Source of the DNA: Enterobacteria phage RB18
Sequence record: NC_054906.1
DNA: 64,000 nt
Reading direction: 5' to 3' (one strand)
Part shown: positions 1-64,000 of the stretch, piece after piece
How the letters are laid out: each line of letters starts with the position of its first letter
Position numbering within the stretch: position 1 is the stretch's first letter
The notes under the pieces: model-generated
Seen by the model: the letters and a program-made list of their open reading frames with translations, nothing else
What the model was told of the DNA's origin: nothing
Database searches by the model: none
Made by a program: the position numbers and the translations under genes

Positions 1-1494
1 TATTTTAACACCTGAAACTTTTTCAGCAATATCACGCCAAGTAAATAAAAGAGCAATATCAATTCGTGCTTTTTCACCTTGACTGAATGAAGCATAACTA
101 AAATCTTCACGACCACGGGATTTAATTGTCTCATTAAATTCTTCATCTAATGTAAACACATAATCCGCTTCCATTATTTTAAGATAATGGTTAATCTGCT
201 TATTAAATAATGGAATGTACTTTTTAATAATAGCACCTTTAATACCAGAATCTTTGAGCATATCAGTCAAAATTCCTCGGTGGTATTTTTCCATTACTAA
301 ATTAGTTTTTGTCTTAACAATTTTATCAAGTTCTTCTTGAAGCAGTGCTATTTCATCAGCATGGTCAATAAACTCAGAAGATGCTTTTTCTATAGCTGCT
401 TTAACTTTTTTAGCTTTATCTACCGTCGTGATTAGAGATTGCTTTTTATTGCGAATATCATTTGCCAACGACTGTTGGGTTTTAATATTATCTCGGTATT
501 CATCAACAAGAACTTTTAAATTATCACGATGTATTGAAAGCTGTTCAAACGAATGCGTACATTCAGAAACTTTATCTTTAATTTTAGAAACAACTTTATC
601 ACCTGAACTTAATTGTGACAAGCAGGTTGGACATAATCCACCTTCGTGATACATATTAATGACTTTATTATACGAGTCAATTTTTGATTTAATTAAAACT
701 GCTTCTTGACCGATTTTATTAAATGCATCAGTCGGGTCTTCATCCAAAACAATATTAACTAATCTTTCATTAGCTTCTTCTATTTCCGATTTTAACGTTC
801 TAGCTTCTTTTGCCAAATCATCATACATATTTTGCAGACGAGTAAGGTTGTCACCCGTTAATTTTTTCTGGCGTTCAACGTTATCATTATATATTTTAAT
901 TTGTTGGATAATACTATCTTTTTTAACATCAAGCACTTGGTTTTGTGAATTTAATTCGCGTATTAGTGCTTTATTAAGCTTATCCATTTCAGCTAATGTT
1001 CCTACCTCAAGCAAGTCTTCCACAAGCTTTCTTCGCGCAGGGGTCGACAAACCCATGAAAGGGGTATACCCTGCTGTACCAAGGACAACAATCTGCTTGA
1101 AACTGGCATATGACATTCCGATAAGCTGTTCAAATTCTGCTTGGAAATCTTTACTGCTGGCAGATTCATTAAGACGTGTACCGTTAACGGTGATTTCGAA
1201 AACGTTCGGTTTTTGTCCTCTTTTGATATAGTACTTTTTCTCATCATATTCCATCCACAGTTCAACTAAAAGTTCTTTCTTATTTGTGCTGTTTATTAAT
1301 TGACCTTTCTTTACATCACGAAATGGCTTGCCAAAAAGCCCAAATGTGATGGCTTCTAACATAGTAGACTTACCACCACCATTTCGTCCAGTAATAAGAG
1401 TTTTTTGAACCTTATCTAATTGAATGTCAATAGGATTTCCACCTACTGACATTATATTTTGGTACCTAACTCGGTTTAGTTTAAAATTCTTCAC
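1..1494 (-). CDS. 46: Recombination endonuclease subunit gp46 (Rad50/SbcC-like ATPase); partial, 3' end runs off the window start
   Basis: Minus-strand translation MSVGGNPIDIQLDKVQKTLITGRNGGGKST... has a Walker A motif and a CPTC zinc-hook-like motif. It lies downstream of gp47 as in T4. Start is either GTG at 1494 (RBS AAGGA, overlaps the upstream stop) or ATG at 1452. Confidence 0.85.
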   Translation of the reverse strand, partial: MKNFKLNRVRYQNIMSVGGNPIDIQLDKVQKTLITGRNGGGKSTMLEAITFGLFGKPFRDVKKGQLINSTNKKELLVELWMEYDEKKYYIKRGQKPNVFEITVNGTRLNESASSKDFQAEFEQLIGMSYASFKQIVVLGTAGYTPFMGLSTPARRKLVEDLLEVGTLAEMDKLNKALIRELNSQNQVLDVKKDSIIQQIKIYNDNVERQKKLTGDNLTRLQNMYDDLAKEARTLKSEIEEANERLVNIVLDEDPTDAFNKIGQEAVLIKSKIDSYNKVINMYHEGGLCPTCLSQLSSGDKVVSKIKDKVSECTHSFEQLSIHRDNLKVLVDEYRDNIKTQQSLANDIRNKKQSLITTVDKAKKVKAAIEKASSEFIDHADEIALLQEELDKIVKTKTNLVMEKYHRGILTDMLKDSGIKGAIIKKYIPLFNKQINHYLKIMEADYVFTLDEEFNETIKSRGREDFSYASFSQGEKARIDIALLFTWRDIAEKVSGVKI

Positions 1495-1754
1495 AAAAGA
1501 TTCCTTTTAATGTATCTTTTAGACCATTCTATCATATCATCATAATCTAAAAAGTATTCATCAAATTCAGCCATGCAAACAACACCTTGTGCTGTTTTTG
1601 ATGTAATATAAATTATTCCAACATATCTAGAATCTTCTTCGGTATAATCAATGTTTGCTATGAATTCATCATTAATGTCAAATGTCGAAAACTTCACAGT
1701 ATGCATCCTTAATACAAGATACGGCCATATCTCGCAATGATTTAGGTGTGTCAT
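1491..1754 (-). CDS. Small hypothetical protein (46.1-like position); start uncertain
   Basis: 87-aa ORF in the track; its stop overlaps the putative GTG start of gene 46 (GTGA). It overlaps the next ORF in another frame, so the true start is probably internal. Confidence 0.4.
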   Translation of the reverse strand: MTHLNHCEIWPYLVLRMHTVKFSTFDINDEFIANIDYTEEDSRYVGIIYITSKTAQGVVCMAEFDEYFLDYDDMIEWSKRYIKRNLL

Positions 1755-1941
1755 TATCTAAAATGTTGAAGTTAAAAGATACAGCCCAATCTGTACAGAC
1801 CGTAACTTTTTTAATACAATTATCTTCAACCTCTAGCGGTTCAAACCAATATTCAATAATTTCTTTATGACCAATATCATCTTTTACTTCGCATTCAAAA
1901 TGCTGACTCATCATAACATTTTTAAATTCATCAAAAGTCAT
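1678..1941 (-). CDS. Small hypothetical protein (46.2-like position)
   Basis: 87-aa ORF whose ATG overlaps the gp47 stop codon (ATGA), suggesting translational coupling. Confidence 0.5.
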   Translation of the reverse strand: MTFDEFKNVMMSQHFECEVKDDIGHKEIIEYWFEPLEVEDNCIKKVTVCTDWAVSFNFNILDNDTPKSLRDMAVSCIKDAYCEVFDI

Positions 1942-2957
1942 TGTGTTGCCTCTACATATAACTGATTTGCATATTGAATAAGTGCTTCGCGGTCAGAATC
2001 AGTGATGTCTGGAATTGCATTAATGTATTCTTCCATCAACGTCTGAAGAGATTGAACTTCAACTTCTTCACTGTCATCTGACTCGACAGAGTTATCAATC
2101 TTTGACACAACTCGTAACGAATGCACAACTTTTTCTAGTTCAGATTCGAACTTCGTTAGATTTTTGTCTACTTCAGTTACTATAACACGTACTGATAGAT
2201 TTGTAAAATCTTTATAGTCAATTTTTCCTTTAAATGGATAATGAATTCTACGATGCCAGGTAGTGTTGTTTGGAATAAATTCCATTCGTTCTGTTTCTGT
2301 ATCAAACATCCAGAACCCACGAGGGTCATTCTCGTCACCGGCAGTTAGTGTCCATGGTGTCCCAATATATCTGACATTAGCAGCCTCAGAAATAGTATGG
2401 AAGTGACCAGACCACACTTCTTTATAAGTCTTAAGGAAATCAGGTTCAAGACCGTGAGATTTCATTCCTTTATAAAAATAAAATCCATTCAGTTCCCAGT
2501 GACCAACACAAAAAGAAGCAGAAGAAGTTTTTATGTGCTCGAGAATTTCACCAGTATTTTCTTCACACATCCAAGGAATCAAATCAATCAAACACCCGTC
2601 AAAATCTACTGTAGTAGGCTTATCATATACTTTAACATTAGGATATTTAGCCAAAAGCTCAGTAGAAGCATTTGGAGTTAAAGTATTTTTAAAGTGCATA
2701 TCATGGTTTCCTACAACAGTATGCAGGGTAATACCAGCATCATCAAGCATTTGAACTATTTCACGAGCGAACTCCATAGTTTTATGCGTGATTGCTTTTC
2801 GCACATCAAAAATATCGCCGTATTGAATCCAGGTAGTAATTCCATTTTTCTTAGAATATTCTATCGCTTGCTTAATTCCATCCAACTGAATGGATTGAAC
2901 CCACTCATCATCGGCTTTAACGCCTAAATGCCAATCACCTAAATTTAAAATTTTCAT
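1938..2957 (-). CDS. 47: Recombination endonuclease subunit gp47 (Mre11/SbcD-like phosphoesterase)
   Basis: 339 aa; MKILNLGDWHLG...GNHD metallophosphoesterase motifs; same length and position as T4 gp47, immediately upstream of gene 46. Confidence 0.9.
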   Translation of the reverse strand: MKILNLGDWHLGVKADDEWVQSIQLDGIKQAIEYSKKNGITTWIQYGDIFDVRKAITHKTMEFAREIVQMLDDAGITLHTVVGNHDMHFKNTLTPNASTELLAKYPNVKVYDKPTTVDFDGCLIDLIPWMCEENTGEILEHIKTSSASFCVGHWELNGFYFYKGMKSHGLEPDFLKTYKEVWSGHFHTISEAANVRYIGTPWTLTAGDENDPRGFWMFDTETERMEFIPNNTTWHRRIHYPFKGKIDYKDFTNLSVRVIVTEVDKNLTKFESELEKVVHSLRVVSKIDNSVESDDSEEVEVQSLQTLMEEYINAIPDITDSDREALIQYANQLYVEATQ

Positions 2958-3094
2958 ATATCAAGAACCGTCATTGAAATGCAAAATAAAATTATTGAAA
3001 TAAATCCATCTGGAGTGCTAAAGAACCCAATCCAGCACGCTCTAGTGAATAGATAAAATGCAAGAAAAAGTATCACATATCCAAGAAATATCAT
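2954..3094 (-). CDS. Small hydrophobic ORF (47.1-like), 46 aa
   Basis: Hand-translated MIFLGYVILFLAFYLFTRACWIGFF...; its stop overlaps the gp47 ATG (ATGA). Below the 60-aa track cutoff. Confidence 0.35.
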   Translation of the reverse strand: MIFLGYVILFLAFYLFTRACWIGFFSTPDGFISIILFCISMTVLDI

Positions 3095-3117
3095 TATATC
3101 AAACTCCGTATAAAGCT

Positions 3118-3135
3118 AAAGGGCCGAAGCCCTTT
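3118..3135 (-). terminator. UUCG-tetraloop hairpin at the a-gt 3' end (terminator or mRNA stabiliser)
   Basis: aaagggc-cgaa-gcccttt palindrome overlapping the a-gt stop codon. Confidence 0.4.
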
Positions 3136-4336
3136 ATTTTGTAATAATGTCAAACTGTTCTTTAAAGCAGAAGCTTGAATCTTGATGTTGATACAAAAAT
3201 TCATACGCTTTTTCTCGCTCACGGTCATAAAGAGCTCGGTCAGATGACAGTTCTTTAATACGCTCGAATGTTGATTCCATATCATTTTCATCAAACCAAA
3301 CGATACCGCTATCATGCGAAATTAGCGGAGTATTATCAACACGGAATTTTAAATTTTCGCCAGTAGATTTCCAAAATACCGGAATTGTTCCACATGCACC
3401 AAGCTCGAGATGAGTATATTCTAAAGAACGTTGTAAATATTTTTTGTCCAACTTACTCAGCTGATAACCAAATCCGGATTTACTCATGCGTTCAAGCATT
3501 TCGCTATTTACATAACGGTCAAGAATTTGCGTTGGCAAATTAGGAGCAATTTTAATTTGGTCTACTTGATGAAGACGATAATATTCATATGGAATTCCCT
3601 TTTCTTTAATAGGAATGAACGCTGGAGAACGTTCCAGACCTTCCATAATAGTACTTAGTCCTGCAGGTTTAAGATGTTTTTCATGAAAATCAAACATCTG
3701 ATAAAAACCTTTCCATGTAGTCGTACGACCAATCCAACGGTTGATATTCATGTTAATTTCAGAAACATCTTTCCAGTAGGTTGATCGAACCTTCGCAATA
3801 TCCATCGGAGGCTGAAAGTTATATACTGTCGGTGCTTCTTCAATATCATCAAACAGAGAAACAGTTTCTGGATACCACTCTTTCATCAGAACTTTATTAA
3901 AATCACCATTATCGGAATGGCTAAAAATAACATCAGCTCGACGAACAGTTTCTTCTAATCCCAAATTTCGGCGCAAAGAAAGAGAAGAATGGTCATGTTG
4001 ATAAACTACAACACGAACCGAAGGTTTAATGTTATCAATAATTTTTTTATAGTTATTAATAGTGTCTTCTTCAACTGAAGTAGCAGGAACTGAATTGATA
4101 ATTAGAATATCACAATCATTTACCAGCTTAAGTGTTTTATCGTATTCTTTTGCCAATAAAACCGGAATTGAAAATGATTTATAATCATGCGCACAATTAC
4201 GAGTAAATGATTTATCTTTAGCATAAACCAAAGTCACTTCATGACCATTTTTAATAAACCAATCACGTTGCTCGAGTGAGAATTTTGTTACACCACAACC
4301 TTCAAGACCTCGAGCCATAAAAATACATACTTTCAT
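3134..4336 (-). CDS. a-gt: DNA alpha-glucosyltransferase
   Basis: 400 aa; N-terminus M.CIFMARGLEGCGVTKFSLEQRDWFIKNGHEVTLVYAKDK matches my recollection of T4 alpha-glucosyltransferase; same length and map position. Confidence 0.85.
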   Translation of the reverse strand: MKVCIFMARGLEGCGVTKFSLEQRDWFIKNGHEVTLVYAKDKSFTRNCAHDYKSFSIPVLLAKEYDKTLKLVNDCDILIINSVPATSVEEDTINNYKKIIDNIKPSVRVVVYQHDHSSLSLRRNLGLEETVRRADVIFSHSDNGDFNKVLMKEWYPETVSLFDDIEEAPTVYNFQPPMDIAKVRSTYWKDVSEINMNINRWIGRTTTWKGFYQMFDFHEKHLKPAGLSTIMEGLERSPAFIPIKEKGIPYEYYRLHQVDQIKIAPNLPTQILDRYVNSEMLERMSKSGFGYQLSKLDKKYLQRSLEYTHLELGACGTIPVFWKSTGENLKFRVDNTPLISHDSGIVWFDENDMESTFERIKELSSDRALYDREREKAYEFLYQHQDSSFCFKEQFDIITK

Positions 4337-4578
4337 TTAATATCCTCTTTGTTTTGGTTTATTTACCAAAAATTTATAAAGCAATATAGGAGCCGAAGCT
4401 CCTATCCACATAATACGCCATACAGAGGCTCGTTAGAACTTTTAAATTTTATGCGCTTATATGTTATAGTTCCTTCTGCTTTAGCTTTATCATGAGACTC
4501 TTTAAAGCGTCTCATCATTTCCTCTTTAGAGGAATGAATTTTATTATAATCTATTTCAGAAGTCTGGGTGTTCATCTT

Positions 4579-4785
4579 TCATAACTGCCACCATTTTTTG
4601 ACTTGATAAGAATCAACCCACACTTTCATATTAGGGTCTGCTCTTACAATAGGAGGATTAACTTCTTTAATTGAACTATCATGGTATTCTTTTTCAGAAA
4701 TTTTCACACAAAGATGACCATTCAAAGATTCAGTAAATCCTGCATTAATTTTAAGACGCTTGAATTTTACGTGTGTAAGCATCAA
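4579..4785 (-). CDS. Hypothetical small protein
   Basis: 68-aa minus-strand ORF in the tightly packed early-gene array between a-gt and gene 55. Confidence 0.35.
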   Translation of the reverse strand: MMLTHVKFKRLKINAGFTESLNGHLCVKISEKEYHDSSIKEVNPPIVRADPNMKVWVDSYQVKKWWQL

Positions 4786-5068
4786 TCATATCCTCAATCT
4801 GCGATCTAGTAGTCTTCCAAAGAATACTGATGAGTTCATCGTTATATGGCTGTTTTAGAATATCCCGACTTTTCTTGATAGCATATTCGTATTGAGCAAA
4901 ATTATTATTTTCAGCTGCAATCTGAGCGTGCTTATAAAGACGATTCAGTTCGCGTTTGTTTTTAGACAATAACTTATTTGCTTTTCTTTCTGCTTCAAGA
5001 CGGTTCTTTTCTTCAATAGAAGAAATAAGCTTTTCCACTTCATCATTAATTTCGGGTTTATCAGTCAT
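4751..5068 (-). CDS. Hypothetical protein
   Basis: 105-aa ORF, strongly charged and helical (KLISSIEEKNRLEAERKANKLL). Confidence 0.45.
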   Translation of the reverse strand: MTDKPEINDEVEKLISSIEEKNRLEAERKANKLLSKNKRELNRLYKHAQIAAENNNFAQYEYAIKKSRDILKQPYNDELISILWKTTRSQIEDMIDAYTRKIQAS

Positions 5069-5069
5069 A

Positions 5070-5288
5070 TTATTTCTCTAATATAAAATAAAAATCATCA
5101 TCTGTTAAATGATACCGATAGTTTAATTCTACACCATTAGATTTAAAAGCGGTATCATACGGATTTTCTGGATCAATATCAATGTCAAGAGCTAAAACTT
5201 CCCTGAGATACATTTTAAGTAAATAGGGAATAGCTTCAACTTCAGGTATTTCTTCCAAGAATCCGGAGAGGTTAATCGTTAGCCTCAT
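5070..5288 (-). CDS. Hypothetical small protein
   Basis: 72-aa ORF directly downstream of gene 55 with short overlap. Confidence 0.45.
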
Positions 5289-5829
5289 ATAAAAAATCCA
5301 AACTAGGAGAATCGTCTACAACACTTTTCTTTTCAGCCCCTGGTGTTCTATAGGTTGATTCTTCGTAATGCGTCATTTTATCATAGATGTCTTGAATAAA
5401 AGTTTCATCTACTAACGCAACCATATCGTCGTCACGACTGTCATAGACATTGTGAACGAAGTAACTATATTTCTTTGCAACTTCCTTACGTTCTTTTTTA
5501 ATACGTTGGACGAATGCATTAAAACAAGCTTGAGTTATATACGCATGTGGGTTTTTATATTTCGTTTCATCAAAATTATGAAGCCCCTTAATAGAAGCTT
5601 CTATACCATCTGCAATCATTTCTTGTTTCCAAGACTGGGTGTATCCTGAAAAGTTGAAACGTTTAGATAAGCCTTCTGCAATAAGCATAATGGCTAATCC
5701 GATAGTATCATTCTGACGAACTACTTTATTTGGGTCTTTATTATTTGCTAATTCTGTTTTCCAATCAATAATAGCTTGTAAAAGCTCTTTATTGTTTACG
5801 TAATTATATTTAGGCTTAGTTTCTGACAT
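5272..5829 (-). CDS. 55: Late-transcription sigma factor gp55
   Basis: 185 aa from ATG at 5829 (RBS AAGAGG); [24 protein letters not shown]... matches my recollection of T4 gp55 in sequence, length and position. Confidence 0.9.
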
Positions 5830-5907
5830 TTTCACCTCTTAGCTCAATTCATAGATCTATTATATCATAATATTTGAAGATCTATCTTAAAGCATAGAGG
5901 ATATCAG

Positions 5908-6177
5908 TTATCTAAGTAAGCAGTATGCTTGGAACACTTTCTCCATCATCTTTTTAAATTCATGAATATCTATGTAATGACTAGTTAAATCAGCATGATA
6001 TAAAAAGTCTAAAAACTTTTCATGTGTACTAGCATATTCACTTTCATTTAATTCAGAAACATGACTTTCCCAATATCCAACACCAGTCTTATTTGGGAAA
6101 AATGAAATTTTCATGTATTGGTCAACATAGAAAATTCCATAATTTTCAATAGTAATAGAAATATTAATAAATTTCAT
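5908..6177 (-). CDS. Hypothetical protein
   Basis: 89-aa ORF in the array between gene 55 and nrdH. Confidence 0.4.
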   Translation of the reverse strand: MKFINISITIENYGIFYVDQYMKISFFPNKTGVGYWESHVSELNESEYASTHEKFLDFLYHADLTSHYIDIHEFKKMMEKVFQAYCLLR

Positions 6178-6389
6178 GCATTCATCAACTTAGCCGCTTC
6201 AAGAGCTGCATCTAGTGAATCAAATTGGTCAACATATTCAATCAATTCGCCGTAATTGGCATATAACCACCATTGGCTAAATTCATACTCAAGGATGAAT
6301 CCATTTCCTTCAATTTGAGTTAAACCAATGCCATTTGTATTTACTTCATATCCAGCAAGACGCAAATCGTTAATAAGAGCTTCGTTCAT
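6174..6389 (-). CDS. Hypothetical protein
   Basis: 71-aa ORF, abuts neighbours with 4-nt overlaps. Confidence 0.45.
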   Translation of the reverse strand: MNEALINDLRLAGYEVNTNGIGLTQIEGNGFILEYEFSQWWLYANYGELIEYVDQFDSLDAALEAAKLMNA

Positions 6390-6391
6390 AA

Positions 6392-6718
6392 TTATACCTT
6401 AGTAATTTTCAGGTCTGCAAATTTTTTCTTGCGTTGATTTTTCATGCGACGAATAGTTTTATCGGAAATTTCATGCTTTTGATAAGCTTTAGATTCTACA
6501 CCAAAAGCTTTAACATCAAATTCTGACAAGATATATTGAACCAACAATTCACGGACAGTATTGCGTCCAATCTTCTGATCATTCTGTTTCATCGTCTGAT
6601 GAAGCTCTTTTTCCCATTTATCCAAAATTTGAGGAGTTACAATATCGCCTTTTTCTAACAAAGAAACTACTTTATCATATGCGTAAGAATTGATGGCGTT
6701 TTTAATTTGAATAGTCAT
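6392..6718 (-). CDS. Hypothetical protein
   Basis: 108-aa ORF with a basic C-terminus (RRMKNQRKKKF). Confidence 0.5.
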   Translation of the reverse strand: MTIQIKNAINSYAYDKVVSLLEKGDIVTPQILDKWEKELHQTMKQNDQKIGRNTVRELLVQYILSEFDVKAFGVESKAYQKHEISDKTIRRMKNQRKKKFADLKITKV

Positions 6719-6751
6719 ACATTATCCTCAATTACGTTAAAATTTTATTAT

Positions 6752-6772
6752 CCAAAAAGGGCCGAAGCCCTT
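6752..6772 (-). terminator. Intrinsic terminator (UUCG hairpin plus U-tract)
   Basis: Minus-strand AAGGGC-UUCG-GCCCUU followed by UUUUGG. Confidence 0.5.
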
Positions 6773-6971
6773 AGCTAAACTTTTTGGCACCCTTCCAGCC
6801 TTCGTACATCATTGCGACTGACAATGACAAAGCTCCTTCACATGCTGCATACTTATTATTCCAGAACCAATTTAGAAAAACTTCATCCTCAATACCATTG
6901 TGTTTCATGTTCTGGAAAAATTTGGCGCGTTCTTCAGCAATTCGCTGCGATAATTTAGATTCAGGATTCAT
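6771..6971 (-). CDS. Hypothetical protein
   Basis: 66-aa ORF followed by a UUCG-loop hairpin. Confidence 0.4.
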   Translation of the reverse strand: MNPESKLSQRIAEERAKFFQNMKHNGIEDEVFLNWFWNNKYAACEGALSLSVAMMYEGWKGAKKFS

Positions 6972-7187
6972 TTAAATTTCCCAATTGCCATTTTCATCAA
7001 TAAATTTAATCCAGTCATTTACTGACCACTTAGTTGTATCGCCTTTTGGAGCAACATTTAAAGTGTATAGCCATTGCTTAAAAAGCATTCGTTTGATATT
7101 CATATTTTCCTCAGCTATAACGATAACACTCGTTTGATTTACGTTTAGCAACTCGTTGAGAAGTATTATAATCAAAATCATCGTCAA
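6972..7187 (-). CDS. Hypothetical protein
   Basis: 71-aa ORF. Confidence 0.4.
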   Translation of the reverse strand: MTMILIIILLNELLNVNQTSVIVIAEENMNIKRMLFKQWLYTLNVAPKGDTTKWSVNDWIKFIDENGNWEI

Positions 7188-7443
7188 TGTAAACTGATTT
7201 TTTCAACTTTCTTACTTCACCGCGTAATTGACGATTTAGCTCATCTTTAACTTCTGAATCAATGCCTTTCATTCTACGCCATTTATCTGAGCGAAAAATG
7301 TTTTCAACCATATCTTTATGACTTACACCGTCTGGAGCTTTACGCTTTCCGAAATAGTCATAATCACGCACTTTTAAGTCTTTACGACGATACGTTTTAC
7401 CCATGGAGTTTAATTTCCTTAGCAACTGAACTAAATGCAGCAC
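7111..7443 (-). CDS. Hypothetical basic protein; start probably internal
   Basis: 110-aa ORF rich in K/R; overlaps the downstream ORF in another frame. Confidence 0.4.
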   Translation of the reverse strand: MLHLVQLLRKLNSMGKTYRRKDLKVRDYDYFGKRKAPDGVSHKDMVENIFRSDKWRRMKGIDSEVKDELNRQLRGEVRKLKKSVYIDDDFDYNTSQRVAKRKSNECYRYS

Positions 7444-7579
7444 GATCGCAAATCATGCGTTTATGTAACTTGAGTATAATATAGCAAACTTCAAAACTAT
7501 TTACATGAGTAACACGAACAGCATTACCATTAATGAGATAATACTGTCCCTTTTTAATTTCTTTATCAACCACAACCAT
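7397..7579 (-). CDS. Hypothetical small protein
   Basis: 60-aa ORF immediately downstream of an early-type promoter. Confidence 0.4.
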   Translation of the reverse strand: MVVVDKEIKKGQYYLINGNAVRVTHVNSFEVCYIILKLHKRMICDRAAFSSVAKEIKLHG

Positions 7580-7609
7580 ATCAATTCCTCAAAGGTAATT
7601 CATATGTTA

Positions 7610-7639
7610 ATAATACCACGGTTTGAACTTGTTGTAAAC
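7610..7639 (-). promoter_or_regulatory. Early sigma70-type promoter (GTTTAC, 18 nt, TGGTATTAT)
   Basis: Minus-strand GTTTAC -35 (7634-7639) and extended -10 TATTAT (7610-7615); A/T-rich upstream. Confidence 0.5.
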
Positions 7640-7711
7640 AACTTTGTGAAAAATATTTTAGGGAATGATAAGAAAGGAATGATAGCTTAGAATGGTAATA
7701 TACAGAATGTG

Positions 7712-7737
7712 AGAAAGAAAGGCCCAGAGGGCCCGTC
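7712..7737 (-). terminator. Intrinsic terminator downstream of nrdH
   Basis: GGGCC-UCU-GGCCC stem then UUUCUUUCUC. Confidence 0.5.
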
Positions 7738-8046
7738 TTAATCTTCTATGATATCTCTATCATATCCAAGTGAAATGAGAGTTTCTTTGAAGTGTTTAAT
7801 GTTCTTTTGTCTAGAATCATTAATGAAAATGACTGGATAACGAATGTTAAGAGATGTGAATCCAGCGCGTTTAGCAAGAGATACAATCAGTGGACGATCA
7901 TACTCAATCTTACCGTTATTTGTAAGAACTTTATAGAAAGTAAAAGGAGCATTGAGCTCCTTTAGAAGTTTTGTAACTGATTGACATCCAGGACAACGAC
8001 CTACTTCATCTGGAATTCCATAGACTTCAATCTTATTTTGTTTCAC
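7738..8046 (-). CDS. nrdH: Glutaredoxin-like protein NrdH
   Basis: 102 aa with a CPGC redox motif; located beside nrdG/nrdD as in T4. Confidence 0.8.
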   Translation of the reverse strand: MKQNKIEVYGIPDEVGRCPGCQSVTKLLKELNAPFTFYKVLTNNGKIEYDRPLIVSLAKRAGFTSLNIRYPVIFINDSRQKNIKHFKETLISLGYDRDIIED

Positions 8047-8048
8047 AA

Positions 8049-8261
8049 CTATTCCTTACTAAGAGCAGCATTCAGCTTGTTAGTAATTTTATCCAGACGC
8101 TCATTGAACTCACTAGAAGATAAGCCCTTTTCTGGAGAAATCAAACTAATCACGAAAAATATAGCAATAAAAGGAATAAGGAAAATAGCTCCAACTGCCA
8201 TAAACAGAAAGAATGTTACAGTTGTAAGAAAATCAGCTAAACCTTTACGAAATTTATACAT
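8049..8261 (-). CDS. Small membrane protein
   Basis: 70 aa with one long hydrophobic helix (FLTTVTFFLFMAVGAIFLIPFIAIFFVISLI). Confidence 0.5.
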   Translation of the reverse strand: MYKFRKGLADFLTTVTFFLFMAVGAIFLIPFIAIFFVISLISPEKGLSSSEFNERLDKITNKLNAALSKE

Positions 8262-8376
8262 ATTTTACCCTTAATTAATTAACCAAGCATTGATAAGCAC
8301 TAAACTATATTGGGAATAAAATTCTGGACCAAAATGAAAAATCATATCATTTATAGTATCCATAATATAATTCAAT

Positions 8377-8847
8377 TTAATCATGTTTCCACACCCCATC
8401 GGTATTTGACCAAAGCCGCTGATTATCTGATCCTCGCCACAGCTTTTTAGTCGGAAGATTTTTCTCATACTTCCCATCAATAATAACATCAACATATTTA
8501 AGCATTTCTAGTTGTTTAATATCTTCAAACTTATATCCTGTCCACAACCAAATGCTTTTATTGGGATAAAGATTTTTTACTGTTTGAACAATGCAATGAA
8601 TAACATCTCGGTTATCAGGATAAAGAGGGTCTCCTCCAGTTATAGTCAATCCTTCTATATAATCATTATTCAAACATTCAATTAATTGTTCTAGTGTTTC
8701 ACCAGTGAATGGAATACCATTTCTAGCATTCCATGTTGATTTATTATAACACCCTTCGCATTTATGCAAACAACCTGTAACGAAAAGAACGACCCTGCAA
8801 CCAGGGCCATTAACAAAATCGCAAGGATAAAATCTATCATAATTCAT
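8377..8847 (-). CDS. nrdG: Anaerobic ribonucleotide reductase activating protein NrdG (radical SAM)
   Basis: 156 aa; cysteine cluster CLHKCEGC typical of glycyl-radical activases; overlaps the nrdD stop. Confidence 0.9.
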   Translation of the reverse strand: MNYDRFYPCDFVNGPGCRVVLFVTGCLHKCEGCYNKSTWNARNGIPFTGETLEQLIECLNNDYIEGLTITGGDPLYPDNRDVIHCIVQTVKNLYPNKSIWLWTGYKFEDIKQLEMLKYVDVIIDGKYEKNLPTKKLWRGSDNQRLWSNTDGVWKHD

Positions 8848-10661
8848 TGGTGCTTAACCCTATGCATGATTTCTTTATTTTTACCGAGATTAAATCCGCG
8901 TTCGTTAGGATTTCCCAAATAACCACATGTTCTTCTTATTGTGTTCATCTTTTTAGGATCAGTTTCTCCACAAATAGAACAAACAAATCCGTTTTCAGTA
9001 GGAGTCATTTCATGGGTACTTCCACACGTAAAACATTTATCTACTGGCATATTAACACCAAAATAATCTAAATGTTGTGCAGCATAATCCCATACGGCCT
9101 CAAGGCCTTTCAAGTTATTTTTCATATCAGGAAGTTCAACATAAGAAATGTGACCACCTGTCGCAATGAAATGATATGGCGCTTCACGAGAAATCTTTTC
9201 AAACGGAGTAATATTTTCTTCTACTGAAACATGGAAACTGTTAGTGTACCAACCTTTATCGGTAACATCTTTTACGCTTCCATATTTTTCTGTATCGAGT
9301 TTACAGAAGCGATAACAAAGGTTTTCAGCAGGAGTCGAATATAAACTAAAAGCAAATCCAGTTCTTTCAGTCCACTGTTTAAGATGAGCATTCATTTTAG
9401 TTAAAATTTCTCGTCCAATATCACGACCGACAAGAATATTCAATTCGTGAATACCAATGTATCCTAAAGACACTGAACTTCTACCGTTTTTAAATAACTC
9501 AATTATGTCGTCATCAGGTTTAAGACGAACCCCGAATGCACCTTCTTGGTAAAGAATAGGAGCAACAGTAGCTTTAACTCCTTTTAAGGAACTAATTCTA
9601 CACATCAAAGCTTCAAAACATAAATCCATTCGTTCATTAAATAGCTCAACAAATTTCTGTTCATTGAATTGTGTTCCAATATAAGAATCTAACGCGATGC
9701 GAGGAAGATTCAGTGTTACAACACCAAGATTATTACGTCCATCAAGAATTTCATTACCAGTCGAATCTTTCCATACGCTCAAGAAACTACGGCAACCCAT
9801 TGGAGAAACAGGAACAGATGAACCAGTGATAGCTTTATTGTTCTTAGCTGAAATAATATCAGGATACATCCTTTTGCTTGCGCACTCTAGAGCAAGTTGC
9901 TTAATGTCGTAATTCGGATCGTCTTTATAAAGATTAACGCCTTCTTCAACGAACATAACAAGCTTAGGGAAAATAGGAGTTATTCCATCACGACCGAGAC
10001 CTTTAATACGATTTTTCAGAATTGCTTTCTGAATCATTCGTTCAGTCCAGTCAGTTCCCGTACCAAATGTAATTGTTACAAAAGGTGTTTGCCCGTTTGA
10101 ACTAAAGAGAGTATTTACTTCATATTCATAAGCTTGGAATGCATCGTATACGTCTTTTTCTGTTTTAGATTGAGCATAATTCAACGCATCAGCGATTTGC
10201 CATTTTTCTGCATCCTCAATATGTTTTGCATAGGTGCGTTTAACATAAGGAGAAAGTACTTTATCTACATTAGCAAAAGTCGTTCCGCCGTATTGATGGG
10301 AAGCAACCTGTGCAGTAATTTGTGCCATAATTGCAGTAGCAACACCGATTGATTTAGGAGTTTCAATCTGTGCATTACCAAGCTTAAATCCATTCTCAAG
10401 CATTCCTTTTAAATCTACTAAACAACAATTAGTAAATGGAAGAGCAGGGGAATAATCAATATCGTGGAAATGGATAATTCCGCTTTCATGCGCTTTCATA
10501 ATAAAAGACGGGACCATATTTTTGGCAATGTGTTTAGACACAATACCAGCCATAAGGTCCCGTTGAGTTGGAAAAACACGAGAATCTTTATTAGCATTCT
10601 CGTTTAAAAGGTCTTTATTAGTTTTATGAATCAATCCTTCAATTTCTTTTTCAATTGTCAT
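8844..10661 (-). CDS. nrdD: Anaerobic ribonucleoside-triphosphate reductase NrdD, intron-less
   Basis: One uninterrupted 605-aa ORF; C-terminal glycyl-radical region RRTCGYLG and Cys-rich zinc ribbon (CFTCGSTHEM...CSICG). Confidence 0.9.
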   Translation of the reverse strand: MTIEKEIEGLIHKTNKDLLNENANKDSRVFPTQRDLMAGIVSKHIAKNMVPSFIMKAHESGIIHFHDIDYSPALPFTNCCLVDLKGMLENGFKLGNAQIETPKSIGVATAIMAQITAQVASHQYGGTTFANVDKVLSPYVKRTYAKHIEDAEKWQIADALNYAQSKTEKDVYDAFQAYEYEVNTLFSSNGQTPFVTITFGTGTDWTERMIQKAILKNRIKGLGRDGITPIFPKLVMFVEEGVNLYKDDPNYDIKQLALECASKRMYPDIISAKNNKAITGSSVPVSPMGCRSFLSVWKDSTGNEILDGRNNLGVVTLNLPRIALDSYIGTQFNEQKFVELFNERMDLCFEALMCRISSLKGVKATVAPILYQEGAFGVRLKPDDDIIELFKNGRSSVSLGYIGIHELNILVGRDIGREILTKMNAHLKQWTERTGFAFSLYSTPAENLCYRFCKLDTEKYGSVKDVTDKGWYTNSFHVSVEENITPFEKISREAPYHFIATGGHISYVELPDMKNNLKGLEAVWDYAAQHLDYFGVNMPVDKCFTCGSTHEMTPTENGFVCSICGETDPKKMNTIRRTCGYLGNPNERGFNLGKNKEIMHRVKHQ

Positions 10662-11131
10662 TTTAAACTCTTTCTAAGCTGCTTCTTAAATGAAGCTATT
10701 AACTGTGTTTTAGTGTCAGATTCATTATATTCAAATCCTCTTTGAAGCATCTCAGCCATCATTTCCTCTTTTCCTAAACGAGAAAATTCCTTTGATTTAT
10801 CTCCAACGAAGTTAGGGTGAATATTATTTTGGGTGTAATCGGATTTTAAATAAGTAAGTAAATTTTCTAACCATTCAAGATAATCAACACCTTGCCCCTT
10901 TAAGCCAGAACGATTAAATTTATGTTTCATTTGACCTTCTGCGGCATTGCAGAGATTACAAAGCAATCCACGCACCTTTCCTGCTTTTGGTCCATTTAAT
11001 TCATGGTCATGATCAAGATGATTAGCTTGAACATCAGGATTTAGTTCTCGTTGGCAAATTAAGCATTTACCATTTTGTGCATCATAAAATTTCTGTTTTT
11101 CTTCTTTATATAATTTGCCAGTCAATAACAT
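10658..11131 (-). CDS. 49: Endonuclease VII (Holliday junction resolvase) gp49
   Basis: 157 aa; zinc-binding CLICQ...HDHE...CNLCN; size and position as T4 gp49. Confidence 0.85.
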   Translation of the reverse strand: MLLTGKLYKEEKQKFYDAQNGKCLICQRELNPDVQANHLDHDHELNGPKAGKVRGLLCNLCNAAEGQMKHKFNRSGLKGQGVDYLEWLENLLTYLKSDYTQNNIHPNFVGDKSKEFSRLGKEEMMAEMLQRGFEYNESDTKTQLIASFKKQLRKSLK

Positions 11132-11173
11132 AATAAAACCCTTACCTTAAATAGATAAGGGTATTTATTATTT

Positions 11174-11677
11174 TCAAGTATTGTAAAACATTTGATTCAA
11201 TCGCTTATATTGCCGAATCTTTTGGTCAGAAAAAGAAATTTGGGTTTCAAGCCATTCAATATATTCTGCCGCAGCTTGCATCAAATTTCCTTCATAGCCA
11301 TCGTTATTTTCTTGTGCAGCTAATTTAGCTAATGCATATGAAATACGTTCACCTTGAAAATCGGCTTTAGGCTTCTGAACAACTTGATTAGTTCGCTCTA
11401 CAACTTCTTCAATTTCGCCATTTTCGACTGATTCAGTATTCCACAAGCACCAATACGTAATTGGCTTATCATAGATGTTAATAATCTTTCCATCAGAAAG
11501 TTCAATTTCAATAATTCCAGTATCAGGTTCTATATCATCTTCACATTCTTTTGCAAGTTCACGAACTTTAAAGACAGTACCTGCACTAAGTTCCGGCCAG
11601 TAATTACACAGCCCTGTATCAGCACGATTAATTCTAAACCACTTATCTACTGTAATCATGTCCCATCTCCATATCAA
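11174..11677 (-). CDS. Hypothetical protein at the position of T4 pin (Lon protease inhibitor)
   Basis: 167-aa acidic ORF directly after gene 49; the pin assignment is positional only. Confidence 0.5.
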   Translation of the reverse strand: MIWRWDMITVDKWFRINRADTGLCNYWPELSAGTVFKVRELAKECEDDIEPDTGIIEIELSDGKIINIYDKPITYWCLWNTESVENGEIEEVVERTNQVVQKPKADFQGERISYALAKLAAQENNDGYEGNLMQAAAEYIEWLETQISFSDQKIRQYKRLNQMFYNT

Positions 11678-11782
11678 TTAAGTCATTTATCGTTGGTTCA
11701 TTATATACTGTTTCTTCATCAGTGTAAACCGGTTCTTCCGGCTCTGGCTCTACAGTTTCCCATCTAGCCGCCCACCAAGGTT

Positions 11783-12103
11783 TTATAGCGTAATCCATTC
11801 TCTTACTGTCTGAGTTACTACACGTTCTCGAAGCTCAACCAGTTCAACGGTAGGAACTGCATAATACCAGTCAGAATGGTAAGAACCTGAGCGAGATTCA
11901 TTTACAGCCACATGTACATTATGTTTTGGACTAAAATAAACACACTGACGATATTGGCATTTACCATCTTGCACCCAGTCTTCTATTTCGATAGGTTTAA
12001 GATAGTCGGAAAAATCGAAATCATAGTTTTCCGAAAATGCATCATGGTCTTCAATGATTTCGCTCAGAACTGCATCAACATCTAATTTATTTTCAATAGT
12101 CAT
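11783..12103 (-). CDS. Hypothetical protein
   Basis: 106-aa ORF. Confidence 0.5.
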   Translation of the reverse strand: MTIENKLDVDAVLSEIIEDHDAFSENYDFDFSDYLKPIEIEDWVQDGKCQYRQCVYFSPKHNVHVAVNESRSGSYHSDWYYAVPTVELVELRERVVTQTVREWITL

Positions 12104-12113
12104 TTTTCACCAA

Positions 12114-12284
12114 TTAATTTCGCAATTTATTAAGTTCTTCATCATCAATCCAGGATTCTAGTCCTGATGGCAGGTCACATTCAATTTCCCAAAGAAGTTC
12201 TTCAATTTTCTGAAGACGATCTAGTTCTTCGGCTGGAATAGTAACCATTGACGGAGCTCGTGATACATTAATATCGTAAATCAT
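12114..12284 (-). CDS. Small ORF, 56 aa (not in the 60-aa track)
   Basis: Hand-translated MIYDINVSRAPSMVTIPAEELDRLQKIEELLWEIECDL...; fills the gap exactly and its ATG overlaps the upstream stop. Confidence 0.35.
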   Translation of the reverse strand: MIYDINVSRAPSMVTIPAEELDRLQKIEELLWEIECDLPSGLESWIDDEELNKLRN

Positions 12285-12286
12285 AT

Positions 12287-12502
12287 TTACCCCAATTTAA
12301 CCATACAATCGCCGTATTTCCACTTAGAAATAGACTTTTCACCATTAGAATAATAAACTTCGAGTTTAGCACGATTATTTTTAATTTGAATAACCTTGGC
12401 TGTCATCAAAGTTCCATACCCATAGTAAACTGCAACTTCATCACCTACATATATCGCGCTTCCGCGGTAATCATGGATATAGTCAGTTCCTTCGAGCATC
12501 AT
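12287..12502 (-). CDS. Hypothetical protein
   Basis: 71-aa ORF overlapping the nrdC stop. Confidence 0.5.
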   Translation of the reverse strand: MMLEGTDYIHDYRGSAIYVGDEVAVYYGYGTLMTAKVIQIKNNRAKLEVYYSNGEKSISKWKYGDCMVKLG

Positions 12503-12762
12503 TTAAAGTATTCCCGCAATTGGTCAAATCCACCAATATGACTTCCATCAGGAGCAAATACTTGAGGCATCGTCAGTCCAATTTGAGTATCACGACCTAG
12601 TTTCGTCAGAAGCTCAGCAATTTTCTCATCATCAAAAACACCTTTTTTCGGCATAATGTTGATAAATTCAAACGGCTGTTTCTTCACGGTCAAAAGACGT
12701 TTTGCATTATCGCAATACACACATTTATGGATGTTGCTATCATAACCATATACTTTAAACAT
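12499..12762 (-). CDS. nrdC: Thioredoxin/glutaredoxin NrdC
   Basis: 87 aa with a CVYC redox motif; same length as T4 NrdC. Confidence 0.85.
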   Translation of the reverse strand: MFKVYGYDSNIHKCVYCDNAKRLLTVKKQPFEFINIMPKKGVFDDEKIAELLTKLGRDTQIGLTMPQVFAPDGSHIGGFDQLREYFK

Positions 12763-12763
12763 A

Positions 12764-13006
12764 TTATTCCTTAATTCCTAGTACTTGTTTAAAAGTCTCG
12801 TCGTAATCAAGACTTTGGCCCGTTTGTTCTTTATGTTTGTATATAATATCACTTACTTCTGATAGCATATTTTTATATGAACGAGTTAAAGCAGATTTAA
12901 GCACGCTGTATCTATCAGGAAATTTACCGTGTTCATTATAATAAGCTATTGCTAATTCACGGACTGCCTTTTCAGCAGTCTCCATATATTCTTTACGCTT
13001 TGTCAT
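12764..13006 (-). CDS. Hypothetical protein (start taken at internal ATG)
   Basis: 80 aa, [30 protein letters not shown]...; the longer track ORF would overlap its neighbour by about 170 nt. Confidence 0.45.
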
Positions 13007-13289
13007 TTTCTTCTCGGTCAAATCGGTGTTTACAATGGCGACATTTATAACGAAGATTATTAGTCTGCCAATGGACCAATTGCACCTGTTCAGTTCCACA
13101 TTCAGGGCAATTAGGAACGTTTTTAGAAGCCCTTTCGCGACGTTTAACCATAGCCATAATGGCATCCCATGCTGGAGGTTTAAAATCTAAATCGTCAGTA
13201 ACTAGCAGTCCTTTATCAAACCCAACGCATGGAGTCCATTCAGGAAAATCTGAAGCTTCAGCAATATCTTCTAATAAACGCTTTTTCAT
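12993..13289 (-). CDS. Zinc-ribbon protein
   Basis: 98 aa with CPECG...CRHCKH. Confidence 0.5.
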
Positions 13290-14212
13290 TTCAGTACCTC
13301 AATAGCATCACGTAAACCATTTGCTTTGGCGGTTAAAGCCTTAATAACTTTAGTATGCTCTTCAATCTGTTTTTCAACTTCAATCAAACGGGCACTGAGA
13401 TATTCGCGTTCTTCTTTCATAGTATCATTCCCATGATTGGGCTTTGGCGTAGGTTTAAATTTATTAGGGTCCTTTAACTTAATAACAACTTTAGTTTCAA
13501 ACAGTGAAAGACCATAATTCGTATTATCATCAAAGGATTCAACTACGTCCATTTTAGACAATAACGTACGAAGATTATAAGTCAAAGAACGAATCGTTTT
13601 ATTATGTTTATTAGCTTCACATGGTTTCATATATGGAAGATTTTTATATATTTCATGCGGAGCACAAACAATAATTGACAATTCAAATGGTCCATTCTGT
13701 GATGATGGAATGAATTTAGCCGTAACCCAATCTTTTACATTTACATTAATAGTACGATCATCGCCATGACAAAACAGTCTACGAGAATGCTTAAAAAGCA
13801 TATTCACATTATTATTAAATTCGTGTGAAAACTCACTGGCAAATTTTTCTTTACTATTTTTAGAAAACCATTCTTCTAAATAAGTTCTTTTCACGTCGTT
13901 AATAATATTAAATGTAACAACACTAGCATTTGATACATTAGTCTCAATGTAGCTTGGATACATAAATTTTTTAACATTATTAACAGCTATCACAGAAGAT
14001 AGTAATCGGGAACGTTTGAACCACTCGAGCAAAGAACCAAGAGAATGTGAATACGCATTTTGTGTATCTTTACAAATATGGTTTTCCCATCCAATATAGT
14101 CTAAAAAATCACGAAGAATATTATTGATTACTGCTCTGTGTCCGATCTGATAATTACGGTGTTTAGTAATAAGACTGTCAAAATAATCAATATAATGTTT
14201 ACGAGTTTTCAT
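13286..14212 (-). CDS. Paralogue family member A: globular N-domain, proline linker, C-terminal coiled coil
   Basis: 308 aa; MKTRKHYIDY... N-terminus, KPTPKPNHG linker, heptad-like C-terminus [42 protein letters not shown]. Confidence 0.55.
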   Translation of the reverse strand: MKTRKHYIDYFDSLITKHRNYQIGHRAVINNILRDFLDYIGWENHICKDTQNAYSHSLGSLLEWFKRSRLLSSVIAVNNVKKFMYPSYIETNVSNASVVTFNIINDVKRTYLEEWFSKNSKEKFASEFSHEFNNNVNMLFKHSRRLFCHGDDRTINVNVKDWVTAKFIPSSQNGPFELSIIVCAPHEIYKNLPYMKPCEANKHNKTIRSLTYNLRTLLSKMDVVESFDDNTNYGLSLFETKVVIKLKDPNKFKPTPKPNHGNDTMKEEREYLSARLIEVEKQIEEHTKVIKALTAKANGLRDAIEVLK

Positions 14213-14264
14213 GTTCTTCTCACTTGGTTAATGATTTATACTCCGAGCCATCCTTGGCTTTAAA

Positions 14265-15266
14265 TTACTTAATTAACTGTAAAGCTTGTTCCAAACGATC
14301 AAGACGATTAACAGATTCTTCCCAAATCCTTTTAGCCTGCTCATATTCTTTCTGCGCTTTATTAGAAATTTCTAGAACTTCTTTATAAGCTTTTTCTAGT
14401 GCAATAACTTCTGGACGAATTTCTACAGGTTCAGGCGAATCATCAAGACATTCCATTAGTTCCTCAAGGGTAGTTTCTTCTTTAGGAGTATTCACAATTT
14501 CATCACATTTTTGTTGGTAAATTTCTTTACTAGTAAGTGAATAAGTACATTTCACTTCACGAAGACTAACTACAATTTTATATCCTTCCCAACCGCATAT
14601 ATTCTTAAAAGGATATGTATGAATATTTTCTACTGTTTCCATACAAAGTAATGCGGTCTCTAATTGACGAGTTATAGTGCTAGCAATTGAGAAAAATTTA
14701 TTAATGTTCTTTTGGTTAGTTTCTGGTGTAAAAAATCCATAATTCACAAAAATAGCTACTTTATTTTTATCAAGCTCATATTCTTTTATGATAATCATAT
14801 CAGAAGCCAAAGGATGAATTTGACGATAATCGCCATAGCATAATTTAGAAGCTGATTTTAAAATTTGCTTTTTGAAAAGTCTGAAATTACTAATCCAACG
14901 ACGAGTAAAAATATTCTCAGGGTCTTCTTTATTATTAAGATGATAAGAATTAACATCACCGAACCAATTATATCCTACTACATCTTTAGTTCGTTTAATT
15001 TCTTTCCCAAAATTACCAAGAATATCCCGATTTACCAAATATGAAAGAAGACGAGACTCTTTAAAAGTTTTCTTGATATTATCTTTATCTACACGGCTAG
15101 AAATTTTACGAATTTCATGAATAAATTTAGCAGAAGAAACAATACCTGCATCAACACTATTGAGCCATTGATTGATAATAGAAAGAACGCTATTTTGGCC
15201 AAACATCGGTATAGCTTTATCATCAATAACGCTATTGAATGATTTGATATATTCGTTACGAGTCAT
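14265..15266 (-). CDS. Paralogue family member B
   Basis: 333 aa from ATG 15266 (RBS GAGGAG); MTRNEYIKSF..., SRLLSYL and LFKKQILKSASKL motifs shared with A and C; C-terminal coiled coil. Confidence 0.55.
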   Translation of the reverse strand: MTRNEYIKSFNSVIDDKAIPMFGQNSVLSIINQWLNSVDAGIVSSAKFIHEIRKISSRVDKDNIKKTFKESRLLSYLVNRDILGNFGKEIKRTKDVVGYNWFGDVNSYHLNNKEDPENIFTRRWISNFRLFKKQILKSASKLCYGDYRQIHPLASDMIIIKEYELDKNKVAIFVNYGFFTPETNQKNINKFFSIASTITRQLETALLCMETVENIHTYPFKNICGWEGYKIVVSLREVKCTYSLTSKEIYQQKCDEIVNTPKEETTLEELMECLDDSPEPVEIRPEVIALEKAYKEVLEISNKAQKEYEQAKRIWEESVNRLDRLEQALQLIK

Positions 15267-15323
15267 AATAATCTCCTCAGTAGAAAGTAAGAACATTATA
15301 CCACATCCTTGTGGCAAAGTAAA

Positions 15324-16343
15324 CTAGTTCAGTGCATTTAGTGCATTGTTCAATTTAGAACGTTGCTTCGTGAGATTTTTTACTTTTTCTTGAGCTTTTT
15401 CTAGCATCTTTTCAGCTTCTAACACTTCATTAGTTGCTTTAACGAGTTCATCATCTACTGCCTTGATAGACTTCTCAATCGCATCCGCGTGCCATTTTTC
15501 AACAGGTTTAAGACTCGGATTTTCAACAGGAAGAAAATTCACTTTATTGAATTTCCATGCATCATTATTACCTGAACTATACATCCAAAATTTAGGATCG
15601 TTTGATGAGTAATTAGATAAATTTAAGTTATCTTGCACTTCCTGCTTTTTCTCTTGTACAACTTCATCCTTTCTCAAAAAATCGTATTTAAATGAAACGA
15701 CCATATCAAGTTCATACGTTGTTGTGTCTAATTTAAATCGTTCGAAATGCTGTGAAATCTTAGAATGAACTGCGGCAACAACATCCATATACTTAAATGC
15801 TTCTGTCAACTGTGATTTAAGGCATTCACAAATTGAAAGAGAATTTTTTGTATTAGGTTTAAAGCTAATTCGTGCAGTTCTATTATTTTCTTTTACTGGT
15901 CTTACTTCCATCTGAAGAGTATAACCATCAAATTTCAGATTCTTTAAGTTAATATCAGAACCTTTTAATCGACTAGCCGTCGACAAAATTTGCTTTAATT
16001 GTTTACGGAATAGAGCAATAAATCTCCATTCAATACGATAATGATTTGGATTGAAAAATCCAGATGATAAATCGACCTTACTCTGACCAACACCTTGAAC
16101 AAATAGAGGATTTTTATAATCAATAGTTTTACAGAAATCGGTGAGCTGCTCACGAGCAGTCATTTGTGTAATATACCCCGCTTTACTAAAATGACGTAAC
16201 CATTCACTGCTATTCATATATTTAAAGTGAATATCACGATTAACTTTATCAGGGTCTAAATTATTTTGACACAAAAATGTCATAACATCACGAGTATAGC
16301 TGGCATTACGAACCATATCTTCAATTTGAGAACGAGTTTTCAT
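15324..16343 (-). CDS. Paralogue family member C
   Basis: 339 aa; MKTRSQIEDM..., LFRKQLKQILSTASRLKG; C-terminal coiled coil. Confidence 0.55.
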   Translation of the reverse strand: MKTRSQIEDMVRNASYTRDVMTFLCQNNLDPDKVNRDIHFKYMNSSEWLRHFSKAGYITQMTAREQLTDFCKTIDYKNPLFVQGVGQSKVDLSSGFFNPNHYRIEWRFIALFRKQLKQILSTASRLKGSDINLKNLKFDGYTLQMEVRPVKENNRTARISFKPNTKNSLSICECLKSQLTEAFKYMDVVAAVHSKISQHFERFKLDTTTYELDMVVSFKYDFLRKDEVVQEKKQEVQDNLNLSNYSSNDPKFWMYSSGNNDAWKFNKVNFLPVENPSLKPVEKWHADAIEKSIKAVDDELVKATNEVLEAEKMLEKAQEKVKNLTKQRSKLNNALNALN

Positions 16344-16351
16344 GGTGTTCC

Positions 16352-17254
16352 TTAAGATTTAAGTAAATCAACAATTTTAATTAATTTTTCACGTTCAGAT
16401 TTAGCTTTACTACTCAGTCCAGATAGTCTGAAAATTTCATCGTCATATTGTTGAATAGAAATATTCAGCTCTTCAATTTGCTTATTAAAATAATCAATTT
16501 GTTCAGAATGTTTTTCGTTACTACGAACTGGTACAGGTTTTGTAGGCAATTTAGTTGAACTGGATTCATCCGGGCGATAAATTAAAATACAACTTGAACC
16601 AATAGGGCATTTAGCACCAGATGAATATTCTAACGTTCCAGCTTCTTTTAAAACTTCAAAAGCTAAACAGAGATGATGCCCCATATTAACATAATCTGTA
16701 GAGCGAGCTCTGATATAATAATCATCGCCGCGAATACTAAATTTAAAGCATTTAAGGTCTTCTGTATTATTGGTCTTAAAAATCATTTGTTTATCTAGAC
16801 CTTTAGCTAATCGAGCGCCTAATGCTAATAATCGTCGTTGATTTTCCCACAAATCCGCAATCATTTGATCGAATGATAATTTCGGCATTAGTCGACCATA
16901 AAGGTCATATCCTTTATTATAATTGCGAAGGATTTCACTCGCATTAATACGAGACAACGCTCCAATTTTATTAAGGGCTTTCATGATGCGATTAGATAAA
17001 CCCATTCCAGACCCGTTTGTTCGTTGTAAATGTTTATCTAATCCAAACCCAATATCAACTTTAAATTTATCTAAAATTTCAGCATGAACATCTCTGTCAA
17101 TAACATTCAAATCCAAAGTTGGGTTAAATCTATGAAAAAATTTATCTGGCTCTCCACGACGAAGTACAGTCCATTCATTCAATTTTTTATTAACTAAAGA
17201 TTTAATTACTGCATTGACATTATTAATTACTACTGACATATTTTCCTCACTCAA
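16352..17254 (-). CDS. Paralogue family member D (more divergent)
   Basis: 300 aa; WENQRRLLALGARLAKG motif, proline linker KLPTKPVPV, C-terminal coiled coil. Confidence 0.5.
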   Translation of the reverse strand: MSEENMSVVINNVNAVIKSLVNKKLNEWTVLRRGEPDKFFHRFNPTLDLNVIDRDVHAEILDKFKVDIGFGLDKHLQRTNGSGMGLSNRIMKALNKIGALSRINASEILRNYNKGYDLYGRLMPKLSFDQMIADLWENQRRLLALGARLAKGLDKQMIFKTNNTEDLKCFKFSIRGDDYYIRARSTDYVNMGHHLCLAFEVLKEAGTLEYSSGAKCPIGSSCILIYRPDESSSTKLPTKPVPVRSNEKHSEQIDYFNKQIEELNISIQQYDDEIFRLSGLSSKAKSEREKLIKIVDLLKS

Positions 17255-17655
17255 TTTTCAATTTTACTAAATACGCAGAATATGATGGAAAAGACTATAT
17301 AAACACCACACACAGATTGAACTAATACCATTCCAAAAAACCAAACAATATTATCAAACAATGTCTGTTTTACGTCGAAAGGACGTAAACTTACAGTAAT
17401 ATTATCGCCTTTTTCTATTGATGAATACATCTCTGGTGAAATATATTCGCTAAATCTATAACCGTCTTTGAGTTCATATACGGCAATAAACGATAAACTA
17501 GACCCCTTTCCTTGAGTTCCTGTAAAGGTATTAACTACAGTAACATCATAATCTTTATAATGCATATAATCATTAATTGCGTAATAACCATATGCAACTA
17601 CTACGCATAAACAACATATCAATAAATTCAATCTTTTAATTATCAACTGTTTCAT
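17251..17655 (-). CDS. Membrane protein
   Basis: 134 aa with N-terminal and C-terminal hydrophobic helices. Confidence 0.5.
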   Translation of the reverse strand: MKQLIIKRLNLLICCLCVVVAYGYYAINDYMHYKDYDVTVVNTFTGTQGKGSSLSFIAVYELKDGYRFSEYISPEMYSSIEKGDNITVSLRPFDVKQTLFDNIVWFFGMVLVQSVCGVYIVFSIIFCVFSKIEN

Positions 17656-17710
17656 AATAATCTCAATTAAAAGGGCTTAGAACCATTATACCATCCTTGG
17701 TATAAAGCGG

Positions 17711-18238
17711 TTATGCGAGTACCGTCTTTAACCGTTCTTCAAACTTCCGAAGAGTATTTTGGCGTTCAGCTCTTTGCTTTTTGTAAGTTTCAATACGCTC
17801 TGAAATGAGAGTGTATCGTTCATTTACTGATTCTTTCATAAAATCAGGAATTTCACGAGAAGCTTTAATCTCGTCAAATTTATCAATAACAGCTTGCTCT
17901 TCAGCAATTAAGTTATCATACATCAAAATATCTTTCTTGATGAACTCAATATCTTCTTGAGTTACACGAGATAATTTAGATGCTTTATCCTTTTTGTACT
18001 GTTCGTTAGTATCACGAGACCAGTGTAATGTACGATTTTTATTCGTATTCTTGTAAATTTCTACAATACCAATCCCATCGATAATAACGATCCAATTCCA
18101 ACGAGATTTGTAAATTTGTCCTCCGTCAACCGTGATTTCACCTCCGATTGAGATGTCATTAAAGAACTTGCTTTGTGCTTCTGATTTAAATTTACCATCG
18201 TTGTAATTTACCAGGTTGAAAATATCTTTAGCGTTCAT
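17711..18238 (-). CDS. Hypothetical protein
   Basis: 175-aa ORF preceded by an early-type promoter and RBS GGAGGAACAC. Confidence 0.55.
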   Translation of the reverse strand: MNAKDIFNLVNYNDGKFKSEAQSKFFNDISIGGEITVDGGQIYKSRWNWIVIIDGIGIVEIYKNTNKNRTLHWSRDTNEQYKKDKASKLSRVTQEDIEFIKKDILMYDNLIAEEQAVIDKFDEIKASREIPDFMKESVNERYTLISERIETYKKQRAERQNTLRKFEERLKTVLA

Positions 18239-18266
18239 TTTGTGTTCCTCCGTAGTTGATAGTTGT

Positions 18267-18296
18267 ATAGTACCACAAAGGAACAGTCTTGTAAAC
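18267..18296 (-). promoter_or_regulatory. Early promoter with conserved leader
   Basis: GTTTAC (18291-18296), 18-nt spacer, TGGTACTAT; leader TATACAACTATCAACTACGGAGGAACAC then ATG 18238. Confidence 0.55.
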
Positions 18297-18298
18297 CA

Positions 18299-18613
18299 CT
18301 AAAAGAAACTTCTTTCACAATTTTTTCCACTGAACCAAGCGCTCACTGCTTTCTTAGTCTCAGGAGCAGTGTTATCCATAAACCATTCAAAAGCAGCCTT
18401 TTTATGATTCTGGAGGGCTTCTCGGGCTTTAATCTGCTCACGGTCTATTAACACTAACATATGAGCCTTTCTTGTCACCAGGGGCTTCTTATGATTTTTT
18501 GAATATTCCCAATCATTTGTCCATCGCATCGTTGTTGCGAATTGAAGTACAGCTTCTTTAATCTTAGTTTCGTAAATTTCACGAGCCTTTGAGTATAACA
18601 TCATTACCTCCAT
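18299..18613 (-). CDS. Hypothetical protein (start may be the ATG at 18601-18604)
   Basis: About 100-aa ORF; internal GGAGG precedes tandem ATGs. Confidence 0.45.
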   Translation of the reverse strand: MEVMMLYSKAREIYETKIKEAVLQFATTMRWTNDWEYSKNHKKPLVTRKAHMLVLIDREQIKAREALQNHKKAAFEWFMDNTAPETKKAVSAWFSGKNCERSFF

Positions 18614-18702
18614 TTACTAGTTTAATTCTAGTCATCTTTTTGATGGCAGTCCATATAATCTATTTCTGAACTGCCTTTTTGTCTTAGAAGTCCTCTTATG
18701 AA

Positions 18703-19671
18703 TTATTTCAGAAGAGTAACCTCAGCGATTTCTTCCCAACCGTTTTTGTCGGTCATAATAAAGTCAGCAAGATAAAGCGCAGTACGCAGTGAAACATTGC
18801 GTAAACGATTAACATTGACTTTCATCCATGATAATGCTTTATAAGTTTCTTCATCAGAAAGACCGCGCTTTTGCATCATGTCAGTTGAAAGAATAACATC
18901 TTCAACCCTGACCATAATTTCTTCATTAGTGTGAACACCCAAATCCAAATAAACTGAGCGGGACACTAATGCTTGTAAATGTGGAGCAAGTTTAGTACCA
19001 CGGTCTAATTCGCGGTCAATGTCAACGTTTGTGATAAAAACAATCGTTCCTTTAAATTCAAACTCACGCTCAATGCCTTTTTCTTCTAAGTAAGAAGATG
19101 CAGTGCTCCAGCAGACTTTACGGGTCTCTCCAGTGTCCAGAGCAGCTTTCAAAAGATTAAGAATATCCATATCAGAGAAAACATCCACATCATCAATCAA
19201 AAGGACAGAATTCTCTTCACGATTATTCCAGAGCTGTTCATAAAGACCGATACCAGAGATTTTACCGTTAATGCTTTTATATTCAATGTATCCAATATCA
19301 TTTGCTTTATTTAAAGCTTTATCCAAAGAATACGTTTTACCAATACCTGCCGCACCAGAGATAATTAATGAACGAATGTTTCCGTTAATAATACCATTCG
19401 TCATCATTCCCATAACATTAAATCTTTTATTAATGCGGGTTTTCATATCTTCATATGATTCTTTAACTTCTTCAACTTTTACACCATCATATGAAATGTC
19501 TGATTTGTAAACCCAAACACCGCGACGTTTACCGTCAATTTCAACAAAAACTTTACCATCTCCTTGCGCATCTACTGGAGCATTATCAGGGAACCACTCA
19601 CCTAAGAGTTCAAAAGTTCCAGAGATTTCTTTGCCAAAGTAGATACCCTTATTGATAGTTACAGTTTTCAT
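18703..19671 (-). CDS. P-loop ATPase (AAA-like) with N-terminal extra domain
   Basis: 322 aa from ATG 19671 (RBS GGAGAATAAA); Walker A GAAGIGKT, Walker B VLLIDDVD; own early promoter and upstream terminator. Confidence 0.6.
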   Translation of the reverse strand: MKTVTINKGIYFGKEISGTFELLGEWFPDNAPVDAQGDGKVFVEIDGKRRGVWVYKSDISYDGVKVEEVKESYEDMKTRINKRFNVMGMMTNGIINGNIRSLIISGAAGIGKTYSLDKALNKANDIGYIEYKSINGKISGIGLYEQLWNNREENSVLLIDDVDVFSDMDILNLLKAALDTGETRKVCWSTASSYLEEKGIEREFEFKGTIVFITNVDIDRELDRGTKLAPHLQALVSRSVYLDLGVHTNEEIMVRVEDVILSTDMMQKRGLSDEETYKALSWMKVNVNRLRNVSLRTALYLADFIMTDKNGWEEIAEVTLLK

Positions 19672-19705
19672 TTTATTCTCCAAATCCGCATCAGTTGATA
19701 GTTGT

Positions 19706-19735
19706 ATAGTACCATAAAGCTTTATGCTTGTAAAC
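19706..19735 (-). promoter_or_regulatory. Early promoter with conserved leader (drives the ATPase gene)
   Basis: GTTTAC (19730-19735), 18-nt spacer, TGGTACTAT; same leader as at 18250. Confidence 0.55.
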
Positions 19736-19757
19736 AACTTTGTGAAAAATTTTTGAA

Positions 19758-19783
19758 ATAAAAAAGGGAGCCCGAAGGCTCCC
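19758..19783 (-). terminator. Strong intrinsic terminator after the nucleotidyltransferase gene
   Basis: GGGAGCC-UUCG-GGCUCCC followed by UUUUUU. Confidence 0.7.
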
Positions 19784-19785
19784 TA

Positions 19786-20799
19786 TCATTTATAATAACT
19801 TCGGTGGTTTTCAAGATAGACCTTCTCAAGGAAGTCATCCCAGAAACTCATGTCTACTTTTTGCTGCATACCGTTCTTAGAAGCTTCAGTAGATGCTGCT
19901 TCTACTTGATCAACCACATCTTCCAAAAACTCTTGAACCGTTTTAAATGGATGTTTACCCAACTTCACGTCGAGAATAAATGGAGCATCTTGAAGTGGAT
20001 AAACCAAGTCGCCAGTTTTGTAAATTTCCAATAGTTGGAGTCCACCACGACAAGCATGGCTCAGAGCTTTCCAGTCAATACCTTCATTGGCTTCAGCCTT
20101 ACGAGCACGTTCACCATATTCAGCATCTAATTTGTTCAGTGACTGCTTAAGCTCAATAAGAGAAAGCGTTGTCTGATATTTACGACCCAATACAGTGTAG
20201 AACGTTTGTGGACCTGTTTTCTCATGATTATGGAACACCCATTCACAGAATTCGTTTTCTGGAAGACGATGCTTAATATCTTCAACTTTAGTGCGACGCT
20301 GCTTAATAGAACCATCTTCTTGGTAATCAACCCATTGCTCAGGGATTTGATTAACTACTTTCAATACATCGCGTAATGCAGCCAAACGAGAACCCTTGAC
20401 ACCATATTTAGAAGCTTGCTTGCGAACATATCCTAAATAGGATTTCATGTTAGTCGTATAAAAACGAGAACGGTTGTCTTGAATAAACTTCCACACATCA
20501 GGCAAATCAGATTTAACCACTAGTTCAGGTGGAGTGTGAAGCATATCCAATGCTACAGTTTCACCATCTGCTGCTAATTTAAAGAAATATTTAAGACTGT
20601 ATAGTTCATGGTCAATATCATCTTTAGTGTTTTTAGATGATGTGTTGTTAGTGTTTTTACTCATGTGCTCTTTGACATTTCCGATAAGAATATCACGAGC
20701 AGGAGGAACAAAAATTTCTTTAAAATCTACATCAGATTCTGGGGTAGAAGTTCCATAAAGATGACTACCAAAATAGCTTTTCATTACTGTTTTCATCAT
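19786..20799 (-). CDS. Pol-beta-superfamily nucleotidyltransferase domain protein
   Basis: 337 aa; motif FGSHLYGTSTPESDVDF (GS-x9-DxD) plus a downstream acidic ALDMLH; helical C-terminal half. Confidence 0.6.
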   Translation of the reverse strand: MMKTVMKSYFGSHLYGTSTPESDVDFKEIFVPPARDILIGNVKEHMSKNTNNTSSKNTKDDIDHELYSLKYFFKLAADGETVALDMLHTPPELVVKSDLPDVWKFIQDNRSRFYTTNMKSYLGYVRKQASKYGVKGSRLAALRDVLKVVNQIPEQWVDYQEDGSIKQRRTKVEDIKHRLPENEFCEWVFHNHEKTGPQTFYTVLGRKYQTTLSLIELKQSLNKLDAEYGERARKAEANEGIDWKALSHACRGGLQLLEIYKTGDLVYPLQDAPFILDVKLGKHPFKTVQEFLEDVVDQVEAASTEASKNGMQQKVDMSFWDDFLEKVYLENHRSYYK

Positions 20800-21257
20800 T
20801 CAGCCTTATATTCAATAACAGGACATACTTTAGCTTTACGAGCTTTTAAAAATTCAACGATAATCGATTTCTTGGGTTGAATAGGAGGTAAACCTTTATA
20901 CGCCCTATCAATATTTTCTATGTGTAAAGCATAATCCTTTTTCCATTTATAATCTTTATATTTTTCATGCAAATGTGCAGGAATAACAAATGAACCGATA
21001 ATAAGTAAAACAACCAAAAGCGCAAGTATAAATGCTGATGGAAGAAGAGTCCATAAACTACCGAAAATAAGCCAACGTTGTAGGCTTTCTGCACAAATAA
21101 TTGTTAGCCCTACGAGTATAGCACATCCAAAAATAGAAACGAAAAATGTAGGAATGGCAATAGACCAAAAATATGCGCATAGTGTCTTAGGTCGTTGCCA
21201 TTCATCGTTAAACAATTTGAATAATTTATAGTGCCAAGAGTTTTCATTAATAATCAT
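20796..21257 (-). CDS. Membrane protein
   Basis: 153 aa with about three hydrophobic segments; stop overlaps the nucleotidyltransferase start by 4 nt. Confidence 0.5.
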   Translation of the reverse strand: MIINENSWHYKLFKLFNDEWQRPKTLCAYFWSIAIPTFFVSIFGCAILVGLTIICAESLQRWLIFGSLWTLLPSAFILALLVVLLIIGSFVIPAHLHEKYKDYKWKKDYALHIENIDRAYKGLPPIQPKKSIIVEFLKARKAKVCPVIEYKAE

Positions 21258-21259
21258 AA

Positions 21260-21781
21260 TTATCCTTTCATTGAAGGCGTAACAGTTGTTAAATACTTAA
21301 TCATAGCTTCAGCTTCTGATTTTGATAATGAAATTTCTCCATTGTTTTGACGAATAGAAATAAAATCCGGATGACGGTCACCACCAGCTTTTAAAACACA
21401 CATATAAGTATCAACTTCATCTTCAATATTTGAAATGATTGAAGCAGTTCCACATGAATGCGGTTTTTGATAAATCAATGCAGCTTTTCTTCCGCCATTT
21501 GACTGTTCATAAACTTTTAATACATCAAACAAATCACTTCTTTTATCAATAGCTAAAATGTTATTTTCATCTTCAATGTTAAATCCTTCGGATACTTCAT
21601 AAAGTGTCACCCATAAATCGCCAATATCAATAACAGCGTTCACTTTTCCATGACTTTCAAGAGCATGACAAATTTTCTTGATTTCGTCATAACTCATTTT
21701 AATAATATCATCTCCTTGAATAAGAAAGATGTCATTTTTAAATTCAACACGAATTAAACCACTTCCACTTGAAATAAACAT
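21260..21781 (-). CDS. Hypothetical protein, tandem paralogue 1
   Basis: 173 aa; C-terminus EAEAMIKYLTTVTPSMKG resembles the neighbour. Confidence 0.5.
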   Translation of the reverse strand: MFISSGSGLIRVEFKNDIFLIQGDDIIKMSYDEIKKICHALESHGKVNAVIDIGDLWVTLYEVSEGFNIEDENNILAIDKRSDLFDVLKVYEQSNGGRKAALIYQKPHSCGTASIISNIEDEVDTYMCVLKAGGDRHPDFISIRQNNGEISLSKSEAEAMIKYLTTVTPSMKG

Positions 21782-21787
21782 ATTTCC

Positions 21788-22342
21788 TCACTTTGAAATC
21801 ATAGTTGGAATGACAGAATCAAGATAAGTCTTTAGCGCAATAGCTTCGTCTTTGGTAAATGTGACAATATGTGCTCGAGAATCATCATTTTGGCGAACAA
21901 GTACGACATCGCCATCTTCATAAGAAGTCTTGACATCCAAAGTCGTAGTATAGTTTGCAGCTACTGGATTAATAATGTTAGCACCGCGATCTTTAGCCCA
22001 TTGAAGTTTAGCCTTTTCGGGTGTTTCGGCTGTTTCAGATTCTAAGAATTCTTTCACCTTGGCAACGAATGTTGCCCAATTGTTGATAGAAAGACACATA
22101 AATTCAGTTTCAATATTACCGCCGTAAAGGCCACGATAAAAACGAACTTGGAGGTCACCTGTAATATTAGTTACACCGGTAACTCCTGAGGGAGCATAAG
22201 ATAAAATCGCAGCCAGTTCCATAGGAAGAATAGTAATACTATCGTCTTCCTGCGTCAGAACGTATACATTACCGCGTTTTTCGATAACTAGGTCACCGAA
22301 CAAATCAGTTGTTTCAATTACAGCTTTCATATTATTTACCAA
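21788..22342 (-). CDS. Hypothetical protein, tandem paralogue 2
   Basis: 184 aa; C-terminus KDEAIALKTYLDSVIPTMISK. Confidence 0.5.
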   Translation of the reverse strand: MVNNMKAVIETTDLFGDLVIEKRGNVYVLTQEDDSITILPMELAAILSYAPSGVTGVTNITGDLQVRFYRGLYGGNIETEFMCLSINNWATFVAKVKEFLESETAETPEKAKLQWAKDRGANIINPVAANYTTTLDVKTSYEDGDVVLVRQNDDSRAHIVTFTKDEAIALKTYLDSVIPTMISK

Positions 22343-22517
22343 TTAAAGTTTCAATATAAGAATCAAGATTTACTTTAGCTTCTTCCATAAGAGTTTTGTA
22401 TTTAATCTTGTTAGCATGTCCGGAGAAAGCTGATTCATCAATAATTGTTGATGTATGAACAGCTTTACTATACGTCTCAATTAATTCTCTTAATTTAAAA
22501 GCCTGCTCACTTGTCAT
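22332..22517 (-). CDS. Hypothetical small protein
   Basis: 61-aa ORF. Confidence 0.4.
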   Translation of the reverse strand: MTSEQAFKLRELIETYSKAVHTSTIIDESAFSGHANKIKYKTLMEEAKVNLDSYIETLIGK

Positions 22518-22621
22518 TACATACTCCTCTGAATCATATCAATAATGTTGTTTACCAAATTATAAGTAAACATTGGGTAATTATATTGAATCATCACATA
22601 CACAACAAACAAAACTTTCAT
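22517..22621 (-). CDS. Small ORF, about 34 aa (not in the track)
   Basis: Strong RBS AAGGAGAAGAGA then ATG; stop overlaps the downstream ATG (TAATG); sits just downstream of an early-type promoter. Confidence 0.3.
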   Translation of the reverse strand: MKVLFVVYVMIQYNYPMFTYNLVNNIIDMIQRSM

Positions 22622-22649
22622 TCTCTTCTCCTTGGCAGTCGACAAGATT

Positions 22650-22679
22650 ACTATACCATAACCTTGCCAACTTGTAAAC
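22650..22679 (-). promoter_or_regulatory. Early promoter
   Basis: GTTTAC (22674-22679), 18-nt spacer, TGGTATAGT. Confidence 0.5.
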
Positions 22680-22681
22680 CA

Positions 22682-22837
22682 TTAAATGACGTTTTCGATA
22701 AAATTCTGAAGCTTTGTATGAGCATCAACCATGATTTTCAATTCTTCTTTAGCGAAAGCCGTACCTCTTTCCCGAGCAGAATACTCATAGTCAGAAACTG
22801 CATTAGCATATTCTTCAATTAGCTTCATTAAAAACAT
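22682..22837 (-). CDS. Small ORF, about 51 aa (not in the track)
   Basis: Hand-translated MFLMKLIEEYANAVSDYEYSAREKG...; occupies the gap between annotated ORFs. Confidence 0.3.
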   Translation of the reverse strand: MFLMKLIEEYANAVSDYEYSARERGTAFAKEELKIMVDAHTKLQNFIENVI

Positions 22838-22844
22838 CTGCTTT

Positions 22845-23039
22845 TCAGTTTTCATTATTCCACCTAATCATTTCAAGATATTGAACTAACTTAGCTTTGG
22901 ATTTATCCAAATCTCTTTTAGCTGCTTCTATACCGTCGTATGAATATCCTTCACAATGCTCAACTGCTAATTGGTATGAATCTATTTCAATATCACGTGC
23001 TAATTTAATGATTTTTTCAAACTGTTCACGTGTTAGCAT
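22845..23039 (-). CDS. Hypothetical small protein
   Basis: 64-aa ORF. Confidence 0.4.
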   Translation of the reverse strand: MLTREQFEKIIKLARDIEIDSYQLAVEHCEGYSYDGIEAAKRDLDKSKAKLVQYLEMIRWNNEN

Positions 23040-23041
23040 AC

Positions 23042-23281
23042 TTAAACTCTCGTATTATGATCGATAATTTCATCAAGAAACATATCTAACGCTTCTAAAG
23101 CATTATCAACTTTAGCTTCAAGTTCATCAATGCCTTTATTTGCAATGCCTGACGAAAACCAAGCAAAGTCACTAAGTTCCTCGTCTGCTTTACGAATTAA
23201 AGCTACCAATTCTTTAATCTTATCCGCTTGTTCGATACTAATCATTATTCCACCACATATGAAAGAGAGAATATTGCACAC
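23042..23281 (-). CDS. Hypothetical small protein
   Basis: 79-aa ORF. Confidence 0.4.
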
Positions 23282-23433
23282 GCCATGTGAGTTGCAACTT
23301 CATCACACATATTATAACGTTTCTTAAGAAGTTCTACAAGTTCTTCACTAGTAACTTCATCCATGTCGACGAAAAAATCACCATTAATGATGACGTAGAT
23401 ATTTCCTTCTTGATTGAGTGCTTCAATTTTCAT
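23245..23433 (-). CDS. Hypothetical small protein (start at internal ATG 23433)
   Basis: 62 aa, [21 protein letters not shown]...; RBS GAGGAG; just downstream of an early-type promoter. Confidence 0.4.
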
Positions 23434-23451
23434 GATGTTCTCCTCTTTATC

Positions 23452-23481
23452 CGATAGTTGTATAGTACCACAGCTCAAACG
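23452..23481 (-). promoter_or_regulatory. Early promoter with conserved leader
   Basis: GTTTAC (23476-23481), 18-nt spacer, TGGTACTAT, leader CAACTATCGGATAAAGAGGAG. Confidence 0.5.
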
Positions 23482-23489
23482 GAAAGTAA

Positions 23490-23513
23490 ACCGGTAAAAT
23501 GAAAAAAGTCTCC
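23490..23513 (-). terminator. Strong intrinsic terminator after the rI operon
   Basis: GUCUCC-UUCG-GGAGAC followed by UUUUUUC. Confidence 0.7.
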
Positions 23514-23528
23514 CGAAGGAGACTAATG

Positions 23529-23915
23529 TTATTCGAGGGAAAGAAGATATTTACTCTGGTAAAACATTCCAGTAATATCATCTATCGTGCTTTGGATGGC
23601 TGGAGGCATTTCTTTATAAATGCTGTTAGATTGGTCTAGTATGCGATCAATCATTTTAATTGTGTCGGTAGGAAGTTTACTGGCATCTGGAATTGAAGGT
23701 GTGTATTTTCTACCAGAATACCCCAAATATTGCTCACCAAATTTATCAATCAAATCTGGCAACTCGGAGAAAATAAAATCGTATGCTTTGTGTCTAGCAT
23801 AACTTTTAGTTTCAAAATGTGCAGAATGAAAATAAGCTTGTGCAGCCATTAATAAACCTAAGTATTCATCTGCCTTTGAAGGTTTTCCACTTTGTGAAAA
23901 GTCGCTGAATTTCAT
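23529..23915 (-). CDS. Hypothetical protein (rI.-1-like position)
   Basis: 128-aa ORF immediately downstream of rI, followed by a strong terminator. Confidence 0.5.
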
Positions 23916-24205
23916 TCAGTCTCCAATTTAATGTTCATAATTCTAGCGTATGATTGTGCCATCTCCGCGCCTCGTTCTATACATTCAAAATCAGAAGAGC
24001 ACGGGTCATTTTTATAGGTCGTTCTCATAAAACTATAGAATTGTTCAGACGATTCTACGCTTTTATTTTCAAAAAGCATATAAACGTGCCTAATACCAGA
24101 TTCCATAAATTTATCAAAATGAGGATCGACATTCGCTTCAATCGATGGAGATAAAACAAATGACAATCCTAGCATGGCAAAAAGTGCCGTTGCTTTTAAG
24201 GCCAT
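23912..24205 (-). CDS. rI: Lysis-inhibition regulator rI (signal-anchor membrane protein)
   Basis: 97 aa, MALKATALFAMLGLSFVLSPSIEA...; hydrophobic N-terminal anchor; matches my recollection of T4 rI in sequence and position. Confidence 0.7.
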   Translation of the reverse strand: MALKATALFAMLGLSFVLSPSIEANVDPHFDKFMESGIRHVYMLFENKSVESSEQFYSFMRTTYKNDPCSSDFECIERGAEMAQSYARIMNIKLETE

Positions 24206-24217
24206 AAAGGCCTCCTA

Positions 24218-24430
24218 TCATTTTTGTCCTGTATTTACTTTATGCCGATGCACGGCCTTAACTTTATCAAGGTATTTTTCAAAATTTCGCAATCTAGTAT
24301 AGTCTGCCGGAGATTGGTTGAGTGATACTTCTCGACGCAAAGCTGAAATGATATTTCCAACTTCCCTACGAATTTCATCTAATTGAAGAACAGTAAGATT
24401 GCGAAGTTGCTTTTCAGTTAATTGTAGCAT
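24218..24430 (-). CDS. Hypothetical small protein (rI.1 position)
   Basis: 70-aa ORF between tk and rI. Confidence 0.45.
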
Positions 24431-24472
24431 ATATACCCCTTTAGTTAGATAAACCTATTTATAACTTTTGCA

Positions 24473-25054
24473 CTAACCGAGCTTTTTAGTTAATTCATTC
24501 CAATGTTTTCTACACAAAGAAACATAAATTTCATCACCAATACAGATTTGATTACCTTCTTTAACTGGTGTTCCATCTTCCATTAATCGAGCTGTCATAA
24601 TCGCTTTTTTACCACAATGACAAACTGCCTTTAGTTCAATAAGTTTATCTGCAATCGCTAAAAGTTCTTTAGAACCTTCAAACAATTTTCCAGCGAAATC
24701 AGTCCTTAATCCATAAGCCATAACAGGAACATTATATGTATCAACAATTCGGCTCAATTGATGTACTTGTTCAGTTTTTAAAAATTGGGCTTCATCTACA
24801 AATACGCAATGAATATCTTTTTGTGCTTCAGCCCATTTATAGAACTCGAAAATATCCATATCATCTGTAATAATATTCGCTTCCTGTTTAATTCCAATGC
24901 GAGAAACAACTTCACAGACAGAATCGCGAGTATCAATAGCAGGCTTAAGAACTAATACACTCATTCCGCGTTCTTTATAATTATGTGCAGCAGTTAAAAG
25001 AGAAGCAGATTTTCCAGCATTCATTGCTGCATAAGTAAAAATTAAACTCGCCAT
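24473..25054 (-). CDS. tk: Thymidine kinase
   Basis: 193 aa; P-loop NAGKSASLL and C-terminal zinc ribbon CHCGKKA...C. Confidence 0.9.
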   Translation of the reverse strand: MASLIFTYAAMNAGKSASLLTAAHNYKERGMSVLVLKPAIDTRDSVCEVVSRIGIKQEANIITDDMDIFEFYKWAEAQKDIHCVFVDEAQFLKTEQVHQLSRIVDTYNVPVMAYGLRTDFAGKLFEGSKELLAIADKLIELKAVCHCGKKAIMTARLMEDGTPVKEGNQICIGDEIYVSLCRKHWNELTKKLG

Positions 25055-25055
25055 T

Positions 25056-25244
25056 TTAGTCCTTAGTTAAATTTTCTAAATATGTTTCTAAATCATTTTC
25101 AGCTTTATCGATAGATTTTACTAATTCGTAATATGTTTCGGCATCTCCATAATCAGAAGATAATTCAAAAGACAAATCCTTTTCTAAACTAATAATTTCA
25201 CCAACTAAAAATAATATTTCGTTCTTTTGTTCGCGAGTAATCAT
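25056..25244 (-). CDS. Hypothetical small acidic protein
   Basis: 62-aa ORF. Confidence 0.4.
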   Translation of the reverse strand: MITREQKNEILFLVGEIISLEKDLSFELSSDYGDAETYYELVKSIDKAENDLETYLENLTKD

Positions 25245-25426
25245 AAAGAATTTATATAATCAATGAGTTCTTGTTCTTTATTATCGAATTCTTTAGAAAG
25301 TTCTTCGTACTCGTTTGCACTAAAAGGACCGCATTCATTACAAACTTTTTCCAATTCGCTATTTTTATCCATAACTTCGTGGATAAGAGAAAAGAGTTTG
25401 TCTTTTTGTTCTTTGCTTAGGCTCAT
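25241..25426 (-). CDS. Hypothetical small acidic protein
   Basis: 61-aa ORF; similar composition to its neighbour. Confidence 0.4.
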   Translation of the reverse strand: MSLSKEQKDKLFSLIHEVMDKNSELEKVCNECGPFSANEYEELSKEFDNKEQELIDYINSL

Positions 25427-25596
25427 ATATTAATTTCCAGAAGTTTTAAAATAATTCGCTTTTGCTTAAATATTTCCATAGTTAAATGATCAGTATCTTT
25501 TTGACCAATTCCAATGGCAAAACCTTTATTAGCAGCGAGTTCAATTAAATTATCAAGTTCACGTAACACTTCGTACTGTAACTCATAACTATTCAT
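25423..25596 (-). CDS. Small ORF, 57 aa (not in the track)
   Basis: Hand-translated MNSYELQYEVLRELDNLIELAANKG...; both ends overlap neighbours by ATGA. Confidence 0.35.
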   Translation of the reverse strand: MNSYELQYEVLRELDNLIELAANKGFAIGIGQKDTDHLTMEIFKQKRIILKLLEINI

Positions 25597-25805
25597 TTCG
25601 GTTTACCTTCTTTAACGAAATCTGGATAAGGATAAAATCCCGAATAAAATCCTTCACCTTTATGATTGATGCATCCTTTATTAGAACAATAGCACCAATA
25701 ATCGAAATCACAAGCCATTTCATCGTTGCATAAAGCAAAAACAACCGGCCATTTACACTTTTCACAGTGGGCATTTTTAAGAATACTAGTTTGGCTCATA
25801 ACCAT
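25593..25805 (-). CDS. Cysteine-rich small protein (putative zinc binding)
   Basis: 70 aa with CEKC...C...C...CYC...C. Confidence 0.45.
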   Translation of the reverse strand: MVMSQTSILKNAHCEKCKWPVVFALCNDEMACDFDYWCYCSNKGCINHKGEGFYSGFYPYPDFVKEGKPK

Positions 25806-26023
25806 GTCACCTTTAAGCAGTATTCTTCTACATGCTGTTTACGACCTTTCTTATCAATAAAGGTATATTCAACGAATGTTCCAATGTAGTCTTTATCTAC
25901 ATCATGTGGACTATTAATTGGACATTTAGTACGGCAAATGCGTTCCCATTGACGAATAATTACTGCCTTATTCTTTGGGTCATACGGATGTGGATAATGT
26001 ATATTCATAATAACGGTTCCCAA
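25796..26023 (-). CDS. Hypothetical small protein
   Basis: 75-aa ORF. Confidence 0.45.
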   Translation of the reverse strand: MGTVIMNIHYPHPYDPKNKAVIIRQWERICRTKCPINSPHDVDKDYIGTFVEYTFIDKKGRKQHVEEYCLKVTWL

Positions 26024-26472
26024 TCAACAATCACAATTTCTAATTTAGAGGAATATGTATCTAAAATCCCCTCAATAATATCCCAGTTCCCTTTACCTAT
26101 GCCTGCACCAATCCTAGGCATATAGATTGTAGGTTTAATCAGTTTATTTTCACCAAACTCATTTAATTCTAACATACAATTCATTAAAGCGGAATACTCA
26201 AAATTTGGCCCTGGTTGAAATTGAGTATAAAGGTTGAAGCAATACGCTTTATGAGTCCTAAAGTATTTTTCATAGACTGAGTAAGAACCGAGTTTAGTTA
26301 CATCACCCCATTCAGTCTGTAATTTATCAGCTTCCAAAATTTTAGGGAAAGCTTTGGTTAATTGACCCGCTACGCCTGAACCCATAGTATGAAAACAATT
26401 GCATCCATGCGCAATATTTTTACCTTCAGCGAAAAGGGCGACAATATCGCCCTTGATATATTTTACAATCAT
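26005..26472 (-). CDS. Macrodomain protein (TARG1/DarG-like family)
   Basis: 155 aa; KGDIVALFAEGKNIAHGCNCFHTMGSGVAGQL and MPRIGAGIGKGNWD resemble, from memory, the TARG1/DarG-type macrodomain signature. Confidence 0.6.
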   Translation of the reverse strand: MIVKYIKGDIVALFAEGKNIAHGCNCFHTMGSGVAGQLTKAFPKILEADKLQTEWGDVTKLGSYSVYEKYFRTHKAYCFNLYTQFQPGPNFEYSALMNCMLELNEFGENKLIKPTIYMPRIGAGIGKGNWDIIEGILDTYSSKLEIVIVDWEPLL

Positions 26473-26816
26473 CTAGTACTCAATCCTCGATTATAAGAAT
26501 CTACCAAACGGTCAACCATTGAATGACAAGCGGCTTTATCTTTCTCCTCCGCAACTGAACATTCTAAGGTATTCCACTTTTTAGCATATCGTTTTAATAA
26601 TGTATCGTTTTTGTATCTACTTGATTTATCTCTTTCTCCGTCTTTATATGCATATATTAATTTCTGTGCAAATTCAGCTTGACATGCTTTATTTTTCCCA
26701 CAATAATCTGCCGCAGTGCGGTTTACATATTCTCTAATTTCAGTATATGATGTATCTGCTGATGCAGAAGCAGAAAATGAAATTAATCCTATACATAAAA
26801 CCAAAATTTTAGTCAT
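26469..26816 (-). CDS. Secreted small protein with signal peptide
   Basis: 115 aa; N-terminus MTKILVLCIGLISFSASASA; four Cys in the mature part. Confidence 0.5.
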   Translation of the reverse strand: MTKILVLCIGLISFSASASADTSYTEIREYVNRTAADYCGKNKACQAEFAQKLIYAYKDGERDKSSRYKNDTLLKRYAKKWNTLECSVAEEKDKAACHSMVDRLVDSYNRGLSTR

Positions 26817-27354
26817 TTACTATTTCCAAAAGTTTATTATTTTTAAGGTAATTAGCCTTTTCTAGGACTTCAGAAGCATATTTAGAACCAGCTTTAACAT
26901 TCCATCCCGAATTATAAGAGGATATTGCTTTTCTTATATCGCCCTTATGTATATTTAACCAATAAGAAAGTTCAATGTACGCCCAGGAAGCTGAATTGGA
27001 TCGTTTATTCAACATTCTTTTTATTTCAGCATCGGTCATATTATAACCAAGTTCCTTAACTCTTGCTCGCATAGTAGGCAAATAATTTTGGAACATTCCG
27101 TAGGCGTGATGCTTTGGTTTAGATTTTAAATTAACTCCGCCAGAGCTTTCTTGCCATAAAATAGCAGCCATTATATGACCTAATCCGCTCTTGTGGATAT
27201 TTTTGTGTGTTTTATATTTTCCATCCTTAGAAAATTGTTCCCCGAATTGATACGCGTAACGCATGTTATCGAGTTGGACATTACTGAAAGTATGCTCGGA
27301 GCTATGTGCCATCATTGAAATGGCCAATAGACCAGCGAGTAGTGCTTTTCTCAT
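26809..27354 (-). CDS. Secreted lytic-transglycosylase-like protein
   Basis: 181 aa; signal peptide MRKALLAGLLAISMMAHS; motif ILWQESSGG...AYGMFQ resembles family-1 lytic transglycosylases. Confidence 0.55.
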   Translation of the reverse strand: MRKALLAGLLAISMMAHSSEHTFSNVQLDNMRYAYQFGEQFSKDGKYKTHKNIHKSGLGHIMAAILWQESSGGVNLKSKPKHHAYGMFQNYLPTMRARVKELGYNMTDAEIKRMLNKRSNSASWAYIELSYWLNIHKGDIRKAISSYNSGWNVKAGSKYASEVLEKANYLKNNKLLEIVND

Positions 27355-27361
27355 GCTTACC

Positions 27362-27823
27362 TCATTGAGTTTTAATTACTGCTTTAGAAGCCTTTCCTGG
27401 TAAACGACGACTGTTGATAATTGCCATCCTACATTGAAGTGACGGGTTTTTGAACTTCTCATTAGGTTTACAAACCGTAAATCCAAGCCAAAGATTTCCA
27501 TCTGTAATTTCCAAACGCCCAGGACGATATTCAACCCCATCAATAAAATCCTCGTCAATGTCAGGACGCGGAGGCATACTCAGGAATTCATTAACTTCTA
27601 AAACATGGTCTTTTATTTTATGGAATAATTCAAAAACGTATGTCTCATCAATCTCCCGTTGAATTGCGCGATCAAGAAGATGCTGAGAATATTTTAGATG
27701 AAACGATGAGACTCCTGCTGCTTTTGATGCCTCACGAATCTCATTGTTAATTTGACGAAACTCCGACTCAAAGTGACGACGAAGCTTATTTCGACGGATA
27801 AAAACTTCTGTATTGATAGTCAT
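27362..27823 (-). CDS. regB: Endoribonuclease RegB
   Basis: 153 aa, MTINTEVFIRRNKLRRHFESEFRQ...; matches my recollection of T4 RegB; preceded by a near-consensus early promoter. Confidence 0.85.
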   Translation of the reverse strand: MTINTEVFIRRNKLRRHFESEFRQINNEIREASKAAGVSSFHLKYSQHLLDRAIQREIDETYVFELFHKIKDHVLEVNEFLSMPPRPDIDEDFIDGVEYRPGRLEITDGNLWLGFTVCKPNEKFKNPSLQCRMAIINSRRLPGKASKAVIKTQ

Positions 27824-27851
27824 GTTATTCTCCTCTTAACTGATAGAAAAA

Positions 27852-27881
27852 TTATACCACAGTCAAGAGGAAAAGTAAACA
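27852..27881 (-). promoter_or_regulatory. Early promoter of regB (near-consensus)
   Basis: GTTTAC (27876-27881), 18-nt spacer, TGTGGTATAAT (27852-27857). Confidence 0.65.
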
Positions 27882-27882
27882 A

Positions 27883-28161
27883 TTATTCTTTAAATCTGAT
27901 TAATTTATTCATAGACTTTGAAACTTCTGCACGAACCTCATGTAAGTTTTTAAGCTGTTCAAGACGCTGTTCATAGTAAGCAATTTCATCTTCTTCGAGA
28001 CAGTCCTGTGAATCTTCTTTAAGATAACGTGCATAGTCCTGGAAAGCTTTACGGACTACTTCCTGGAAGTCATCAAGACTTTGAATTTTCTTAGGAGCGG
28101 CAGATACACGACGAGGGGCAGTATAATACTCATAACCAAACCCTGCACTTAATTGAGCCAT
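27883..28161 (-). CDS. Hypothetical small protein
   Basis: 92 aa from ATG 28161, which overlaps the upstream stop (TAATG). Confidence 0.4.
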
Positions 28162-28463
28162 TAGTATTTTTCCTCTGGTTGGAACACAGCACGGCAAGCC
28201 CACATACTTGCTTCTTTGAGTTTCGTTTTAGCAATAGTTAACTGATCGAGGCTTTCGGCGTAATTCTTCGCGAGTTCATCATCTTCACAGCTATCAAATG
28301 CTTCCCAAAATTCATCGTATAAAGCATCAAAGATAAGTCCTAAACGAACTTCAGCGTCTTTGATAGCATTCACTTTACCGATTTTCTCTTCAGTATGCGG
28401 CTTATAACCTTTAATGTCTTCAATCATATTTGACTTCCTCACCAGTACATAAATCATATTCAA
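28161..28463 (-). CDS. Hypothetical small acidic protein
   Basis: 100-aa ORF. Confidence 0.45.
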
Positions 28464-28641
28464 CTAAACGAATAGGTTCATGAATGCCATATCCCTGAAC
28501 AGAAATTTCTGTCGTAGGATAAATTCCATCAATATCACCCATATTCCACGCTTCGTTAAATTGCTGTTCGCCTGAATTACTAAACCACTCGGCGAAAGCA
28601 TTTAGCACATCTTTAGAACCTTCAATAATTATCTTTGCCAT
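28420..28641 (-). CDS. Hypothetical small protein
   Basis: 73-aa ORF. Confidence 0.4.
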   Translation of the reverse strand: MAKIIIEGSKDVLNAFAEWFSNSGEQQFNEAWNMGDIDGIYPTTEISVQGYGIHEPIRLVEYDLCTGEEVKYD

Positions 28642-29003
28642 TATAAGCTCTCAGTAAAGGTACGAGCAATAACGTCGCGCTGCTGTTCCGGAGTCAGAGA
28701 GTTAAAGCGAACTGCATAACCGGATACACGGATGGTCAGCTGTGGATATTTTTCCGGATGCTTAACTGCATCTTCCAGAGTTTCACGACGCAGAACGTTA
28801 ACGTTCAGGTGTTGACCACCTTCAATTTTAACTGTAGGCTGTGGCTCAATTTCAATTTCACGAGCATGCAAACCGTAGAAAATTTCTGGGTCTACAAAAG
28901 AGTCCTCTTTAAAGGTTTTAGAGACAATAATTCGTGCTTGAATACCATCTTCAAAATAAATAGTACCTTTATGTGTGCCTTCAAGAATTTGATATGCTTT
29001 CAT
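28641..29003 (-). CDS. GrcA/YfiD-like glycyl-radical spare-part protein; chimeric, with host-like 3' half
   Basis: 120 aa; C-terminal [29 protein letters not shown] glycyl-radical motif; the DNA for the C-terminal half is clearly GC-rich compared with the AT-rich 5' half and neighbours. Confidence 0.7.
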
Positions 29004-29010
29004 ATAAACC

Positions 29011-29340
29011 TCAATTAGAAAATAAATTTATCCAAGATTGTTCTTTAATTAAAAATGGCTCAGAATCATATGCCATTAAACTCTGTGTGATTAGTCCTTT
29101 AAAAGGTCCATCAATAAATTCCATGGTAAAATATGGAATTTTATTCATTAACTGTGCGTTAGGAGCAGTGCACAAAACTCTGCATCCTTTGAATACGCCT
29201 TTTTGTAATTTGTATTGCTTGGGATAAAATTCGCTTAAAATGTTGTTATTTGCCAAAATTTCAAAATGATTCACCAATTTATTTTTAATAGTTTTTGGCG
29301 AAAAATAAAGATATTCGAAAAGCTGTGTGTCTGTCATCAT
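29011..29340 (-). CDS. Hypothetical protein
   Basis: About 109 aa from an internal ATG of the track ORF. Confidence 0.4.
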
Positions 29341-29876
29341 TGCATTCCGATTACGAAAAACTGTGGACGAGTAATACCACCAATACAACATTTACTATTA
29401 CAGCAGTAGTGTACAGTCTCAATATGGACACTATAAATCTTATCCATATCAGGAGATTTGACAGGCTCATCAATTATATACAAAATTCGCGAAAGCGATA
29501 AACCTCTGAACTTGCTTCCTTTATTACCAATAAAACTGCGCACAGAATCAGTAAATAAACGAAAACGTATATCATCATTAGAATAACGCGAAAATTCCTT
29601 TTTAATGTTATTTGCAGAAATTTTAGCGTAAGCTGAAGTATTAGAAAGAACGATAACTGTTCCGCCATCATACAACCAATTAGCAGCAAAGTTAGTCACA
29701 GCAATTGATTTACCGGATTGACGTCCACCATCTAGTCGAAGTGTGCAATACTGTTTAAGTAATTCTTCAAATGGCGGGATATATTCGTTTTTACAAATTT
29801 CTTCTACTCTAGCATCAGAATGGTGTGTAAAAGCATTCATCAGGGATAGATAAGGACCAGTTAAAAATGTTCTCAT
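29337..29876 (-). CDS. P-loop NTPase-like protein
   Basis: 179 aa from ATG 29876; Walker A-like GGRQSGKS; occupies the slot where T4 has denV/ipII. Confidence 0.5.
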   Translation of the reverse strand: MRTFLTGPYLSLMNAFTHHSDARVEEICKNEYIPPFEELLKQYCTLRLDGGRQSGKSIAVTNFAANWLYDGGTVIVLSNTSAYAKISANNIKKEFSRYSNDDIRFRLFTDSVRSFIGNKGSKFRGLSLSRILYIIDEPVKSPDMDKIYSVHIETVHYCCNSKCCIGGITRPQFFVIGMQ

Positions 29877-30029
29877 TTTATTCTCTCTAGGTTTGGGCCA
29901 TTCCGTGGCGCATGAATTGTCCATTTCTGTATTTACCCATTACCGCACTTGGGCTCGACCTTATTACAGGTTGGCGGGAATCCCTCACAGAATCATGAGG
30001 TCCAGGTTGTTCCCATATTTCTTATTTGC

Positions 30030-30503
30030 TTATTTGAACGATTTAACGTACTGAATAGAACCTTTACTATTCACAAAGGCAATTTTACCATTTTTGTTAT
30101 ACATGGTAGCAGTACGTTGATAGCCATAAGTTTGTTTACCAGATTGATAACCAACTAATGCAAAATTATCTTCACCCATTTTATTCTGTTTAGCGCGAAT
30201 ACGTTCATGACCATGTGCCATAAGAACCTTAGCATCACCTGTTGCAATGGATCGACGAGTTTTTTCATCTTCAACTGTATTAACAAAGTCGTCAAATGAA
30301 TCAAATTTAGCATGAGATTTATTATACAGTTTTCCATCTACTGCATAATTATATCCCTGTACATCCATCTCAACTTCTGTACCATCATCCAGTACAGCAG
30401 TGATTTTCTGTCCTTTTTTAAATTTCAAAAGATCAGTAAAAGATTCAGCAATAATTTGAGAATTAATAGCTGCTTCAGTAATAAATTCTTGATATGTTTT
30501 CAT
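30030..30503 (-). CDS. Internal (capsid-packaged) protein with capsid-targeting sequence, ipII/ipIII locus
   Basis: 157 aa starting MKTYQEFITEA, the T4 internal-protein targeting leader; adjacent to lysozyme e. Confidence 0.6.
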   Translation of the reverse strand: MKTYQEFITEAAINSQIIAESFTDLLKFKKGQKITAVLDDGTEVEMDVQGYNYAVDGKLYNKSHAKFDSFDDFVNTVEDEKTRRSIATGDAKVLMAHGHERIRAKQNKMGEDNFALVGYQSGKQTYGYQRTATMYNKNGKIAFVNSKGSIQYVKSFK

Positions 30504-30563
30504 GTGTATCCTTTAAATGTAAATATTTTAATTAATAATTTATCTCTTCAAGTAACTGTGAAT

Positions 30564-30593
30564 ATACTATCACAATTCTAGGAAAAAGTAAAC
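30564..30593 (-). promoter_or_regulatory. Early promoter upstream of the internal-protein gene
   Basis: GTTTAC (30588-30593), 18-nt spacer, TGATAGTAT. Confidence 0.5.
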
Positions 30594-30597
30594 AACT

Positions 30598-31566
<969 letters not shown>

Positions 31567-31585
<19 letters not shown>

Positions 31586-32055
31586 TCAGTGATAAAGTTA
31601 TTTAAATTTTGAGTATATTTCTTTTCATCAAAAATCTTTTGCTGTCTGCGTAACCGCCATGGCATTTCAATGAACGCGCACCATATCCCAGATAATATTG
31701 CTGCTGTCAAAATATTAACAAGCATAATTAAAAGAATCCAATCTCCTGTTCTGCCTATTGGACTTTCTCCAAAGAAGCAAAATACGAATGATGACACAGG
31801 AAGACTAATAATATACCACAGAATCATAATTTTATTTGTAAACCAATCAGCATTTGTTAACTTAGCGCGACCATTATGAATACACACGAATTTATCATCT
31901 GTTATAATAGATGGCTTAGCTGCTTGATATCCCATTCTAAACTCCCTAATCAACAAATTTTTCATATCTTCGGAACAACCATTCCAGTCAACTCTATCAA
32001 CTGAAATGCCATCATCCCCATCATCTAAATCATACCAGCGAGTTTTTAAAATCAT
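31567..32055 (-). CDS. Small membrane protein, tandem paralogue 1
   Basis: 162 aa; two hydrophobic helices; C-terminal tail ...NFITECRKLK. Confidence 0.5.
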
Positions 32056-32426
32056 TTAATTTTCCTACAATCACTCACAAACTCTTCCATTGATTCTTTT
32101 TCAATATAAGACATGTAGTTATTATATTCTTTTAATTGTATTTTGTAATCTTTTTTTCTTTGCCAATTTATTTTAAAATTATCATAATGAAAATATAACA
32201 TGGTACCAAAGAATGAAAATAATGAAATCGCTATAGTATAATGAAGTTCACTCCAAACTTCTATTATATCTATTATACCGCTGACGTTACTACGGATGTT
32301 TAAAATAAAACAGTCAATTAACAATCCAATAAGACTACCTGCAAGAGCTGCAAATGCTGATACGGCAAGAATTAATAGTGCCTCTGGAAACGAATATTTA
32401 ACTTTATTTAGTTTTGGCTTTTGCAT
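32052..32426 (-). CDS. Small membrane protein, tandem paralogue 2
   Basis: 124 aa; two hydrophobic helices; tail ...EEFVSDCRKIK. Confidence 0.5.
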   Translation of the reverse strand: MQKPKLNKVKYSFPEALLILAVSAFAALAGSLIGLLIDCFILNIRSNVSGIIDIIEVWSELHYTIAISLFSFFGTMLYFHYDNFKINWQRKKDYKIQLKEYNNYMSYIEKESMEEFVSDCRKIK

Positions 32427-32821
32427 CGTGATTCCTTAACAAATTTCATAATTTCATCAAATTCATACGCAGCAAGTTTAAGCTGGTGTTCATTTTTAAT
32501 CTTTTTACACTGAGCTTTCCATTCGCGTACGCGTTTACGATAATGTCTTCCTTGATACCAGTATCCTACCCAATTTATAGGTACTAATAAAAATGGAACT
32601 ACTAATGGAAGAATTAATACTAACAGAAATATTACGCCAGATTCAATATCAGTCATAAAGTCTATAATCATTCCAACAATCAATAGAATTACAAATGATA
32701 TAGCTGTCACAGGACCTATTAATACATCAGTAGAAATTATCTGACGCTTTAATTCATACTTCAACGGTTTACTTGGAAGGTATAGTGATGGTTTTGACAT
32801 ATTCTCTACATTCCTTAACAA
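32408..32821 (-). CDS. Small membrane protein, tandem paralogue 3
   Basis: 137 aa; two hydrophobic helices; tail ...KFVKESRCKSQN. Confidence 0.5.
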   Translation of the reverse strand: MLRNVENMSKPSLYLPSKPLKYELKRQIISTDVLIGPVTAISFVILLIVGMIIDFMTDIESGVIFLLVLILPLVVPFLLVPINWVGYWYQGRHYRKRVREWKAQCKKIKNEHQLKLAAYEFDEIMKFVKESRCKSQN

Positions 32822-33377
32822 ATTTTTCTAATAATAAATCGCTTTCAAAATTGGGATTTTCTACGAATTTATCAAAAAGATCATCAACAATAGTTAAGAT
32901 ATTCTTTTTACTAAGAATACGTTTATTTTCATGCTTCGTTTCAGAATCAACTATAAGAGTAAAGAAATATTTCTTGCCCTGAAATTTTACAGTAGTATCA
33001 ATATAGAATAAATTTGACTTTTGTAAATTACGTTTAAACCATGCATCACTTAAACTATAAACGCCAAGATAATCATAATCGTCGTTTAAATAACAGACCG
33101 TCCATTCAGGAGAAACAAAATCAGTAAATTCAACATCAAAATCACATGTCAATGAATGAATTGATTCAATACTGTTAATAAGTATTCCAGGACGTATTAA
33201 AGACTTTTTACCTCTAGAAAATCTTCCAGAAAGACTTTCATCAGTTTCATATGAAGAACCCCAATAATAATTACGTCCTTCTGCCATACGTTTAAGAGCA
33301 TTTAATAATTGGTCTGGAACATCAACTTGTCTTTGGAATTCTTCAAACATTGAATTGAAATCACTTTGCATTTTCAT
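32769..33377 (-). CDS. Hypothetical protein
   Basis: 202-aa ORF. Confidence 0.5.
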   Translation of the reverse strand: MKMQSDFNSMFEEFQRQVDVPDQLLNALKRMAEGRNYYWGSSYETDESLSGRFSRGKKSLIRPGILINSIESIHSLTCDFDVEFTDFVSPEWTVCYLNDDYDYLGVYSLSDAWFKRNLQKSNLFYIDTTVKFQGKKYFFTLIVDSETKHENKRILSKKNILTIVDDLFDKFVENPNFESDLLLEKFVKECREYVKTITIPSK

Positions 33378-33397
33378 TCCTATTTACTCCAAGTAAT

Positions 33398-33413
33398 AGG
33401 GGCCGAAGCCCCT
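33398..33413 (-). terminator. UUCG-tetraloop hairpin (weak terminator or stabiliser)
   Basis: AGGGGC-UUCG-GCCCCU just 3' of the ORF at 33419-34012; no clean U-tract. Confidence 0.35.
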
Positions 33414-33418
33414 TATCA

Positions 33419-34012
33419 TTATTTCAGAGAATTAATATATTCCTGAACATCGGCAGAGGTAGTTTCAACCCCAGAAATATTACCATTAAAGGTTTCAACT
33501 CGAGCAAGAGTATCTTCAATATCAACCTTAGTCAGTGCTGCAATTTCAACTACATCATCGGCAGTACTAATTCCGAGGTCATTCGCGGCGCGAGTTTCAC
33601 GGATATATTCCAATTTAACTGCAAGTTCTTGGCGAGCATCATCTAACTCAACTACTTTCTTGGCGATTTCAATTCGCATTTCAGCATAACCATCAGCTTT
33701 AGTAGTCAACTGCTCAGCTGTTCGACGATATAGTAAACCAAGTTTAGCATGCATTGTTACATCTTGACCTTCCGAAAGAAGCTTGCGAATTTCACGCTCT
33801 TTTGATTCGGCCTGCTTATTCTTTTCGACAATAAGTTCACGAATACGCTTTTCTTCATTAATAGATTTAACAGAAGCAGTTTTTAGATCTTTAATCTTAT
33901 CAAGTAGTTTTGCTGCTGCAGCAGTATACTGTTCTTCAACAGATAGATTTTTAGCCATAGCAGAACCAAGTTTAGTGCGAATAAACTCAACAATTTTCTT
34001 CAGTGTGTTCAT
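33419..34012 (-). CDS. Coiled-coil protein (possibly PspA/IM30-like)
   Basis: 197 aa, largely predicted helical and rich in E/K/R heptads; the PspA-like idea is an impression only. Confidence 0.45.
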
Positions 34013-34068
34013 AGTATTTCCTTAGGTTGGTATAATTAGATAATATCACGTTTTAATAGATTGTAAAC

Positions 34069-34404
34069 TTATTCTTCGTCTAGCTCGTCGATAAAGACGT
34101 TGATGGCCTCGATAACGGCATCATTGATAGCTAATAAAATAAAATCATCGTCAGTACCTTTAGAAGATTCTAAAGCATTGATATATGCTTGGTTGGCGAG
34201 TTCCCAAGCCTTTTTAAAATAAGGAGCTTCATCATCAGGACAAATATCCCGCACGCCTTCAAAGATACGTTTGGCATAATCTAACACCCATTGTACAGGC
34301 ATGTTTTGAGAACGTTCGTTAAACTCTTTAAAGTCCTTAGATTCAAAAAGCTCTTCAGGATAATTATTTCTATTACAAAAAGCTTTACTAAAGTTACGTT
34401 TCAT
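34069..34404 (-). CDS. Hypothetical protein
   Basis: 111-aa ORF. Confidence 0.5.
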   Translation of the reverse strand: MKRNFSKAFCNRNNYPEELFESKDFKEFNERSQNMPVQWVLDYAKRIFEGVRDICPDDEAPYFKKAWELANQAYINALESSKGTDDDFILLAINDAVIEAINVFIDELDEE

Positions 34405-34460
34405 AATGTTTTCCTCATTTGTATAGGCTCATAATATCTCAATCATGAGCCTATGTAAAC

Positions 34461-34736
34461 TTATTTCATATTATTGAAATATTCTTCTGCGATTTCGTCG
34501 TTATCATGGTAAACTTTAGAAGACAGTTTAACATAACTTTCAGCAGTGAACATGTTAATCACAACCTTTACAGTATACCACTGACCGTCTTCATTGCCCA
34601 TTACCGCATAAGTTTCAAACATCGGATGATCAGGACCGATAACTTTAATATCATTCACTGTACGACCGAAATCTTCTGAAACACATTTCATAAAGAAGTT
34701 GAACAGTTCGCCGTAATTATCCATTTCGTTCTCCAA
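34461..34736 (-). CDS. Hypothetical protein
   Basis: 91-aa ORF downstream of an early-type promoter. Confidence 0.5.
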   Translation of the reverse strand: MENEMDNYGELFNFFMKCVSEDFGRTVNDIKVIGPDHPMFETYAVMGNEDGQWYTVKVVINMFTAESYVKLSSKVYHDNDEIAEEYFNNMK

Positions 34737-34767
34737 GTTGTTTTCTGTATCAGTAGTTGATAGTTGT

Positions 34768-34797
34768 ATAGTACCATGGAAGAACAGGGATGTAAAC
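34768..34797 (-). promoter_or_regulatory. Early promoter with conserved leader
   Basis: GTTTAC (34792-34797), 18-nt spacer, TGGTACTAT, leader ...CAACTATCAACTAC. Confidence 0.55.
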
Positions 34798-34925
34798 AGT
34801 TTTGTGAAAAAATTTTTAAAAAGTTTTAGGGAATTCTAGGGTCAGGAGGGGCAATTAAAAGATAGGATAATATATTATAAAGGGTAGAAACTAAATGATG
34901 CCTAGAGAGGCCCAGAAAGGCCTAG

Positions 34926-34961
34926 ATACCAAAAAGCCCCAACCTTTTGGTCGGGGCTAAG
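34926..34961 (-). terminator. Intrinsic terminator, copy 1 of a 36-bp direct repeat
   Basis: Minus-strand GCCCCGACC-AAAA-GGUUGGGGC then UUUUUGG; 35/36 identical to copy 2. Confidence 0.7.
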
Positions 34962-34965
34962 AATG

Positions 34966-35439
34966 TTATTTGATTTGTTTAGCAGACCAAATGCGGTCTT
35001 TAATAATTTTTTGGATGTCTTCAACATACTCTAGGTCATGAGCATGTGGGTTATCTTTAAAACTATAAGCACGAGCTAACTTTTGACCTTCAGTTTTGAT
35101 TACTAAAAGCTCTTTAAGGATAGCTTCATATCTGGAGATAATTCCTTTAACAATATTTTTTTCTTGTGTAGCTTTAGGATCTGCTTTAGGAGCAGGTTTA
35201 CCCGAAGCCTTTGCAAAAGCAGCGCCAGTAGCAACTAAACTTTTCCAGGCCATACTAACTGCATTCCCTGTAAATCCTTCGGCTTTCATATCACGAGCAA
35301 ATTGGAATCGTGATTCATCGGAAGCATCTTTATAGGAATATTTACCCGCGGCAATGGCTGCTTTTGCGACAGCTTGAATTTCGGTGCTAGATGCTTCATT
35401 TAACACCGCTTCATTTAAAAATTGAGCATATGATTTCAT
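34966..35439 (-). CDS. Late-expressed protein with a divergent capsid-targeting-like N-terminus
   Basis: 157 aa starting MKSYAQFLNEA (compare MKTYQEFIAEA); Ala/Lys-rich; own TATAAATA late promoter; flanked by two near-identical terminators. Confidence 0.55.
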   Translation of the reverse strand: MKSYAQFLNEAVLNEASSTEIQAVAKAAIAAGKYSYKDASDESRFQFARDMKAEGFTGNAVSMAWKSLVATGAAFAKASGKPAPKADPKATQEKNIVKGIISRYEAILKELLVIKTEGQKLARAYSFKDNPHAHDLEYVEDIQKIIKDRIWSAKQIK

Positions 35440-35475
35440 CTTATTTCCTGTTTTAATTCGTGGTTTTAATATACT

Positions 35476-35483
35476 TATTTATA
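35476..35483 (-). promoter_or_regulatory. Late promoter (TATAAATA) for the ORF at 34966-35439
   Basis: Minus-strand TATAAATA immediately after the upstream terminator U-tract. Confidence 0.55.
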
Positions 35484-35516
35484 CCAAAAAGCCCCAACCT
35501 TTCGGTCGGGGCTAAG
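35481..35516 (-). terminator. Intrinsic terminator, copy 2 of the 36-bp direct repeat
   Basis: GCCCCGACC-GAAA-GGUUGGGGC then UUUUUGG; terminates the tRNA/ncRNA transcript. Confidence 0.7.
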
Positions 35517-35822
35517 CCTTGCGGCAACCTTGTCGGGGTTCCACCTGCTAAGGCAAGTGTTTGTACGAAACGCCGGGATTCGAACCCGGTTATTAAGCAG
35601 TTGACGCTACTTAATATTTTTAAAAGGCCATATCTCGACCATATCCGAACGTTCCGTCAAAAACGCTACTCGGCTTACGGCAAAGATATTTCCTCGAATC
35701 GATAATTCGGTGCGCCGTTTCTGCTGTGATGTAAGAGGGCATCAATAAACGCAAAGATTATTAACGCAATTCCTTACTCAGGGAACATCAGTCCGACGAC
35801 TTACCGGTAGCGACCCGGTTTC
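35517..35822 (-). ncRNA. Candidate structured stable RNA downstream of tRNA-Arg (tRNA-like T-arm motif)
   Basis: About 300 nt with no convincing ORF; GC-rich relative to surroundings; contains CCGGG-TTCGAAT-CCCGG and GC-rich stems; ends at a strong terminator. Confidence 0.35.
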
Positions 35823-36173
35823 TTAATATTCTTTTAAAGCATCAATCTGCTCACGGCGTTTACGCCACAAATCAATTGCTTCATACGCGGATTCAGCATT
35901 TCGAATTAGCCGGCATTTATGTAAAGACTTATGATTTTGATATTGTGTAGATAACGGAATTTTATCTAAAAGGTCTTTACGTTCAAAGTATTCGTAACCA
36001 TCTAAGCCAAATGAACGATTTTTAAGAAATTGCCAATGACCATATTCGTTTTCGATATAAACATAATCTGCGTGCTGATAAAGCAAATTAATTACGCGTT
36101 CAGAAATAACAGTGTCATTGTGATTAAAATAGAATGTTAAATCATGAACTACTAAATAAACATTACCTTTCAT
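35823..36173 (-). CDS. Hypothetical protein encoded inside the tRNA region
   Basis: 116 aa; strong RBS AAGTGAGGAAAATATG; lies just 3' of tRNA-Arg on the same strand. Confidence 0.55.
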   Translation of the reverse strand: MKGNVYLVVHDLTFYFNHNDTVISERVINLLYQHADYVYIENEYGHWQFLKNRSFGLDGYEYFERKDLLDKIPLSTQYQNHKSLHKCRLIRNAESAYEAIDLWRKRREQIDALKEY

Positions 36174-36190
36174 ATTTTCCTCACTTATAA

Positions 36191-36266
36191 TTGGTCGAGG
36201 CAGTAGGGATCGAACCTACGACCCAGGACTTAGAAGGTCCTTGCTCTTCCTTCTGAGCTATGCCCC
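36191..36266 (-). tRNA. tRNA-Arg (anticodon UCU)
   Basis: 76-nt cloverleaf on the minus strand; anticodon loop CUUCUAA; T-arm GTAGG-TTCGATC-CCTAC; encoded CCA. Confidence 0.8.
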
Positions 36267-36270
36267 GTAA

Positions 36271-36346
36271 TTGGGGTGACCGATGGGAGTCGAACCCATG
36301 ACTACGAGAATCACAATCTCGAGTTCTACCAACTGAACTACGGCCA
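36271..36346 (-). tRNA. tRNA-His (anticodon GUG)
   Basis: 76 nt; anticodon loop UUGUGAU; discriminator C; T-loop TTCGACT. Confidence 0.75.
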
Positions 36347-36460
36347 CATTAATACCTACTCCAACAATCAAGATGTCTTCACACGAAATTAAGAGAAGAG
36401 TGATCAGTTCAACCCTTATAATCGCGTCAAGTAGATATTAATGTGACAGTTGTCACAAAT

Positions 36461-36535
36461 TTGGCGGACGTGATAGGATTCGAACCTATAACCAATCGCT
36501 TAACAGGCGATCGCTCTGCCATTGAGCTACACATC
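36461..36535 (-). tRNA. tRNA-Asn (anticodon GUU)
   Basis: 75 nt; anticodon loop CUGUUAA; T-arm ATAGG-TTCGAAT-CCTAT. Confidence 0.75.
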
Positions 36536-36539
36536 CAAA

Positions 36540-36626
36540 TTGGTGGGGAGTGATGGAGTCGAACCACCCGAGTCGCAATGACAATGGATTTACAGTCCAC
36601 ACCGCTACCTCTACGGGATAACTCCC
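36540..36626 (-). tRNA. tRNA-Tyr (anticodon GUA), long variable arm
   Basis: 87 nt; anticodon loop CUGUAAA; type-II variable arm; acceptor GGGGAGT/ACTCCCC. Confidence 0.7.
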
Positions 36627-36632
36627 CTTAAT

Positions 36633-36707
36633 TTGGTGGCCCTGGGTGGAATTGAACCACCATCTGGCGATTATGAGTCGCTTGCTTGAACCTTCCAGCT
36701 ACAGGGC
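36633..36707 (-). tRNA. tRNA-Ile (anticodon CAU, lysidine type)
   Basis: 75 nt; anticodon arm GCGACTCATAATCGC resembles bacterial tRNA-Ile2; 1 nt from tRNA-Thr (dimeric precursor). Confidence 0.7.
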
Positions 36708-36708
36708 C

Positions 36709-36784
36709 TTGGTGCTGATTGACGGAATCGAACCGCCGACCTTCTCATTACAAGTGAGTTGCTCTACCTATTGAGCTAAATCAG
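36709..36784 (-). tRNA. tRNA-Thr (anticodon UGU)
   Basis: 76 nt; anticodon loop CUUGUAA; T-arm GGCGG-TTCGATT-CCGTC. Confidence 0.8.
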
Positions 36785-36789
36785 CAAAA

Positions 36790-36879
36790 CTGGCGGAGGC
36801 GATAGGATTTGAACCTATGAGTCGCCGGAGCGACTGCCGGTTTTCAAGACCGGTGCATTAAACCACTCTGCCACGCCTC
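36790..36879 (-). tRNA. tRNA-Ser (anticodon UGA), long variable arm
   Basis: 90 nt; anticodon loop CUUGAAA; long variable stem-loop. Confidence 0.8.
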
Positions 36880-36886
36880 CAAATAT

Positions 36887-37537
36887 TTATATATTGTTAA
36901 TTTGATTTAGAATTCTTTTTGCTTGAGTATGACTTACGCCAATATGCTTAGCATATTTAGACAATTCGCCACGTTTAGAAAAATCATATAATTTAGAAAT
37001 TTCTATTCTTCTTTTTCTTTCATCCGCAGAAACTTTTGCTTCGTTCGCTTTTGCTATTTTACGTTTAGCTTCTTGAGAATGAGTTTTACCAGCAAAGCCA
37101 TTCTTCATTAATCCATTTGAAGACCATCCTTTTAATTTTCCGTTAGAATGTGCCTTTTTAACACCCAATGAAATTAATTCGCGCTGCTGATCTGTCATAG
37201 GATAATTATTTATATGGTCCCATCCACCTTCACCTCCAAGTTTTAAATTATACACATCTGGTCTATTTAAAAACTCTTCTGTGACAATATTTTTCTCGGC
37301 TTCAAGCATAGATTCTTTATCGTCAAAATACTCTAATATTTCTTTAGAAAAATTTTCTATACCATATTTATCTTGGGCTCTTTTTAATAATTTACCAGAA
37401 CCCATATATCCATCATCTAAATTTTCGGTAGAATGCACACCAATATAAATTTTATTATTAATTTTATTTGTTATTTTATAAAGATAAAAATGCATATCAG
37501 TCCCTAATAAAGAACTGAGCGTCTCACGACGAGTCAT
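36887..37537 (-). CDS. segB: GIY-YIG homing endonuclease SegB-like
   Basis: GIY-YIG motif FYLYKITNKINNKIYIGVHS; inserted between tRNA-Gly and tRNA-Ser; the true start may be the internal ATG at 37495. Confidence 0.7.
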   Translation of the reverse strand: MTRRETLSSLLGTDMHFYLYKITNKINNKIYIGVHSTENLDDGYMGSGKLLKRAQDKYGIENFSKEILEYFDDKESMLEAEKNIVTEEFLNRPDVYNLKLGGEGGWDHINNYPMTDQQRELISLGVKKAHSNGKLKGWSSNGLMKNGFAGKTHSQEAKRKIAKANEAKVSADERKRRIEISKLYDFSKRGELSKYAKHIGVSHTQAKRILNQINNI

Positions 37538-37541
37538 AAAT

Positions 37542-37615
<74 letters not shown>

Positions 37616-37620
37616 AAATT

Positions 37621-37707
37621 TGGTGCGAGAAGTGGGACTCGAACCCACAAGGAAATCATTCCGCAGCATTTTAAGTGCTGTGCCTTTACCAATTTGACCA
37701 TTCTCGC
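37621..37707 (-). tRNA. tRNA-Leu (anticodon UAA), long variable arm
   Basis: 87 nt; anticodon loop CUUAAAA; type-II variable arm. Confidence 0.8.
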
Positions 37708-37708
37708 G

Positions 37709-37781
37709 CTGGGAATAAAGGACTCGAACCTTTGCATCCTGGAATCAAAATCCAGTGCCTTACCAACTTGGCTAATTCCCA
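37709..37781 (-). tRNA. tRNA-Gln (anticodon UUG); CCA not encoded, abuts tRNA-Leu
   Basis: 73 nt; U1-A72 acceptor TGGGAAT/ATTCCCA; anticodon loop UUUUGAU. Confidence 0.75.
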
Positions 37782-37867
37782 ATTATTAACAAAGGCTCTC
37801 AAATAAGAGCCCTTGATGATAGAGGGTATTAATCAGTGCGGTATGAGTTAATAATAACAAATAATTC

Positions 37868-38392
37868 TTAAAGCAAATTAAACATTTTAACGGTCGGCAA
37901 AACAATTTCTTTTTCTATATAAGAGTATTTAACACTCTCAACTACGCGCAGAAAATCATAATCATAATATTCAGAAGCACTGCCTAAAATATTAATAAGT
38001 CCTTCAAGCACTTTATTACAATTCACAAAGAATAAGTCAAATACACGTTCTTCATCTTCTTCAGATTTATTACCAAGGTCAACTTCTATATCAAAGACCT
38101 TTTTAATGAATTCTGGATAAAGCTGGTCTGAGAACAGTCCTTCAACCAAGTATTCATAGATAAAAAGCGATTGCTCGCTGAACAAGCCATTACCACAATA
38201 ACGTTCAGCTTTAGTACTAGAATGTCTGCTTTTAAACTTCTTTAAAAGATATTGGAACTGTAAGATTTCATGCTCTTCTACGCCAAACAGTGTTTTAGTT
38301 TTATAGTTGTCACCATCATTTTCCCAGGTAGTGACATCAATTACGTAACCCTGCGGAATTGTAGTACCTAAACAAATATTCATTTTCACCAC
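37868..38392 (-). CDS. Hypothetical protein
   Basis: 174-aa ORF. Confidence 0.5.
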   Translation of the reverse strand: MVKMNICLGTTIPQGYVIDVTTWENDGDNYKTKTLFGVEEHEILQFQYLLKKFKSRHSSTKAERYCGNGLFSEQSLFIYEYLVEGLFSDQLYPEFIKKVFDIEVDLGNKSEEDEERVFDLFFVNCNKVLEGLINILGSASEYYDYDFLRVVESVKYSYIEKEIVLPTVKMFNLL

Positions 38393-38682
38393 GCTGCATT
38401 AATATAAGTATATTTAATACATTCAAGACTTAAAGGATTCTTGAAAATATCATATTCAAGAGGACCTTTTTCTGTTTCAATAAAGAAATCAAAATTTACT
38501 GTATTAAATTTACGGTCTTCCTTCACTAATTTAACCTGAGAAGATGAACGGTCAATGTAAACCTTTTCAACTTCAAAACATGTTAAAATGCCATAATCAT
38601 CAATCAAGGCTTTAGCTGCTTCTTGATCATATTTATATCCATTTTCAATGGACGATACTTTCGCATAAAGTATCATTATCAA
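38386..38682 (-). CDS. Hypothetical protein
   Basis: 98-aa ORF. Confidence 0.45.
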   Translation of the reverse strand: MIMILYAKVSSIENGYKYDQEAAKALIDDYGILTCFEVEKVYIDRSSSQVKLVKEDRKFNTVNFDFFIETEKGPLEYDIFKNPLSLECIKYTYINAAW

Positions 38683-39089
38683 CCTCTATCAACAATAGCA
38701 TGAGTATGGGCATTTACGATTTGCCACCAGTCGAAACGATTGGAACCATAATCTGGTTTATTTTCATTTTCTTTAATGATATCACGCAGTTTATCTTCTG
38801 TTTCAGCATACGCAATTAAATCATCATATCCACCGCAAGGATAATAATTATCACCTGCGAATAAAAGAAAATTTACCTTAGATGGATTTACGTAATAATG
38901 GTCTTTAGGATATTTAGTTCCTCTCCAATCAGTTACTTCAACATAACGGTAAGAAAATCCATTTTTACTTTCAATCCAACTCCACGCTTCAAAAGGAGTA
39001 TTAAAAACTTTATCAGGTATTAAATTACCTTCAAAATGAGAAGGATTTGCATAATCCCCGGCATAAACATAATATTCGTTAATACTCAT
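38679..39089 (-). CDS. Hypothetical protein
   Basis: 136-aa ORF rich in aromatic residues. Confidence 0.5.
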   Translation of the reverse strand: MSINEYYVYAGDYANPSHFEGNLIPDKVFNTPFEAWSWIESKNGFSYRYVEVTDWRGTKYPKDHYYVNPSKVNFLLFAGDNYYPCGGYDDLIAYAETEDKLRDIIKENENKPDYGSNRFDWWQIVNAHTHAIVDRG

Positions 39090-39275
39090 TTATTCACCTT
39101 TAGAAATTTTATCCATAACGATAGCGATTAAACCAATTAAAAATGCTACTACAAGCGAAAACACATTTTCTGCTGTAGTTAATAATCCGCATATAAATCC
39201 AACAAACATTGAAAAACTAAAAGCGGAAGCAGAAATTGCAATAGCAACATTTCGAATTAATTCACAACGTTTCAT
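39090..39275 (-). CDS. Small membrane protein
   Basis: 61 aa with two hydrophobic segments. Confidence 0.45.
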   Translation of the reverse strand: MKRCELIRNVAIAISASAFSFSMFVGFICGLLTTAENVFSLVVAFLIGLIAIVMDKISKGE

Positions 39276-39301
39276 TTTATTCTCCTCGGTAGTTGATAGG
39301 G

Positions 39302-39331
39302 TAATAGTATCACTACCCTATCTAAAAGTAA
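39302..39331 (-). promoter_or_regulatory. Early promoter (variant leader)
   Basis: GTTTAC (39326-39331), 18-nt spacer, TGATACTAT, leader TACCCTATCAACTACCGAGGAG. Confidence 0.5.
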
Positions 39332-39333
39332 AC

Positions 39334-39567
39334 TTATTTTTTACGAAAAATTGATTTATATTTATCAGCCCATTTCTCAATGACTTTTGCCGGGCCATAG
39401 ATAACAAAGTAATCGCCAAACTCTTCACCACCGAGTTGACCGAAATCATCTAATGCATCACGAAGAACTCCATGAGGCATTTCACCCATTTTATCTTTCT
39501 TGCCAGTGTAAATAAACTCAACTTTTACATCAGCAGTTTCAGCAATAAATTCTTGATACGTTTTCAT
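39334..39567 (-). CDS. Internal (capsid-packaged) protein candidate at the ipI locus
   Basis: 77 aa from ATG 39567 (RBS GGAGAA), beginning with the exact T4-type targeting leader MKTYQEFIAE; the body is short and acidic. Confidence 0.6.
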   Translation of the reverse strand: MKTYQEFIAETADVKVEFIYTGKKDKMGEMPHGVLRDALDDFGQLGGEEFGDYFVIYGPAKVIEKWADKYKSIFRKK

Positions 39568-39607
39568 TTTGTTCTCCAATTTCACATTTGTTTTGATAGG
39601 GTAATAG

Positions 39608-39637
39608 TATCACTACTAAAACCCCATGTAAACAACT
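39608..39637 (-). promoter_or_regulatory. Early promoter upstream of the ipI-locus gene
   Basis: GTTTAC (39632-39637), 18-nt spacer, TGATACTAT. Confidence 0.5.
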
Positions 39638-39645
39638 TTGTGAAA

Positions 39646-40330
<685 letters not shown>

Positions 40331-40331
<1 letters not shown>

Positions 40332-41056
40332 TATAGTACCTTTAGTGTATTTTTAATTTTAGAAAAAAGTTCTTCAAGAGAACCATCGTTTGTAATTACT
40401 AAATCGCCATCACGAATTGGCAATCCAGCTTCTGTAATATGAGTATCATTGGATTTTTGACCAGGACGAACTACATGAATTACTGTAGCACCCATCGCCC
40501 TAGCCGCATCCATTTCATGATCTTGACGAGTATCAGGAACGATATAATAATCATAACCTGAGTTAAATTTATCAAGATAATCTAAAGCAAATAATTTTAC
40601 CCAGTACATGCGGTCGAAGTTATTAACAATCAAATCCGTACCTAGGGCTTGCATCAGACGACGGACTGACCATTGATCTTCAATATTATTTATAACGTCA
40701 GTAATTTTGTTAAATGCTACGAAATTAACTGATTCTTTTCCTTCGTCATCAAAAACAAACACACCTTTAATTGGGCTTTTACCATTAAGATAGCAAAATG
40801 CTTGTTCCATAATCGTGATTACTTCTAATTTAGTCAGATTTAAATTAGTCTCACGATCATAGTCAATTCCTTCAAACTCTTTACGAGTTAAGCAAGGATA
40901 GTCAGTGTTTGCTGCAAATACTCCCCATGCATAAGCCAATGCATCCTTAATAGGACCAGCAAGTTGATATTTAACTGCAGAATAATTGCTCATGATAAAA
41001 TCAGCAGTAGTATCTTTTCCACTACGCTTTACACCGCTTAAAAAGATTAGTTTCAT
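40331..41056 (-). CDS. 1: Deoxynucleoside monophosphate kinase gp1
   Basis: 241 aa from ATG 41056, MKLIFLSGVKRSGKDTTADFI... with P-loop. Confidence 0.85.
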
Positions 41057-41105
41057 GTGTTTCTCCTCAAATTTAATTAAAATTATAACACACAAAACTG
41101 AAGCA

Positions 41106-41636
41106 TTAAACTTCTGCTATAATTTTTCCATCTTTTTCTACTTGAAAATAGGTGTAAGGAATCGTTGCTGTACATACTAAAGCCGGGTCTGAATCTTCCG
41201 TATAGCTAAATTCTACTTCAGATAGGTCAGAAACCCAAGGCTTATAAAAATTTATTGACATCACGATTTCAGTTTTGCTATTATCTAAGATGTAAAGCGT
41301 AATGTACTCAGGACCTGTTTTTTGGGCAGTATTTTCACCTGTAAGATAGTTGCTAGTTCCTAGCATCCATTCATACATTCCTATCCATGACTTAAGTTCT
41401 TCATCAACTATAAATCTCACGATGAGTGGATCATACTCGAATGTAACACCAGGACGTTGTGCTCGGCCCAGTCCAAACGGCCCAGTCACGGTATCAGTAA
41501 CAGGTATTCTAATTCCTGGAATAGGAACTGACTGAGCATTTAAAGTAAAAGCAGATGTAGTATTACTGTGCGGTATTGATACTACAAAGTTAGTTGTATT
41601 TGCTTGGTTAAAAATTTGTTGCAGAGCTTGCGACAT
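41106..41636 (-). CDS. 3: Tail completion / sheath stabiliser gp3
   Basis: 176 aa from ATG 41636; length and position match T4 gp3. Confidence 0.75.
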   Translation of the reverse strand: MSQALQQIFNQANTTNFVVSIPHSNTTSAFTLNAQSVPIPGIRIPVTDTVTGPFGLGRAQRPGVTFEYDPLIVRFIVDEELKSWIGMYEWMLGTSNYLTGENTAQKTGPEYITLYILDNSKTEIVMSINFYKPWVSDLSEVEFSYTEDSDPALVCTATIPYTYFQVEKDGKIIAEV

Positions 41637-41742
41637 ATATTCCTCATAATGCTTTATAACTGTTGGTGGTATAATGGGTCTAAGTCCCTTCCATTCAATT
41701 CCATTTAGAACAAACAATAGAAAAGAATGGAAGATAATAGAA

Positions 41743-42567
41743 TTAGATATTTGACCAGACTTTGTTTGCAGAGAAACGTTTTCCTTTTGAAACGAACTGC
41801 TGAAGTGGCATTAACACAACGTTCGCCCAGTCTTTCGGGGCGATTTCAACAAGGCTACCCATAATATTACCAGGTATATATGCCTTAATCATTTGGTCTG
41901 CACCCCTAAATCCTTTCACTTGACTCCAATCAATTTTTAATTTCGTTTTATTAGTAATAGTAGGTGTATTTGCATATTGCTTTAAAAGCTCTTCTAGGAA
42001 TTGCTGACGAGCTTTAGGTGGAATATAGTGCAAGTTTAATCCGTACATTAAATTATGCTTACCTAAACCAAGGTAAATTACCAAAGGAAATTTATCCCAA
42101 TAAGGAAGAGTTTCCTTGTGTTTAGCATCATAAGCAAAAGCATATATTCGTCCCGGCTGCGGGCGAACAACTTTATGTCCTTTTACTTGCTTAATAGTTT
42201 CAGCAAACCATTTTCTGGTTTTATTATTAATTGCTGCGCCTTCATTACGAATTTTATCGCGCAATGTTTGTCTGAATGAATTTATCATAAGCAGTTGTCT
42301 TTCTTGCTTATTGAGCTTATTCATTGGTTTTGATTCAAGCTTTTGAATCTTTTCAGCCGTTTTAATTCCTGAAGCATATTTTGACATTGCCGAAGTAAAC
42401 GTAGAGTATTTGATTCCTCTTTCTTCAGCAAATTGTTTTCCTGTCATTCCTTTTGCTTTGGCCTTTTTATATTCAAGACCTATTTGAATCCATTTCTTTT
42501 CGTTTAATGATTGCTTAACCTTTGGAACTTGGGGAGTGCTTTCATTAATTATTTGAAAAATAGCCAT
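41743..42567 (-). CDS. 2: DNA end-protector protein gp2
   Basis: 274 aa; length and position as T4 gp2; overlaps gene 4. Confidence 0.8.
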
Positions 42568-43019
42568 TATGCCCCCTTAAAGCCAAGAGCTCGTAATCCA
42601 TCTTCTGTTAGAATTCTAAATTTTATTCCACGCTTTTCAGCTAAAGATTGTGCTGCTTTCCATTTATCAGTGTTCACAGACCAGGTATAAATTTCATTCA
42701 TAAATCTTTTCTTCGCTGCGGTTGTTAGATGTGCTGGTTTAACTGGTGGTTGTGTTTCTTTTTTAGGTTTTATTTCAATAAAAAATTCTTGTCCAGAAGA
42801 ATCTTTCATCCAAATATCCATGAAGTATCTACGTTTTTTCCCTTCTGCATTACAAAAATAAGGAATTACTGCTGTTTCACTACCCCATGCAATAATTTCT
42901 GGATTTTTATCTAACCATTCAAAAAAGAATTTTTCCCAATTTGATCTATACGTAATTTTTTTAGGGTCACCTCTATACTTTGATATATTTTTAGGAACCC
43001 ATTTTCCAGAATATGCCAT
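42567..43019 (-). CDS. 4: Head completion protein gp4
   Basis: 150 aa; late promoter TATAAATA upstream on the minus strand. Confidence 0.8.
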
Positions 43020-43030
43020 TGGATTCTCCT

Positions 43031-43038
43031 TATAAATA
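43031..43038 (+). promoter_or_regulatory. Late promoter (TATAAATA) for gene 53
   Basis: Plus-strand TATAAATA about 30 nt upstream of the gene 53 ATG. Confidence 0.6.
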
Positions 43039-43045
43039 GATAATA

Positions 43046-43053
43046 TATTTATA
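43046..43053 (-). promoter_or_regulatory. Late promoter (TATAAATA) for gene 4, divergent from the gene 53 promoter
   Basis: Minus-strand TATAAATA about 27 nt upstream of the gene 4 ATG. Confidence 0.55.
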
Positions 43054-43066
43054 AACAGGAGGGCCC

Positions 43067-43657
43067 ATGCTCTTTACATTTTTTGATCCGATTGAATATG
43101 CGGCCAAAACGGTGAATAAAAACGCGCCGACTATTCCTATGACAGATATTTTTAGAAACTATAAAGACTATTTTAAACGCGCTCTTGCGGGATACCGCTT
43201 ACGTACTTATTATATTAAAGGTTCACCACGCCCGGAAGAATTAGCAAATACTATATATGGAAATCCACAGTTGTATTGGGTTTTATTGATGTGTAATGAT
43301 AATTATGATCCATATTATGGATGGATTACTTCACAAGAAGCTGCTTATCAAGCATCTATACAAAAATACAAAAATGTAGGTGGAGACCAAATAGTATATC
43401 ATGTGAATGAGAATGGTGAAAAATTTTATAATTTAATATCATACGATGATAATCCATATGTTTGGTATGATAAAGGCGATAAAGCTAGAAAATATCCTCA
43501 ATATGAAGGAGCACTTGCTGCGGTCGATACGTATGAAGCGGCTGTTCTTGAAAATGAAAAACTTCGTCAAATAAAAATAATAGCAAAATCAGACATTAAT
43601 TCATTTATGAACGACCTTATACGTATAATGGAGAAATCTTATGGAAATGATAAGTAA
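43067..43657 (+). CDS. 53: Baseplate wedge protein gp53
   Basis: 196 aa; late promoter at 43031-43038; first gene of the plus-strand baseplate operon. Confidence 0.85.
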   Translation: MLFTFFDPIEYAAKTVNKNAPTIPMTDIFRNYKDYFKRALAGYRLRTYYIKGSPRPEELANTIYGNPQLYWVLLMCNDNYDPYYGWITSQEAAYQASIQKYKNVGGDQIVYHVNENGEKFYNLISYDDNPYVWYDKGDKARKYPQYEGALAAVDTYEAAVLENEKLRQIKIIAKSDINSFMNDLIRIMEKSYGNDK

Positions 43658-45368
43658 TAACCTTAATTGGTTTGTTGGTGTTGTTGAAGATAGAATGGAC
43701 CCATTAAAATTAGGTCGTGTTCGTGTTCGTGTGGTTGGTCTACATCCACCTCAAAGAGCACAAGGTGATGTAATGGGTATTCCAACTGAAAAATTACCAT
43801 GGATGTCAGTTATTCAACCTATAACTTCTGCAGCGATGTCAGGAATTGGAGGTTCTGTTACAGGGCCAGTAGAAGGAACTAGAGTTTATGGTCATTTTTT
43901 AGACAAATGGAAAACTAATGGAATTGTCCTTGGCACGTATGGTGGAATAGTTCGCGAAAAACCGAATAGACTTGAAGGATTTTCTGATCCAACTGGGCAA
44001 TATCCTAGACGTTTAGGAAATGATACGAACGTATTAAACCAAGGCGGAGAAGTAGGATATGATTCCTCTTCTAACGTTATTCAAGATAGTAACTTAGACA
44101 CCGCAATAAATCCCGATGATAGACCACTATCAGAGATTCCAACCGATGATAATCCAAATATGTCAATGGCTGAAATGCTTCGCCGTGATGAAGGATTAAG
44201 ATTAAAAGTTTATTGGGATACCGAAGGATATCCGACAATTGGTATTGGTCATCTTATCATGAAGCAGCCAGTTCGTGATATGGCTCAAATTAATAAAGTT
44301 TTATCAAAACAAGTTGGTCGTGAAATTACAGGAAATCCAGGTTCTATTACAATGGAAGAGGCGACGACTTTATTTGAGCGTGATTTGGCTGATATGCAAC
44401 GTGACATTAAATCGCATTCTAAAGTAGGACCAGTCTGGCAAGCTGTTAACCGTTCTCGTCAAATGGCATTAGAAAATATGGCATTTCAGATGGGTGTTGG
44501 TGGTGTAGCTAAATTTAACACAATGTTAACTGCTATGTTAGCAGGAGACTGGGAAAAAGCATATAAAGCCGGTCGTGATTCATTGTGGTATCAACAAACA
44601 AAGGGTCGTGCATCCCGTGTTACCATGATTATTCTTACGGGAAATTTGGAATCATATGGTGTTGAAGTGAAAACACCAGCTAGGTCTTTATCTGCAATGG
44701 CTGCTACTGTAGCTAAATCTTCTGACCCTGCTGATCCTCCTATTCCAAATGACTCGAGAATTTTATTCAAAGAACCAGTTTCTTCATATAAAGGTGAGTA
44801 TCCTTATGTGCATACGATGGAAACTGAAAGTGGACATATCCAAGAATTTGATGATACCCCTGGGCAAGAACGATACAGATTAGTTCATCCAACTGGAACT
44901 TATGAAGAAGTATCACCGTCAGGAAGAAGAACAAGAAAAACTGTTGATAATTTGTATGATATAACAAATGCTGATGGTAATTTTTTGGTAGCCGGTGATA
45001 AAAAGACTAACGTCGGTGGATCAGAAATTTATTACAACATGGATAATCGTTTACATCAAATCGATGGAAGCAATACAATATTTGTACGTGGCGATGAAAC
45101 TAAGACGGTTGAAGGTAATGGAACTATCCTAGTTAAAGGTAATGTTACTATTGTAGTTGAAGGTAATGCTGACATTACAGTTAAAGGAGATGCTACCACT
45201 TTAGTTGAAGGTAATCAAACTAATACAGTAAATGGAAATCTTTCTTGGAAAGTTGCTGGGACAGTTGATTGGGACGTTGGTGGTGATTGGACAGAAAAAA
45301 TGGCATCTATGAGTTCTATTTCATCTGGTCAATACACAATTGATGGATCGAGGATTGACATTGGCTAA
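43641..45368 (+). CDS. 5: Baseplate hub / tail lysozyme gp5
   Basis: 575 aa; internal lysozyme domain MAEMLRRDEGLRLKVYWDTEGYPTIGIGHL; C-terminal beta-helix repeats VEGN/VKGN. Confidence 0.9.
   Translation: MEMISNNLNWFVGVVEDRMDPLKLGRVRVRVVGLHPPQRAQGDVMGIPTEKLPWMSVIQPITSAAMSGIGGSVTGPVEGTRVYGHFLDKWKTNGIVLGTYGGIVREKPNRLEGFSDPTGQYPRRLGNDTNVLNQGGEVGYDSSSNVIQDSNLDTAINPDDRPLSEIPTDDNPNMSMAEMLRRDEGLRLKVYWDTEGYPTIGIGHLIMKQPVRDMAQINKVLSKQVGREITGNPGSITMEEATTLFERDLADMQRDIKSHSKVGPVWQAVNRSRQMALENMAFQMGVGGVAKFNTMLTAMLAGDWEKAYKAGRDSLWYQQTKGRASRVTMIILTGNLESYGVEVKTPARSLSAMAATVAKSSDPADPPIPNDSRILFKEPVSSYKGEYPYVHTMETESGHIQEFDDTPGQERYRLVHPTGTYEEVSPSGRRTRKTVDNLYDITNADGNFLVAGDKKTNVGGSEIYYNMDNRLHQIDGSNTIFVRGDETKTVEGNGTILVKGNVTIVVEGNADITVKGDATTLVEGNQTNTVNGNLSWKVAGTVDWDVGGDWTEKMASMSSISSGQYTIDGSRIDIG
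45100..45290 (+). repeat. In-frame octapeptide repeats encoding the gp5 C-terminal beta-helix
   Basis: Repeated GGTAATG/GAAGGTAAT units giving VEGNGTIL / VKGNVTIV / VEGNADIT / VKGDATTL / VEGNQTNT. Confidence 0.6.
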
Positions 45369-45402
45369 TATACTTCCAATGAGCGCTGATTTAGGAGAAT
45401 CC

Positions 45403-45897
45403 ATGGAAGGTTCTTCTATCGACGTCACCTTTACCGCTCAATTAGAAACAGGTGAAACGTTAGTATCTATAAATATAACTAGTTACGAAGAAACTCCTGG
45501 GGTTTTAGTAGAAGAAAATCGCTTATATGGAACATATGAATCTGTGTTTGGATTTGGAGATGACGCGTTGAAATATCGTTTAGGCGATGAATTTAAAACT
45601 GCTGCTTCATGGGAAGAACTTCCTACTGATTCTGATACTCAGTTGTATTTGTGGAAAGCTCCTCAAAATCTCCAGAAGACATTCACTTACGAAGTAACAT
45701 TAATATATGACTACCAAGAACAAAGTGAATCTGGAGGTTCTGGCAGTAATTCTAGGTCATCTTCTGATACTACTGAACCGACGGATCCTCCTGCTCCAGT
45801 AAGAAAAACTCTCGTTAAAAATTATACTAAAACTATAGTTGGAAATTGGAGTCGTTGGGCTAATAAATTGAGAAGCTATGTGTATGAGAGGCCATAA
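45403..45897 (+). CDS. 5.1: Hypothetical protein gp5.1
   Basis: 164 aa from ATG 45403 (RBS AGGAG); between gene 5 and 5.4. Confidence 0.5.
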
Positions 45898-46191
45898 ATG
45901 TCAGGATTAAGTTATGATAAGTGTGTTACTGCTGGCCATGAAGCGTGGCCTCCAACAGTTGTGAATGCTACACAAAGTAAAGTATTCACTGGAGGAATTG
46001 CTGTTCTAGTAGCAGGCGATCCAATTACAGAACATACAGAAATTAAAAAGCCATATGAAACACATGGCGGAGTGACACAACCCAGAACTTCTAAGGTATA
46101 TGTCACTGGAAAGAAAGCTGTTCAAATGGCTGATCCAATATCATGCGGTGATACTGTGGCTCAGGCATCATCTAAAGTATTCATTAAATAG
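45898..46191 (+). CDS. 5.4: PAAR-repeat spike-tip protein gp5.4
   Basis: 97 aa; small Gly-rich beta protein directly after 5.1, as in T4. Confidence 0.7.
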
Positions 46192-46199
46192 GATTTAAA

Positions 46200-48182
46200 A
46201 TGGCAAATACCCCTGTAAATTATCAATTAACAAGAACAGCAAATGCTATTCCCGAGATATTCGTCGGGGGTACGTTTGCTGAAATAAAACAAAACCTCAT
46301 TGAATGGCTTAATGGCCAAAATGAATTTTTGGATTATGATTTTGAAGGCTCAAGATTAAACGTTCTGTGTGACCTTTTAGCTTATAATACATTATACATT
46401 CAGCAGTTTGGTAATGCTGCTGTGTATGAAAGCTTTATGCGTACTGCTAACTTACGAAGTTCAGTTGTTCAAGCTGCACAAGATAACGGATATTTACCTA
46501 CTTCAAAATCCGCTGCGCAGACCGAAATTATGTTAACATGCACCGACGCATTGAATAGGAATTACATTACAATTCCTCGCGGAACTCGCTTTTTAGCATA
46601 TGCAAAAGATACTTCTGTTAATCCATACAACTTCGTTTCTACCGAAGACGTTATTGCTATTCGTGATAAAAATAACCAATATTTTCCGCGTTTAAAATTG
46701 GCCCAGGGACGTATAGTAAGAACTGAAATCATTTATGATAAATTAACACCTATTATCATTTATGATAAAAATATTGATAGAAACCAGGTTAAATTATATG
46801 TTGATGGAGCGGAATGGATTAACTGGACGAGAAAGTCAATGGTTCATGCTGGTTCAACATCAACGATTTACTATATGCGTGAAACTATTGATGGAAACAC
46901 TGAATTCTATTTTGGCGAAGGTGAAATTTCTGTTAATGCTTCTGAAGGAGCTTTGACCGCTAATTATATCGGAGGTCTTAAACCTACCCAGAACTCTACG
47001 ATTGTTATTGAGTACATCAGTACTAACGGTGCAGATGCGAATGGCGCAGTCGGATTTTCATATGCAGATACATTAACAAATATAACTGTCATCAATATTA
47101 ATGAAAATCCAAACGACGACCCAGATTTTGTCGGAGCAGATGGCGGCGGTGATCCAGAAGATATTGAACGTATTCGTGAATTGGGTACTATTAAGCGTGA
47201 AACTCAGCAGCGATGTGTAACTGCGACAGATTATGATACATTTGTCTCAGAAAGATTTGGTTCTATTATTCAAGCCGTTCAGACTTTCACTGATTCTACT
47301 AAACCTGGTTATGCATTTATTGCTGCTAAACCTAAATCAGGATTGTATTTAACTACTGTGCAGCGTGAAGATATTAAAAATTATCTCAAAGATTATAATT
47401 TAGCACCTATTACGCCATCAATTATTTCTCCTAATTATCTTTTCATTAAGACTAATTTAAAAGTCACATATGCTTTAAATAAGCTGCAAGAATCTGAACA
47501 GTGGCTTGAAGGTCAAATAATTGATAAAATTGACCGCTATTATACTGAAGATGTAGAAATTTTTAACTCATCTTTCGCTAAGTCTAAGATGTTAACTTAT
47601 GTAGATGATGCAGATCATTCTATCATTGGTTCATCAGCGACTATTCAAATGGTTCGTGAAGTACAAAACTTCTATAAAACGCCTGAAGCGGGTATTAAAT
47701 ACAATAATCAAATAAAAGATCGTTCTATGGAATCTAATACGTTTTCATTTAATTCTGGACGAAAGGTTGTAAATCCTGATACTGGTTTAGAAGAAGATGT
47801 ATTATATGACGTTCGTATAGTATCAACAGACCGAGATTCTAAAGGAATTGGTAAAGTTATTATTGGTCCATTTGCTTCTGGCGATGTTACAGAAAATGAA
47901 AACATTCAGCCGTATACAGGCAACGATTTTAACAAATTAGCAAATTCTGATGGACGCGACAAATATTATGTTATCGGTGAAATAAATTATCCAGCTGACA
48001 TGATTTATTGGAATATCGCTAAAATTAATTTAACATCTGAAAAATTTGAAGTTCAGACTATTGAATTATATTCTGACCCAACCGATGATGTTATCTTTAC
48101 TCGCGATGGTTCACTGATTGTATTTGAAAATGACTTACGTCCACAATACTTAACTATCGATTTGGAGCCTATATCACAATGA
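46200..48182 (+). CDS. 6: Baseplate wedge protein gp6
   Basis: 660 aa; length and order as T4. Confidence 0.9.
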   Translation: MANTPVNYQLTRTANAIPEIFVGGTFAEIKQNLIEWLNGQNEFLDYDFEGSRLNVLCDLLAYNTLYIQQFGNAAVYESFMRTANLRSSVVQAAQDNGYLPTSKSAAQTEIMLTCTDALNRNYITIPRGTRFLAYAKDTSVNPYNFVSTEDVIAIRDKNNQYFPRLKLAQGRIVRTEIIYDKLTPIIIYDKNIDRNQVKLYVDGAEWINWTRKSMVHAGSTSTIYYMRETIDGNTEFYFGEGEISVNASEGALTANYIGGLKPTQNSTIVIEYISTNGADANGAVGFSYADTLTNITVININENPNDDPDFVGADGGGDPEDIERIRELGTIKRETQQRCVTATDYDTFVSERFGSIIQAVQTFTDSTKPGYAFIAAKPKSGLYLTTVQREDIKNYLKDYNLAPITPSIISPNYLFIKTNLKVTYALNKLQESEQWLEGQIIDKIDRYYTEDVEIFNSSFAKSKMLTYVDDADHSIIGSSATIQMVREVQNFYKTPEAGIKYNNQIKDRSMESNTFSFNSGRKVVNPDTGLEEDVLYDVRIVSTDRDSKGIGKVIIGPFASGDVTENENIQPYTGNDFNKLANSDGRDKYYVIGEINYPADMIYWNIAKINLTSEKFEVQTIELYSDPTDDVIFTRDGSLIVFENDLRPQYLTIDLEPISQ

Positions 48183-51100
48183 CAGTAAAAGCACCTTCAG
48201 TCACTAGTCTCAGAATTTCCAAGTTATCCGCAAATCAGGTGCAAGTACGCTGGGATGACGTTGGTGCTAATTTCTACTATTTTGTAGAAATCGCTGAGAC
48301 AAAAACAGACTCGGGGGAAAAACTCCCGAGTAATCAATATCGTTGGATTAATTTAGGATATACTGCAAATAACAGCTTCTTTTTTGATGATGCTGATCCA
48401 TTAACAACATACATTATTAGAGTAGCCACAGCTGCGCAAGATTTTGAGCAGTCTGATTGGATTTATACCGAAGAGTTTGAAACTTTTGCTACAAATGCTT
48501 ATACATTTCAAAACATGATTGAAATGCAATTAGCCAATAAATTCATTCAGGAAAAATTTACTCTTAATAATTCTGATTATGTTAATTTTAATAATGACAC
48601 TATAATGGCTGCATTGATGAATGAATCGTTTCAATTCAGCCCATCATATGTTGATGTTTCATCAATAAGTAATTTTATTATTGGTGAAAATGAGTATCAT
48701 GAAATACAGGGCTCTATTCAGCAGGTATGTAAGGATATTAACCGAGTTTATTTGATGGAATCAGAAGGGATTCTATATCTTTTTGAGCGTTATCAACCTG
48801 TAGTTAAAGTATCTAATGATAAAGGACAAACCTGGAAAGCTGTGAAGCTCTTCAATGACCGTGTAGGATATCCTTTATCTAAGACAGTATATTACCAATC
48901 TGCGAACACAACATACGTTCTAGGATACGACAAGATTTTCTACGGCCGTAAATCAACTGATGTTAGATGGTCAGCTGATGATGTCAGATTTAGTTCTCAG
49001 GATATAACATTTGCTAAACTTGGCGACCAATTACATCTAGGATTTGATGTAGAAATTTTTGCCACTTACGCGACTTTGCCAGCGAATGTATACCGCATTG
49101 CAGAAGCTATTACTTGCACCGATGATTACATTTACGTTGTCGCCAGAGACAAAGTTAGATACATAAAAACGAGTAATGCACCTATAGATTCTGATCCATT
49201 ATCTCCAACATATTCGGAAAGACTTTTTGAACCTGACACAATGACTATAACCGGAAATCCTAAAGCAGTATGCTATAAAATGGATTCTGTTGGTGATAAA
49301 GTTTTTGCTCTTATTATTGGTGAAGTTGAAACATTAAATGCCAATCCGAGAACATCAAAAATAATTGATTCCGCTGATAAAGGAATATATGTTTTAAACC
49401 ATGATACGAAAACGTGGAAAAGAGTTTTTGGTAATACTGAAGAAGAAAGAAGACGTATTCAACCTGGATATGCGAATATGTCAACTGACGGTAAATTAGT
49501 TTCTCTGTCTTCGAGTAATTTTAAATTTTTAAGCGATAACGTTGTTAATGACCCTGAAACTGCAGCAAAATATCAGTTAATTGGTGCTGTCAAATATGAA
49601 TTTCCTCGTGAATGGTTAGCTGATAAGCATTATCATATGATGGCATTTATAGCGGATGAAAAATCTGATTGGGAGACTTTTACTCCTCAACCAATGAAAT
49701 ACTACGCAGAACCGTTCTTTAACTGGTCTAAAAAATCTAACACACGCTGTTGGATAAACAACTCTGATAGAGCTGTAGTAGTTTATGCGGATTTAAAATA
49801 CACCAAAGTTATAGAAAATATTCCGGAAACATCACCAGATAGATTAGTTCATGAATACTGGGATGATGGTGATTGCACTATAGTAATGCCAAATGTCAAA
49901 TTCACTGGATTTAAAAAATACGCATCAGGAATGCTTTTCTATAAAGCCTCTGGTGAAATAATTTCTTACTATGATTTTAACTATCGTGTGAGAGATACAG
50001 TAGAAATTATTTGGAAACCTACTGAAGTATTTTTAAAAGCGTTTTTACAAAACCAAGAGCATGAAACCCCTTGGTCGCCTGAAGAAGAGCGTGGATTAGC
50101 TGACCCTGATTTAAGACCATTAATTGGCACAATGATGCCTGATTCTTATTTGTTACAGGATTCGAATTTTGAGGCATTTTGCGAAGCATATATTCAATAT
50201 CTTTCTGATGGATATGGAACTCAGTATAATAATTTACGAAATTTAATTCGTAACCAATATCCACGAGAAGAGCATGCGTGGGAATATTTGTGGTCAGAGA
50301 TATATAAAAGAAACATTTATTTAAATGCTGATAAACGTGATGCTGTTGCAAGATTTTTTGAATCACGCAGCTATGATTTTTATTCTACTAAAGGAATTGA
50401 AGCATCATACAAATTTCTTTTTAAAGTTCTTTATAATGAAGAAGTTGAAATTGAAATTGAATCGGGAGCAGGTACTGAATATGATGTAATCATTCAATCT
50501 GATTCTCTTACAGAAGATTTAGTAGGACAGACTATCTATACTGCAACCGGAAGATGCAATGTTACTTATATAGAAAGAAGTTATTCTAACGGTAAATTGC
50601 AATGGACCGTGACTATACATAATCTTTTGGGGCGTTTAATAGCAGGACAAGAAGTTAAAGCAGAAAGACTTCCAGGCTTTGAAGGCGAAATTATTCGTGG
50701 GGTTAAAGGAAAGGATTTGCTTCAAAATAATATAGACTATATTAATAGAAGTCGGTCATATTATGTAATGAAAATTAAATCCAATTTACCTTCTTCCCGC
50801 TGGAAATCTGACGTTATTCGTTTTGTTCACCCAGTAGGATTTGGATTTATAGCAATTACACTTTTAACAATGTTTATTAATGTCGGTTTAACTCTTAAAC
50901 ACACAGAGACAATAATTAATAAATATAAAAACTACAAATGGGATTCTGGATTGCCTACTGAATATGCTGATAGAGTAGCTAAATTAACTCCTACCGGTGA
51001 AATTGAACACGATTCAGTAACAGGCGAAGCAATTTATGAACCTGGTCCAATGGCTGGTGTAAAATATCCTCTTTCTGATGACTATAATGCTGAAAATAAT

Positions 51101-51277
51101 AATTCAATGTTTCAAGGTCAATTGCCGTCTGAACGACGTAAATTAATGAGTCCTCTATTTGATGCATCTGGAACAACATTTGCGCAATTTAGAGATTTAG
51201 TTAATAAACGTCTAAAAGACAATATAGGAAATCCAAGAGACCCTGAAAATCCAACACAGGTTAAAATAGATGAATGA
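48179..51277 (+). CDS. 7: Baseplate wedge initiator gp7
   Basis: 1032 aa; length and order as T4. Confidence 0.9.
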   Translation: MTVKAPSVTSLRISKLSANQVQVRWDDVGANFYYFVEIAETKTDSGEKLPSNQYRWINLGYTANNSFFFDDADPLTTYIIRVATAAQDFEQSDWIYTEEFETFATNAYTFQNMIEMQLANKFIQEKFTLNNSDYVNFNNDTIMAALMNESFQFSPSYVDVSSISNFIIGENEYHEIQGSIQQVCKDINRVYLMESEGILYLFERYQPVVKVSNDKGQTWKAVKLFNDRVGYPLSKTVYYQSANTTYVLGYDKIFYGRKSTDVRWSADDVRFSSQDITFAKLGDQLHLGFDVEIFATYATLPANVYRIAEAITCTDDYIYVVARDKVRYIKTSNAPIDSDPLSPTYSERLFEPDTMTITGNPKAVCYKMDSVGDKVFALIIGEVETLNANPRTSKIIDSADKGIYVLNHDTKTWKRVFGNTEEERRRIQPGYANMSTDGKLVSLSSSNFKFLSDNVVNDPETAAKYQLIGAVKYEFPREWLADKHYHMMAFIADEKSDWETFTPQPMKYYAEPFFNWSKKSNTRCWINNSDRAVVVYADLKYTKVIENIPETSPDRLVHEYWDDGDCTIVMPNVKFTGFKKYASGMLFYKASGEIISYYDFNYRVRDTVEIIWKPTEVFLKAFLQNQEHETPWSPEEERGLADPDLRPLIGTMMPDSYLLQDSNFEAFCEAYIQYLSDGYGTQYNNLRNLIRNQYPREEHAWEYLWSEIYKRNIYLNADKRDAVARFFESRSYDFYSTKGIEASYKFLFKVLYNEEVEIEIESGAGTEYDVIIQSDSLTEDLVGQTIYTATGRCNVTYIERSYSNGKLQWTVTIHNLLGRLIAGQEVKAERLPGFEGEIIRGVKGKDLLQNNIDYINRSRSYYVMKIKSNLPSSRWKSDVIRFVHPVGFGFIAITLLTMFINVGLTLKHTETIINKYKNYKWDSGLPTEYADRVAKLTPTGEIEHDSVTGEAIYEPGPMAGVKYPLSDDYNAENNNSMFQGQLPSERRKLMSPLFDASGTTFAQFRDLVNKRLKDNIGNPRDPENPTQVKIDE

Positions 51278-52274
51278 TTCAAGTGTTATCTATCGTGCGA
51301 TAGTTACTTCAAAATTTAGAACAGAAAAAATGTTGAATTTTTATAATTCAATTGGAAGTGGTCCGGATAAAAACACTATCTTTATCACATTTGGAAGATC
51401 AGAACCATGGTCATCAAATGAAAATGAGGCGGGCTTTGCCCCGCCTTATCCCACTGATTCTGTATTAGGTGTAACTGACATGTGGACGCATATGATGGGA
51501 ACAGTAAAGGTTCTTCCATCGATGCTCGATGCAGTTATTCCTCGTCGAGATTGGGGAGATACTAGATATCCGGATCCATACACGTTTAGAATTAATGATA
51601 TTGTAGTGTGTAACTCAGCTCCTTACAACGCTACTGAATCAGGCGCAGGCTGGTTAGTATATCGTTGTTTAGATGTTCCTGATACCGGAATGTGTTCAAT
51701 CGCATCTTTAACTGATAAGGATGAATGCCTTAAGTTAGGTGGAAAATGGACTCCTTCTGCTAGGTCAATGACTCCTCCTGAAGGTCGAGGAGATGCTGAA
51801 GGAACAATTGAACCTGGGGACGGATATGTTTGGGAATATCTATTTGAGATTCCGCCTGATGTATCTATAAATAGATGCACGAATGAATATATCGTGGTTC
51901 CTTGGCCTGAGGAATTAAAAGAAAATCCGACTAGATGGGGATATGAAGATAATCTCACTTGGCAACAAGATGATTTTGGATTAATTTACCGTGTTAAGGC
52001 AAATACTATCCGTTTTAAAGCATATTTAGATTCAGTTTATTTTCCTGAAGCTGCATTGCCGGGAAATAAAGGATTTAGACAAATATCAATAATCACGAAT
52101 CCTCTTGAAGCTAAAGCTCATCCAAATGACCCAAATGTTAAAGCTGAAAAGGATTATTATGATCCGGAAGATTTAATGAGGCATTCGGGCGAAATGATTT
52201 ATATGGAAAATAGGCCACCTATTATTATGGCAATGGATCAGACAGAAGAAATCAATATTCTGTTTACATTTTAA
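51270..52274 (+). CDS. 8: Baseplate wedge protein gp8
   Basis: 334 aa; followed by an intrinsic terminator. Confidence 0.9.
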   Translation: MNDSSVIYRAIVTSKFRTEKMLNFYNSIGSGPDKNTIFITFGRSEPWSSNENEAGFAPPYPTDSVLGVTDMWTHMMGTVKVLPSMLDAVIPRRDWGDTRYPDPYTFRINDIVVCNSAPYNATESGAGWLVYRCLDVPDTGMCSIASLTDKDECLKLGGKWTPSARSMTPPEGRGDAEGTIEPGDGYVWEYLFEIPPDVSINRCTNEYIVVPWPEELKENPTRWGYEDNLTWQQDDFGLIYRVKANTIRFKAYLDSVYFPEAALPGNKGFRQISIITNPLEAKAHPNDPNVKAEKDYYDPEDLMRHSGEMIYMENRPPIIMAMDQTEEINILFTF

Positions 52275-52279
52275 ATTAA

Positions 52280-52304
52280 GGGAGCCCATGGGCTCCCTTT
52301 TTCT
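52280..52304 (+). terminator. Intrinsic terminator after gene 8
   Basis: gggagcc-catg-ggctccc followed by tttttc. Confidence 0.75.
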
Positions 52305-52305
52305 T

Positions 52306-52313
52306 TATAAATA
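52306..52313 (+). promoter_or_regulatory. Late promoter (TATAAATA) for gene 9
   Basis: TATAAATA right after the gp8 terminator. Confidence 0.6.
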
Positions 52314-52337
52314 CTATAAACTCATAAGGAAACCGCT

Positions 52338-53204
52338 ATGTTCATTCAAGAACCAAAGAAATTGATTGATACCGGCGAAATTGGTAACGCTTCTACTGGT
52401 GATATCTTATTCGACGGTGGTAATAAAATTAATAGTGATTTTAACGCAATTTATAATGCGTTTGGCGATCAACGTAAAATGGCAGTAGCAAATGGCACTG
52501 GAGCAGATGGTCAAATTATCCATGCTACTGGATATTATCAAAAACACTCTATTACAGAGTACGCAACTCCAGTGAAAGTTGGCACTAGACATGATATTGA
52601 TACTTCTACCGTAGGCGTAAAAGTTATTATTGAAAGAGGAGAACTTGGTGATTGTGTTGAATTTATTAACTCTAATGGATCAATATCAGTTACTAATCCT
52701 TTAACTATTCAAGCCATTGATTCAATTAAAGGCGTTTCAGGTAATTTAGTAGTAACTAGCCCATATAGTAAAGTTACTTTACGCTGTATTTCATCTGATA
52801 ATTCTACGTCGGTTTGGAATTATTCTATTGAAAGCATGTTTGGACAAAAGGAATCACCAGCTGAAGGTACATGGAATATTTCTACATCTGGATCAGTTGA
52901 TATTCCACTATTTCATCGTACTGAATACAATATGGCTAAATTGCTAGTTACGTGCCAATCGGTAGATGGAAGAAAAATTAAAACAGCAGAAATAAATATT
53001 CTTGTGGATACTGTTAATTCAGAGGTAATTTCTTCTGAATATGCTGTCATGCGGGTTGGGAATGAAACCGAAGAAGACGAAATCGCTAATATTGCATTTA
53101 GTATTAAAGAAAATTATGTAACGGCGACTATAAGTTCTTCAACTGTCGGTATGAGAGCAGCAGTTAAAGTTATCGCTACGCAGAAAATCGGGGTGGCTCA
53201 ATAA
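52338..53204 (+). CDS. 9: Baseplate wedge / long-tail-fibre socket gp9
   Basis: 288 aa; late promoter at 52306-52313. Confidence 0.9.
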   Translation: MFIQEPKKLIDTGEIGNASTGDILFDGGNKINSDFNAIYNAFGDQRKMAVANGTGADGQIIHATGYYQKHSITEYATPVKVGTRHDIDTSTVGVKVIIERGELGDCVEFINSNGSISVTNPLTIQAIDSIKGVSGNLVVTSPYSKVTLRCISSDNSTSVWNYSIESMFGQKESPAEGTWNISTSGSVDIPLFHRTEYNMAKLLVTCQSVDGRKIKTAEINILVDTVNSEVISSEYAVMRVGNETEEDEIANIAFSIKENYVTATISSSTVGMRAAVKVIATQKIGVAQ

Positions 53205-55012
53205 TGAAACAAAATATTAATATCGGTAATGTTGTAGATGATGGTACCGGTGACTACCTGCGTAAAGGTGGTATAAAAATAAATGAAAACTTTGATGAGC
53301 TTTATTATGAACTCGGTGATGGTGATGTTCCATATTCAGCCGGTGCCTGGAAAACTTATAATGCTTCATCAGGACAAACATTAAAAGCTGAATGGGGAAA
53401 ATCATACGCTATTAATACATCTTCTGGAAGAGTGACTATAAATCTTCCAAAGGGTACAGTTAATGATTACAACAAGGTAATTAGAGCTAGAGACGTATTT
53501 GCTACATGGAACGTCAACCCAGTTACACTAGTAGCTGCTTCCGGCGATACGATTAAAGGGTCTGCAGTACCAGTTGAAATTAATGTTCAATTCAGCGATT
53601 TAGAACTAGTGTATTGTGCCCCAGGACGTTGGGAATATGTCAAAAATAAACAAATTGACAAAATTACCAGTTCAGACATTAGTAATGTAGCTCGCAAAGA
53701 ATTTTTAGTTGAAGTTCAAGGACAAACGGACTTTTTAGATGTTTTCCGTGGAACTAGTTATAATGTAAATAACATCAGAGTAAAACATCGCGGTAACGAA
53801 TTGTATTACGGTGATGTGTTTAGCGAAAACAGCGATTTTGGCTCTCCGGGCGAAAATGAAGGAGAACTAGTTCCTCTTGATGGATTTAATATTCGATTAA
53901 GACAGCCTTGTAATATTGGTGACACTGTTCAAATTGAAACATTTATGGATGGTGTATCGCAGTGGAGAAGTTCATATACAAGACGTCAAATTAGATTGTT
54001 AGATTCAAAATTAACGTCAAAAACTTCTTTAGAAGGAAGCATTTACGTTACTGATTTATCAACAATGAAATCAATTCCATTTTCTGCTTTTGGATTAATT
54101 CCAGGAGAACCTATTAATCCTAACTCTCTTGAGGTTCGTTTTAACGGGATTTTGCAGGAATTGGCTGGCACAGTTGGAATGCCATTATTTCATTGTGTTG
54201 GTGCCGATTCAGACGATGAAGTAGAATGCTCTGTTTTAGGTGGAATTTGGGAACAATCTCATACCGATTATTCAGTTGAAACTGATGAAAACGGCATACC
54301 GGAAATTTTACATTTCGATAGAGTATTTGAGCATGGTGACATTATCAATATCACCTGGTTTAATAATGATTTGGGTACATTATTAACAAAAGATGAGATT
54401 ATTGATGAAACTGATAATCTCTATGTATCGCAAGGACCGGGAGTAGATATTTCTGGTGATGTAAATTTAACAGACTTCGATAAAATTGGTTGGCCAAATG
54501 TAGAAGCAGTTCAATCTTATCAACGCGAATTTAATGCTGTTTCAAATATTTTCGATACGATTTATCCTATTGGAACTATATATGAAAACGCTGTTAATCC
54601 AAACAACCCTGTTACATATATGGGATTCGGCTCATGGAAATTATTTGGGCAAGGAAAAGTTTTAGTTGGATGGAATGAAGATATTTCGGACCCTAACTTT
54701 GCTCTAAATAACAACGATTTAGATTCGGGTGGAAATCCTTCACATACTGCAGGTGGAACAGGTGGTTCTACTTCTGTTACATTGGAAAATGCTAATCTTC
54801 CTGCAACTGAAACAGATGAAGAAGTTCTAATAGTTGATGAAAATGGATCAGTCATTGTTGGTGGGTGTCAATACGATCCAGATGAATCCGGTCCAATCTA
54901 CACTAAATACCGTGAAGCTAAAGCATCTACTAACTCTACTCACACTCCGCCAACATCAATAACTAACATTCAACCATATATTACAGTTTATCGTTGGATA
55001 AGGATTGCATAA
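53204..55012 (+). CDS. 10: Baseplate wedge protein gp10
   Basis: 602 aa. Confidence 0.9.
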
Positions 55013-55667
55013 TGAGTTTACTTAATAATAAAGCGGGAGTTATTTCCCGCTTAGCCGATTTTCTTGGTTTTAGACCCAAAGCTGGTAATATAGACGTAAT
55101 GAATCGTCAATCAGTTGGGTCAGTGACAATTTCTCAATTAGCGAAAGGATTTTATGAACCAAACGTAGAATCAGCTATTAATGACGTTCATAATTTTTCT
55201 ATAAAAGACGTTGGTACAATTATTACTAATAAAACTGGTGTTTCTCCTGAGGGTGTTTCTCAAACTGATTATTGGGCATTTTCTGGAACTGTAACAGACG
55301 ATTCTCTTCCTCCGGGTTCTCCTGTTACGGTATTAGTATTTGGTCTTCCAGTTTCAGCAACAACTGGAATGACGGCAATTGAGTTTGTTGCAAAAGTTCG
55401 TGTTGCCCTTCAAGAAGCTATTGCGTCATTTACTGCTATCAACTCATATAAAGACCATCCAACAGATGGTAGTAAATTAGAAGTTACTTATTTAGATAAT
55501 CAAAAACATGTATTAAGCACATATTCTACATATGGAATAACTATTTCGCAGGAAATTATTTCTGAGTCTAAACCTGGCTACGGTACATGGAATTTATTAG
55601 GCGCACAAACTGTAACTTTAGATAATCAGCAGACTCCTACAGTATTTTATCATTTTGAGAGAACAGC

Positions 55668-55671
<4 letters not shown>
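55012..55671 (+). CDS. 11: Baseplate wedge / short-tail-fibre attachment gp11
   Basis: 219 aa from the ATG overlapping the gp10 stop (TAATG). Confidence 0.9.
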
Positions 55672-58711
<3,040 letters not shown>

Positions 58712-58714
58712 CAT

Positions 58715-58730
58715 GGGGCCGCAAGGCCCC
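58715..58730 (+). terminator. Hairpin after wac (weak terminator)
   Basis: ggggcc-gcaa-ggcccc; the T-tract is displaced (aaaggatttt). Confidence 0.4.
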
Positions 58731-58742
58731 AAAGGATTTTAA

Positions 58743-60444
<1,702 letters not shown>

Positions 60445-60485
60445 TAAATATTATAAACTAATTAAAGCCCAGATTAGGAGAAATC

Positions 60486-63626
<3,141 letters not shown>

Positions 63627-63655
63627 TATTAAAGCATATTAAAGAGGATTAAAAA

Positions 63656-64000
63656 TGACTTTATTATCTCCGGGCATTGAGCTCAAAGAAACTACGGTTC
63701 AAAGCACCGTGGTTAATAACTCTACTGGTACAGCAGCTTTGGCCGGTAAATTCCAGTGGGGTCCTGCTTTTCAGATTAAACAGGTTACAAATGAAGTAGA
63801 TTTAGTTAATACTTTTGGTCAACCAACCGCTGAAACTGCTGACTATTTTATGTCTGCGATGAATTTCTTGCAGTACGGAAATGATTTACGAGTAGTTCGT
63901 GCTGTTGATAGAGATACCGCTAAAAACTCATCACCAATTGCTGGTAATATTGAATACACAATTTCTACCCCAGGTAGTAACTATGCAGTTGGAGATAAAA
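63656..64000 (+). CDS. 18: Tail sheath protein gp18; partial, continues past the window end
   Basis: Begins MTLLSPGIELKETTVQSTVVNNSTGTAALAGKFQWGPAFQIK; late promoter at 63619-63626. Confidence 0.85.

Follow-up and report, generated by a model that had tools for sequence, protein, structure and literature searches.

The four neighboring minus-strand ORFs described here are, judging from their sequences, the T4-type genes nrdC.3, nrdC.4, nrdC.5 and nrdC.6, and the best explanation for them is that they are anciently diverged paralogues belonging to a superfamily that occurs only in T4-like phages (Straboviridae and relatives). As to function, we lean modestly toward the view that the paralogues act in the cytoplasm, each inhibiting a different host immune protein; an anti-defense role is proven for T4 NrdC.5 and inferred for NrdC.3, NrdC.4 and NrdC.6. 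The window (the whole 64,000-nucleotide stretch of DNA that was analyzed) is by sequence a Tequatrovirus (T4-like) genome, the region being 98% identical to Tequatrovirus genomes, and the ORFs correspond gene by gene, in both identity and gene order, to T4 nrdC.3 through nrdC.6. We label the orthologues of NrdC.3, NrdC.4, NrdC.5 and NrdC.6 as A, B, C and D, respectively:

13286..14212, minus strand: paralogue A, NrdC.3 orthologue, 308 aa; 96% identical to T4 NrdC.3, full-length phrog_1435 match
14265..15266, minus strand: paralogue B, NrdC.4 orthologue, 333 aa from ATG; phrog_1435 match, homologues carry PF26897
15324..16343, minus strand: paralogue C, NrdC.5 orthologue, 339 aa; Pfam PF23882 (DUF7235) at 409 bits, 93% identical to T4 NrdC.5
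16352..17239, minus strand: paralogue D, NrdC.6 orthologue, 295 aa from the ATG at 17239; phrog_2257 match, homologues carry PF26899

The sequence-only reading of this DNA had given lengths of 308, 333, 339 and 300 aa, and the first three stand; the fourth is 295 aa. The TTG-initiated ORF of D extends to 17254 (16352-17254) and yields the 300-aa form, and since a GAGGA Shine-Dalgarno precedes the ATG at 17239 and the homologues agree, that ATG is almost certainly the true start. For B, a 350-aa TTG form is a mechanical call; a GAGGAG Shine-Dalgarno and the following site lie upstream of its ATG:

15295..15323, minus strand: promoter-like site between C and B (TTTACT, 17 nt, TATAAT, with TG), 10/12 matches in a consensus scan

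This site is only a lead, because the total number of promoter-like sites found by the scan in the region does not exceed that in shuffles.

Pfam and PHROGs place the four proteins in three separate families. PHROG 1435 matches both A (8e-101) and B (2e-167) end to end, while C scores 409.4 bits against PF23882 (residues 1-339 on model positions 1-307; gathering score 30 bits). The other three fall below that threshold: A reaches 12.4 bits through its C-terminal helix only, and B and D have no match. In many GenBank records these ORFs carry a thioredoxin/glutaredoxin label, which we rejected: searches of Pfam and NCBIfam returned no thioredoxin-fold family for any of the four.

All four proteins are built in three parts. 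A globular domain of ~230-250 aa at the N-terminus is followed by a linker that contains prolines and then, at the C-terminus, by an amphipathic helix of ~45-55 aa. The linker proposed earlier was found in every one of them, and in the AlphaFold2 models of B and D (mean pLDDT 81.7 and 78.2; the structure comparison rests on these two) it has low pLDDT:

13424..13456, minus strand: proline linker of A (KPTPKPNHGND), read from sequence
14409..14438, minus strand: proline linker of B (SPEPVEIRPE), pLDDT <50 at residues 279-284
15498..15533, minus strand: proline linker of C (LPVENPSLKPVE), read from sequence, aligns to the B linker
16514..16549, minus strand: proline linker of D (LPTKPVPVRSNE), pLDDT <50 at residues 227-241

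Within the B family alignment P280 and P285 are invariant, and PVPV is nearly invariant in the D family. The tails that follow were scored for heptad repeats by a crude measure (hydrophobic residues at a/d positions over the C-terminal ~45 residues, against 200 shuffles):

13289..13423, minus strand: C-terminal amphipathic helix of A, aa 264-308; heptad score 0.82, 0/200 shuffles
14268..14408, minus strand: C-terminal helix of B, aa 287-333; heptad score 0.68, 2/200 shuffles, single AlphaFold helix 285-332
15327..15497, minus strand: C-terminal helix of C, aa 283-339; heptad score 0.90, 0/200 shuffles
16355..16513, minus strand: C-terminal helical region of D, aa 243-295; modeled helices 242-271 and 277-294, broken at LSGLSS

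By this measure the heptad pattern claimed for all four C-termini exceeds every shuffle in A and C and all but two in B, and is not significant in D, whose score of 0.60 was reached by 39/200 shuffles. The last 20 residues of B are the least variable part of that protein within the genus, and the C-terminal region of D is highly conserved across genera.

Paralogy of A and B is clear: they share a PHROG, match each other in plain BLASTP (1e-4), and align in full-length HHalign profile comparison at E 1e-13 (98% probability). NrdC.5 is probably related to this pair as well; plain BLASTP is borderline (B-C 0.008, A-C 0.022), and the full-length profiles give 7.5e-6 for B-C, over 236 colinear columns, and 1.6e-5 for A-C. 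An intermediate sequence from a Klebsiella phage points the same way: the protein Marfa_080, which adjoins an nrdC.2 homologue, matches A (2e-5), B (5e-7) and C (2e-8) as a single sequence, but the match to C is restricted to the C-terminal half, and the Marfa N-domain alone matches C at E 0.034. When profiles were limited to the N-domains, A-B remained at 1e-13, B-C at 6.6e-5 and A-C at 2.6e-4, all above reversed-sequence controls (0.16-0.77); C-D was marginal at 0.005, and B-D (0.08) and A-D (0.21) were near control level. D thus shows no significant similarity to A, B or C by sequence: BLASTP found no match at all, and full-length and N-domain profiles found none of significance. Alignment supports the proposed set of four paralogues clearly for A and B and with probability for C, while D is tied to the others by predicted structure.

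Of the short motifs named in the sequence-only reading, M(K)TR begins A, B and C and is absent from D; SRLLS occurs in A and B, and the aligned position reads KAGYITQM in C and KIGALSRI in D. The third, a helix motif, was confirmed in register in all four profile-profile alignments (HHalign), where it reads NVNMLFKHSRRLFCHGDD / FRLFKKQILKSASKLCYGD / FRKQLKQILSTASRLKGSD / LWENQRRLLALGARLAKGLD, and it forms an equivalent helix-helix-short-helix element in both AlphaFold models:

13757-13810, minus strand: shared helix motif equivalent in A, HHalign register
14829..14885, minus strand: shared helix motif in B (FRLFKKQILKSASKLCYGD), HHalign register, helices 119-148 of the B model
15954-16010, minus strand: shared helix motif equivalent in C, HHalign register
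16793-16852, minus strand: shared helix motif equivalent in D, HHalign register, helices 123-150 of the D model

Could D be unrelated, with only A, B and C homologous, and resemble them in size, linker and helical tail through convergence? The near-control N-domain values, the absence of MKTR and SRLLS and the non-significant heptad signal all fit that idea, but the models make it decidedly improbable. In their predicted structures B and D have the same fold, an alpha+beta N-terminal domain with an identical order of elements (six-helix bundle, small beta element, helix-helix-short-helix unit, hairpin, long helix, hairpin). Under the HH alignment their secondary structures agree at 71% of positions, vs 43 +/- 9% for shifted controls, and over the first ~130 aligned columns the helices start and end at matching positions. 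In Foldseek searches the B model matches the BFVD model of JS10 NrdC.6, a member of the D family, at E 3e-5 (probability 1.0), as well as an A-family BFVD model at E 4e-8; moreover, B and D share seven BFVD matches (E 1e-4 to 1e-8), all proteins of Pectobacterium, Enterobacter, Acinetobacter, Klebsiella and Yersinia phages. The C-D N-domain match at 0.005 spans the shared helix motif, and D always adjoins C. TM-scores between families are low (0.37-0.50), likely because of the flexible linker and helix, and the fold match therefore depends on local 3Di similarity.

The sequence-only reading had further proposed a recent four-fold expansion of a roughly 4-kb block under diversifying selection. 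That the four genes are adjacent and in the same orientation, that T4 is known to amplify anti-defense loci segmentally (PMC9391042 among the sources), and that nrdC.3 has divergent alleles would all be expected of such a recent tandem amplification driven by positive selection, but this history is very improbable and largely refuted by the comparisons. The copies are at most 24% identical to one another, and Mosigvirus, JS98-like and VR-like phages already have the genes in the order D-C-(A or B), so that the arrangement is older than the split of several T4-like genera. Phage ACG-C40 retains only D intact, and phage Marfa has a single recognizable member in the fetched locus. Gene-wide pairwise dN/dS runs from 0.04 to 0.69, below 1 for all four genes (0.16 for C vs T4 nrdC.5), so positive selection is not demonstrated; the values are higher than those of flanking genes, i.e., these proteins evolve more quickly. 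Within the genus, variation is concentrated in N-terminal helices (~residues 20-60 of the N-domain) and the C-terminal helix is conserved. Deep allele classes occur at nrdC.2-nrdC.3, with nrdC.3 classes at about 95%, 61% and 56% identity, and although the genomes that carry them are otherwise similar, the nrdC.3 classes have saturated dS (about 1.1), which indicates that alleles were replaced by recombination rather than positively selected in place.

What these proteins do is best approached through NrdC.5, the anti-Dsr1 factor of Srikant, Guegler and Laub 2022 (PMC9391042). Dsr1 is a SIR2 defense, and T4 nrdC.5, expressed alone from a plasmid, restores plating of a deletion mutant on Dsr1 cells (PMC9391042). 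T4 nrdC.5 is an early gene. The region is accessory, as had been supposed: in T4 the whole nrdC.1-6 block can be removed, and transposon sequencing shows nrdC.3-6 to be non-essential. The genes also sit in a genome stretch holding several published anti-defense genes; those for gp49.2, which inhibits OLD, and NrdC.1, which inhibits Septu, lie in the flanks. Together with the Lon inhibitor Pin, these belong to the same co-directional dispensable block, but unlike NrdC.3-6 they are small and unrelated and have no domain-linker-helix architecture.

The suggestion that the variants each bind a different defense target fits NrdC.5 vs Dsr1 and the flanking gp49.2 and NrdC.1, with the other three following by extension. 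C, a full-length PF23882 match and syntenic with T4, is the orthologue of NrdC.5, whose effect on Dsr1 is published for the T4 gene; A, B and D share its architecture as remote paralogues but differ in PHROG and Pfam family. Their N-domains are at most ~20% identical to NrdC.5, and the same target is therefore not expected. Under our preferred reading, each paralogue would inhibit its own host immune protein in the cytoplasm, presumably by direct binding: target recognition would lie with the variable N-terminal domain, and the conserved C-terminal helix may serve for oligomerization or for attachment to a common partner. A functional analogue is DSAD1, with which SPbeta-type phages inhibit the SIR2 NADase DSR2; it likewise neutralizes a defense-associated sirtuin, but differs in its phage group and its target (DSR2 senses the tail tube). 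DSAD1 chains in the PDB gave no sequence match and were absent from the best 60 structural matches. Phage tail terminator and tail completion proteins (lambda gpU-like alpha/beta sandwich) are also listed among the closest known systems.

Against this reading, insertions in nrdC.3-6 had no significant effect in one HIDEN-SEQ comparison (condition not identified), and NrdC.5 could act on Dsr1 indirectly. On the latter view the four proteins would be host-takeover or metabolic factors, possibly enzymes, with NrdC.5 overcoming Dsr1 via, for example, NAD+ or the trigger. Each family does have invariant polar residues in its N-domain (D104, R148, K190 and E237 in B; N108, D112, R116 and NQRR 133-136 in D), the NrdC.5 mechanism was not found described in the literature searched, and other phages defeat NAD+-depleting defenses enzymatically (NARP pathways). 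But these invariant residues are not common to the paralogues, no enzyme or other family was matched in Pfam, NCBIfam or PDB sequences, and the neighborhood is one of published anti-defense genes; we consider this explanation unlikely.

The paralogues might instead act together, their C-terminal helices forming a hetero-oligomeric coiled coil within one multi-subunit machine rather than serving independent inhibitors. The trio D-C-(A or B) is adjacent and co-conserved in four T4-like lineages, conservation in each family is higher in the C-terminal helix than in the N-domain, and the four tails have similar endings (L-x-x-A/I-[IL]-x-x-L-K); coiled-coil sequence likeness is, on the other hand, weak evidence. 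Such a machine is quite unlikely given that plasmid-borne nrdC.5 alone rescued the mutant (whether the other paralogues were present in that mutant is not stated; PMC9391042) and that ACG-C40 has one intact member and the fetched Marfa locus one recognizable member.

Independent inhibitors of a common design thus remain our preferred reading, and a broader version of it can be offered tentatively. Proteins of 300-370 aa with the same predicted fold occur in T4-like phages of Acinetobacter, Klebsiella, Erwinia, Serratia, Pectobacterium and Yersinia; these and NrdC.3-6 may possibly form one modular immune-inhibitor family, in which a flexible linker connects a fast-evolving N-terminal recognition domain with a conserved coiled-coil module. 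A different bacterial immune sensor would be neutralized by each paralogue, and the tail would supply a common step: it might recruit a shared partner, for instance, or oligomerize in a way that matches defense proteins which are themselves oligomeric. Although no phage has been studied better than T4, a function has been assigned to just one of these four large genes; the link to NrdC.5, with its known defense target, makes the other three, ~3 kb of T4 sequence so far unexplained, specific anti-defense candidates, for which a variable head with a conserved helical tail is the proposed common design. The fold also picks out relatives in many T4-like phages that are in use, or under consideration, as therapeutic agents, a setting in which such genes affect host range.

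The DNA is that of a T4-type phage, and the 4.7 kb around the four ORFs shares 95-98% identity with hundreds of Tequatrovirus genomes. The ORFs (A to D) correspond one-to-one to T4 genes, with protein identities of 93-97%, and are flanked by endonuclease VII, Pin and NrdC, then NrdC.7 to NrdC.11:

13286-14212, minus strand: A, T4 nrdC.3, 308 aa
14265-15266, minus strand: B, T4 nrdC.4, 333 aa
15324-16343, minus strand: C, T4 nrdC.5, 339 aa
16352-17239, minus strand: D, T4 nrdC.6, 295 aa

The start of B was corrected to an ATG that has GAGGAG as its Shine-Dalgarno sequence and, upstream, a promoter-like site, TTTACT-17-TATAAT. For D, the 300 aa of the sequence-only reading is reached only from a TTG; the start was corrected to the ATG at 17239, which is preceded by GAGGA and agrees with the homologues. 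The promoter-like site ahead of B, on the minus strand and with TG as an extended -10, lies in the 57 nt that separate C from B and overlaps short hairpins that were called terminator-like on both strands (15295-15348). The nearby ORF at 12764-13165 reads mechanically as 133 aa; T4 and PP01 annotate it as NrdC.1, 80 aa, from an internal ATG (12764-13006). In many public records all of nrdC.1 to nrdC.11, A-D included (region 13286-17655), carry a “thioredoxin” label, apparently inherited from the gene-name prefix; Pfam and NCBIfam searches found no thioredoxin-type domain in A, B, C or D.

By BLASTP, the sole convincing pair was A-B (E 1e-4, 24% identity over 240 colinear residues); B-C and A-C were borderline and D had no match to A, B or C. 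Family profiles built from collected homologues were also compared pairwise, at full length giving 98% probability for A-B (E 1e-13), 84% for B-C (E 7.5e-6, 236 colinear columns) and 79% for A-C (E 1.6e-5). Because coiled coils inflate profile scores, the comparison was rerun on the N-terminal domains alone, with reversed sequences as controls (E 0.16-0.77). The pairwise similarity expected of four tandem paralogues held beyond these controls for A-B (1e-13), B-C (6.6e-5) and A-C (2.6e-4), while C-D reached 0.005 and B-D (0.08) and A-D (0.21) lay near or within them. Extended profile alignments bring the proline linker, the SRLLS-type motif and the helix motif of all four proteins into register, and A and B belong to one PHROG. 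Marfa_080 of Klebsiella phage Marfa (315 aa, N-terminus MTRNE), which adjoins an nrdC.2 homologue, gives hits to A at 2e-5, to B at 5e-7 and to C at 2e-8, and so looks like an intermediate. Its match to C is restricted to the C-terminal half, and since the Marfa N-domain alone gives E 0.034 against C, this link may be partly owed to the helical tail. A and B are thus certainly homologous, and C is very probably homologous to both.

D is probably homologous to A, B and C as well, on structural rather than sequence grounds. Models were predicted for B (pLDDT 81.7) and D (pLDDT 78.2), each from its own family alignment, and have a common order of elements: an N-terminal part of about six helices followed by a small beta element, a helix-helix-short-helix unit bearing the motif common to the four proteins, and two beta hairpins separated by a long helix. 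A low-confidence proline-containing linker follows, and the models end in a long helix, unbroken in B (285-332) and in two pieces in D. Under the weak profile alignment, secondary structure in the N-domains of B and D agrees at 71% of positions, versus 43 +/- 9% (maximum 61%) in shifted controls. In Foldseek searches of BFVD, the B model matched a model from the A family at 4e-8 and that of JS10 NrdC.6 at 3e-5 (probability 1.0), and seven uncharacterised proteins of 300-335 aa, from Pectobacterium, Enterobacter, Acinetobacter, Klebsiella and Yersinia T4-like phages, were matched by both the B and D models (E 1e-4 to 1e-8). The TM-scores of these model matches are only 0.37-0.50, which we attribute to the flexible linker and tail. 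The alternative, that D is convergent, would fit its profile scores against A and B; the predicted element order and the common matches argue for homology.

For the proposed coiled-coil tail, a crude a/d-position heptad score peaks over the last ~45 residues: A and C exceeded 200 of 200 shuffles per protein and B 198 of 200, and D was not significant. Prolines ahead of the C-terminal helix are kept within families (B and D alignments), and every family shows somewhat stronger conservation in the tail than in the N-domain. Variation within Tequatrovirus is greatest at residues ~20-60 of B, C and D, and there is hardly any over the last 20 residues of B or over residues 261-295 of D. NrdC.8 (17711-18238, 175 aa) likewise ends in a long charged helical segment; its profile showed no similarity to the four families.

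The genes, the phage and the role of one gene are already known: a T4 deletion mutant fails to grow on E. coli that has the sirtuin defense Dsr1, and nrdC.5 expressed alone restores growth on Dsr1 cells (Srikant et al., PMC9391042). The Dsr1 sensor domain is reported to recognize the phage major capsid protein (2026 preprint). In published work, other members of the same gene block inhibit OLD (gp49.2) and Septu (NrdC.1), T4 tolerates deletion of nrdC.1-6 as a block, and nrdC.3 to nrdC.6 are non-essential in transposon sequencing; the literature searched assigns no function to nrdC.3, nrdC.4 or nrdC.6 and gives no mechanism for NrdC.5. Added here are the remote paralogy of the four, their common architecture and a wider fold family in T4-like phages, and directly testable candidates arise from the paralogy. 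The most parsimonious reading is a family of defense inhibitors, established for one member only, whose members diverged to different targets; the earlier suggestion of variants for different defense targets is still plausible, now with a concrete precedent. On this reading, recognition would fall to the variable N-domain, and the conserved tail would serve for oligomerization or docking; direct binding and oligomerization are inferred. Alternatively, the paralogues may work jointly as a hetero-oligomer, or may act indirectly or enzymatically; Pfam, NCBIfam and PDB searches found no recognizable enzyme or domain family, or solved structure, for A-D.

The expansion under diversifying selection that had also been proposed, read as a recent event, finds no support in these data. 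Gene order is D-C-B-A in Tequatrovirus, D-C-A in one Mosigvirus and D-C-B in nine JS98-like and VR-like contigs, and Marfa has one recognizable member at the fetched locus. A deletion in phage vB_EcoM_ACG-C40 (5802-6213) begins within nrdC.5 and ends within nrdC.3, leaving a 71-aa N-terminal piece of the former, the last ~69 residues of the latter detectable, and NrdC.6 as the sole intact member. The array is therefore old, across genera, and only the co-presence of A and B is special to Tequatrovirus; A and B belong to a very narrow family, with 9 clusters in a set of 1.84 billion representative proteins. Pairwise dN/dS of A-D against five relatives was 0.04-0.69, mostly 0.15-0.3, compared with mostly 0-0.15 in flanking genes (up to 0.3-0.4 in pin and nrdC.7), indicating faster protein evolution without gene-wide positive selection.

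At nrdC.3 (with nrdC.2), otherwise closely related phages fall into allele classes with identities of about 95%, 61% and 56%, and dS between nrdC.3 classes is saturated at about 1.1. The deep classes of nrdC.2 and nrdC.3 (12993-14212) have 61-77% amino-acid identity and dS of 0.4-1.2, versus 0.05-0.25 in flanking genes; this is suggestive of alleles being replaced through recombination, and of the two genes forming a recombination cassette.

Other rearrangements were seen among the homologues. One 299-aa protein (P0119, on 3 contigs) is a natural chimera of C and A: residues 1-129 correspond to C residues 145-271 (91%) and residues 124-299 to residues 134-308 of a divergent A allele (57%). The join (NKVN/NVNM), immediately ahead of the conserved helix motif of A, implies deletion of the end of C, the whole of B and the start of A. 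In the D orthologue of Shigella phage Sf25 (P0121, NrdC.6, 378 aa), a stretch of about 83 internal residues (roughly 176-258) is duplicated in tandem and in frame; it takes in the latter half of the N-domain, the linker and the beginning of the tail. Near-identical T4-type copies deposited under Bacillus cereus and Enterococcus faecalis (P0025, P0034, P0117) are most likely assembly contamination.

What the first reader, a model, noticed from the sequence alone, without database searches (positions are those of the whole stretch)
26005..26472. Phage macrodomain of the TARG1/DarG type: candidate anti-DarTG factor
The 155-aa protein carries KGDIVA...IAHGCNCFHTMGSGVAGQL and MPRIGAGIGKGNWD, which I recognise as the signature of the TARG1/DarG macrodomain subfamily. 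DarG macrodomains reverse DarT-catalysed ADP-ribosylation of DNA. A phage copy sitting in an early-gene array could neutralise DarTG-type defence or edit phage-induced ADP-ribosylation.
Basis: partly seen in the sequence, partly recalled or inferred. Interest (0 to 1): 0.6.

Follow-up and report, generated by a model that had tools for sequence, protein, structure and literature searches.

The report
T4 anti-DarTG2 macrodomain (Tk.4/AdfM)

Summary
The ORF is real. It lies at window 26005-26472 on the MINUS strand, encodes 155 aa, and contains both quoted motifs. The window is a T4-like phage (Tequatrovirus) and the protein is 100% identical to T4 Tk.4. A bioRxiv preprint (10.1101/2025.11.20.689424) found tk.4 as the only transposon hit on a DarTG2 host, showed that a clean knockout sensitises T4 to DarTG2, and named the gene adfM. 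The anti-DarTG idea is therefore supported, but already published.

What I add is a more precise placement. Fold and sequence searches put the protein in the ALC1/TARG1-like macrodomain class. However, the catalytic Lys of TARG1 (K84) and DarG (K80) is an invariant Gln (Q84) here, and TARG1 D125 is a Gly. Gln is the arrangement in Streptomyces SCO6735, which cleaves thymidine-linked ADP-ribose from DNA and is inactivated by Q85A. Tk.4 has no DarT-binding domain, scores far below the DarG equivalog cut-off, and is only about 19% identical to the Lys-type PhiKZ protein that is also called AdfM. All 80 bacterial relatives examined are stand-alone proteins with the same Gln, and DarT was not among the common families next to them.

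The most likely mechanism is Lys-independent hydrolysis of DarT2-made T-ADPr on phage ssDNA. No biochemical test of the T4 protein was found.

The parts
26005..26472 (-). tk.4 / adfM coding sequence (155 codons plus TGA stop). It is a single macrodomain with no extra domain.
   Evidence: ORF and translation. Pfam Macro covers residues 22-132. The AF2 model is one compact alpha/beta domain with pLDDT 94 and pTM 0.90. 100% identical to T4 Tk.4.
26221..26223 (-). Codon CAA for Gln84, the residue at the position of the catalytic Lys of TARG1 (K84) and DarG (K80) and of the essential Gln85 of SCO6735.
   Evidence: Read from the sequence. Alignments with PDB-verified references. Invariant in 66/66 family members and 80/80 bacterial relatives.
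26398..26409 (-). Codons His22-Gly23-Cys24-Asn25 (HGCN). Asn25 corresponds to DarG N22 and SCO6735 N27. His22 corresponds to SCO6735 H24 and TARG1 H32.
   Evidence: Sequence. Alignment. H22 and N25 are invariant. N27S nearly abolishes SCO6735 activity.
26101..26109 (-). Codons Gly122-Ala123-Gly124, the GxG of the phosphate-binding loop (SCO6735 G126/G128).
   Evidence: Sequence. Alignment. Both Gly are invariant.
26484..26488 (-). GAGGA Shine-Dalgarno-like sequence, 11 nt upstream of the ATG.
   Evidence: Read directly.
26469..26472 (-). ATGA overlap: vs stop codon over the tk.4 start codon (translational coupling).
26005..26008 (-). ATGA overlap: tk.4 stop codon over the tk.3 (DUF7202) start codon.
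27851..27879 (-). Candidate sigma-70 promoter with an extended -10 (TTTACT-17-TG-TATAAT), upstream of regB. It is a possible source of a regB-vs.1-vs-tk.4 transcript. Weak evidence.
   Evidence: Best minus-strand match, but the total count of promoter-like sites equals the chance expectation. No minus-strand terminator-like site and no MotA-box motif lies between it and tk.4.

Best explanation
The gene is the T4 tk.4/adfM orthologue. It is a stand-alone 155-aa macrodomain, expressed from the prereplicative minus-strand gene array and translationally coupled to vs and tk.3. When the host DarT2 toxin ADP-ribosylates thymidines on single-stranded phage DNA and so blocks replication, the protein most likely binds the ADP-ribose in its macrodomain cleft and hydrolyses the N-glycosidic thymine-ribose bond, which restores unmodified DNA. 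The chemistry is most likely of the lysine-independent SCO6735 type. In that scheme Gln84, held in place by Asn25, orients the distal ribose and a water molecule does the work. This differs from the Lys-based mechanism of DarG and TARG1. Shown: the identity, fold class and residue pattern (this work), and the requirement of T4 tk.4 for growth on DarTG2 hosts (preprint). Inferred: that the protein is catalytically active on T-ADPr DNA, and that Gln84 and Asn25 are the key residues.
Against: No enzymatic assay of T4 Tk.4 was found in the searchable literature. The genetic result comes from a preprint. Tk.4 lacks SCO6735 Lys34 (Ser32 here, and Ala, Gly or Ser in nearly all of the family), whose K34E mutant is almost inactive on DNA. 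It also lacks the 5-6-residue longer mobile loop of SCO6735 and Bt_1257. It is therefore not a straightforward SCO6735 copy. I could not inspect model coordinates, so the placement of Q84 in the active site rests on sequence alignment and on the structure-based equivalence published for SCO6735.
Confidence: 0.75

Rival explanations
1. Tk.4 protects mainly by binding and inhibiting DarT2 directly as a stoichiometric antitoxin mimic. Hydrolysis would be dispensable or secondary.
For: Catalytically inactive macrodomains of SCO6735 (Q85A), DarG (K80A) and TARG1 (K84A) all inhibit DarT in vitro, and SCO6735 does so most strongly. The other known anti-DarT factors, AdfA and AdfB, appear to act by binding the toxin.
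Against: Tk.4 lacks the C-terminal DarT-binding domain of DarG. The PADLOC and NCBIfam DarG models are matched only over positions 2-146 of 329-338. The active-site residues Q84, N25, H22 and GxG are invariant over hundreds of phage and bacterial homologues that have no common DarT partner. That pattern suggests selection for catalysis and not for one protein-protein interface.
Confidence: 0.12
2. Tk.4 is a small-molecule ADP-ribose-derivative enzyme, either an ADP-ribose-1''-phosphate phosphatase like yeast Poa1p or an O-acetyl-ADP-ribose deacetylase. This is what the database labels 'phosphatase' and 'O-acetyl-ADP-ribose deacetylase' imply. The DarTG2 phenotype would then be indirect.
Against: Poa1p has Ser where Tk.4 has the invariant Gln84 (alignment). 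The labels are transferred by homology and were not tested. The specific, single-gene DarTG2 phenotype is most simply explained by action on DarT2's product. No 2'-phosphotransferase or sirtuin that would make these substrates lies among the neighbours.
Confidence: 0.05
3. Tk.4 reverses ADP-ribosylation or RNAylation installed by the phage's own transferases (Alt, ModA, ModB), or removes ADP-ribose from RNA bases such as uracil.
For: TARG1, DarG and SCO6735 also cleave uracil-linked ADP-ribose on RNA. T4 encodes three ADP-ribosyltransferases.
Against: According to the review read, Alt modifies MazF at Arg84 and ModA modifies RNA polymerase alpha at Arg265. From my own knowledge, arginine linkages are not typical substrates of the TARG1-like class. 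tk.4 is dispensable on hosts without DarTG2. No transferase gene is adjacent. An RNA activity could exist as a side activity but is untested.
Confidence: 0.05

Closest known systems
T4 Tk.4 = AdfM (anti-DarT factor Macrodomain), bioRxiv 10.1101/2025.11.20.689424
   Same: Identical protein (155/155 aa) at the same genomic position between tk.3 and vs. The published genetics applies directly.
   Different: Nothing at the protein level. The window is not T4 itself: the 1.5-kb region is closest to RB27 (99.3%), and the window's tRNA gene set differs from the eight T4 tRNA genes as I recall them.
Streptomyces coelicolor SCO6735 and Bacteroides Bt_1257 (Gln-type subclass of ALC1-like macrodomains; PDB 5E3B, 2FG1)
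   Different: Only 21-31% identity. Lys34 is replaced by Ser, Ala or Gly. The mobile loop after the Gln is 8 residues here against 14. No biochemistry exists for Tk.4.
DarG (DarG2) antitoxin macrodomain of DarTG2 systems (PDB 5M31, 5M3E, 5M3I)
   Different: Catalytic Lys80 is replaced by Gln84. No C-terminal DarT-binding domain. NCBIfam antitoxin_DarG scores 30.3 bits against a cut-off of 250, and PADLOC DarG scores 36 bits. Not encoded next to a DarT gene.
Chimallivirus AdfM (PhiKZ gp104), Cell Rep 2026, PMC13309987
   Same: A phage-encoded stand-alone macrodomain that counters DarTG2. It was given the same name independently.
   Different: A different lineage. The PhiKZ-like protein keeps the DarG-type N23/K78 site, is 32-36% identical to the DarG macrodomains but only 19-20% identical to Tk.4, and scores 131 bits against 36 bits on the PADLOC DarG model. 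It has direct biochemical evidence and Tk.4 does not.
Human TARG1 (OARD1)
   Same: Top Foldseek hit (E 2.6e-10). Short loop, and His32 equivalent conserved. TARG1 also cleaves T-ADPr DNA.
   Different: The Lys84/Asp125 catalytic dyad is absent (Gln84/Gly126). 23% identity.
Yeast Poa1p (ADP-ribose-1''-phosphate phosphatase, PDB 6LFQ)
   Different: Ser at the Gln84 position. The substrate class is a small molecule and not DNA.

Membership tests
Macrodomain superfamily (Pfam PF01661) | Profile match above the curated threshold, plus the alpha/beta macro fold | tested here: met
ALC1-like / TARG1-like macrodomain class | Closest structural and sequence neighbours are class members (TARG1, DarG, SCO6735/Bt_1257, Poa1p) and not MacroD, viral or PARG types | tested here: met
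T4 Tk.4 / AdfM | Orthology: sequence identity and synteny between tk.3 and vs | tested here: met
   155/155 identical to T4 (X04567.1). RB27 annotation and gene order.
T4 Tk.4 / AdfM | Required for phage growth on DarTG2-expressing hosts | not testable with these tools
   Reported for T4 in a preprint. It applies by sequence identity.
TARG1 | Catalytic dyad Lys84/Asp125 | tested here: not met
   Gln84 and Gly126 occupy the aligned positions. Position 84 is never Lys and position 126 is never Asp in 66 + 80 homologues.
DarG (DarG2) antitoxin | Catalytic Lys80 in the macrodomain | tested here: not met
   Gln84 aligns with K80 of the Taq and Mtb DarG proteins.
DarG (DarG2) antitoxin | Conserved Asn22 | tested here: met
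   Asn25 aligns with N22 and is invariant.
DarG (DarG2) antitoxin | C-terminal DarT-binding domain, and a full-length match to the DarG equivalog model | tested here: not met
   The protein is 155 aa. NCBIfam NF048014 scores 30.3 bits against a cut-off of 250 and is matched at positions 2-146 of 338. PADLOC DarG is matched at positions 2-145 of 329.
DarG (DarG2) antitoxin | Encoded in an operon with DarT | tested here: not met
   Window neighbours are TK, DUF7438, a Zn-binding protein, DUF7202, Vs, an SLT protein and RegB. DarT is not among the top families in 120 ORFs flanking 80 bacterial homologues, nor next to P0098 or P0115.
SCO6735/Bt_1257 subclass | Gln at the catalytic position, positioned by Asn27, plus His24 and Gly126/Gly128 | tested here: met
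   Q84, N25, H22, G122 and G124 are all present and invariant.
SCO6735/Bt_1257 subclass | Extended 'mobile loop' (about 5 residues longer than in TARG1 and DarG) | tested here: not met
   There are 8 residues between Q84 and Y93, against 14 in SCO6735. 42 of 66 family members have 8.
SCO6735/Bt_1257 subclass | DNA-positioning Lys34 | tested here: not met
   Ser32 in Tk.4. The family has Ala, Gly or Ser there, and Lys in only 1 of 80 bacterial relatives.
SCO6735/Bt_1257 subclass | Hydrolysis of thymidine-linked ADP-ribose on ssDNA | not testable with these tools
   Shown for SCO6735. No assay of Tk.4 was found.
Chimallivirus AdfM (PhiKZ gp104) | Orthology and the DarG-type N23/K78 site | tested here: not met
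   19-20% identity (BLASTP E 0.004). The PhiKZ-like protein has FPTK where Tk.4 has LYTQ.
Poa1p-like Appr1p phosphatase | H-x-C-N-C motif and the His23 equivalent; Appr1p phosphatase activity | tested here: inconclusive
   The motif and the His are shared, but Poa1p has Ser at the Q84 position. The activity cannot be tested here.

The most novel reading that the evidence does not exclude
T4 AdfM is not a captured DarG antitoxin. It belongs to a large third branch of TARG1-like macrodomains: Gln-type like SCO6735, but with a short loop and no Lys34. This branch is carried as a stand-alone gene by about 5% of sequenced phages and by many bacteria that have no linked DarT. It would remove thymine-linked (and perhaps uracil-linked) ADP-ribose by a lysine-independent mechanism. 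The name 'AdfM' would then cover two mechanistically distinct, independently recruited phage enzymes.
Probability: 0.55. Interest if true: 0.4.

Novelty: already known. Interest (0 to 1): 0.28.

Why it matters
DarTG systems stop phages by ADP-ribosylating their DNA. Knowing which phage genes undo this explains host range and matters when choosing therapeutic phages. For this gene the main question has already been answered in T4. What remains open is the chemistry. The protein lacks the lysine that DarG and TARG1 use, so Q84A and N25A tests could show whether phages carry two mechanistically different erasers of the same DNA modification. The family is present in about 2,750 phage genomes, so a firm biochemical assignment would also replace a widespread 'phosphatase' or 'hypothetical protein' annotation.

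Tried and rejected
(1) In some searches I trimmed the wrong end of the minus-strand ORF (26005-26469), which dropped Met1. I redid the alignment as A2. All residue numbers in the report use A2.

(2) The ungapped phmmer alignment to Bt_1257 mis-registers the region after strand beta-5: NLYTQ is placed over GIYKD. MAFFT L-INS-i with the family resolves this as NLYTQ over NMIGQ with a loop deletion.

(3) The sigma-70 promoter scan was uninformative (24 sites found, 24 expected). A MotA-box search found no middle promoter near tk.4.

(4) The literature search for 'AdfM' was swamped by a journal DOI string. The T4 genome review PMC150520 is not held, so I could not cite expression timing.

(5) The CmdTAC paper and the ADP-ribosylation review say nothing about Tk.4.

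(6) An apparent association of bacterial homologues with AbiLi-like ATPases ('8 members') did not hold up. Two batches of guessed neighbours gave one strong hit (L012) and one RecD-like neighbour (L006). The rest are probably weak generic ATPase matches.

(7) A perfect 8-bp hairpin inside codons 7-13 of tk.4 (26434-26454) lies in a region whose fold is not significantly more stable than shuffles (z = -1.58).

(8) I could not obtain a DarT sequence or HMM for a direct whole-locus search. The DarT-neighbour test is limited to the nearest flanking ORFs of 600 aa or less and to the top-25 family lists.

Full report
OBSERVATION. The ORF exists at window 26005-26472, but on the minus strand. A GAGGA Shine-Dalgarno lies 11 nt upstream. 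The start overlaps the stop of the upstream gene vs (ATGA, 26472-26469), and the stop overlaps the start of the downstream gene tk.3 (ATGA, 26008-26005). The gene therefore sits in a translationally coupled operon. All ORFs of 150 aa or more between 1.9 and 43.0 kb are on this strand, which fits a T-even prereplicative gene array. The gene is not a chance ORF. It passes the Pfam Macro threshold (27.7 bits against 22), matches PHROG 335 at 1e-65, and has homologues in 2,749 phage records.

IDENTITY. The 1.5 kb around the gene is 99.3% identical to Enterobacteria phage RB27, and 661 Tequatrovirus-type records match it. The protein is 155/155 identical to T4 Tk.4 (X04567.1 'ORF 60.5'). The neighbours are thymidine kinase, two DUF7438 proteins, a phage zinc-binding protein, DUF7202, Vs, an SLT-domain protein and RegB. 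None of them is related to ADP-ribosylation.

WHAT IS ALREADY KNOWN. The HIDEN-SEQ preprint (bioRxiv 10.1101/2025.11.20.689424, November 2025) screened a T4 transposon library on a DarTG2-expressing host and found tk.4 as the single significant hit. The authors showed that a clean knockout sensitises T4 to DarTG2, noted structural similarity to Mtb DarG, and named the gene adfM. They describe enzymatic removal of ADP-ribose from DNA only as 'likely'. This fits earlier work showing that T4 lacking AdfA and the NADAR protein AdfN is still DarTG2-resistant, and that AdfN acts on guanosine-linked but not thymidine-linked ADP-ribose. I found no biochemical study of the T4 protein in the held literature.

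ACTIVE SITE. I recovered the authentic chain sequences of Bt_1257, SCO6735, Taq and Mtb DarG, and TARG1 from the PDB, and aligned them with Tk.4, both with and without its family. In both runs Tk.4 Gln84 falls at TARG1 Lys84, DarG Lys80 and SCO6735 Gln85. Tk.4 Gly126 falls at TARG1 Asp125. Asn25 falls at DarG Asn22 and SCO6735 Asn27. His22 falls at SCO6735 His24 and TARG1 His32. Gly122 and Gly124 fall at SCO6735 Gly126 and Gly128. Gln84, Asn25, His22 and both glycines are invariant in 66 phage and metagenome homologues down to 33% identity, and in 80 bacterial homologues.

The catalytic Lys, and the Lys/Asp dyad, that define the DarG and TARG1 mechanisms are therefore absent. The SCO6735 study (PMC9411070) describes exactly this situation. 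SCO6735 and Bt_1257 lack those residues. Gln85 occupies the Lys position, Q85A abolishes activity and N27S nearly does. The enzyme cleaves T-ADPr DNA faster than DarG or TARG1 and rescues cells from DarT.

Tk.4 is not a plain SCO6735 homologue either. It has Ser32 where SCO6735 has the DNA-positioning Lys34; the Tk.4 family has Ala, Gly or Ser there. Its loop after Gln84 is 8 residues long, as short as in TARG1 and DarG, against 14 in SCO6735. Identity to every reference is only 19-31%.

NOT A DarG, AND NOT THE PhiKZ AdfM. Tk.4 matches the PADLOC DarG model weakly (36 bits) and only over the macrodomain third of the model. It scores 30.3 bits on the NCBIfam antitoxin_DarG equivalog, whose cut-off is 250. 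A 2026 Cell Reports paper independently gave the name AdfM to PhiKZ gp104. That protein is a DarG-like macrodomain with an N23/K78 site, and it was shown in vitro to remove T-ADPr. I fetched a PhiKZ-like copy (phage U5, L005). It has the FPTK lysine motif, is 32-36% identical to the DarG macrodomains but 19-20% identical to Tk.4, and scores 131 bits on the DarG model. DarG-type macrodomains occur in about 291 phage records, mostly jumbo and N4-like phages. The Tk.4 type occurs in about 2,749 records, including T-even, Felix O1-like, KVP40-like and others. The two 'AdfM' proteins are therefore different lineages, probably with different catalytic residues.

ORIGIN. A scan of 185,579 species genomes found at least 525 bacterial relatives. 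The best 80 are 32-43% identical and come from Rhodobacteraceae, Desulfobacter, Verrucomicrobia, Hymenobacter, cyanobacteria and others. They are almost all stand-alone proteins of about 150 aa with the same invariant residues. I scanned 120 flanking ORFs against PADLOC and Pfam. DarT was not among the 25 most frequent families in either library, and the least frequent families listed had 4 and 2 members. Two further bacterial loci also lacked a DarT neighbour. Within those limits, the family does not look like an 'orphaned' DarTG2 antitoxin. It resembles the free-standing SCO6735 type of enzyme.

MECHANISM AND RIVALS. The best-supported reading is enzymatic reversal of DarT2-made thymidine ADP-ribosylation on phage ssDNA, using Gln84 and Asn25 and no lysine (confidence about 0.75 for the role plus hydrolysis). 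The strongest rival is direct inhibition of DarT2 by binding, because catalytically inactive SCO6735, DarG and TARG1 macrodomains do inhibit DarT in vitro. This could contribute. However, conservation of the active site across homologues with no common DarT partner argues for catalysis. The database labels 'phosphatase' and 'O-acetyl-ADP-ribose deacetylase' are homology transfers from Poa1p-like proteins, and Poa1p has Ser at the Gln84 position. Reversal of the phage's own ADP-ribosylation has no support. An RNA (uracil-ADPr) side activity is conceivable, because TARG1, DarG and SCO6735 all have one.

LIMITS. The genetic evidence is from a preprint. I could not inspect model coordinates, so the active-site geometry is inferred from alignments and from the published structure-based equivalence. 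Expression timing could not be cited, because the T4 genome review is not held. The promoter scans were uninformative. The DarT-linkage test covers only the nearest neighbours.

VERDICT. The residual interest lies in the lysine-less active site and in the fact that two unrelated phage macrodomains share the name AdfM. A few point mutants would test both points directly.

Noticed in passing
window 26469-26816 (-) and 26809-27354 (-): Vs (annotated 'valyl-tRNA synthetase modifier', no Pfam hit) and Vs.1 (SLT lytic-transglycosylase domain) both begin with signal-peptide-like N-termini (MTKILVLCIGLISFSASASA and MRKALLAGLLAISMMAHS). An exported location would be odd for a modifier of a cytoplasmic tRNA synthetase. 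The HIDEN-SEQ preprint reports vs as the most depleted T4 gene in minimal medium.
   Followed up: no
window 36192-37781 (-): A cluster of 10 tRNA genes: Arg-TCT, His, Asn, Tyr, Met/CAT, Thr, Ser, Gly, Leu, Gln. From memory, T4 has eight tRNA genes including Pro and Ile, so this relative carries a different tRNA complement even though its Tk.4 is identical to T4's.
   Followed up: no
whole window, mostly minus strand: The MotA-box-like middle-promoter pattern TGCTTNA-N11-13-TANNNT occurs 18 times against 4.5 +/- 2.2 expected, and 15 of the 18 are on the minus strand. None lies on the minus strand between tk.4 and 36.06 kb, so tk.4 is probably read from an upstream early promoter.
   Followed up: partly
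window 25056-25244 and 25241-25426 (-); 25593-25805 (-); 25796-26008 (-): Immediately downstream of tk.4 in the same operon are two tandem DUF7438 paralogues (tk.1 and tk.2), a 'Phage_zn_bind' protein and DUF7202 (tk.3). All are of unknown function. In RB27 the tk.2 CDS is annotated shorter than the ORF seen here.
   Followed up: no
window 26434-26454: A perfect palindromic hairpin (AAGGGCGA-N5-TCGCCCTT) lies inside codons 7-13 of tk.4 (the KGDIVAL motif). In the minimum-free-energy fold the Shine-Dalgarno and AUG are also paired, but the region is not significantly more stable than shuffles (z = -1.58).
   Followed up: yes
L012:881-2152 (Candidatus Halobeggiatoa) and L006:2387-3736 (Bacilli MAG): In these two bacterial loci the Tk.4-like macrodomain gene sits next to a strong AbiLi-like ATPase (3.6e-80) and a RecD-like helicase of defence-system type, respectively. 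These are isolated cases and not a general association.
   Followed up: partly
window about 43020-43070: A sharp strand switch. Every ORF of 150 aa or more is on the minus strand up to 43019 and on the plus strand from 43067 onward. This is presumably the boundary between the prereplicative gene array and the late structural genes.
   Followed up: no
literature: The name AdfM was given independently to two non-orthologous phage proteins: T4 Tk.4 (Gln-type) and PhiKZ gp104 (Lys-type, DarG-like). The Cell Reports paper states that no macrodomain Adf had been reported. This naming collision could mislead annotation transfer.
   Followed up: yes

Follow-up and report, generated by a model that had tools for sequence, protein, structure and literature searches.

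The window analysed here, a 64-kb stretch of phage DNA, contains at 28641..29003 on the minus strand a 120-aa open reading frame (ORF) that the ORF list, Pfam and synteny identify as vs.6, the ortholog of T4 Y06I and a phage autonomous glycyl radical cofactor. Its translation ends in [29 protein letters not shown] and scores 66.8 bits against the Pfam family Gly_radical (PF01228; cut-off 22.2), in agreement with the GrcA/YfiD glycyl-radical signature that an earlier, sequence-only reading had picked out in this 120-aa ORF. The protein matches T4 vs.6 at 119 of 120 positions, the sole change being R73 here for H73 in T4, and at the nucleotide level the ORF is 99.7% identical to Tequatrovirus genes annotated grcA/vs.6; hundreds of phage records annotate vs.6 as “autonomous glycyl radical cofactor”. 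The window is DNA of a Tequatrovirus: the region between 26000 and 32000 is 97-98% identical to the phages AR1, RB27 and RB14, and the T4 lysozyme ORF is found at 30598..31092. The gene order vs.8-vs.7-vs.6-vs.5-vs.4-vs.3-regB is common to the window, T4, AR1, PST and Sf22. Sequence orthology, together with a kept position in the regB-denV/e early region, places the gene in the T4 vs.6 orthologous group, which PMC1524935 gives as conserved in six of six T4-like genomes.

The downstream ORF, vs.5 (28420..28641, minus strand), starts within the vs.6 stop codon: in the overlap TAATG, a single A is both the last base of the vs.6 stop and the first base of the vs.5 ATG. This arrangement is annotated alike in T4, PST, Sf22 and Mizar, and the overlap likely results in translational coupling of the two genes. 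Upstream, a putative Shine-Dalgarno-like GAGG (29009..29012, minus strand) lies 5-8 nt ahead of the vs.6 ATG and overlaps the stop codon of vs.7, whose ORF ends at 29011. A promoter/terminator scan returned 13 promoter-like sites around vs.6, about as many as the 12.1 expected.

Three features assign the protein to the GrcA/YfiD family (TIGR04365; IPR011140). Its C-terminal glycyl radical domain shows the motif RVSGYAV as in PFL; it has the small (~14 kDa) free-standing architecture without the PFL catalytic barrel, its 120 residues being encoded between vs.7 and vs.5; and hhalign recovers a GrcA-type N-terminal region, corresponding to YfiD residues 1-60. TIGR04365 is the top-scoring family and matches residues 20-120, with a score (153.3 bits) below the NCBIfam equivalog cut-off of 170, a shortfall that arises because the vs.6 N-terminus is divergent. 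The best PDB matches are YfiD/GrcA (6OWR; E=9e-42, residues 22-120) and PFL residues 697-759, to which vs.6 residues 58-120 align (E=5e-26). Based on a +7 offset to GrcA numbering and on the PFL alignment, the predicted radical glycine within the RVSGYAV motif is Gly95, encoded by a GGT codon at 28719..28721 (minus strand) and equivalent to GrcA G102 and PFL G734.

Function of the vs.6 protein

vs.6 is a known gene with a known function in T4, and the window adds nothing on that point. PMC8683613 describes E. coli YfiD and T4 Y06I as spare parts that receive a radical from the PFL-activating enzyme and rescue PFL cleaved by O2 at G734, which is both the radical and the O2-cleavage site (Wagner et al. 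2001 in PMC8683613), and the two are said to be still the only validated spare-part proteins. The same paper describes YfiD residues 1-60 as disordered and as enhancing binding and activation, and residues 61-127 as having the fold of PFL 693-759 and being sufficient for catalysis (PMC8683613). The proposal that this gene could repair O2-cleaved host PFL therefore coincides with the activity reported for its ortholog, and it is by analogy with T4 Y06I that the protein encoded here would have this role. The host activase PflA would generate a glycyl radical on Gly95 of the C-terminal module (residues ~60-120), and the activated module could then dock into host PFL that has lost its C-terminus to the O2 cut at G734, thereby bringing activity back. 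The poorly conserved N-terminal half might aid binding and activation. During infection in the micro-oxic gut, the presumed benefit would be that PFL is kept producing acetyl-CoA/ATP and formate.

PFL yields formate, which class III ribonucleotide reductase uses as its reductant, and the window encodes both components of such a system: nrdD, the class III anaerobic glycyl-radical ribonucleotide reductase (8844..10661, minus strand; Pfam NRDD 571.8 bits plus Gly_radical) and a putative partner of vs.6, and nrdG, the radical-SAM activase of NrdD (8377..8847, minus strand; Pfam Fer4_12 164 bits and Radical_SAM, with AR1 annotation). In Aeromonas phage PX29, vs.6 lies within the cluster nrdD-nrdG-vs.6-nrdC-nrdH, where it overlaps nrdG. 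It is plausible, from this gene content and from the Aeromonas phage synteny, that formate supplied through vs.6 could serve as reductant for the phage-encoded NrdD/NrdG. The same two observations could be taken to mean that the protein serves phage NrdD itself, as a spare part for the O2-cleaved enzyme, and not host PFL; the sequence-only reading had mentioned this, and Nolan et al. 2006 raised, as speculation, a part for vs.6 in nucleotide metabolism (PMC1524935). We regard such a role as highly improbable. The module is that of host GrcA and matches PFL 697-759, and a comparison with the window's NrdD gave a BLASTP E value of 2.7 with the radical sites unaligned (RVSGYAV vs RRTCGYLG), so that the protein shows no match to the NrdD C-terminal loop. 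No NrdD chains occurred among its PDB matches at E<=1e-3. In addition, it is PFL that T4 Y06I is reported to rescue (PMC8683613).

The 3' tract of vs.6 and its junctions

At the nucleotide level, the two halves of vs.6 differ sharply. ORF bases 179-363 (28825..28641) are 97.3-98.4% identical to grcA in every complete E. coli genome compared (5,426 of 5,426). Bases 179-353 (28825..28651) are identical to E. coli strain 2EC1 at every one of 175 positions. This tract, at 28651..28825 on the minus strand, corresponds to the 2EC1/LR-45 allele of E. coli grcA and encodes the structured glycyl-radical module. Residues 61-120 of the protein are all identical to residues 68-127 of E. coli GrcA, in line with the near identity to host GrcA that the sequence-only reading had given for the last ~60 residues. 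The 5' half (28826..29003, minus strand), which runs through codon 59 and one base into codon 60, is of phage type and AT-rich. A maximum chi-square analysis placed the breakpoint after ORF base 178, with 70 of 151 positions identical to the left (46%) and 179 of 182 to the right (98%; Fisher p=5e-31), within five bases of the boundary near 28830 that the sequence-only reading had drawn. The host-derived tract does not extend to the end of the gene: over the last 10 nt of the ORF (28641..28650, minus strand) the sequence is again of phage type, reading GAG AGC TTA TAA where the host has GAA AGC CTG TAA, and the three synonymous differences from 2EC1 grcA fall at sites that are likewise variable among phages.

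Base composition follows the same boundary, and the GC-rich, host-like 3' half that had been suspected was borne out by the composition check. GC rises from 0.343 in the 5' half to 0.47 in the 3' tract, the mean for the whole window being 0.351 (sd 0.041), and just 0.8% of its 185-nt windows are as GC-rich, most of the others being tRNA genes. GC3 increases from 0.20 to 0.40, the level of E. coli grcA (0.39-0.40). Megablast of the entire 64 kb against E. coli genomes detected no other chromosomal match. Escherichia is clearly the nearest genus to the tract, followed by Citrobacter at ~90%, and pflB is only ~83% identical to the phage cores; judging from these identities, the donor DNA was clearly grcA of Escherichia and not pflB. 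The junction, at phage residue 60 and GrcA residue 67, coincides with the domain boundary of YfiD.

Over the codon-phased core, the window matches the rare 2EC1/LR-45 allele at 173 of 174 positions and the common E. coli allele at 98.3%, and the 174-nt core of T4 has zero synonymous differences from that common allele. These values support an evolutionarily recent origin of the host-derived 3' half. The notion of a recent host capture stands to this extent, but the event is neither new nor private to this phage, as its junction is shared by T4 and ~630 Tequatrovirus/Mosigvirus records, and by more than 660 phage records overall. This replication in independently sequenced records, the T4 reference included, also leaves practically no room for an artefact, with a chimera assembled from contaminating host reads. 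Nothing but the unusual host identity would suggest one, and the intact frame, the phage-type last codons and the overlap with vs.5 argue against it.

Another reading would have the entire gene come from the host, with a disordered N-terminal half that diverged fast and a structured half frozen by selection, synonymous sites included. The N-terminal region of YfiD is disordered and tolerant of change according to PMC8683613, and phages do not differ from one another in the protein module (dN=0). Selection of this kind would have to act on sites that are free to vary elsewhere: dS between bacterial grcA cores is 0.59 for E. coli and Klebsiella, 1.1 for E. coli and Salmonella and 0.4-1.1 between genera in general, and the cores of the phages EnC15 and CC31, whose copies are native to phages, differ by a dS of 0.59. 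Since bacterial cores vary freely at synonymous sites, a near-zero dS between phage and host points to shared DNA ancestry and not to constraint. Capture of the whole gene would also have to account for identity that leaps, over a few bases, from 46% to 98% and for a doubling of GC3 at the junction, and we find it barely credible.

The N-terminal half and phage GrcA homologs

The sequence-only reading had interpreted the gene as a host fragment fused to a phage-specific N-terminal domain. In its explicit form, this explanation would have a 3' fragment of host grcA captured by illegitimate recombination and joined in frame to an unrelated phage ORF, and it would fit both the sharp step in composition and identity at ORF base 178 and the finding that the N-terminal half alone has no Pfam match. 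The homology of the N-terminal halves does not bear it out. When profiles were built from N-terminal halves only, without the C-terminal block, hhalign aligned 13 diverse phage with 13 bacterial GrcA proteins over 60 columns at a probability of 96.6% (E=6.9e-10; 27% identity), and the match of the phage half spans bacterial GrcA residues 2-67. BLASTP and phmmer already align vs.6 residues 22-59 to bacterial GrcA, and the pairwise alignment of the vs.6 N-terminal half with that of E. coli GrcA contains only 14 identical positions.

Full-length phage homologs whose 3' halves are phage-like provide further evidence against a fusion. A relative of vs.6 is encoded in 1,587 phage records, 1,538 of which cover at least 80% of the protein. 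The cores of the Karamvirus phages EnC15 and CC31 have a GC3 of 0.21-0.28 and reach at most ~82% identity to the best of 85 bacterial grcA genes. The corresponding values are ~0.3 and ~76% for T5-like phages, 0.10 and 78% for the jumbo phage fHe-Yen9-04, and 0.33-0.40 and 68-78% for Aeromonas phages (GC3 range from L9-6, PX29 and the IMG/VR contig L140); ~73-76% is already reached through protein conservation alone. From these comparisons we infer that an AT-rich, full-length phage grcA lacking a close bacterial match is an old phage homolog that predates the host replacement. Some viral contigs were set aside in this survey. The loci L136 and L176-L186, considered as possible phage conversions, have bacterial-type or long N-terminal contexts and are probably bacterial grcA or pflB/tdcE fragments. 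Contigs L126-L130 show an apparent 82-86% match to Haemophilus, of a kind that shared AT-richness can produce.

The 3' junction likewise lies within the ORF and the phage-type last codons are kept, as homologous replacement predicts. A host tract that ends inside the ORF, final codons of phage type and homologous N-terminal halves together argue for replacement of a patch in an existing phage gene, and we consider a fusion to an unrelated ORF very unlikely.

Probable replacement across phages and hosts

We favour, at a probability of roughly 80%, the reading that this gene is the Tequatrovirus vs.6/Y06I ortholog, a PFL spare part, in which the module-coding part of an older phage grcA has been overwritten, repeatedly, by host grcA. 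The starting state would have been the old full-length AT-rich grcA homolog of T4-like, T5-like and jumbo enterobacterial phages. In the Tequatrovirus/Mosigvirus lineage, ~175 nt encoding the module would have been replaced by E. coli grcA through non-reciprocal homologous recombination, with both junctions within the ORF at the margins of the conserved block. T4-like phages fragment host DNA, and their recombination-dependent replication is very active. A fragment of host grcA could pair with vs.6 at the conserved block and then serve as template, and copying would bring in the phage-type modified cytosine. Once in place, a tract ~98% identical to the host would be an easy substrate that facilitates further exchange, so that phage copies could be re-homogenised against current host alleles. 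Selection for an exact match to host PFL/PflA, or for host-optimal codons, may have favoured the host tract; its neutral fixation is also possible.

Klebsiella Jiaodaviruses appear to have undergone the same process with grcA of K. pneumoniae. Their cores share 95-97% of positions with grcA of K. pneumoniae and ~87% with that of E. coli, with a GC3 of 0.60-0.64, behind a 5' half of the same AT-rich type as in Tequatrovirus. The Jiaodavirus core contains a run of ~130 nt identical to K. pneumoniae that begins at the same 5' edge as the E. coli-type tract, whereas its 3' junction differs, the tract stopping some 25-45 nt ahead of the stop codon. Independent events could share the 5' edge because homology stops abruptly upstream of the E-G-G codons. 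At least 90% identity to the K. pneumoniae core was found in 134 phage records, and those among them that were listed are all Klebsiella phages; E. coli phages reach 86-89%. At the protein level, too, the modules show residues specific to the host species, with LLDAVE in phages of Klebsiella and LEDAVK in those of E. coli.

The comparison that bears on recurrence among phages of E. coli covers few informative sites and four host alleles. Within this sample, the window core differs at one of 174 positions from the rare 2EC1/LR-45 allele, and the T4 and Sf22 cores differ at one of 174 from the common allele. All five core sites at which the four Escherichia alleles differ vary among phages as well, and to the same base (hypergeometric p=2e-4, or ~7.5e-3 without sites 81 and 156, which were ascertained via the best match to the window). 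Site-specific mutability may inflate overlaps between host and phage polymorphic sites. Between Tequatrovirus and Mizar, dS reaches 0.53-0.61 for the 5' half but only 0.05-0.10 for the core (Fisher p=2e-4 to 8e-4). In the wider collection, ~175 records have a 5' half that is less than 95% identical to that of the window, yet nearly all Tequatrovirus/Mosigvirus 3' halves reach 95% identity or more. The 2EC1 allele could itself have come from a phage by back-transfer. We rejected this origin, as the 2EC1 host lineage diverges at 93 of 2185 sites (4.3%) over the whole ung-grcA-eamB locus and natural host variation suffices to explain the allele; with divergence that is locus-wide, transfer from host to phage would account for the match between the window and 2EC1.

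An alternative history would have one founding replacement in the Tequatrovirus/Mosigvirus ancestor and one in Jiaodavirus, after which the cores spread by phage-phage recombination and sweeps. T4-like phages recombine readily during co-infection, the 5' junction is the same in all Tequatrovirus and Mosigvirus sampled, and phage core variants at sites 12, 15, 48, 57, 69, 162 and 165 are absent from the four host alleles. One old event would be expected, however, to leave the phage cores as a diverged clade. Instead, different phages match different Escherichia alleles at 173 of 174 positions, every core site that varies among the sampled host alleles varies in phages too, and to the same base, and at synonymous sites the T4 core is the same as a common allele of today even though dS between 5' halves reaches 0.6. 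We judge such a history unlikely, though worth keeping in mind, and conclude from these patterns that replacement probably tracks the host species and happened repeatedly.

Other phages extend this picture. PKO111, a Jiaodavirus isolated on K. oxytoca, reverses the contrast between the halves: it has an ordinary 5' half and a core with a dS of 0.38-0.46 to its relatives, which suggests that this core came from another donor than theirs. None of 85 bacterial grcA genes exceeds 89% identity to the GC-rich PKO111 core, and a search of metagenome contigs for its exact 29-mers gave 0 matches. Identities of 80-86% together with a raised GC3 are seen in Pseudotevenvirus, Slopekvirus and Krischvirus, and one might speculate that they represent older, partly decayed replacement events. 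The core donor is not in every case the isolation host: Tequatroviruses that bear the label of Yersinia, Hafnia or Proteus phages encode proteins 99-100% identical to that of the window, with an E. coli-type module (the core DNA of Yersinia phage PST, the one such phage compared as DNA, is also of E. coli type), and K. aerogenes phages have cores of the K. pneumoniae type.

We lean slightly towards a stronger version of repeated overwriting, in which the ~175-nt module is in ongoing concerted evolution with the host chromosome, being overwritten by the grcA allele of the current host and decaying towards AT between events. Under this version, the spare part would always be an exact match to host PFL/PflA. 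We found no description of host-phage exchange at grcA/vs.6 in the accessible literature, which did not include Wagner 2001 and the 2003 T4 genome review, and the nucleotide mosaic of vs.6 may already be on record in older work. Within the accessible literature, PMC1524935 gives a domain match only.

With the gene and its function known, the remaining interest lies in the host-tracking pattern of gene conversion. vs.6 offers a very clean natural patch of host DNA in a virulent phage, with base-level junctions at a domain boundary and as the sole such patch in 64 kb. If replacement is recurrent, the gene could serve as a natural reporter of the rate at which lytic T4-like phages recombine with host chromosomes, and it would present an auxiliary phage gene whose fit to a host enzyme is maintained through copying and not through point mutation. 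This would then also matter for how therapeutic T4-like phages adapt their host range in an anaerobic or micro-oxic gut.

Among known systems, T4 vs.6/Y06I is closest, sharing the place between vs.7 and vs.5, the host-type 3' half and the junction along with 119 of 120 residues; it differs in having H73 and a core of the common allele where the window has R73 and the 2EC1/LR-45 type. E. coli GrcA (6OWR) has the same organisation of a variable N-terminal half and a structured radical module, with identical module residues and homologous N-terminal halves. In contrast to it, the phage protein is seven residues shorter, has a diverged and AT-rich N-terminal half and falls below the NCBIfam cut-off, and its gene lies in the early/middle gene block of a virulent phage, whereas host grcA adjoins ung. 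The C-terminal domain of PFL (PflB, ~693-759) is the segment that the vs.6 module mimics, but the vs.6 protein is free-standing and lacks the 10-stranded barrel and the catalytic cysteines. The native GrcA proteins of other phages (Karamvirus CC31/EnC15, Tequintavirus, Eneladusvirus fHe-Yen9-04 and Aeromonas phages) agree with vs.6 in family, length, an MKAYQ..-type N-terminus and the conserved module; unlike vs.6, their genes have 3' halves that are phage-like in composition and at most ~82% identical to the bacterial grcA genes sampled. A parallel from another group of phages is the intragenic recombination between host and phage in psbA and psbD of cyanophages, reportedly described by Zeidner et al. 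in 2005 and Sullivan et al. in 2006. The process would be the same, in that a metabolic gene of virulent T4-like phages carries host-like patches ascribed to exchange, although gene, hosts and function are different. The vs.6 patch stands apart from psbA/psbD in being nearly 100% identical to its donor, in having its junctions at a structural domain boundary, and in occurring in phages that contain hydroxymethylcytosine in their DNA and degrade the DNA of their hosts.

Counterparts of the grcA core in E. coli and Klebsiella phages

Among 5,426 E. coli genomes, only two, those of strains 2EC1 and LR-45 (from Singapore and Ecuador), carry a grcA core that agrees with that of the window phage at every site until the phage-type final codons are reached. 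The two strains have a common ung-grcA-eamB locus (positions 1-2185 of L001/L095, the loci fetched for them), which is 4.3% divergent from that of common E. coli.

A GC-rich core (GC3 0.62) is also present in vs.6 of Klebsiella phage PKO111, a Jiaodavirus isolated on K. oxytoca (comparison locus L100, 301-663). Identity of this core to K. pneumoniae grcA is only 89%, and to other Jiaodavirus cores 91-92%, while the PKO111 5' half, unlike its more divergent core, is 94-96% identical to other Jiaodavirus 5' halves. No donor of the PKO111 core was found among 85 bacterial grcA genes or in an exact 29-mer scan of metagenome contigs.

PLSDB entries CP125156.1 and LR134122.1 (loci L097 and L098) comprise a 5.37-Mb K. 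pneumoniae 'plasmid' that is evidently a mislabelled chromosome, and a K. aerogenes NCTC10006 record whose grcA carries a +1 A frameshift, probably an assembly error. The genome labelled 'Vagococcus sp. WN89Y' (Firmicutes; NZ_JBQPOM010000029.1, locus L040) contains an enterobacterial-type grcA with 91% amino acid identity to that of E. coli, which suggests contamination or a wrong label.

Other GC-rich or E. coli-like stretches

Besides the grcA tract, the only match in the window to the E. coli collection is the phage tRNA-Tyr gene at approximately 36539-36632. About 257 E. coli plasmid records, presumably of phage-plasmids, have an annotated tRNA-Tyr that matches it at 80-90% identity, with one record at 90.5%. 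The short stretches 11727-11914, 51393-51584 and 56361-56902 are also as GC-rich as the grcA tract, and megablast against E. coli returned no matches for any of them.

Gene neighbourhood of vs.6

In Aeromonas phage PX29 (locus L106, 1-2447), vs.6 is placed inside an nrdD-nrdG-vs.6-nrdC-nrdH cluster and begins within the last bases of nrdG, and in phage phiWae14 grcA likewise adjoins nrdG. This placement in the two phages suggests that the gene is functionally linked to anaerobic nucleotide reduction. In the window, vs.4 (28161-28463, minus strand) is the second gene downstream of vs.6, and its product matches the Acb2/Tad1 hairpin domain (Pfam, 1.2e-19); Acb2/Tad1 is an anti-CBASS cyclic-nucleotide sponge. 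In many relatives, including RB16, CC31 and the Jiaodavirus phages, vs.6 is directly followed by vs.4.

Spare parts without an N-terminal half

Two curated NCBIfam families that match vs.6 (28641-29003), GrcA2 with 80 aa and GrcA3 with 78 aa, consist essentially of the C-terminal module alone. Natural spare parts without an N-terminal half therefore exist, and they bear on the question of what the divergent N-terminal half of the phage protein adds.

Follow-up and report, generated by a model that had tools for sequence, protein, structure and literature searches.

The locus described here lies in a 64,000-nt stretch of phage DNA, referred to below as the window, which belongs to the Tequatrovirus group; the region is 95–99% identical to TB37, teqdroes, AR1 and many others, and the product of the gene under study, here called gene A, matches a hypothetical protein of phage RB18 at every residue. 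The order on the minus strand is a cluster of 10 tRNAs, a 116-aa ORF, homologues of T4 rnaD and rnaC, the gene A cassette, e.8 and e.7, so placing the cassette between e.8 and rnaC, just after the tRNA genes. An ORF with GIY-YIG and NUMOD3 domains is found inside the tRNA cluster, 1.4 kb from the cassette. The features of the cassette and its immediate neighbours, in window coordinates, are as follows.

34461–34736, minus strand: homologue of e.8, the next gene downstream of the cassette (annotated form 34461–34724)
34926–34961, minus strand: downstream copy of the 36-nt repeat, here called T1; hairpin 34935–34958 with an AAAA loop
34966–35439, minus strand: cassette gene A, 157 aa, phrog_2280
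35410–35439, minus strand: CTS-like leader MKSYAQFLNE, codons 1–10 of gene A, ending in an L-x-E cleavage-type site
35444–35449, minus strand: Shine–Dalgarno-like AGGAAA, 4 nt ahead of the ATG, read from the sequence
35476–35483, minus strand: TATAAATA, predicted −10 element of a T4-type late promoter, exact match
35481–35516, minus strand: upstream (rnaC-proximal) copy of T1, to which the single T4 copy aligns
35490–35513, minus strand: hairpin of the upstream T1 copy, GAAA loop, with its U-tract at 35486–35489
35564–35702, minus strand: homologue of T4 rnaC (species 1 RNA), placed by alignment to T4; its 3' side abuts the upstream T1 copy

Other small ORFs in the cassette interval of the ORF list were without support, and no Rfam family was found over the interval. 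A likeness between the promoter region of e.8 and sequence beside T4 ipI and ipII was also considered; this was found to be the generic T4 early-promoter consensus, which occurs at many sites, and it was set aside.

A preliminary description of this DNA had reported a 36-nt direct repeat with one mismatch at 34926–34961 and 35481–35516, and the same repeat was recovered by a repeat finder (97% identity, spacing 555 nt). The sole mismatch between the copies, T versus C, falls in the hairpin loop, and the homology ends exactly at both 36-nt boundaries. A 28-nt core of the repeat was present at exactly two places in the 64-kb window when up to three mismatches were allowed, and at none in 100 shuffles. 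The description of both copies as minus-strand terminators was also borne out, each having a 10-bp stem, of which seven pairs are G-C, a loop of 4 nt and then TTTTGGTAT. The folding energies of the two copies were −19.5 and −21.5 kcal/mol (z = −3.7 against shuffles), and on the minus strand each has the G+C-rich hairpin and following U-tract (UUUUU) by which an intrinsic terminator is recognized. One pair in the stem is a G-U wobble in the minus-strand RNA but becomes A-C, a mismatch, on the opposite strand, as would be expected if the minus strand is the one that functions. Both T1 copies are thus predicted to act as strong minus-strand terminators. The downstream copy is followed by TATCTAGG, so that no late promoter is formed there.

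At the upstream copy, TATAAATA begins 6 nt past the hairpin and ends 36 nt ahead of the gene A ATG. It had been proposed that only a late promoter and one ORF lie between the repeats; both are indeed present, but the promoter element is not confined to the interval, as TATAAATA overlaps the repeat and its first three bases, TAT, are also the last three of the upstream copy. A scan for sigma-70 promoters returned no minus-strand site at 35440–35520. The window contains 14 occurrences of TATAAATA compared with 9.95 ± 3.2 expected, which is not above chance; the element is not enriched, and the case for promoter function therefore rests on conservation in relatives. The junction between hairpin and TATAAATA was kept at every occupied Tequatrovirus locus examined, even in alleles with a different spacer to the ATG. 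In RB27, downstream of tRNA genes, an exact TATAAATA adjoins the hairpin and is followed by the family gene, and the GenBank record OL960580 (SA21RB) already annotates terminators and a late promoter at the cassette site.

Among four more distant loci examined, TATAAATA was kept in three. Mosigvirus mobillu has, also downstream of tRNA genes, a related flanking pair of hairpins, ∼81% alike, with only AATAAATA (7/8 match) ahead of its copy of gene A. In Jiaodavirus KpV477 the arrangement, downstream of tRNA genes, is a different hairpin, a late box given as CTTTTTAGTATAAATA / TATAAATA and the family gene, and the hairpins on the two sides of the Jiaodavirus gene are unrelated. Yersinia phage fHe-Yen9-01 has, again downstream of tRNA genes, a hairpin, TATAAATA and two tandem family genes, while the metagenomic contig L026, on which the tRNA context is not in view, has a hairpin, TATAAATA and a 71-aa ORF overlapping the family gene at its start; in these two loci TATAAATA is farther from the hairpin. 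On the sequence, TATAAATA is a candidate T4-type late promoter of gene A.

The gene A protein has a predicted layout of a leader, a helical N-domain, a linker rich in Pro, Lys and Ala, and a helical C-terminal hairpin. The start of the protein, MKSYAQFLNEA, had been likened to the T4 capsid-targeting leader, and the likeness holds, as T4 IPII and IPIII both begin MKTYQEFIAEA. The prohead protease gp21 of T4 head assembly has the cleavage consensus L/I-x-E; the gene A protein has a site of this type, LNE/A, at residues 8–11 and a second at residues 13–16. If cut after Glu10 or Glu15, the predicted mature protein would be 142–147 aa with a pI of 9.4–9.5. The leader MKTYQEFIAE of T4 IPII and IPIII is the defining CTS (PMC8442874). 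When all six frames of the 64-kb window were searched for the CTS pattern, only three ORFs were found: gene A, 39334–39567 at the ipI locus and 30030–30503 at the ipII/ipIII locus, the latter two both being assigned by PHROGs to internal virion protein. The F-[LI]-x-E part of the leader, within a wider N-terminal pattern x-x-F-x-[ED]-F-L-x-E, was retained in relatives as far out as ∼40% identity, as well as in the majority of the remoter representatives. Leaders ending F-L-x-E accompany the hairpin, box and gene in four named phages of other lineages and on one metagenomic contig.

Comparison of gene A with its counterparts in AR1, G9062, RB27 and mobillu gave dN/dS values of 0.07–0.11, indicating that gene A is real and under constraint by purifying selection; the N-domain evolves faster than the C-domain in the same comparison. 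The AlphaFold model was all helical, with three short helices, a linker and a long helical hairpin, at a moderate mean pLDDT of 74.5. With this model, a Foldseek search of the PDB returned nothing below E = 1; PDB sequences searched with a profile of the gene A family likewise gave no match, and no Pfam domain was found in the protein. A profile search of 1.84 billion representatives returned only 13 family proteins, of which all that could be placed are on T4-like phage contigs, and the N- and C-domains are combined differently among family members. By tblastn, 510 records encode the gene A protein. It occurs once per genome in each of the 60 matches listed from these records, and always at this locus in the genomes for which the locus was examined. 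All names were hypothetical, and 'internal protein' was absent, among these 60 listed matches and 56 named cluster members. PHROGs places gene A, the gene B described below, a Mosigvirus form C and a Klebsiella form in one family, phrog_2280, with function not annotated.

The second gene, B, is found at the same locus in relatives of the window and encodes a 187-aa protein with the leader MKTYAEFLTEA; the box upstream of cassette B is only AATAAATA, a 7/8 match. The products of A and B have only the 11-residue leader in common, by BLASTP and by hhalign with shallow alignments, and homology between them beyond the leader is not claimed from these sequences despite their joint grouping in phrog_2280.

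The preliminary description had suggested a comparison of T4-like genomes for presence or absence of the cassette, and the locus was found to be polymorphic among close relatives. T4 has the same flanks and one terminator copy 3' of rnaC, with no gene. Window positions 34400–34960 align to 6300–6860 of the T4 locus, and positions 35481–35823 to T4 6826–7169; both window copies therefore have the single T4 terminator copy as their counterpart, and the two sequences differ by a clean indel of 555 bp with the repeat at its boundaries. The length between two conserved anchors was measured in 19 genomes, and four states were distinguished. The empty state (119 nt) was found in T4, T2, PST, phage 132, GEC_SH_GT and RB5. 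The state with A only (654–678 nt) was found in the window, AR1, R5505, phiD1, RB27 and an IMG/VR contig of 169,650 nt (L004), and that with B only (791–805 nt) in HY03 and RB69, the B gene of RB69 being frameshifted. A tandem arrangement of A and B (1361–1365 nt) was found in G9062, SA21RB, OE5505 and two IMG/VR contigs.

The junctions of these alleles read flank–T1–rnaC in the empty state and flank–T1–A–T1–rnaC with A only. Where B is present, a second hairpin (here hairpin T2) takes the outer position, giving flank–T2–B–T1–rnaC with B only and flank–T2–B–T1–A–T1–rnaC with both genes. Hairpin T2 differs from T1 and shares with it the common tail AAAAAGCC...GGTAT, and every allele boundary in the junction sequences falls at T1 or at its AAAAAGCC tail. 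The empty alleles have several flank and T1 haplotypes which recur in occupied alleles; one T1 variant is common to GEC_SH_GT (empty) and HY03, and another to phage 132 (empty) and RB27. Private T1 variants are common to both copies within RB27, and likewise within SA21RB. The haplotypes and private variants suggest repeated events and exchange between T1 copies.

A scan of IMG/VR with the terminator pattern gave only five loci, and the frequency of the alleles was instead surveyed from span and coverage in a phage collection. At least 80% of the A-type allele was covered in 386 of 738 matching phage records, and an evenly spaced sample of 60 matches comprised ∼23 with A only, 8–9 with A and B, 2–3 with B only and 5–6 empty. 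Taken with the 510 records that encode gene A, these counts place the empty state of phages T4 and T2 in the minority. Gene A is pseudogenised in several phages, and the flanks are 93–98% identical among phages.

Family members are found at this same place in the genomes of Mosigvirus, Jiaodavirus and Yersinia phage fHe-Yen9-01. Presence at one position in several phage lineages is most simply explained as ancestral, in which case the empty site of T4 is a deletion; on this comparison, the cassette is probably ancestral. The cassette had previously been described as resembling a module inserted or exchanged by recombination between repeated regulatory elements. The recombination part of that reading is supported by breakpoints at the shared terminator, but a recent insertion is not, and the likely direction of the event is reversed.

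The two 36-nt copies of T1 would be substrates for homologous recombination. A crossover between them would convert an A-only allele to the empty state of phages T4 and T2, and an A and B allele to one with B only, while an unequal crossover at T1 between A-only and B-only genomes would give an A and B allele and an empty one. The length of homology, 36 nt, is short for efficient recombination in T4, and exchange within the long homologous flanks may have contributed more to the spread of the alleles. For the origin of the alleles we infer recombination within the 36 nt, which is supported by two bodies of published work. In one, T4 was found to delete and amplify segments by recombination at microhomologies, and accessory genes, ipIII included, were lost or gained between short repeats, and host range was affected (Srikant et al., 2022, PMC9391042). 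As here, a non-essential accessory gene is lost or gained between short repeats; those events differ in having been selected in the laboratory at assorted microhomologies, whereas the present locus has a defined, functional repeat and natural alleles. The other concerns the mobile regulatory cassettes named PeSLs (promoter-early stem-loops) of RB49/phi1, PST/T4 and nt-1/KVP40 (Arbiol et al., 2010, PMC2839356; Comeau et al., 2014, PMC4122927), for which indels bounded by the repeated cassettes and mini-circles have been described (PMC2839356), and where the proposed mechanism is recombination between flanking copies to give a deletion and a mini-circle. The present element resembles PeSLs in being a composite of a stem-loop and a promoter element beside a single small ORF, with a Shine–Dalgarno sequence present, and in bounding indels between close relatives that leave behind a single, chimeric copy. 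It differs in that T1 has no sequence relation to PeSLs; the promoter element here is a late TATAAATA box rather than a sigma-70-like early promoter; and there are only two T1 copies in the 64-kb window, compared with a PeSL family dispersed through hyperplastic regions.

Two other accounts of the repeat were weighed against recombination at T1. The T1 copies may be kept for regulation only, insulating a late gene between an early and middle RNA operon and an early gene, with presence and absence arising by exchange of whole alleles through the flanks; such exchange would take place in mixed infections via e.8 and the rnaC/tRNA homology, perhaps aided by the GIY-YIG ORF, with no crossovers inside the 36-nt repeat. 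The high identity of the flanks among phages (93–98%) and the position of the GIY-YIG/NUMOD3 ORF in the tRNA cluster, 1.4 kb off, would both favour this, as would the Jiaodavirus gene, which lies between unrelated hairpins so that a duplicated terminator is not needed there. Regulation without crossover nevertheless leaves it to be explained, at the origin of each allele, why every boundary is exactly at T1; the several flank and T1 haplotypes of the empty alleles, which are met again in occupied ones, also weigh against it, as do the private T1 variants in both copies of RB27 and SA21RB, which suggest exchange between copies. We consider it unlikely as a full explanation, and the regulatory view and crossover at T1 are not mutually exclusive. 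Far less probable, and scarcely to be entertained, is the view that the insert is a transposon, a homing-endonuclease cassette or another autonomous mobile element, the 36-nt repeat being its target-site duplication. Direct repeats around a discrete insert are what such an element would leave; the sole ORF of the insert (157 aa), however, has no Pfam domain and hence no transposase, integrase or nuclease, gene A is found once in each genome listed and at the same locus wherever the locus was examined, and the empty site has one copy of the repeat, which looks like a working terminator and is not a random target.

Taking these data together, gene A is probably one cassette of a variable locus 3' of the tRNA/rnaC unit, belonging to phrog_2280, internal-protein-like, expressed late and shuffled at T1. 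The upstream terminator would stop early and middle transcripts of the tRNA/rnaC operon, and TATAAATA, fused to the U-tract of that terminator, would start a monocistronic late mRNA that the downstream T1 copy would end ahead of the early promoter region of e.8. With a monocistronic late mRNA between two terminators, the gene A product would be made only late, during prohead assembly. The protein would be directed to the prohead core by its leader, MKSYAQFLNE, and would there be cleaved by gp21 behind Glu10, and perhaps also behind Glu15, to give an expected mature N-terminus of AVLNEASSTEIQAVAK or ASSTEIQAVAK. The basic mature protein, ∼16 kDa in size, would remain inside the head and be delivered to the cell along with the DNA. 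We infer this course of insulated, late-only transcription, prohead targeting, gp21 cleavage, head retention and injection from the sequence. Packaging in the virion and injection, which the preliminary description had raised, appear plausible from the sequence. The packaging reading is based on the CTS-like leader with its L-x-E site, the basic mature protein and the conserved late promoter box; no proteomic report naming the gene A protein was found in the literature. Once injected, the protein would act against a first-line defence of the host, a counter-defence role proposed by analogy with Ip1–3.

The same features would also be seen in a late protein whose propeptide is cleaved but which is neither retained nor injected, either a transient accessory of the prohead core or scaffold, or a non-virion protein with a CTS-like N-terminus. 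The position and architecture of the family are far more conserved across lineages than those of the classical Ips, purifying selection is strong with no visible diversification, and no mention of the family among Ips was found in the available text, all of which would be expected of such a protein. The leader, however, is close to the CTS of IPII and IPIII, with the joint pattern M-K-[ST]-Y-x-[EQ]-F-[IL]-x-E-A, and the T4 CTS of 10 residues reportedly suffices for the packaging of foreign proteins (PMC8442874). Gene A is also dispensable: T4 and T2 lack it and it has repeatedly become a pseudogene, as would not be expected of a factor required for assembly. The mature protein is basic, as in Ips. 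A role restricted to assembly, or outside the virion altogether, is on this balance improbable, and an internal-protein-like product remains our preferred reading.

The kind of locus is one already known, namely internal-protein genes in hyperplastic loci that are shuffled at repeated regulatory sequence. Ip1–3 have only the leader in common and inhibit GmrSD enzymes of type IV restriction (PMC12373910). Published accounts give two Ip loci only (ipI and ipII/ipIII), with IP genes absent elsewhere in T-even genomes, and attribute Ip4–10 and further Ip variants, at two hyperplastic Ip loci, to Repoila et al. (1994). The gene A protein is like the T-even Ips in being small, basic and dispensable, and in having an N-terminal leader of ∼10 residues that is similar to MKTYQEFIAE and ends in L/I-x-E. 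As with the Ip paralogues, A and B are unrelated beyond the leader; gene number and identity vary among close relatives, and breakpoints lie in repeated regulatory sequence. The differences are that gene A is at a third site, e.8–rnaC, in a window that has ordinary Ip genes at both known loci; that the phrog_2280 family is kept at one site across several phage lineages; and that it is named only hypothetical in the names examined. The regulatory elements also differ, a strong G+C-rich terminator and a late promoter being found here, whereas the IP elements are described as based on early promoters with weak A+T-rich stem-loops. Membership of gene A in the Ip class, which is assigned from sequence features, is provisional, and one of the numbered Ips (Ip4–10) may belong to phrog_2280.

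A broader proposal, which we put forward tentatively and hold to be somewhat less than evenly probable, is that phrog_2280 represents a third ancestral Ip locus of the Tevenvirinae, missed since the laboratory phages T4 and T2 have lost it. Under this proposal A, B, C and their mosaics would be shuffled at the terminator and late-promoter element, and their products would be injected inhibitors of defence, with targets maybe beyond GmrSD.

Internal proteins are the first phage products met by host immunity, and Ip1, Ip2 and Ip3 have recently each been matched to a specific GmrSD-type restriction enzyme (PMC12373910). The family is carried by more than 500 sequenced phages, comprising therapeutic-type coliphages and phages of Shigella, Yersinia and Klebsiella. 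If its products are packaged and injected, phrog_2280 would add candidate counter-defence proteins from outside the two usual Ip loci; if they are not packaged, gene A would be no more than an ordinary late accessory gene whose indels have left a tidy record. The natural series of empty, A, B, and A and B alleles offers ready near-isogenic material for tests of host range, and the cassette locus is a clean natural example of how genes come and go where a regulatory element is repeated.

Gene B, a second cassette gene, was found in some relatives at the locus of gene A (the 157-aa cassette gene of family phrog_2280), either alone or in tandem with it. Gene B encodes 187 aa starting MKTYAEFLTEA, and is split by a frameshift in phages RB69 and OE5505 (coordinates are those of the relatives' locus sequences):

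L011 850-1413, phage G9062: gene B
L016 793-1356, phage HY03: gene B
L017 804-1366, phage RB69: gene B, frameshift-split
L010 851-1413, phage OE5505: gene B, frameshift-split

The terminal hairpin of gene B (CCCTATCTAAATGATAGGG) differs from T1, the 36-nt repeated terminator flanking gene A, but a U-tract/GGTAT tail is common to both.

In several phages the copy of gene A was truncated, frameshifted or interrupted by a stop:

P0006, SfPhi01: damaged copy
P0019, cluster member of 97 aa, e.g. vB_EcoM-G28: damaged copy
L014 about 1995-2530, KpV477: damaged copy

These copies agree with gene A being dispensable, but could instead be the product of sequencing error.

The surroundings of the locus in the window were also assessed. 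The following features were located:

35564-35702 (about), minus strand: homologue of T4 rnaC (species 1 RNA)
35709-35826 (about), minus strand: homologue of T4 rnaD (species 2 RNA)
35823-36173, minus strand: 116-aa ORF, phrog_3355, between rnaD and tRNA-Arg
36887-37537, minus strand: 216-aa GIY-YIG/NUMOD3 homing-endonuclease-like ORF, between tRNA-Ser and tRNA-Gly

Rfam yielded no family for the rnaC/rnaD homologues, which in the records examined closely were unannotated or overlain by small ORFs (e.g. ar1_138 and R5505_00140/141) that are probably spurious. rnaD and tRNA-Arg are directly adjacent in T4, whereas in the window they are separated by the 116-aa ORF, which has no Pfam domain; T2 and Mosigvirus carry this ORF as well. 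The exact position of the GIY-YIG/NUMOD3 ORF is occupied in phage R5505 by tRNA-Pro, which was not found in the window; the AR1 equivalent of the ORF is annotated segD, while T4 segB lies elsewhere in the tRNA cluster. Between tRNA-His and tRNA-Asn, tRNA calling detected no tRNA in a 114-nt gap (36348-36461), on either side of which lie the arms of a 24-nt inverted repeat (36337-36360/36430-36453, 83% complementary).

Two further ORFs in the window carry a capsid-targeting-sequence leader, and both belong to PHROGs annotated internal virion protein:

39334-39567, minus strand: MKTYQEFIAE..., classical ipI locus
30030-30503, minus strand: MKTYQEFITE..., classical ipII/ipIII locus

The former is preceded by a T4 early-promoter-like sequence, not the T4-type late promoter box TATAAATA.

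More diverged phrog_2280 members were identified in other lineages:

L018 1349-1957, Shigella phage SSE1 (Mosigvirus): one member
L025 922-1491 and 1501-2037, Yersinia phage fHe-Yen9-01: two members

Their leaders are, in order, MNFLAETEVITE|A, MLQYNEFLKE|S and MLEYSEFLKE|L (| marks a predicted cleavage-type site), and a hairpin and TATAAATA lie upstream. These members pair N- and C-domains in combinations unlike that of gene A, suggesting that domains have been shuffled among family members.

Follow-up and report, generated by a model that had tools for sequence, protein, structure and literature searches.

Two small stable RNAs of bacteriophage T4, species 1 (rnaC) and species 2 (rnaD), have been known for about fifty years and were sequenced from T4 in the 1970s. 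Work in the 1980s on the species 1 precursor concerned RNase E, RNase III, RNase P and self-cleavage. In the SegB paper (PMC2330249), which summarises earlier work, a T4 transcript of about 1.75 kb spans the whole tRNA cluster, ends downstream of the species I gene and serves as precursor to both stable RNAs as well as to the tRNAs; co-transcription of rnaC and rnaD with the tRNA array is credited there to Broida and Abelson. A 2022 omics study reported RNAC of T4 by Northern blot and classed RNAC and RNAD as late RNAs of unknown function (PMC9697503). No function for either RNA is reported in the searchable literature (PMC3014915, PMC9697503, PMC12685909), and no description of a tRNA-like or kissing-loop structure of rnaC was found there.

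The DNA analysed here, a stretch of 64,000 nucleotides that we refer to as the window, is 100% identical to Escherichia phage AR1 (AP011113) in a BLAST search against phage genomes that matched 805 records. A sequence-only reading had picked out positions 35517-35822 as a single structured RNA candidate, either a stable RNA like those of the T4 tRNA region or a processing element. The T4 match covers exactly the ORF-free part of this region (window 35481-35823, about 98%; BLAST 98.5%), and the corresponding T4 interval (NC_000866) is annotated with two misc_RNA genes, rnaD (species 2 RNA, 71053-71171) and rnaC (species 1 RNA, 70908-71046), immediately downstream of tRNA-Arg. The interval very probably holds the AR1 orthologues of these two genes with conserved rnaC and rnaD structure, as judged from alignment and covariation, in the same order and operon position as in T4. 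Hence the guess of a stable RNA was right in kind but not in number, since the interval contains two separate RNAs plus a 3' trailer, and the term processing element could cover no more than the trailer and the 6-nt spacer. As both RNAs are already annotated in the T4 reference this is a rediscovery and not a new kind of element. The feature map (Table 1) was transferred from the T4 annotation by pairwise alignment, and the rnaD ends are good to a few nucleotides.

Table 1. Features of the rnaD/rnaC interval, in window coordinates.
Feature	Position	Strand	Basis
rnaD (species 2 RNA) orthologue, about 117 nt	35709-35825	-	T4 rnaD match, 99-100% identity over 115-116 nt
rnaD 5' hairpin, loop GUCGCUA	35803-35819	-	
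rnaD closing long-range stem, invariant	35794-35800 with 35710-35717	-	
Spacer GAAUUA, 6 nt, between rnaD and rnaC	35703-35708	-	alignment; tRNA annotations of Melville, VPA32 and COW86c
rnaC (species 1 RNA) orthologue, 139 nt, tRNA-like four-way junction	35564-35702	-	T4 rnaC match; covariation
Acceptor-like stem, 5' CGAUUCG with 3' CGUUUCG, 7 positions, two conserved U.U mismatches	35695-35701 with 35566-35572	-	covarying third pair
AGG/CCU helix, 3 bp, under the extended arm, invariant	35692-35694 with 35625-35627	-	consensus fold
Long extended arm, about 25 bp, irregular, about 60 nt, in the D-arm position	35630-35689	-	compensatory changes in 11 of 12 pairs of its helices
Apical loop 1, UUGACG	35655-35660	-	complementary to loop 2
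Hairpin 2, anticodon-/variable-arm position, 8-10 bp stem, loop CGUCAA at 35601-35606	35591-35616	-	compensatory changes in 8 of 9 stem pairs; loop invariant
T-arm CCGGG-UUCGAAU-CCCGG, followed by the acceptor 3' strand and then U-ACAA	35573-35589	-	sequence and covariation
3' trailer from the rnaC end to the terminator, GC-rich (57%), 7-bp hairpin	35514-35563	-	also kept in T4 and in JS98 (which lacks rnaC)
Intrinsic terminator of the tRNA/stable-RNA operon, 10-bp stem, GAAA loop, U-run	35484-35513 (stem 35490-35513)	-	terminator scan

Several features named in the sequence-only reading were confirmed. The G+C content of 35517-35822 is 47.4% compared with 35.1% for the window, a level reached by only 0.35% of 306-nt windows, and the terminator and the flanking ORF (35823-36173) are both present on the minus strand. 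The T-arm-like element is there as the 17-mer CCGGGTTCGAATCCCGG; its core GGTTCGANTCC occurs seven times in the window against 0.03 expected, the other six copies all lying within called tRNAs. A complete cloverleaf is indeed absent, in that ARAGORN calls neither a tRNA nor a tmRNA in 35517-35825 and the Rfam tRNA model (RF00005) gives no match at E<=5, but the T-arm belongs to a tRNA-like four-way junction in rnaC that is complete and backed by covariation. The Rfam scan (cmscan, E<=5, 33000-39000) recovered the tRNAs of the array but placed no meaningful family on 35517-35825, the sole overlapping row being a plus-strand isrK match (E=4.9, 16 bits against a gathering score of 50). The statement that the interval has no credible reading frame holds insofar as there is no real gene, although mechanical ORFs of 81 aa (plus strand, 35460-35705) and 44 aa (minus strand, 35620-35754) do exist.

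All genes in this part of the window lie on the minus strand, with ten tRNAs called by ARAGORN at 36192-37781, and the order tRNA cluster, rnaD, rnaC, terminator, e.8 is common to T4 and AR1. T4 has its terminator at the corresponding place, after species I RNA (PMC2330249), and no terminator-like site was found on the minus strand between tRNA-Ser and rnaC. Co-transcription of AR1 rnaD and rnaC with the tRNA array is, for its part, only consistent with the sequence. A late-promoter consensus, TATAAATA, is located at 36884-36891 (minus strand) just upstream of tRNA-Ser and may drive late transcription of the distal tRNAs together with rnaD and rnaC. It lies at the end of a GIY-YIG/NUMOD3 homing-endonuclease ORF (36887-37537, minus strand; segD in the AR1 annotation) that splits the tRNA cluster, and the T4 counterpart in a similar position is segB.

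The two phages differ in context around the RNAs. In T4 rnaD starts 1-2 nt after tRNA-Arg, whereas in AR1 a 116-aa ORF (351 nt, at the position given above) intervenes, its stop codon TAA (35823-35825) abutting rnaD and overlapping its mapped 5' end. This is a difference of context and not of the RNA itself; given the upstream ORF, 5' maturation of rnaD in AR1 may differ from that in T4. The ORF belongs to phrog_3355 (function unassigned) and has no Pfam match, and the arrangement tRNA-Arg/116-aa ORF/rnaD is common to RB69 and G29, not T4. On the other side, AR1 carries an extra cassette between the terminator and e.8, a 157-aa ORF (34966-35439, minus strand; phrog_2280, function unassigned). 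It is bracketed by near-identical terminator hairpins at 34935-34958 and 35490-35513, with the same late-promoter consensus ahead of it at 35476-35483. The ORF is absent in T4 and looks like an inserted cassette with a duplicated operon terminator.

Within the tRNA cluster, a tRNA-free gap of 114 nt between tRNA-Asn and tRNA-His (36348-36461, minus strand) folds at -33 kcal/mol (z=-4.55). It has neither an annotation nor an Rfam family; 354 phage records contain a match, the most diverged of which, in Karamvirus, Gelderlandvirus and Klebsiella phages, are about 78-80% identical. A stem of about 18 bp is kept with compensatory changes in six phages, its 3' strand adjoining the 5' end of tRNA-His; the gap is a candidate for a structured leader of tRNA-His or for a third stable RNA.

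AR1 rnaC aligns with T4 rnaC over 139/139 nt at 97.8% identity, differs by three substitutions that are all compatible with the fold, and lies, as there, between rnaD and the operon terminator. This copy (L080) has an nhmmer profile score of 128.8 bits and a predicted fold of -50.1 kcal/mol (z=-4.1 against shuffles). RNAalifold on 20 distinct rnaC sequences returned 35 pairs, 21 of which are compensatory. With the loop-loop helix described below added to the consensus, 98.1% of the cells in the 20 sequences are paired compared with 35-48% in slid controls, and 22 pairs show double changes compared with 2-6 in the controls. Covariation in homologues thus supports the rnaC fold, and the AR1 rnaC sequence is compatible with all 40 consensus pairs, loop-loop helix included.

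The 5'- and 3'-terminal strands of rnaC form the acceptor-like stem (family pattern CG(A/G)UUCG with CGUU(U/C)CG), in which the third pair is A-U in 4 sequences and G-C in 16. The stem is contiguous with the T-arm, and the element as a whole (35566-35589) carries a T-loop of the UUCRANY type; the middle pair of the T-stem covaries (G-C, U-A, A-U, U-G). An A-rich linker lies ahead of hairpin 2. The extended arm is seen in the individual minimum free energy (MFE) folds of 7 of the 10 representatives, and its basal part, where MAFFT misaligns two subfamilies, stands outside the consensus and is backed only by single-sequence folds. The encoded 3' sequence is U-ACAA without CCA, the T4 annotation stopping at ...CGUA, and Marfavirus-type rnaC encodes U-CCA. 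An alternative, internal acceptor pairing of CGGAACG with CGUUUCG was rejected; it is broken in ZX13 and the Melville group, and the 5'-terminal pairing covaries instead.

The two apical loops of rnaC, UUGACG and CGUCAA, are exact complements over 6 nt. Both hexamers are invariant in 31 distinct rnaC sequences, and in the six Marfavirus-type sequences UUGGCG is always found with CGCCAA, a concerted change from A-U to G-C; no one-sided loop change occurs among the 37 distinct rnaC sequences. Nearly every pair in the stems under the two loops covaries, and the kissing loops vary less than the T-loop does. Since the adjoining stems covary freely and the T-loop varies more than the loops do, the constraint on the loops appears to be sequence-specific. 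The apical loops most likely form a kissing-loop helix, for which the evidence is their invariance together with a single compensatory event in one lineage. The pairing could, however, be intermolecular or aimed at another target and not intramolecular, because the arm of about 25 bp would have to bend back in order to reach the hairpin of about 9 bp. While the genes themselves are known, the complementary loops with their concerted change may be the element of this finding that is new.

Loop-loop kissing with fully paired loops of 6-7 nt is familiar from HIV TAR-TAR* and from ColE1 RNA I-RNA II. Like rnaC, these complexes consist of hairpin pairs with fully complementary loops; in rnaC, in contrast, both hairpins belong to one 139-nt RNA and the helix is predicted from conservation and one compensatory change. 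In Klebsiella phage VPA32 (L009 1506-1644) the loop complementarity reaches 15 contiguous nucleotides, AAAGUAGUUGACGCU with AGCGUCAACUACUUU, and the MFE fold favours the extended duplex over two hairpins. This extended complementarity hints that an isomerisation from kissing to duplex may be possible.

rnaD, in comparison, is a separate structured module that is not tRNA-shaped, as its consensus fold indicates. Between the 5' hairpin and the closing stem (Table 1) it has a middle hairpin that is variable and covarying. The AR1 sequence alone folds at only z=-1.6 against shuffles; in the consensus of nine sequences, 93.8% of cells are paired compared with 34-49% in slid controls, with 10 compensatory pairs, so that covariation supports this fold as well. 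The AR1 rnaD 3' end is ...GCGCACC, within a family whose end is tRNA-like, ...CACC(A/G/U), and the encoded 3' end is CACCG in AR1 and CACCA in T4.

We gathered rnaC homologues by iterated searches with diverged copies and by pattern scans, and both BLAST and nhmmer find one copy per genome. rnaC is at least 95% identical in 679 of 745 phage records (98.6% in Mosigvirus RB69), whereas rnaD is more variable, with 406 records at 80-90% identity and 107 at 60-80%. The 37 distinct rnaC sequences are all 138-142 nt long and come from ten genera, namely Tequatrovirus, Mosigvirus, Gaprivervirus, Karamvirus, Gelderlandvirus, Kanagawavirus, Moonvirus, Winklervirus, Marfavirus and an unclassified Straboviridae phage. 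Pattern scans of viral contigs contributed 17 distinct sequences and no new loop variant. In a metagenome scan only 3 of 53 loci were real (Marfa- and Winkler-like), the other 50 being chance matches in GC-rich coding sequence, and in bacterial genomes none of 120 pattern matches was a real rnaC.

The two RNAs occur independently of each other. In JS98 (Dhakavirus) rnaD is fused to the trailer and terminator with exactly the rnaC segment missing (window 35562-35705; L008 1501-1700), so that rnaC behaves as a discrete module that can be inserted or deleted. In AnYang, the second Dhakavirus fetched (L077), rnaD is likewise present, and the fetched stretch yielded no rnaC. Conversely, rnaC is found without rnaD in the non-T4-type copies examined, from Karam-, Gelderland-, Kanagawa-, Moon-, Winkler- and Marfavirus and from the unclassified phage Ursula. 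By their distribution, then, rnaC and rnaD are independent modules. Since JS98 lacks rnaC, Karamvirus and others lack rnaD, and T4 deletions of the tRNA region are viable, both RNAs are dispensable in some hosts at least.

rnaC keeps company with tRNAs even where rnaD is missing. It directly follows tRNA-Trp in Melville, VPA32, COW86c and Ursula, with tRNA-Gly within about 12 nt after it in the first three and an annotated CDS between in Ursula, and it precedes tRNA-Trp in LC53 and Kc304. The same 5-nt spacer, AAUUA or a near variant, is found at the rnaD-rnaC junction and, in other genera, between the 3' CCA of tRNA-Trp and rnaC. The rnaD-rnaC spacer may be a processing site.

In order to see what rnaC resembles, it is useful to set it beside a canonical tRNA (RF00005). 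The two share a 7-position acceptor stem contiguous with a 5-bp T-stem, the UUCGAAU T-loop, a four-way junction, a place in the tRNA array and tRNA-like spacers. However, rnaC is twice as long, an arm of about 60 nt replaces the D-arm, the hairpin in the anticodon position has a 6-nt loop and not a 7-nt one, the acceptor stem has two U.U mismatches, and no CCA is encoded except in the Marfavirus type. tmRNA and the bacterial Y RNAs (YrlA) are non-tRNA RNAs that reuse the acceptor/T-arm module to engage tRNA-recognising proteins. They too carry this module in an RNA that is not a tRNA; the termini make up the Ro-binding stem in YrlA but the acceptor stem in rnaC. ARAGORN finds no tmRNA in the window, the Rfam scan gives no tmRNA match, and there is neither a tag ORF nor a pseudoknot series. 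The YrlA model (RF02553) does not match rnaC or rnaD, its sole match being to tRNA-Asn/Tyr at 36482-36596 with 21 bits against a gathering score of 69. An origin of rnaC from a tRNA is plausible.

These comparisons suggest a scheme in which rnaD and rnaC would be cut from the 3' end of the tRNA-operon transcript, with the trailer and the operon terminator after them. Because it has an acceptor/T-arm minihelix, U or A at position -1, tRNA neighbours and tRNA-like spacers, rnaC would probably be released and stabilised by host tRNA-maturation enzymes. In trans it would then probably act as a tRNA mimic that binds some tRNA-recognising factor, its body being fixed or dimerised by the loop-loop helix; the mimic would not be aminoacylated, since it is without an encoded CCA and a 7-nt anticodon loop. 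That rnaC does function as a tRNA mimic is, in our judgement, a possibility to be held tentatively. Winklervirus-type rnaC has a T-loop of UGCAUCC, UGCAUUC or UGCAUGC in place of UUCGAAU (L011 1426-1565, L019 526-665, L066 5057-5196), while both kissing loops and the remainder of the RNA are conserved. With a non-canonical UGCAUNC loop in this lineage the canonical T-loop appears dispensable there, and a strict mimic reading is weakened because the classical T-loop is not universally required.

A different role for the same modules would be one mainly in cis. As structured 3' modules rnaC and rnaD might steer ordered endonucleolytic processing or protect the tRNAs ahead of them against 3'-5' exonucleases, and the stable products would then be by-products. 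Such a role would suit their place in T4 and AR1, where they close the operon on its 3' side, just before the terminator, as well as the conserved spacers and the single precursor shared with the tRNAs (PMC2330249). In Gelderland-, Karam- and Winklervirus genomes, however, rnaC lies mid-array, and a mere cap needs neither invariant complementary loops nor a fixed length nor at least 95% identity across genera. We regard a chiefly cis-acting role as unlikely.

The loops also bear on the idea that rnaC, rnaD or both are base-pairing regulatory sRNAs, whose targets, bound through the invariant hexamer loops or other conserved single-stranded stretches, would be rRNA or the mRNAs of host or phage. 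Invariant loops beside freely covarying stems are typical of seed regions, and a T4-like phage was reported in 2025 to have acquired a convergent, adaptive SNP in rnaD in the course of host adaptation (PMC12685909). However, each loop is the complement of the other and both changed in concert in Marfavirus, which loop-loop pairing explains better than two external targets. Furthermore, no target is known, a 6-nt seed is too short for prediction, and according to a review T4 has no characterised trans-acting sRNA (PMC3014915). Regulation of this kind seems to us quite improbable.

Could the region instead consist of decayed tRNA genes, pseudogenes or genes disrupted by insertion, with no function of their own? 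The canonical T-arm and the acceptor-like stem would be expected of such remnants, and some pipelines call the 3' 94 nt of rnaC a tRNA, as in phage G29, where they are annotated as 'tRNA-Lys(ttt)' (L076 667-760). The T4-type linker moreover carries CUUUUAA, the tRNA-Lys anticodon-loop sequence. This motif is confined to T4/RB69/VR7-type sequences, and on that ground a tRNA-Lys mimic was rejected as a feature of the family. Against decay stand strong purifying selection, constant length and much compensatory change in arms that have no tRNA counterpart. In addition, CUUUUAA is not kept outside the T4/RB69/VR7 type, the internal acceptor pairing is broken as noted above, and neither ARAGORN nor the Rfam tRNA model detects a tRNA. 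The decayed-tRNA reading is largely refuted by this covariation, and we give it very little credence.

The AR1 record (AP011113) annotates neither RNA and lists instead a 40-aa hypothetical protein, AR1_138, over the rnaD/rnaC junction, within the 44-aa frame mentioned above. That the region encodes this small protein of 40-44 aa is hardly credible in spite of the GenBank annotation and of a match to phrog_24262 (E=3e-34), because T4 itself interrupts the frame with a premature stop, and in Melville, Ursula, VPA32, PEi20 and F48 the frame is lost within a few codons although the RNA structure persists, the nucleotide changes compensating RNA pairing. Gene callers that repeatedly place an ORF on an almost unchanging RNA gene would be expected to yield such a PHROG match, and the AR1_138 entry itself carries the note 'No matched to nr protein database'. 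Whatever probability the mimic reading and these rivals leave over belongs to something else.

Returning to rnaC as a tRNA mimic, a more specific form of that reading would make it a dedicated tRNA decoy. The acceptor/T-arm would serve as a 'ticket' into the host machinery that processes and binds tRNAs, and the conserved 6-bp kissing interaction of the extended arm with the hairpin in the anticodon position would lock or dimerise the body in a rigid shape that cannot be decoded, thereby titrating or inhibiting a tRNA-recognising factor. Such a factor might be a defence nuclease that attacks tRNAs, or an enzyme that modifies or repairs them. This proposal is speculative and we consider it doubtful.

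Many T4-like genomes leave rnaC and rnaD unannotated and carry spurious small ORFs or a false tRNA-Lys in their place. Collectively, the constant length of rnaC, its four-way junction, its complementary loops with one double change and the modular occurrence of rnaC and rnaD make the question of their function experimentally addressable. If the decoy reading were true, it would provide a function for a 50-year-old orphan RNA of roughly 750 sequenced T4-like phages.
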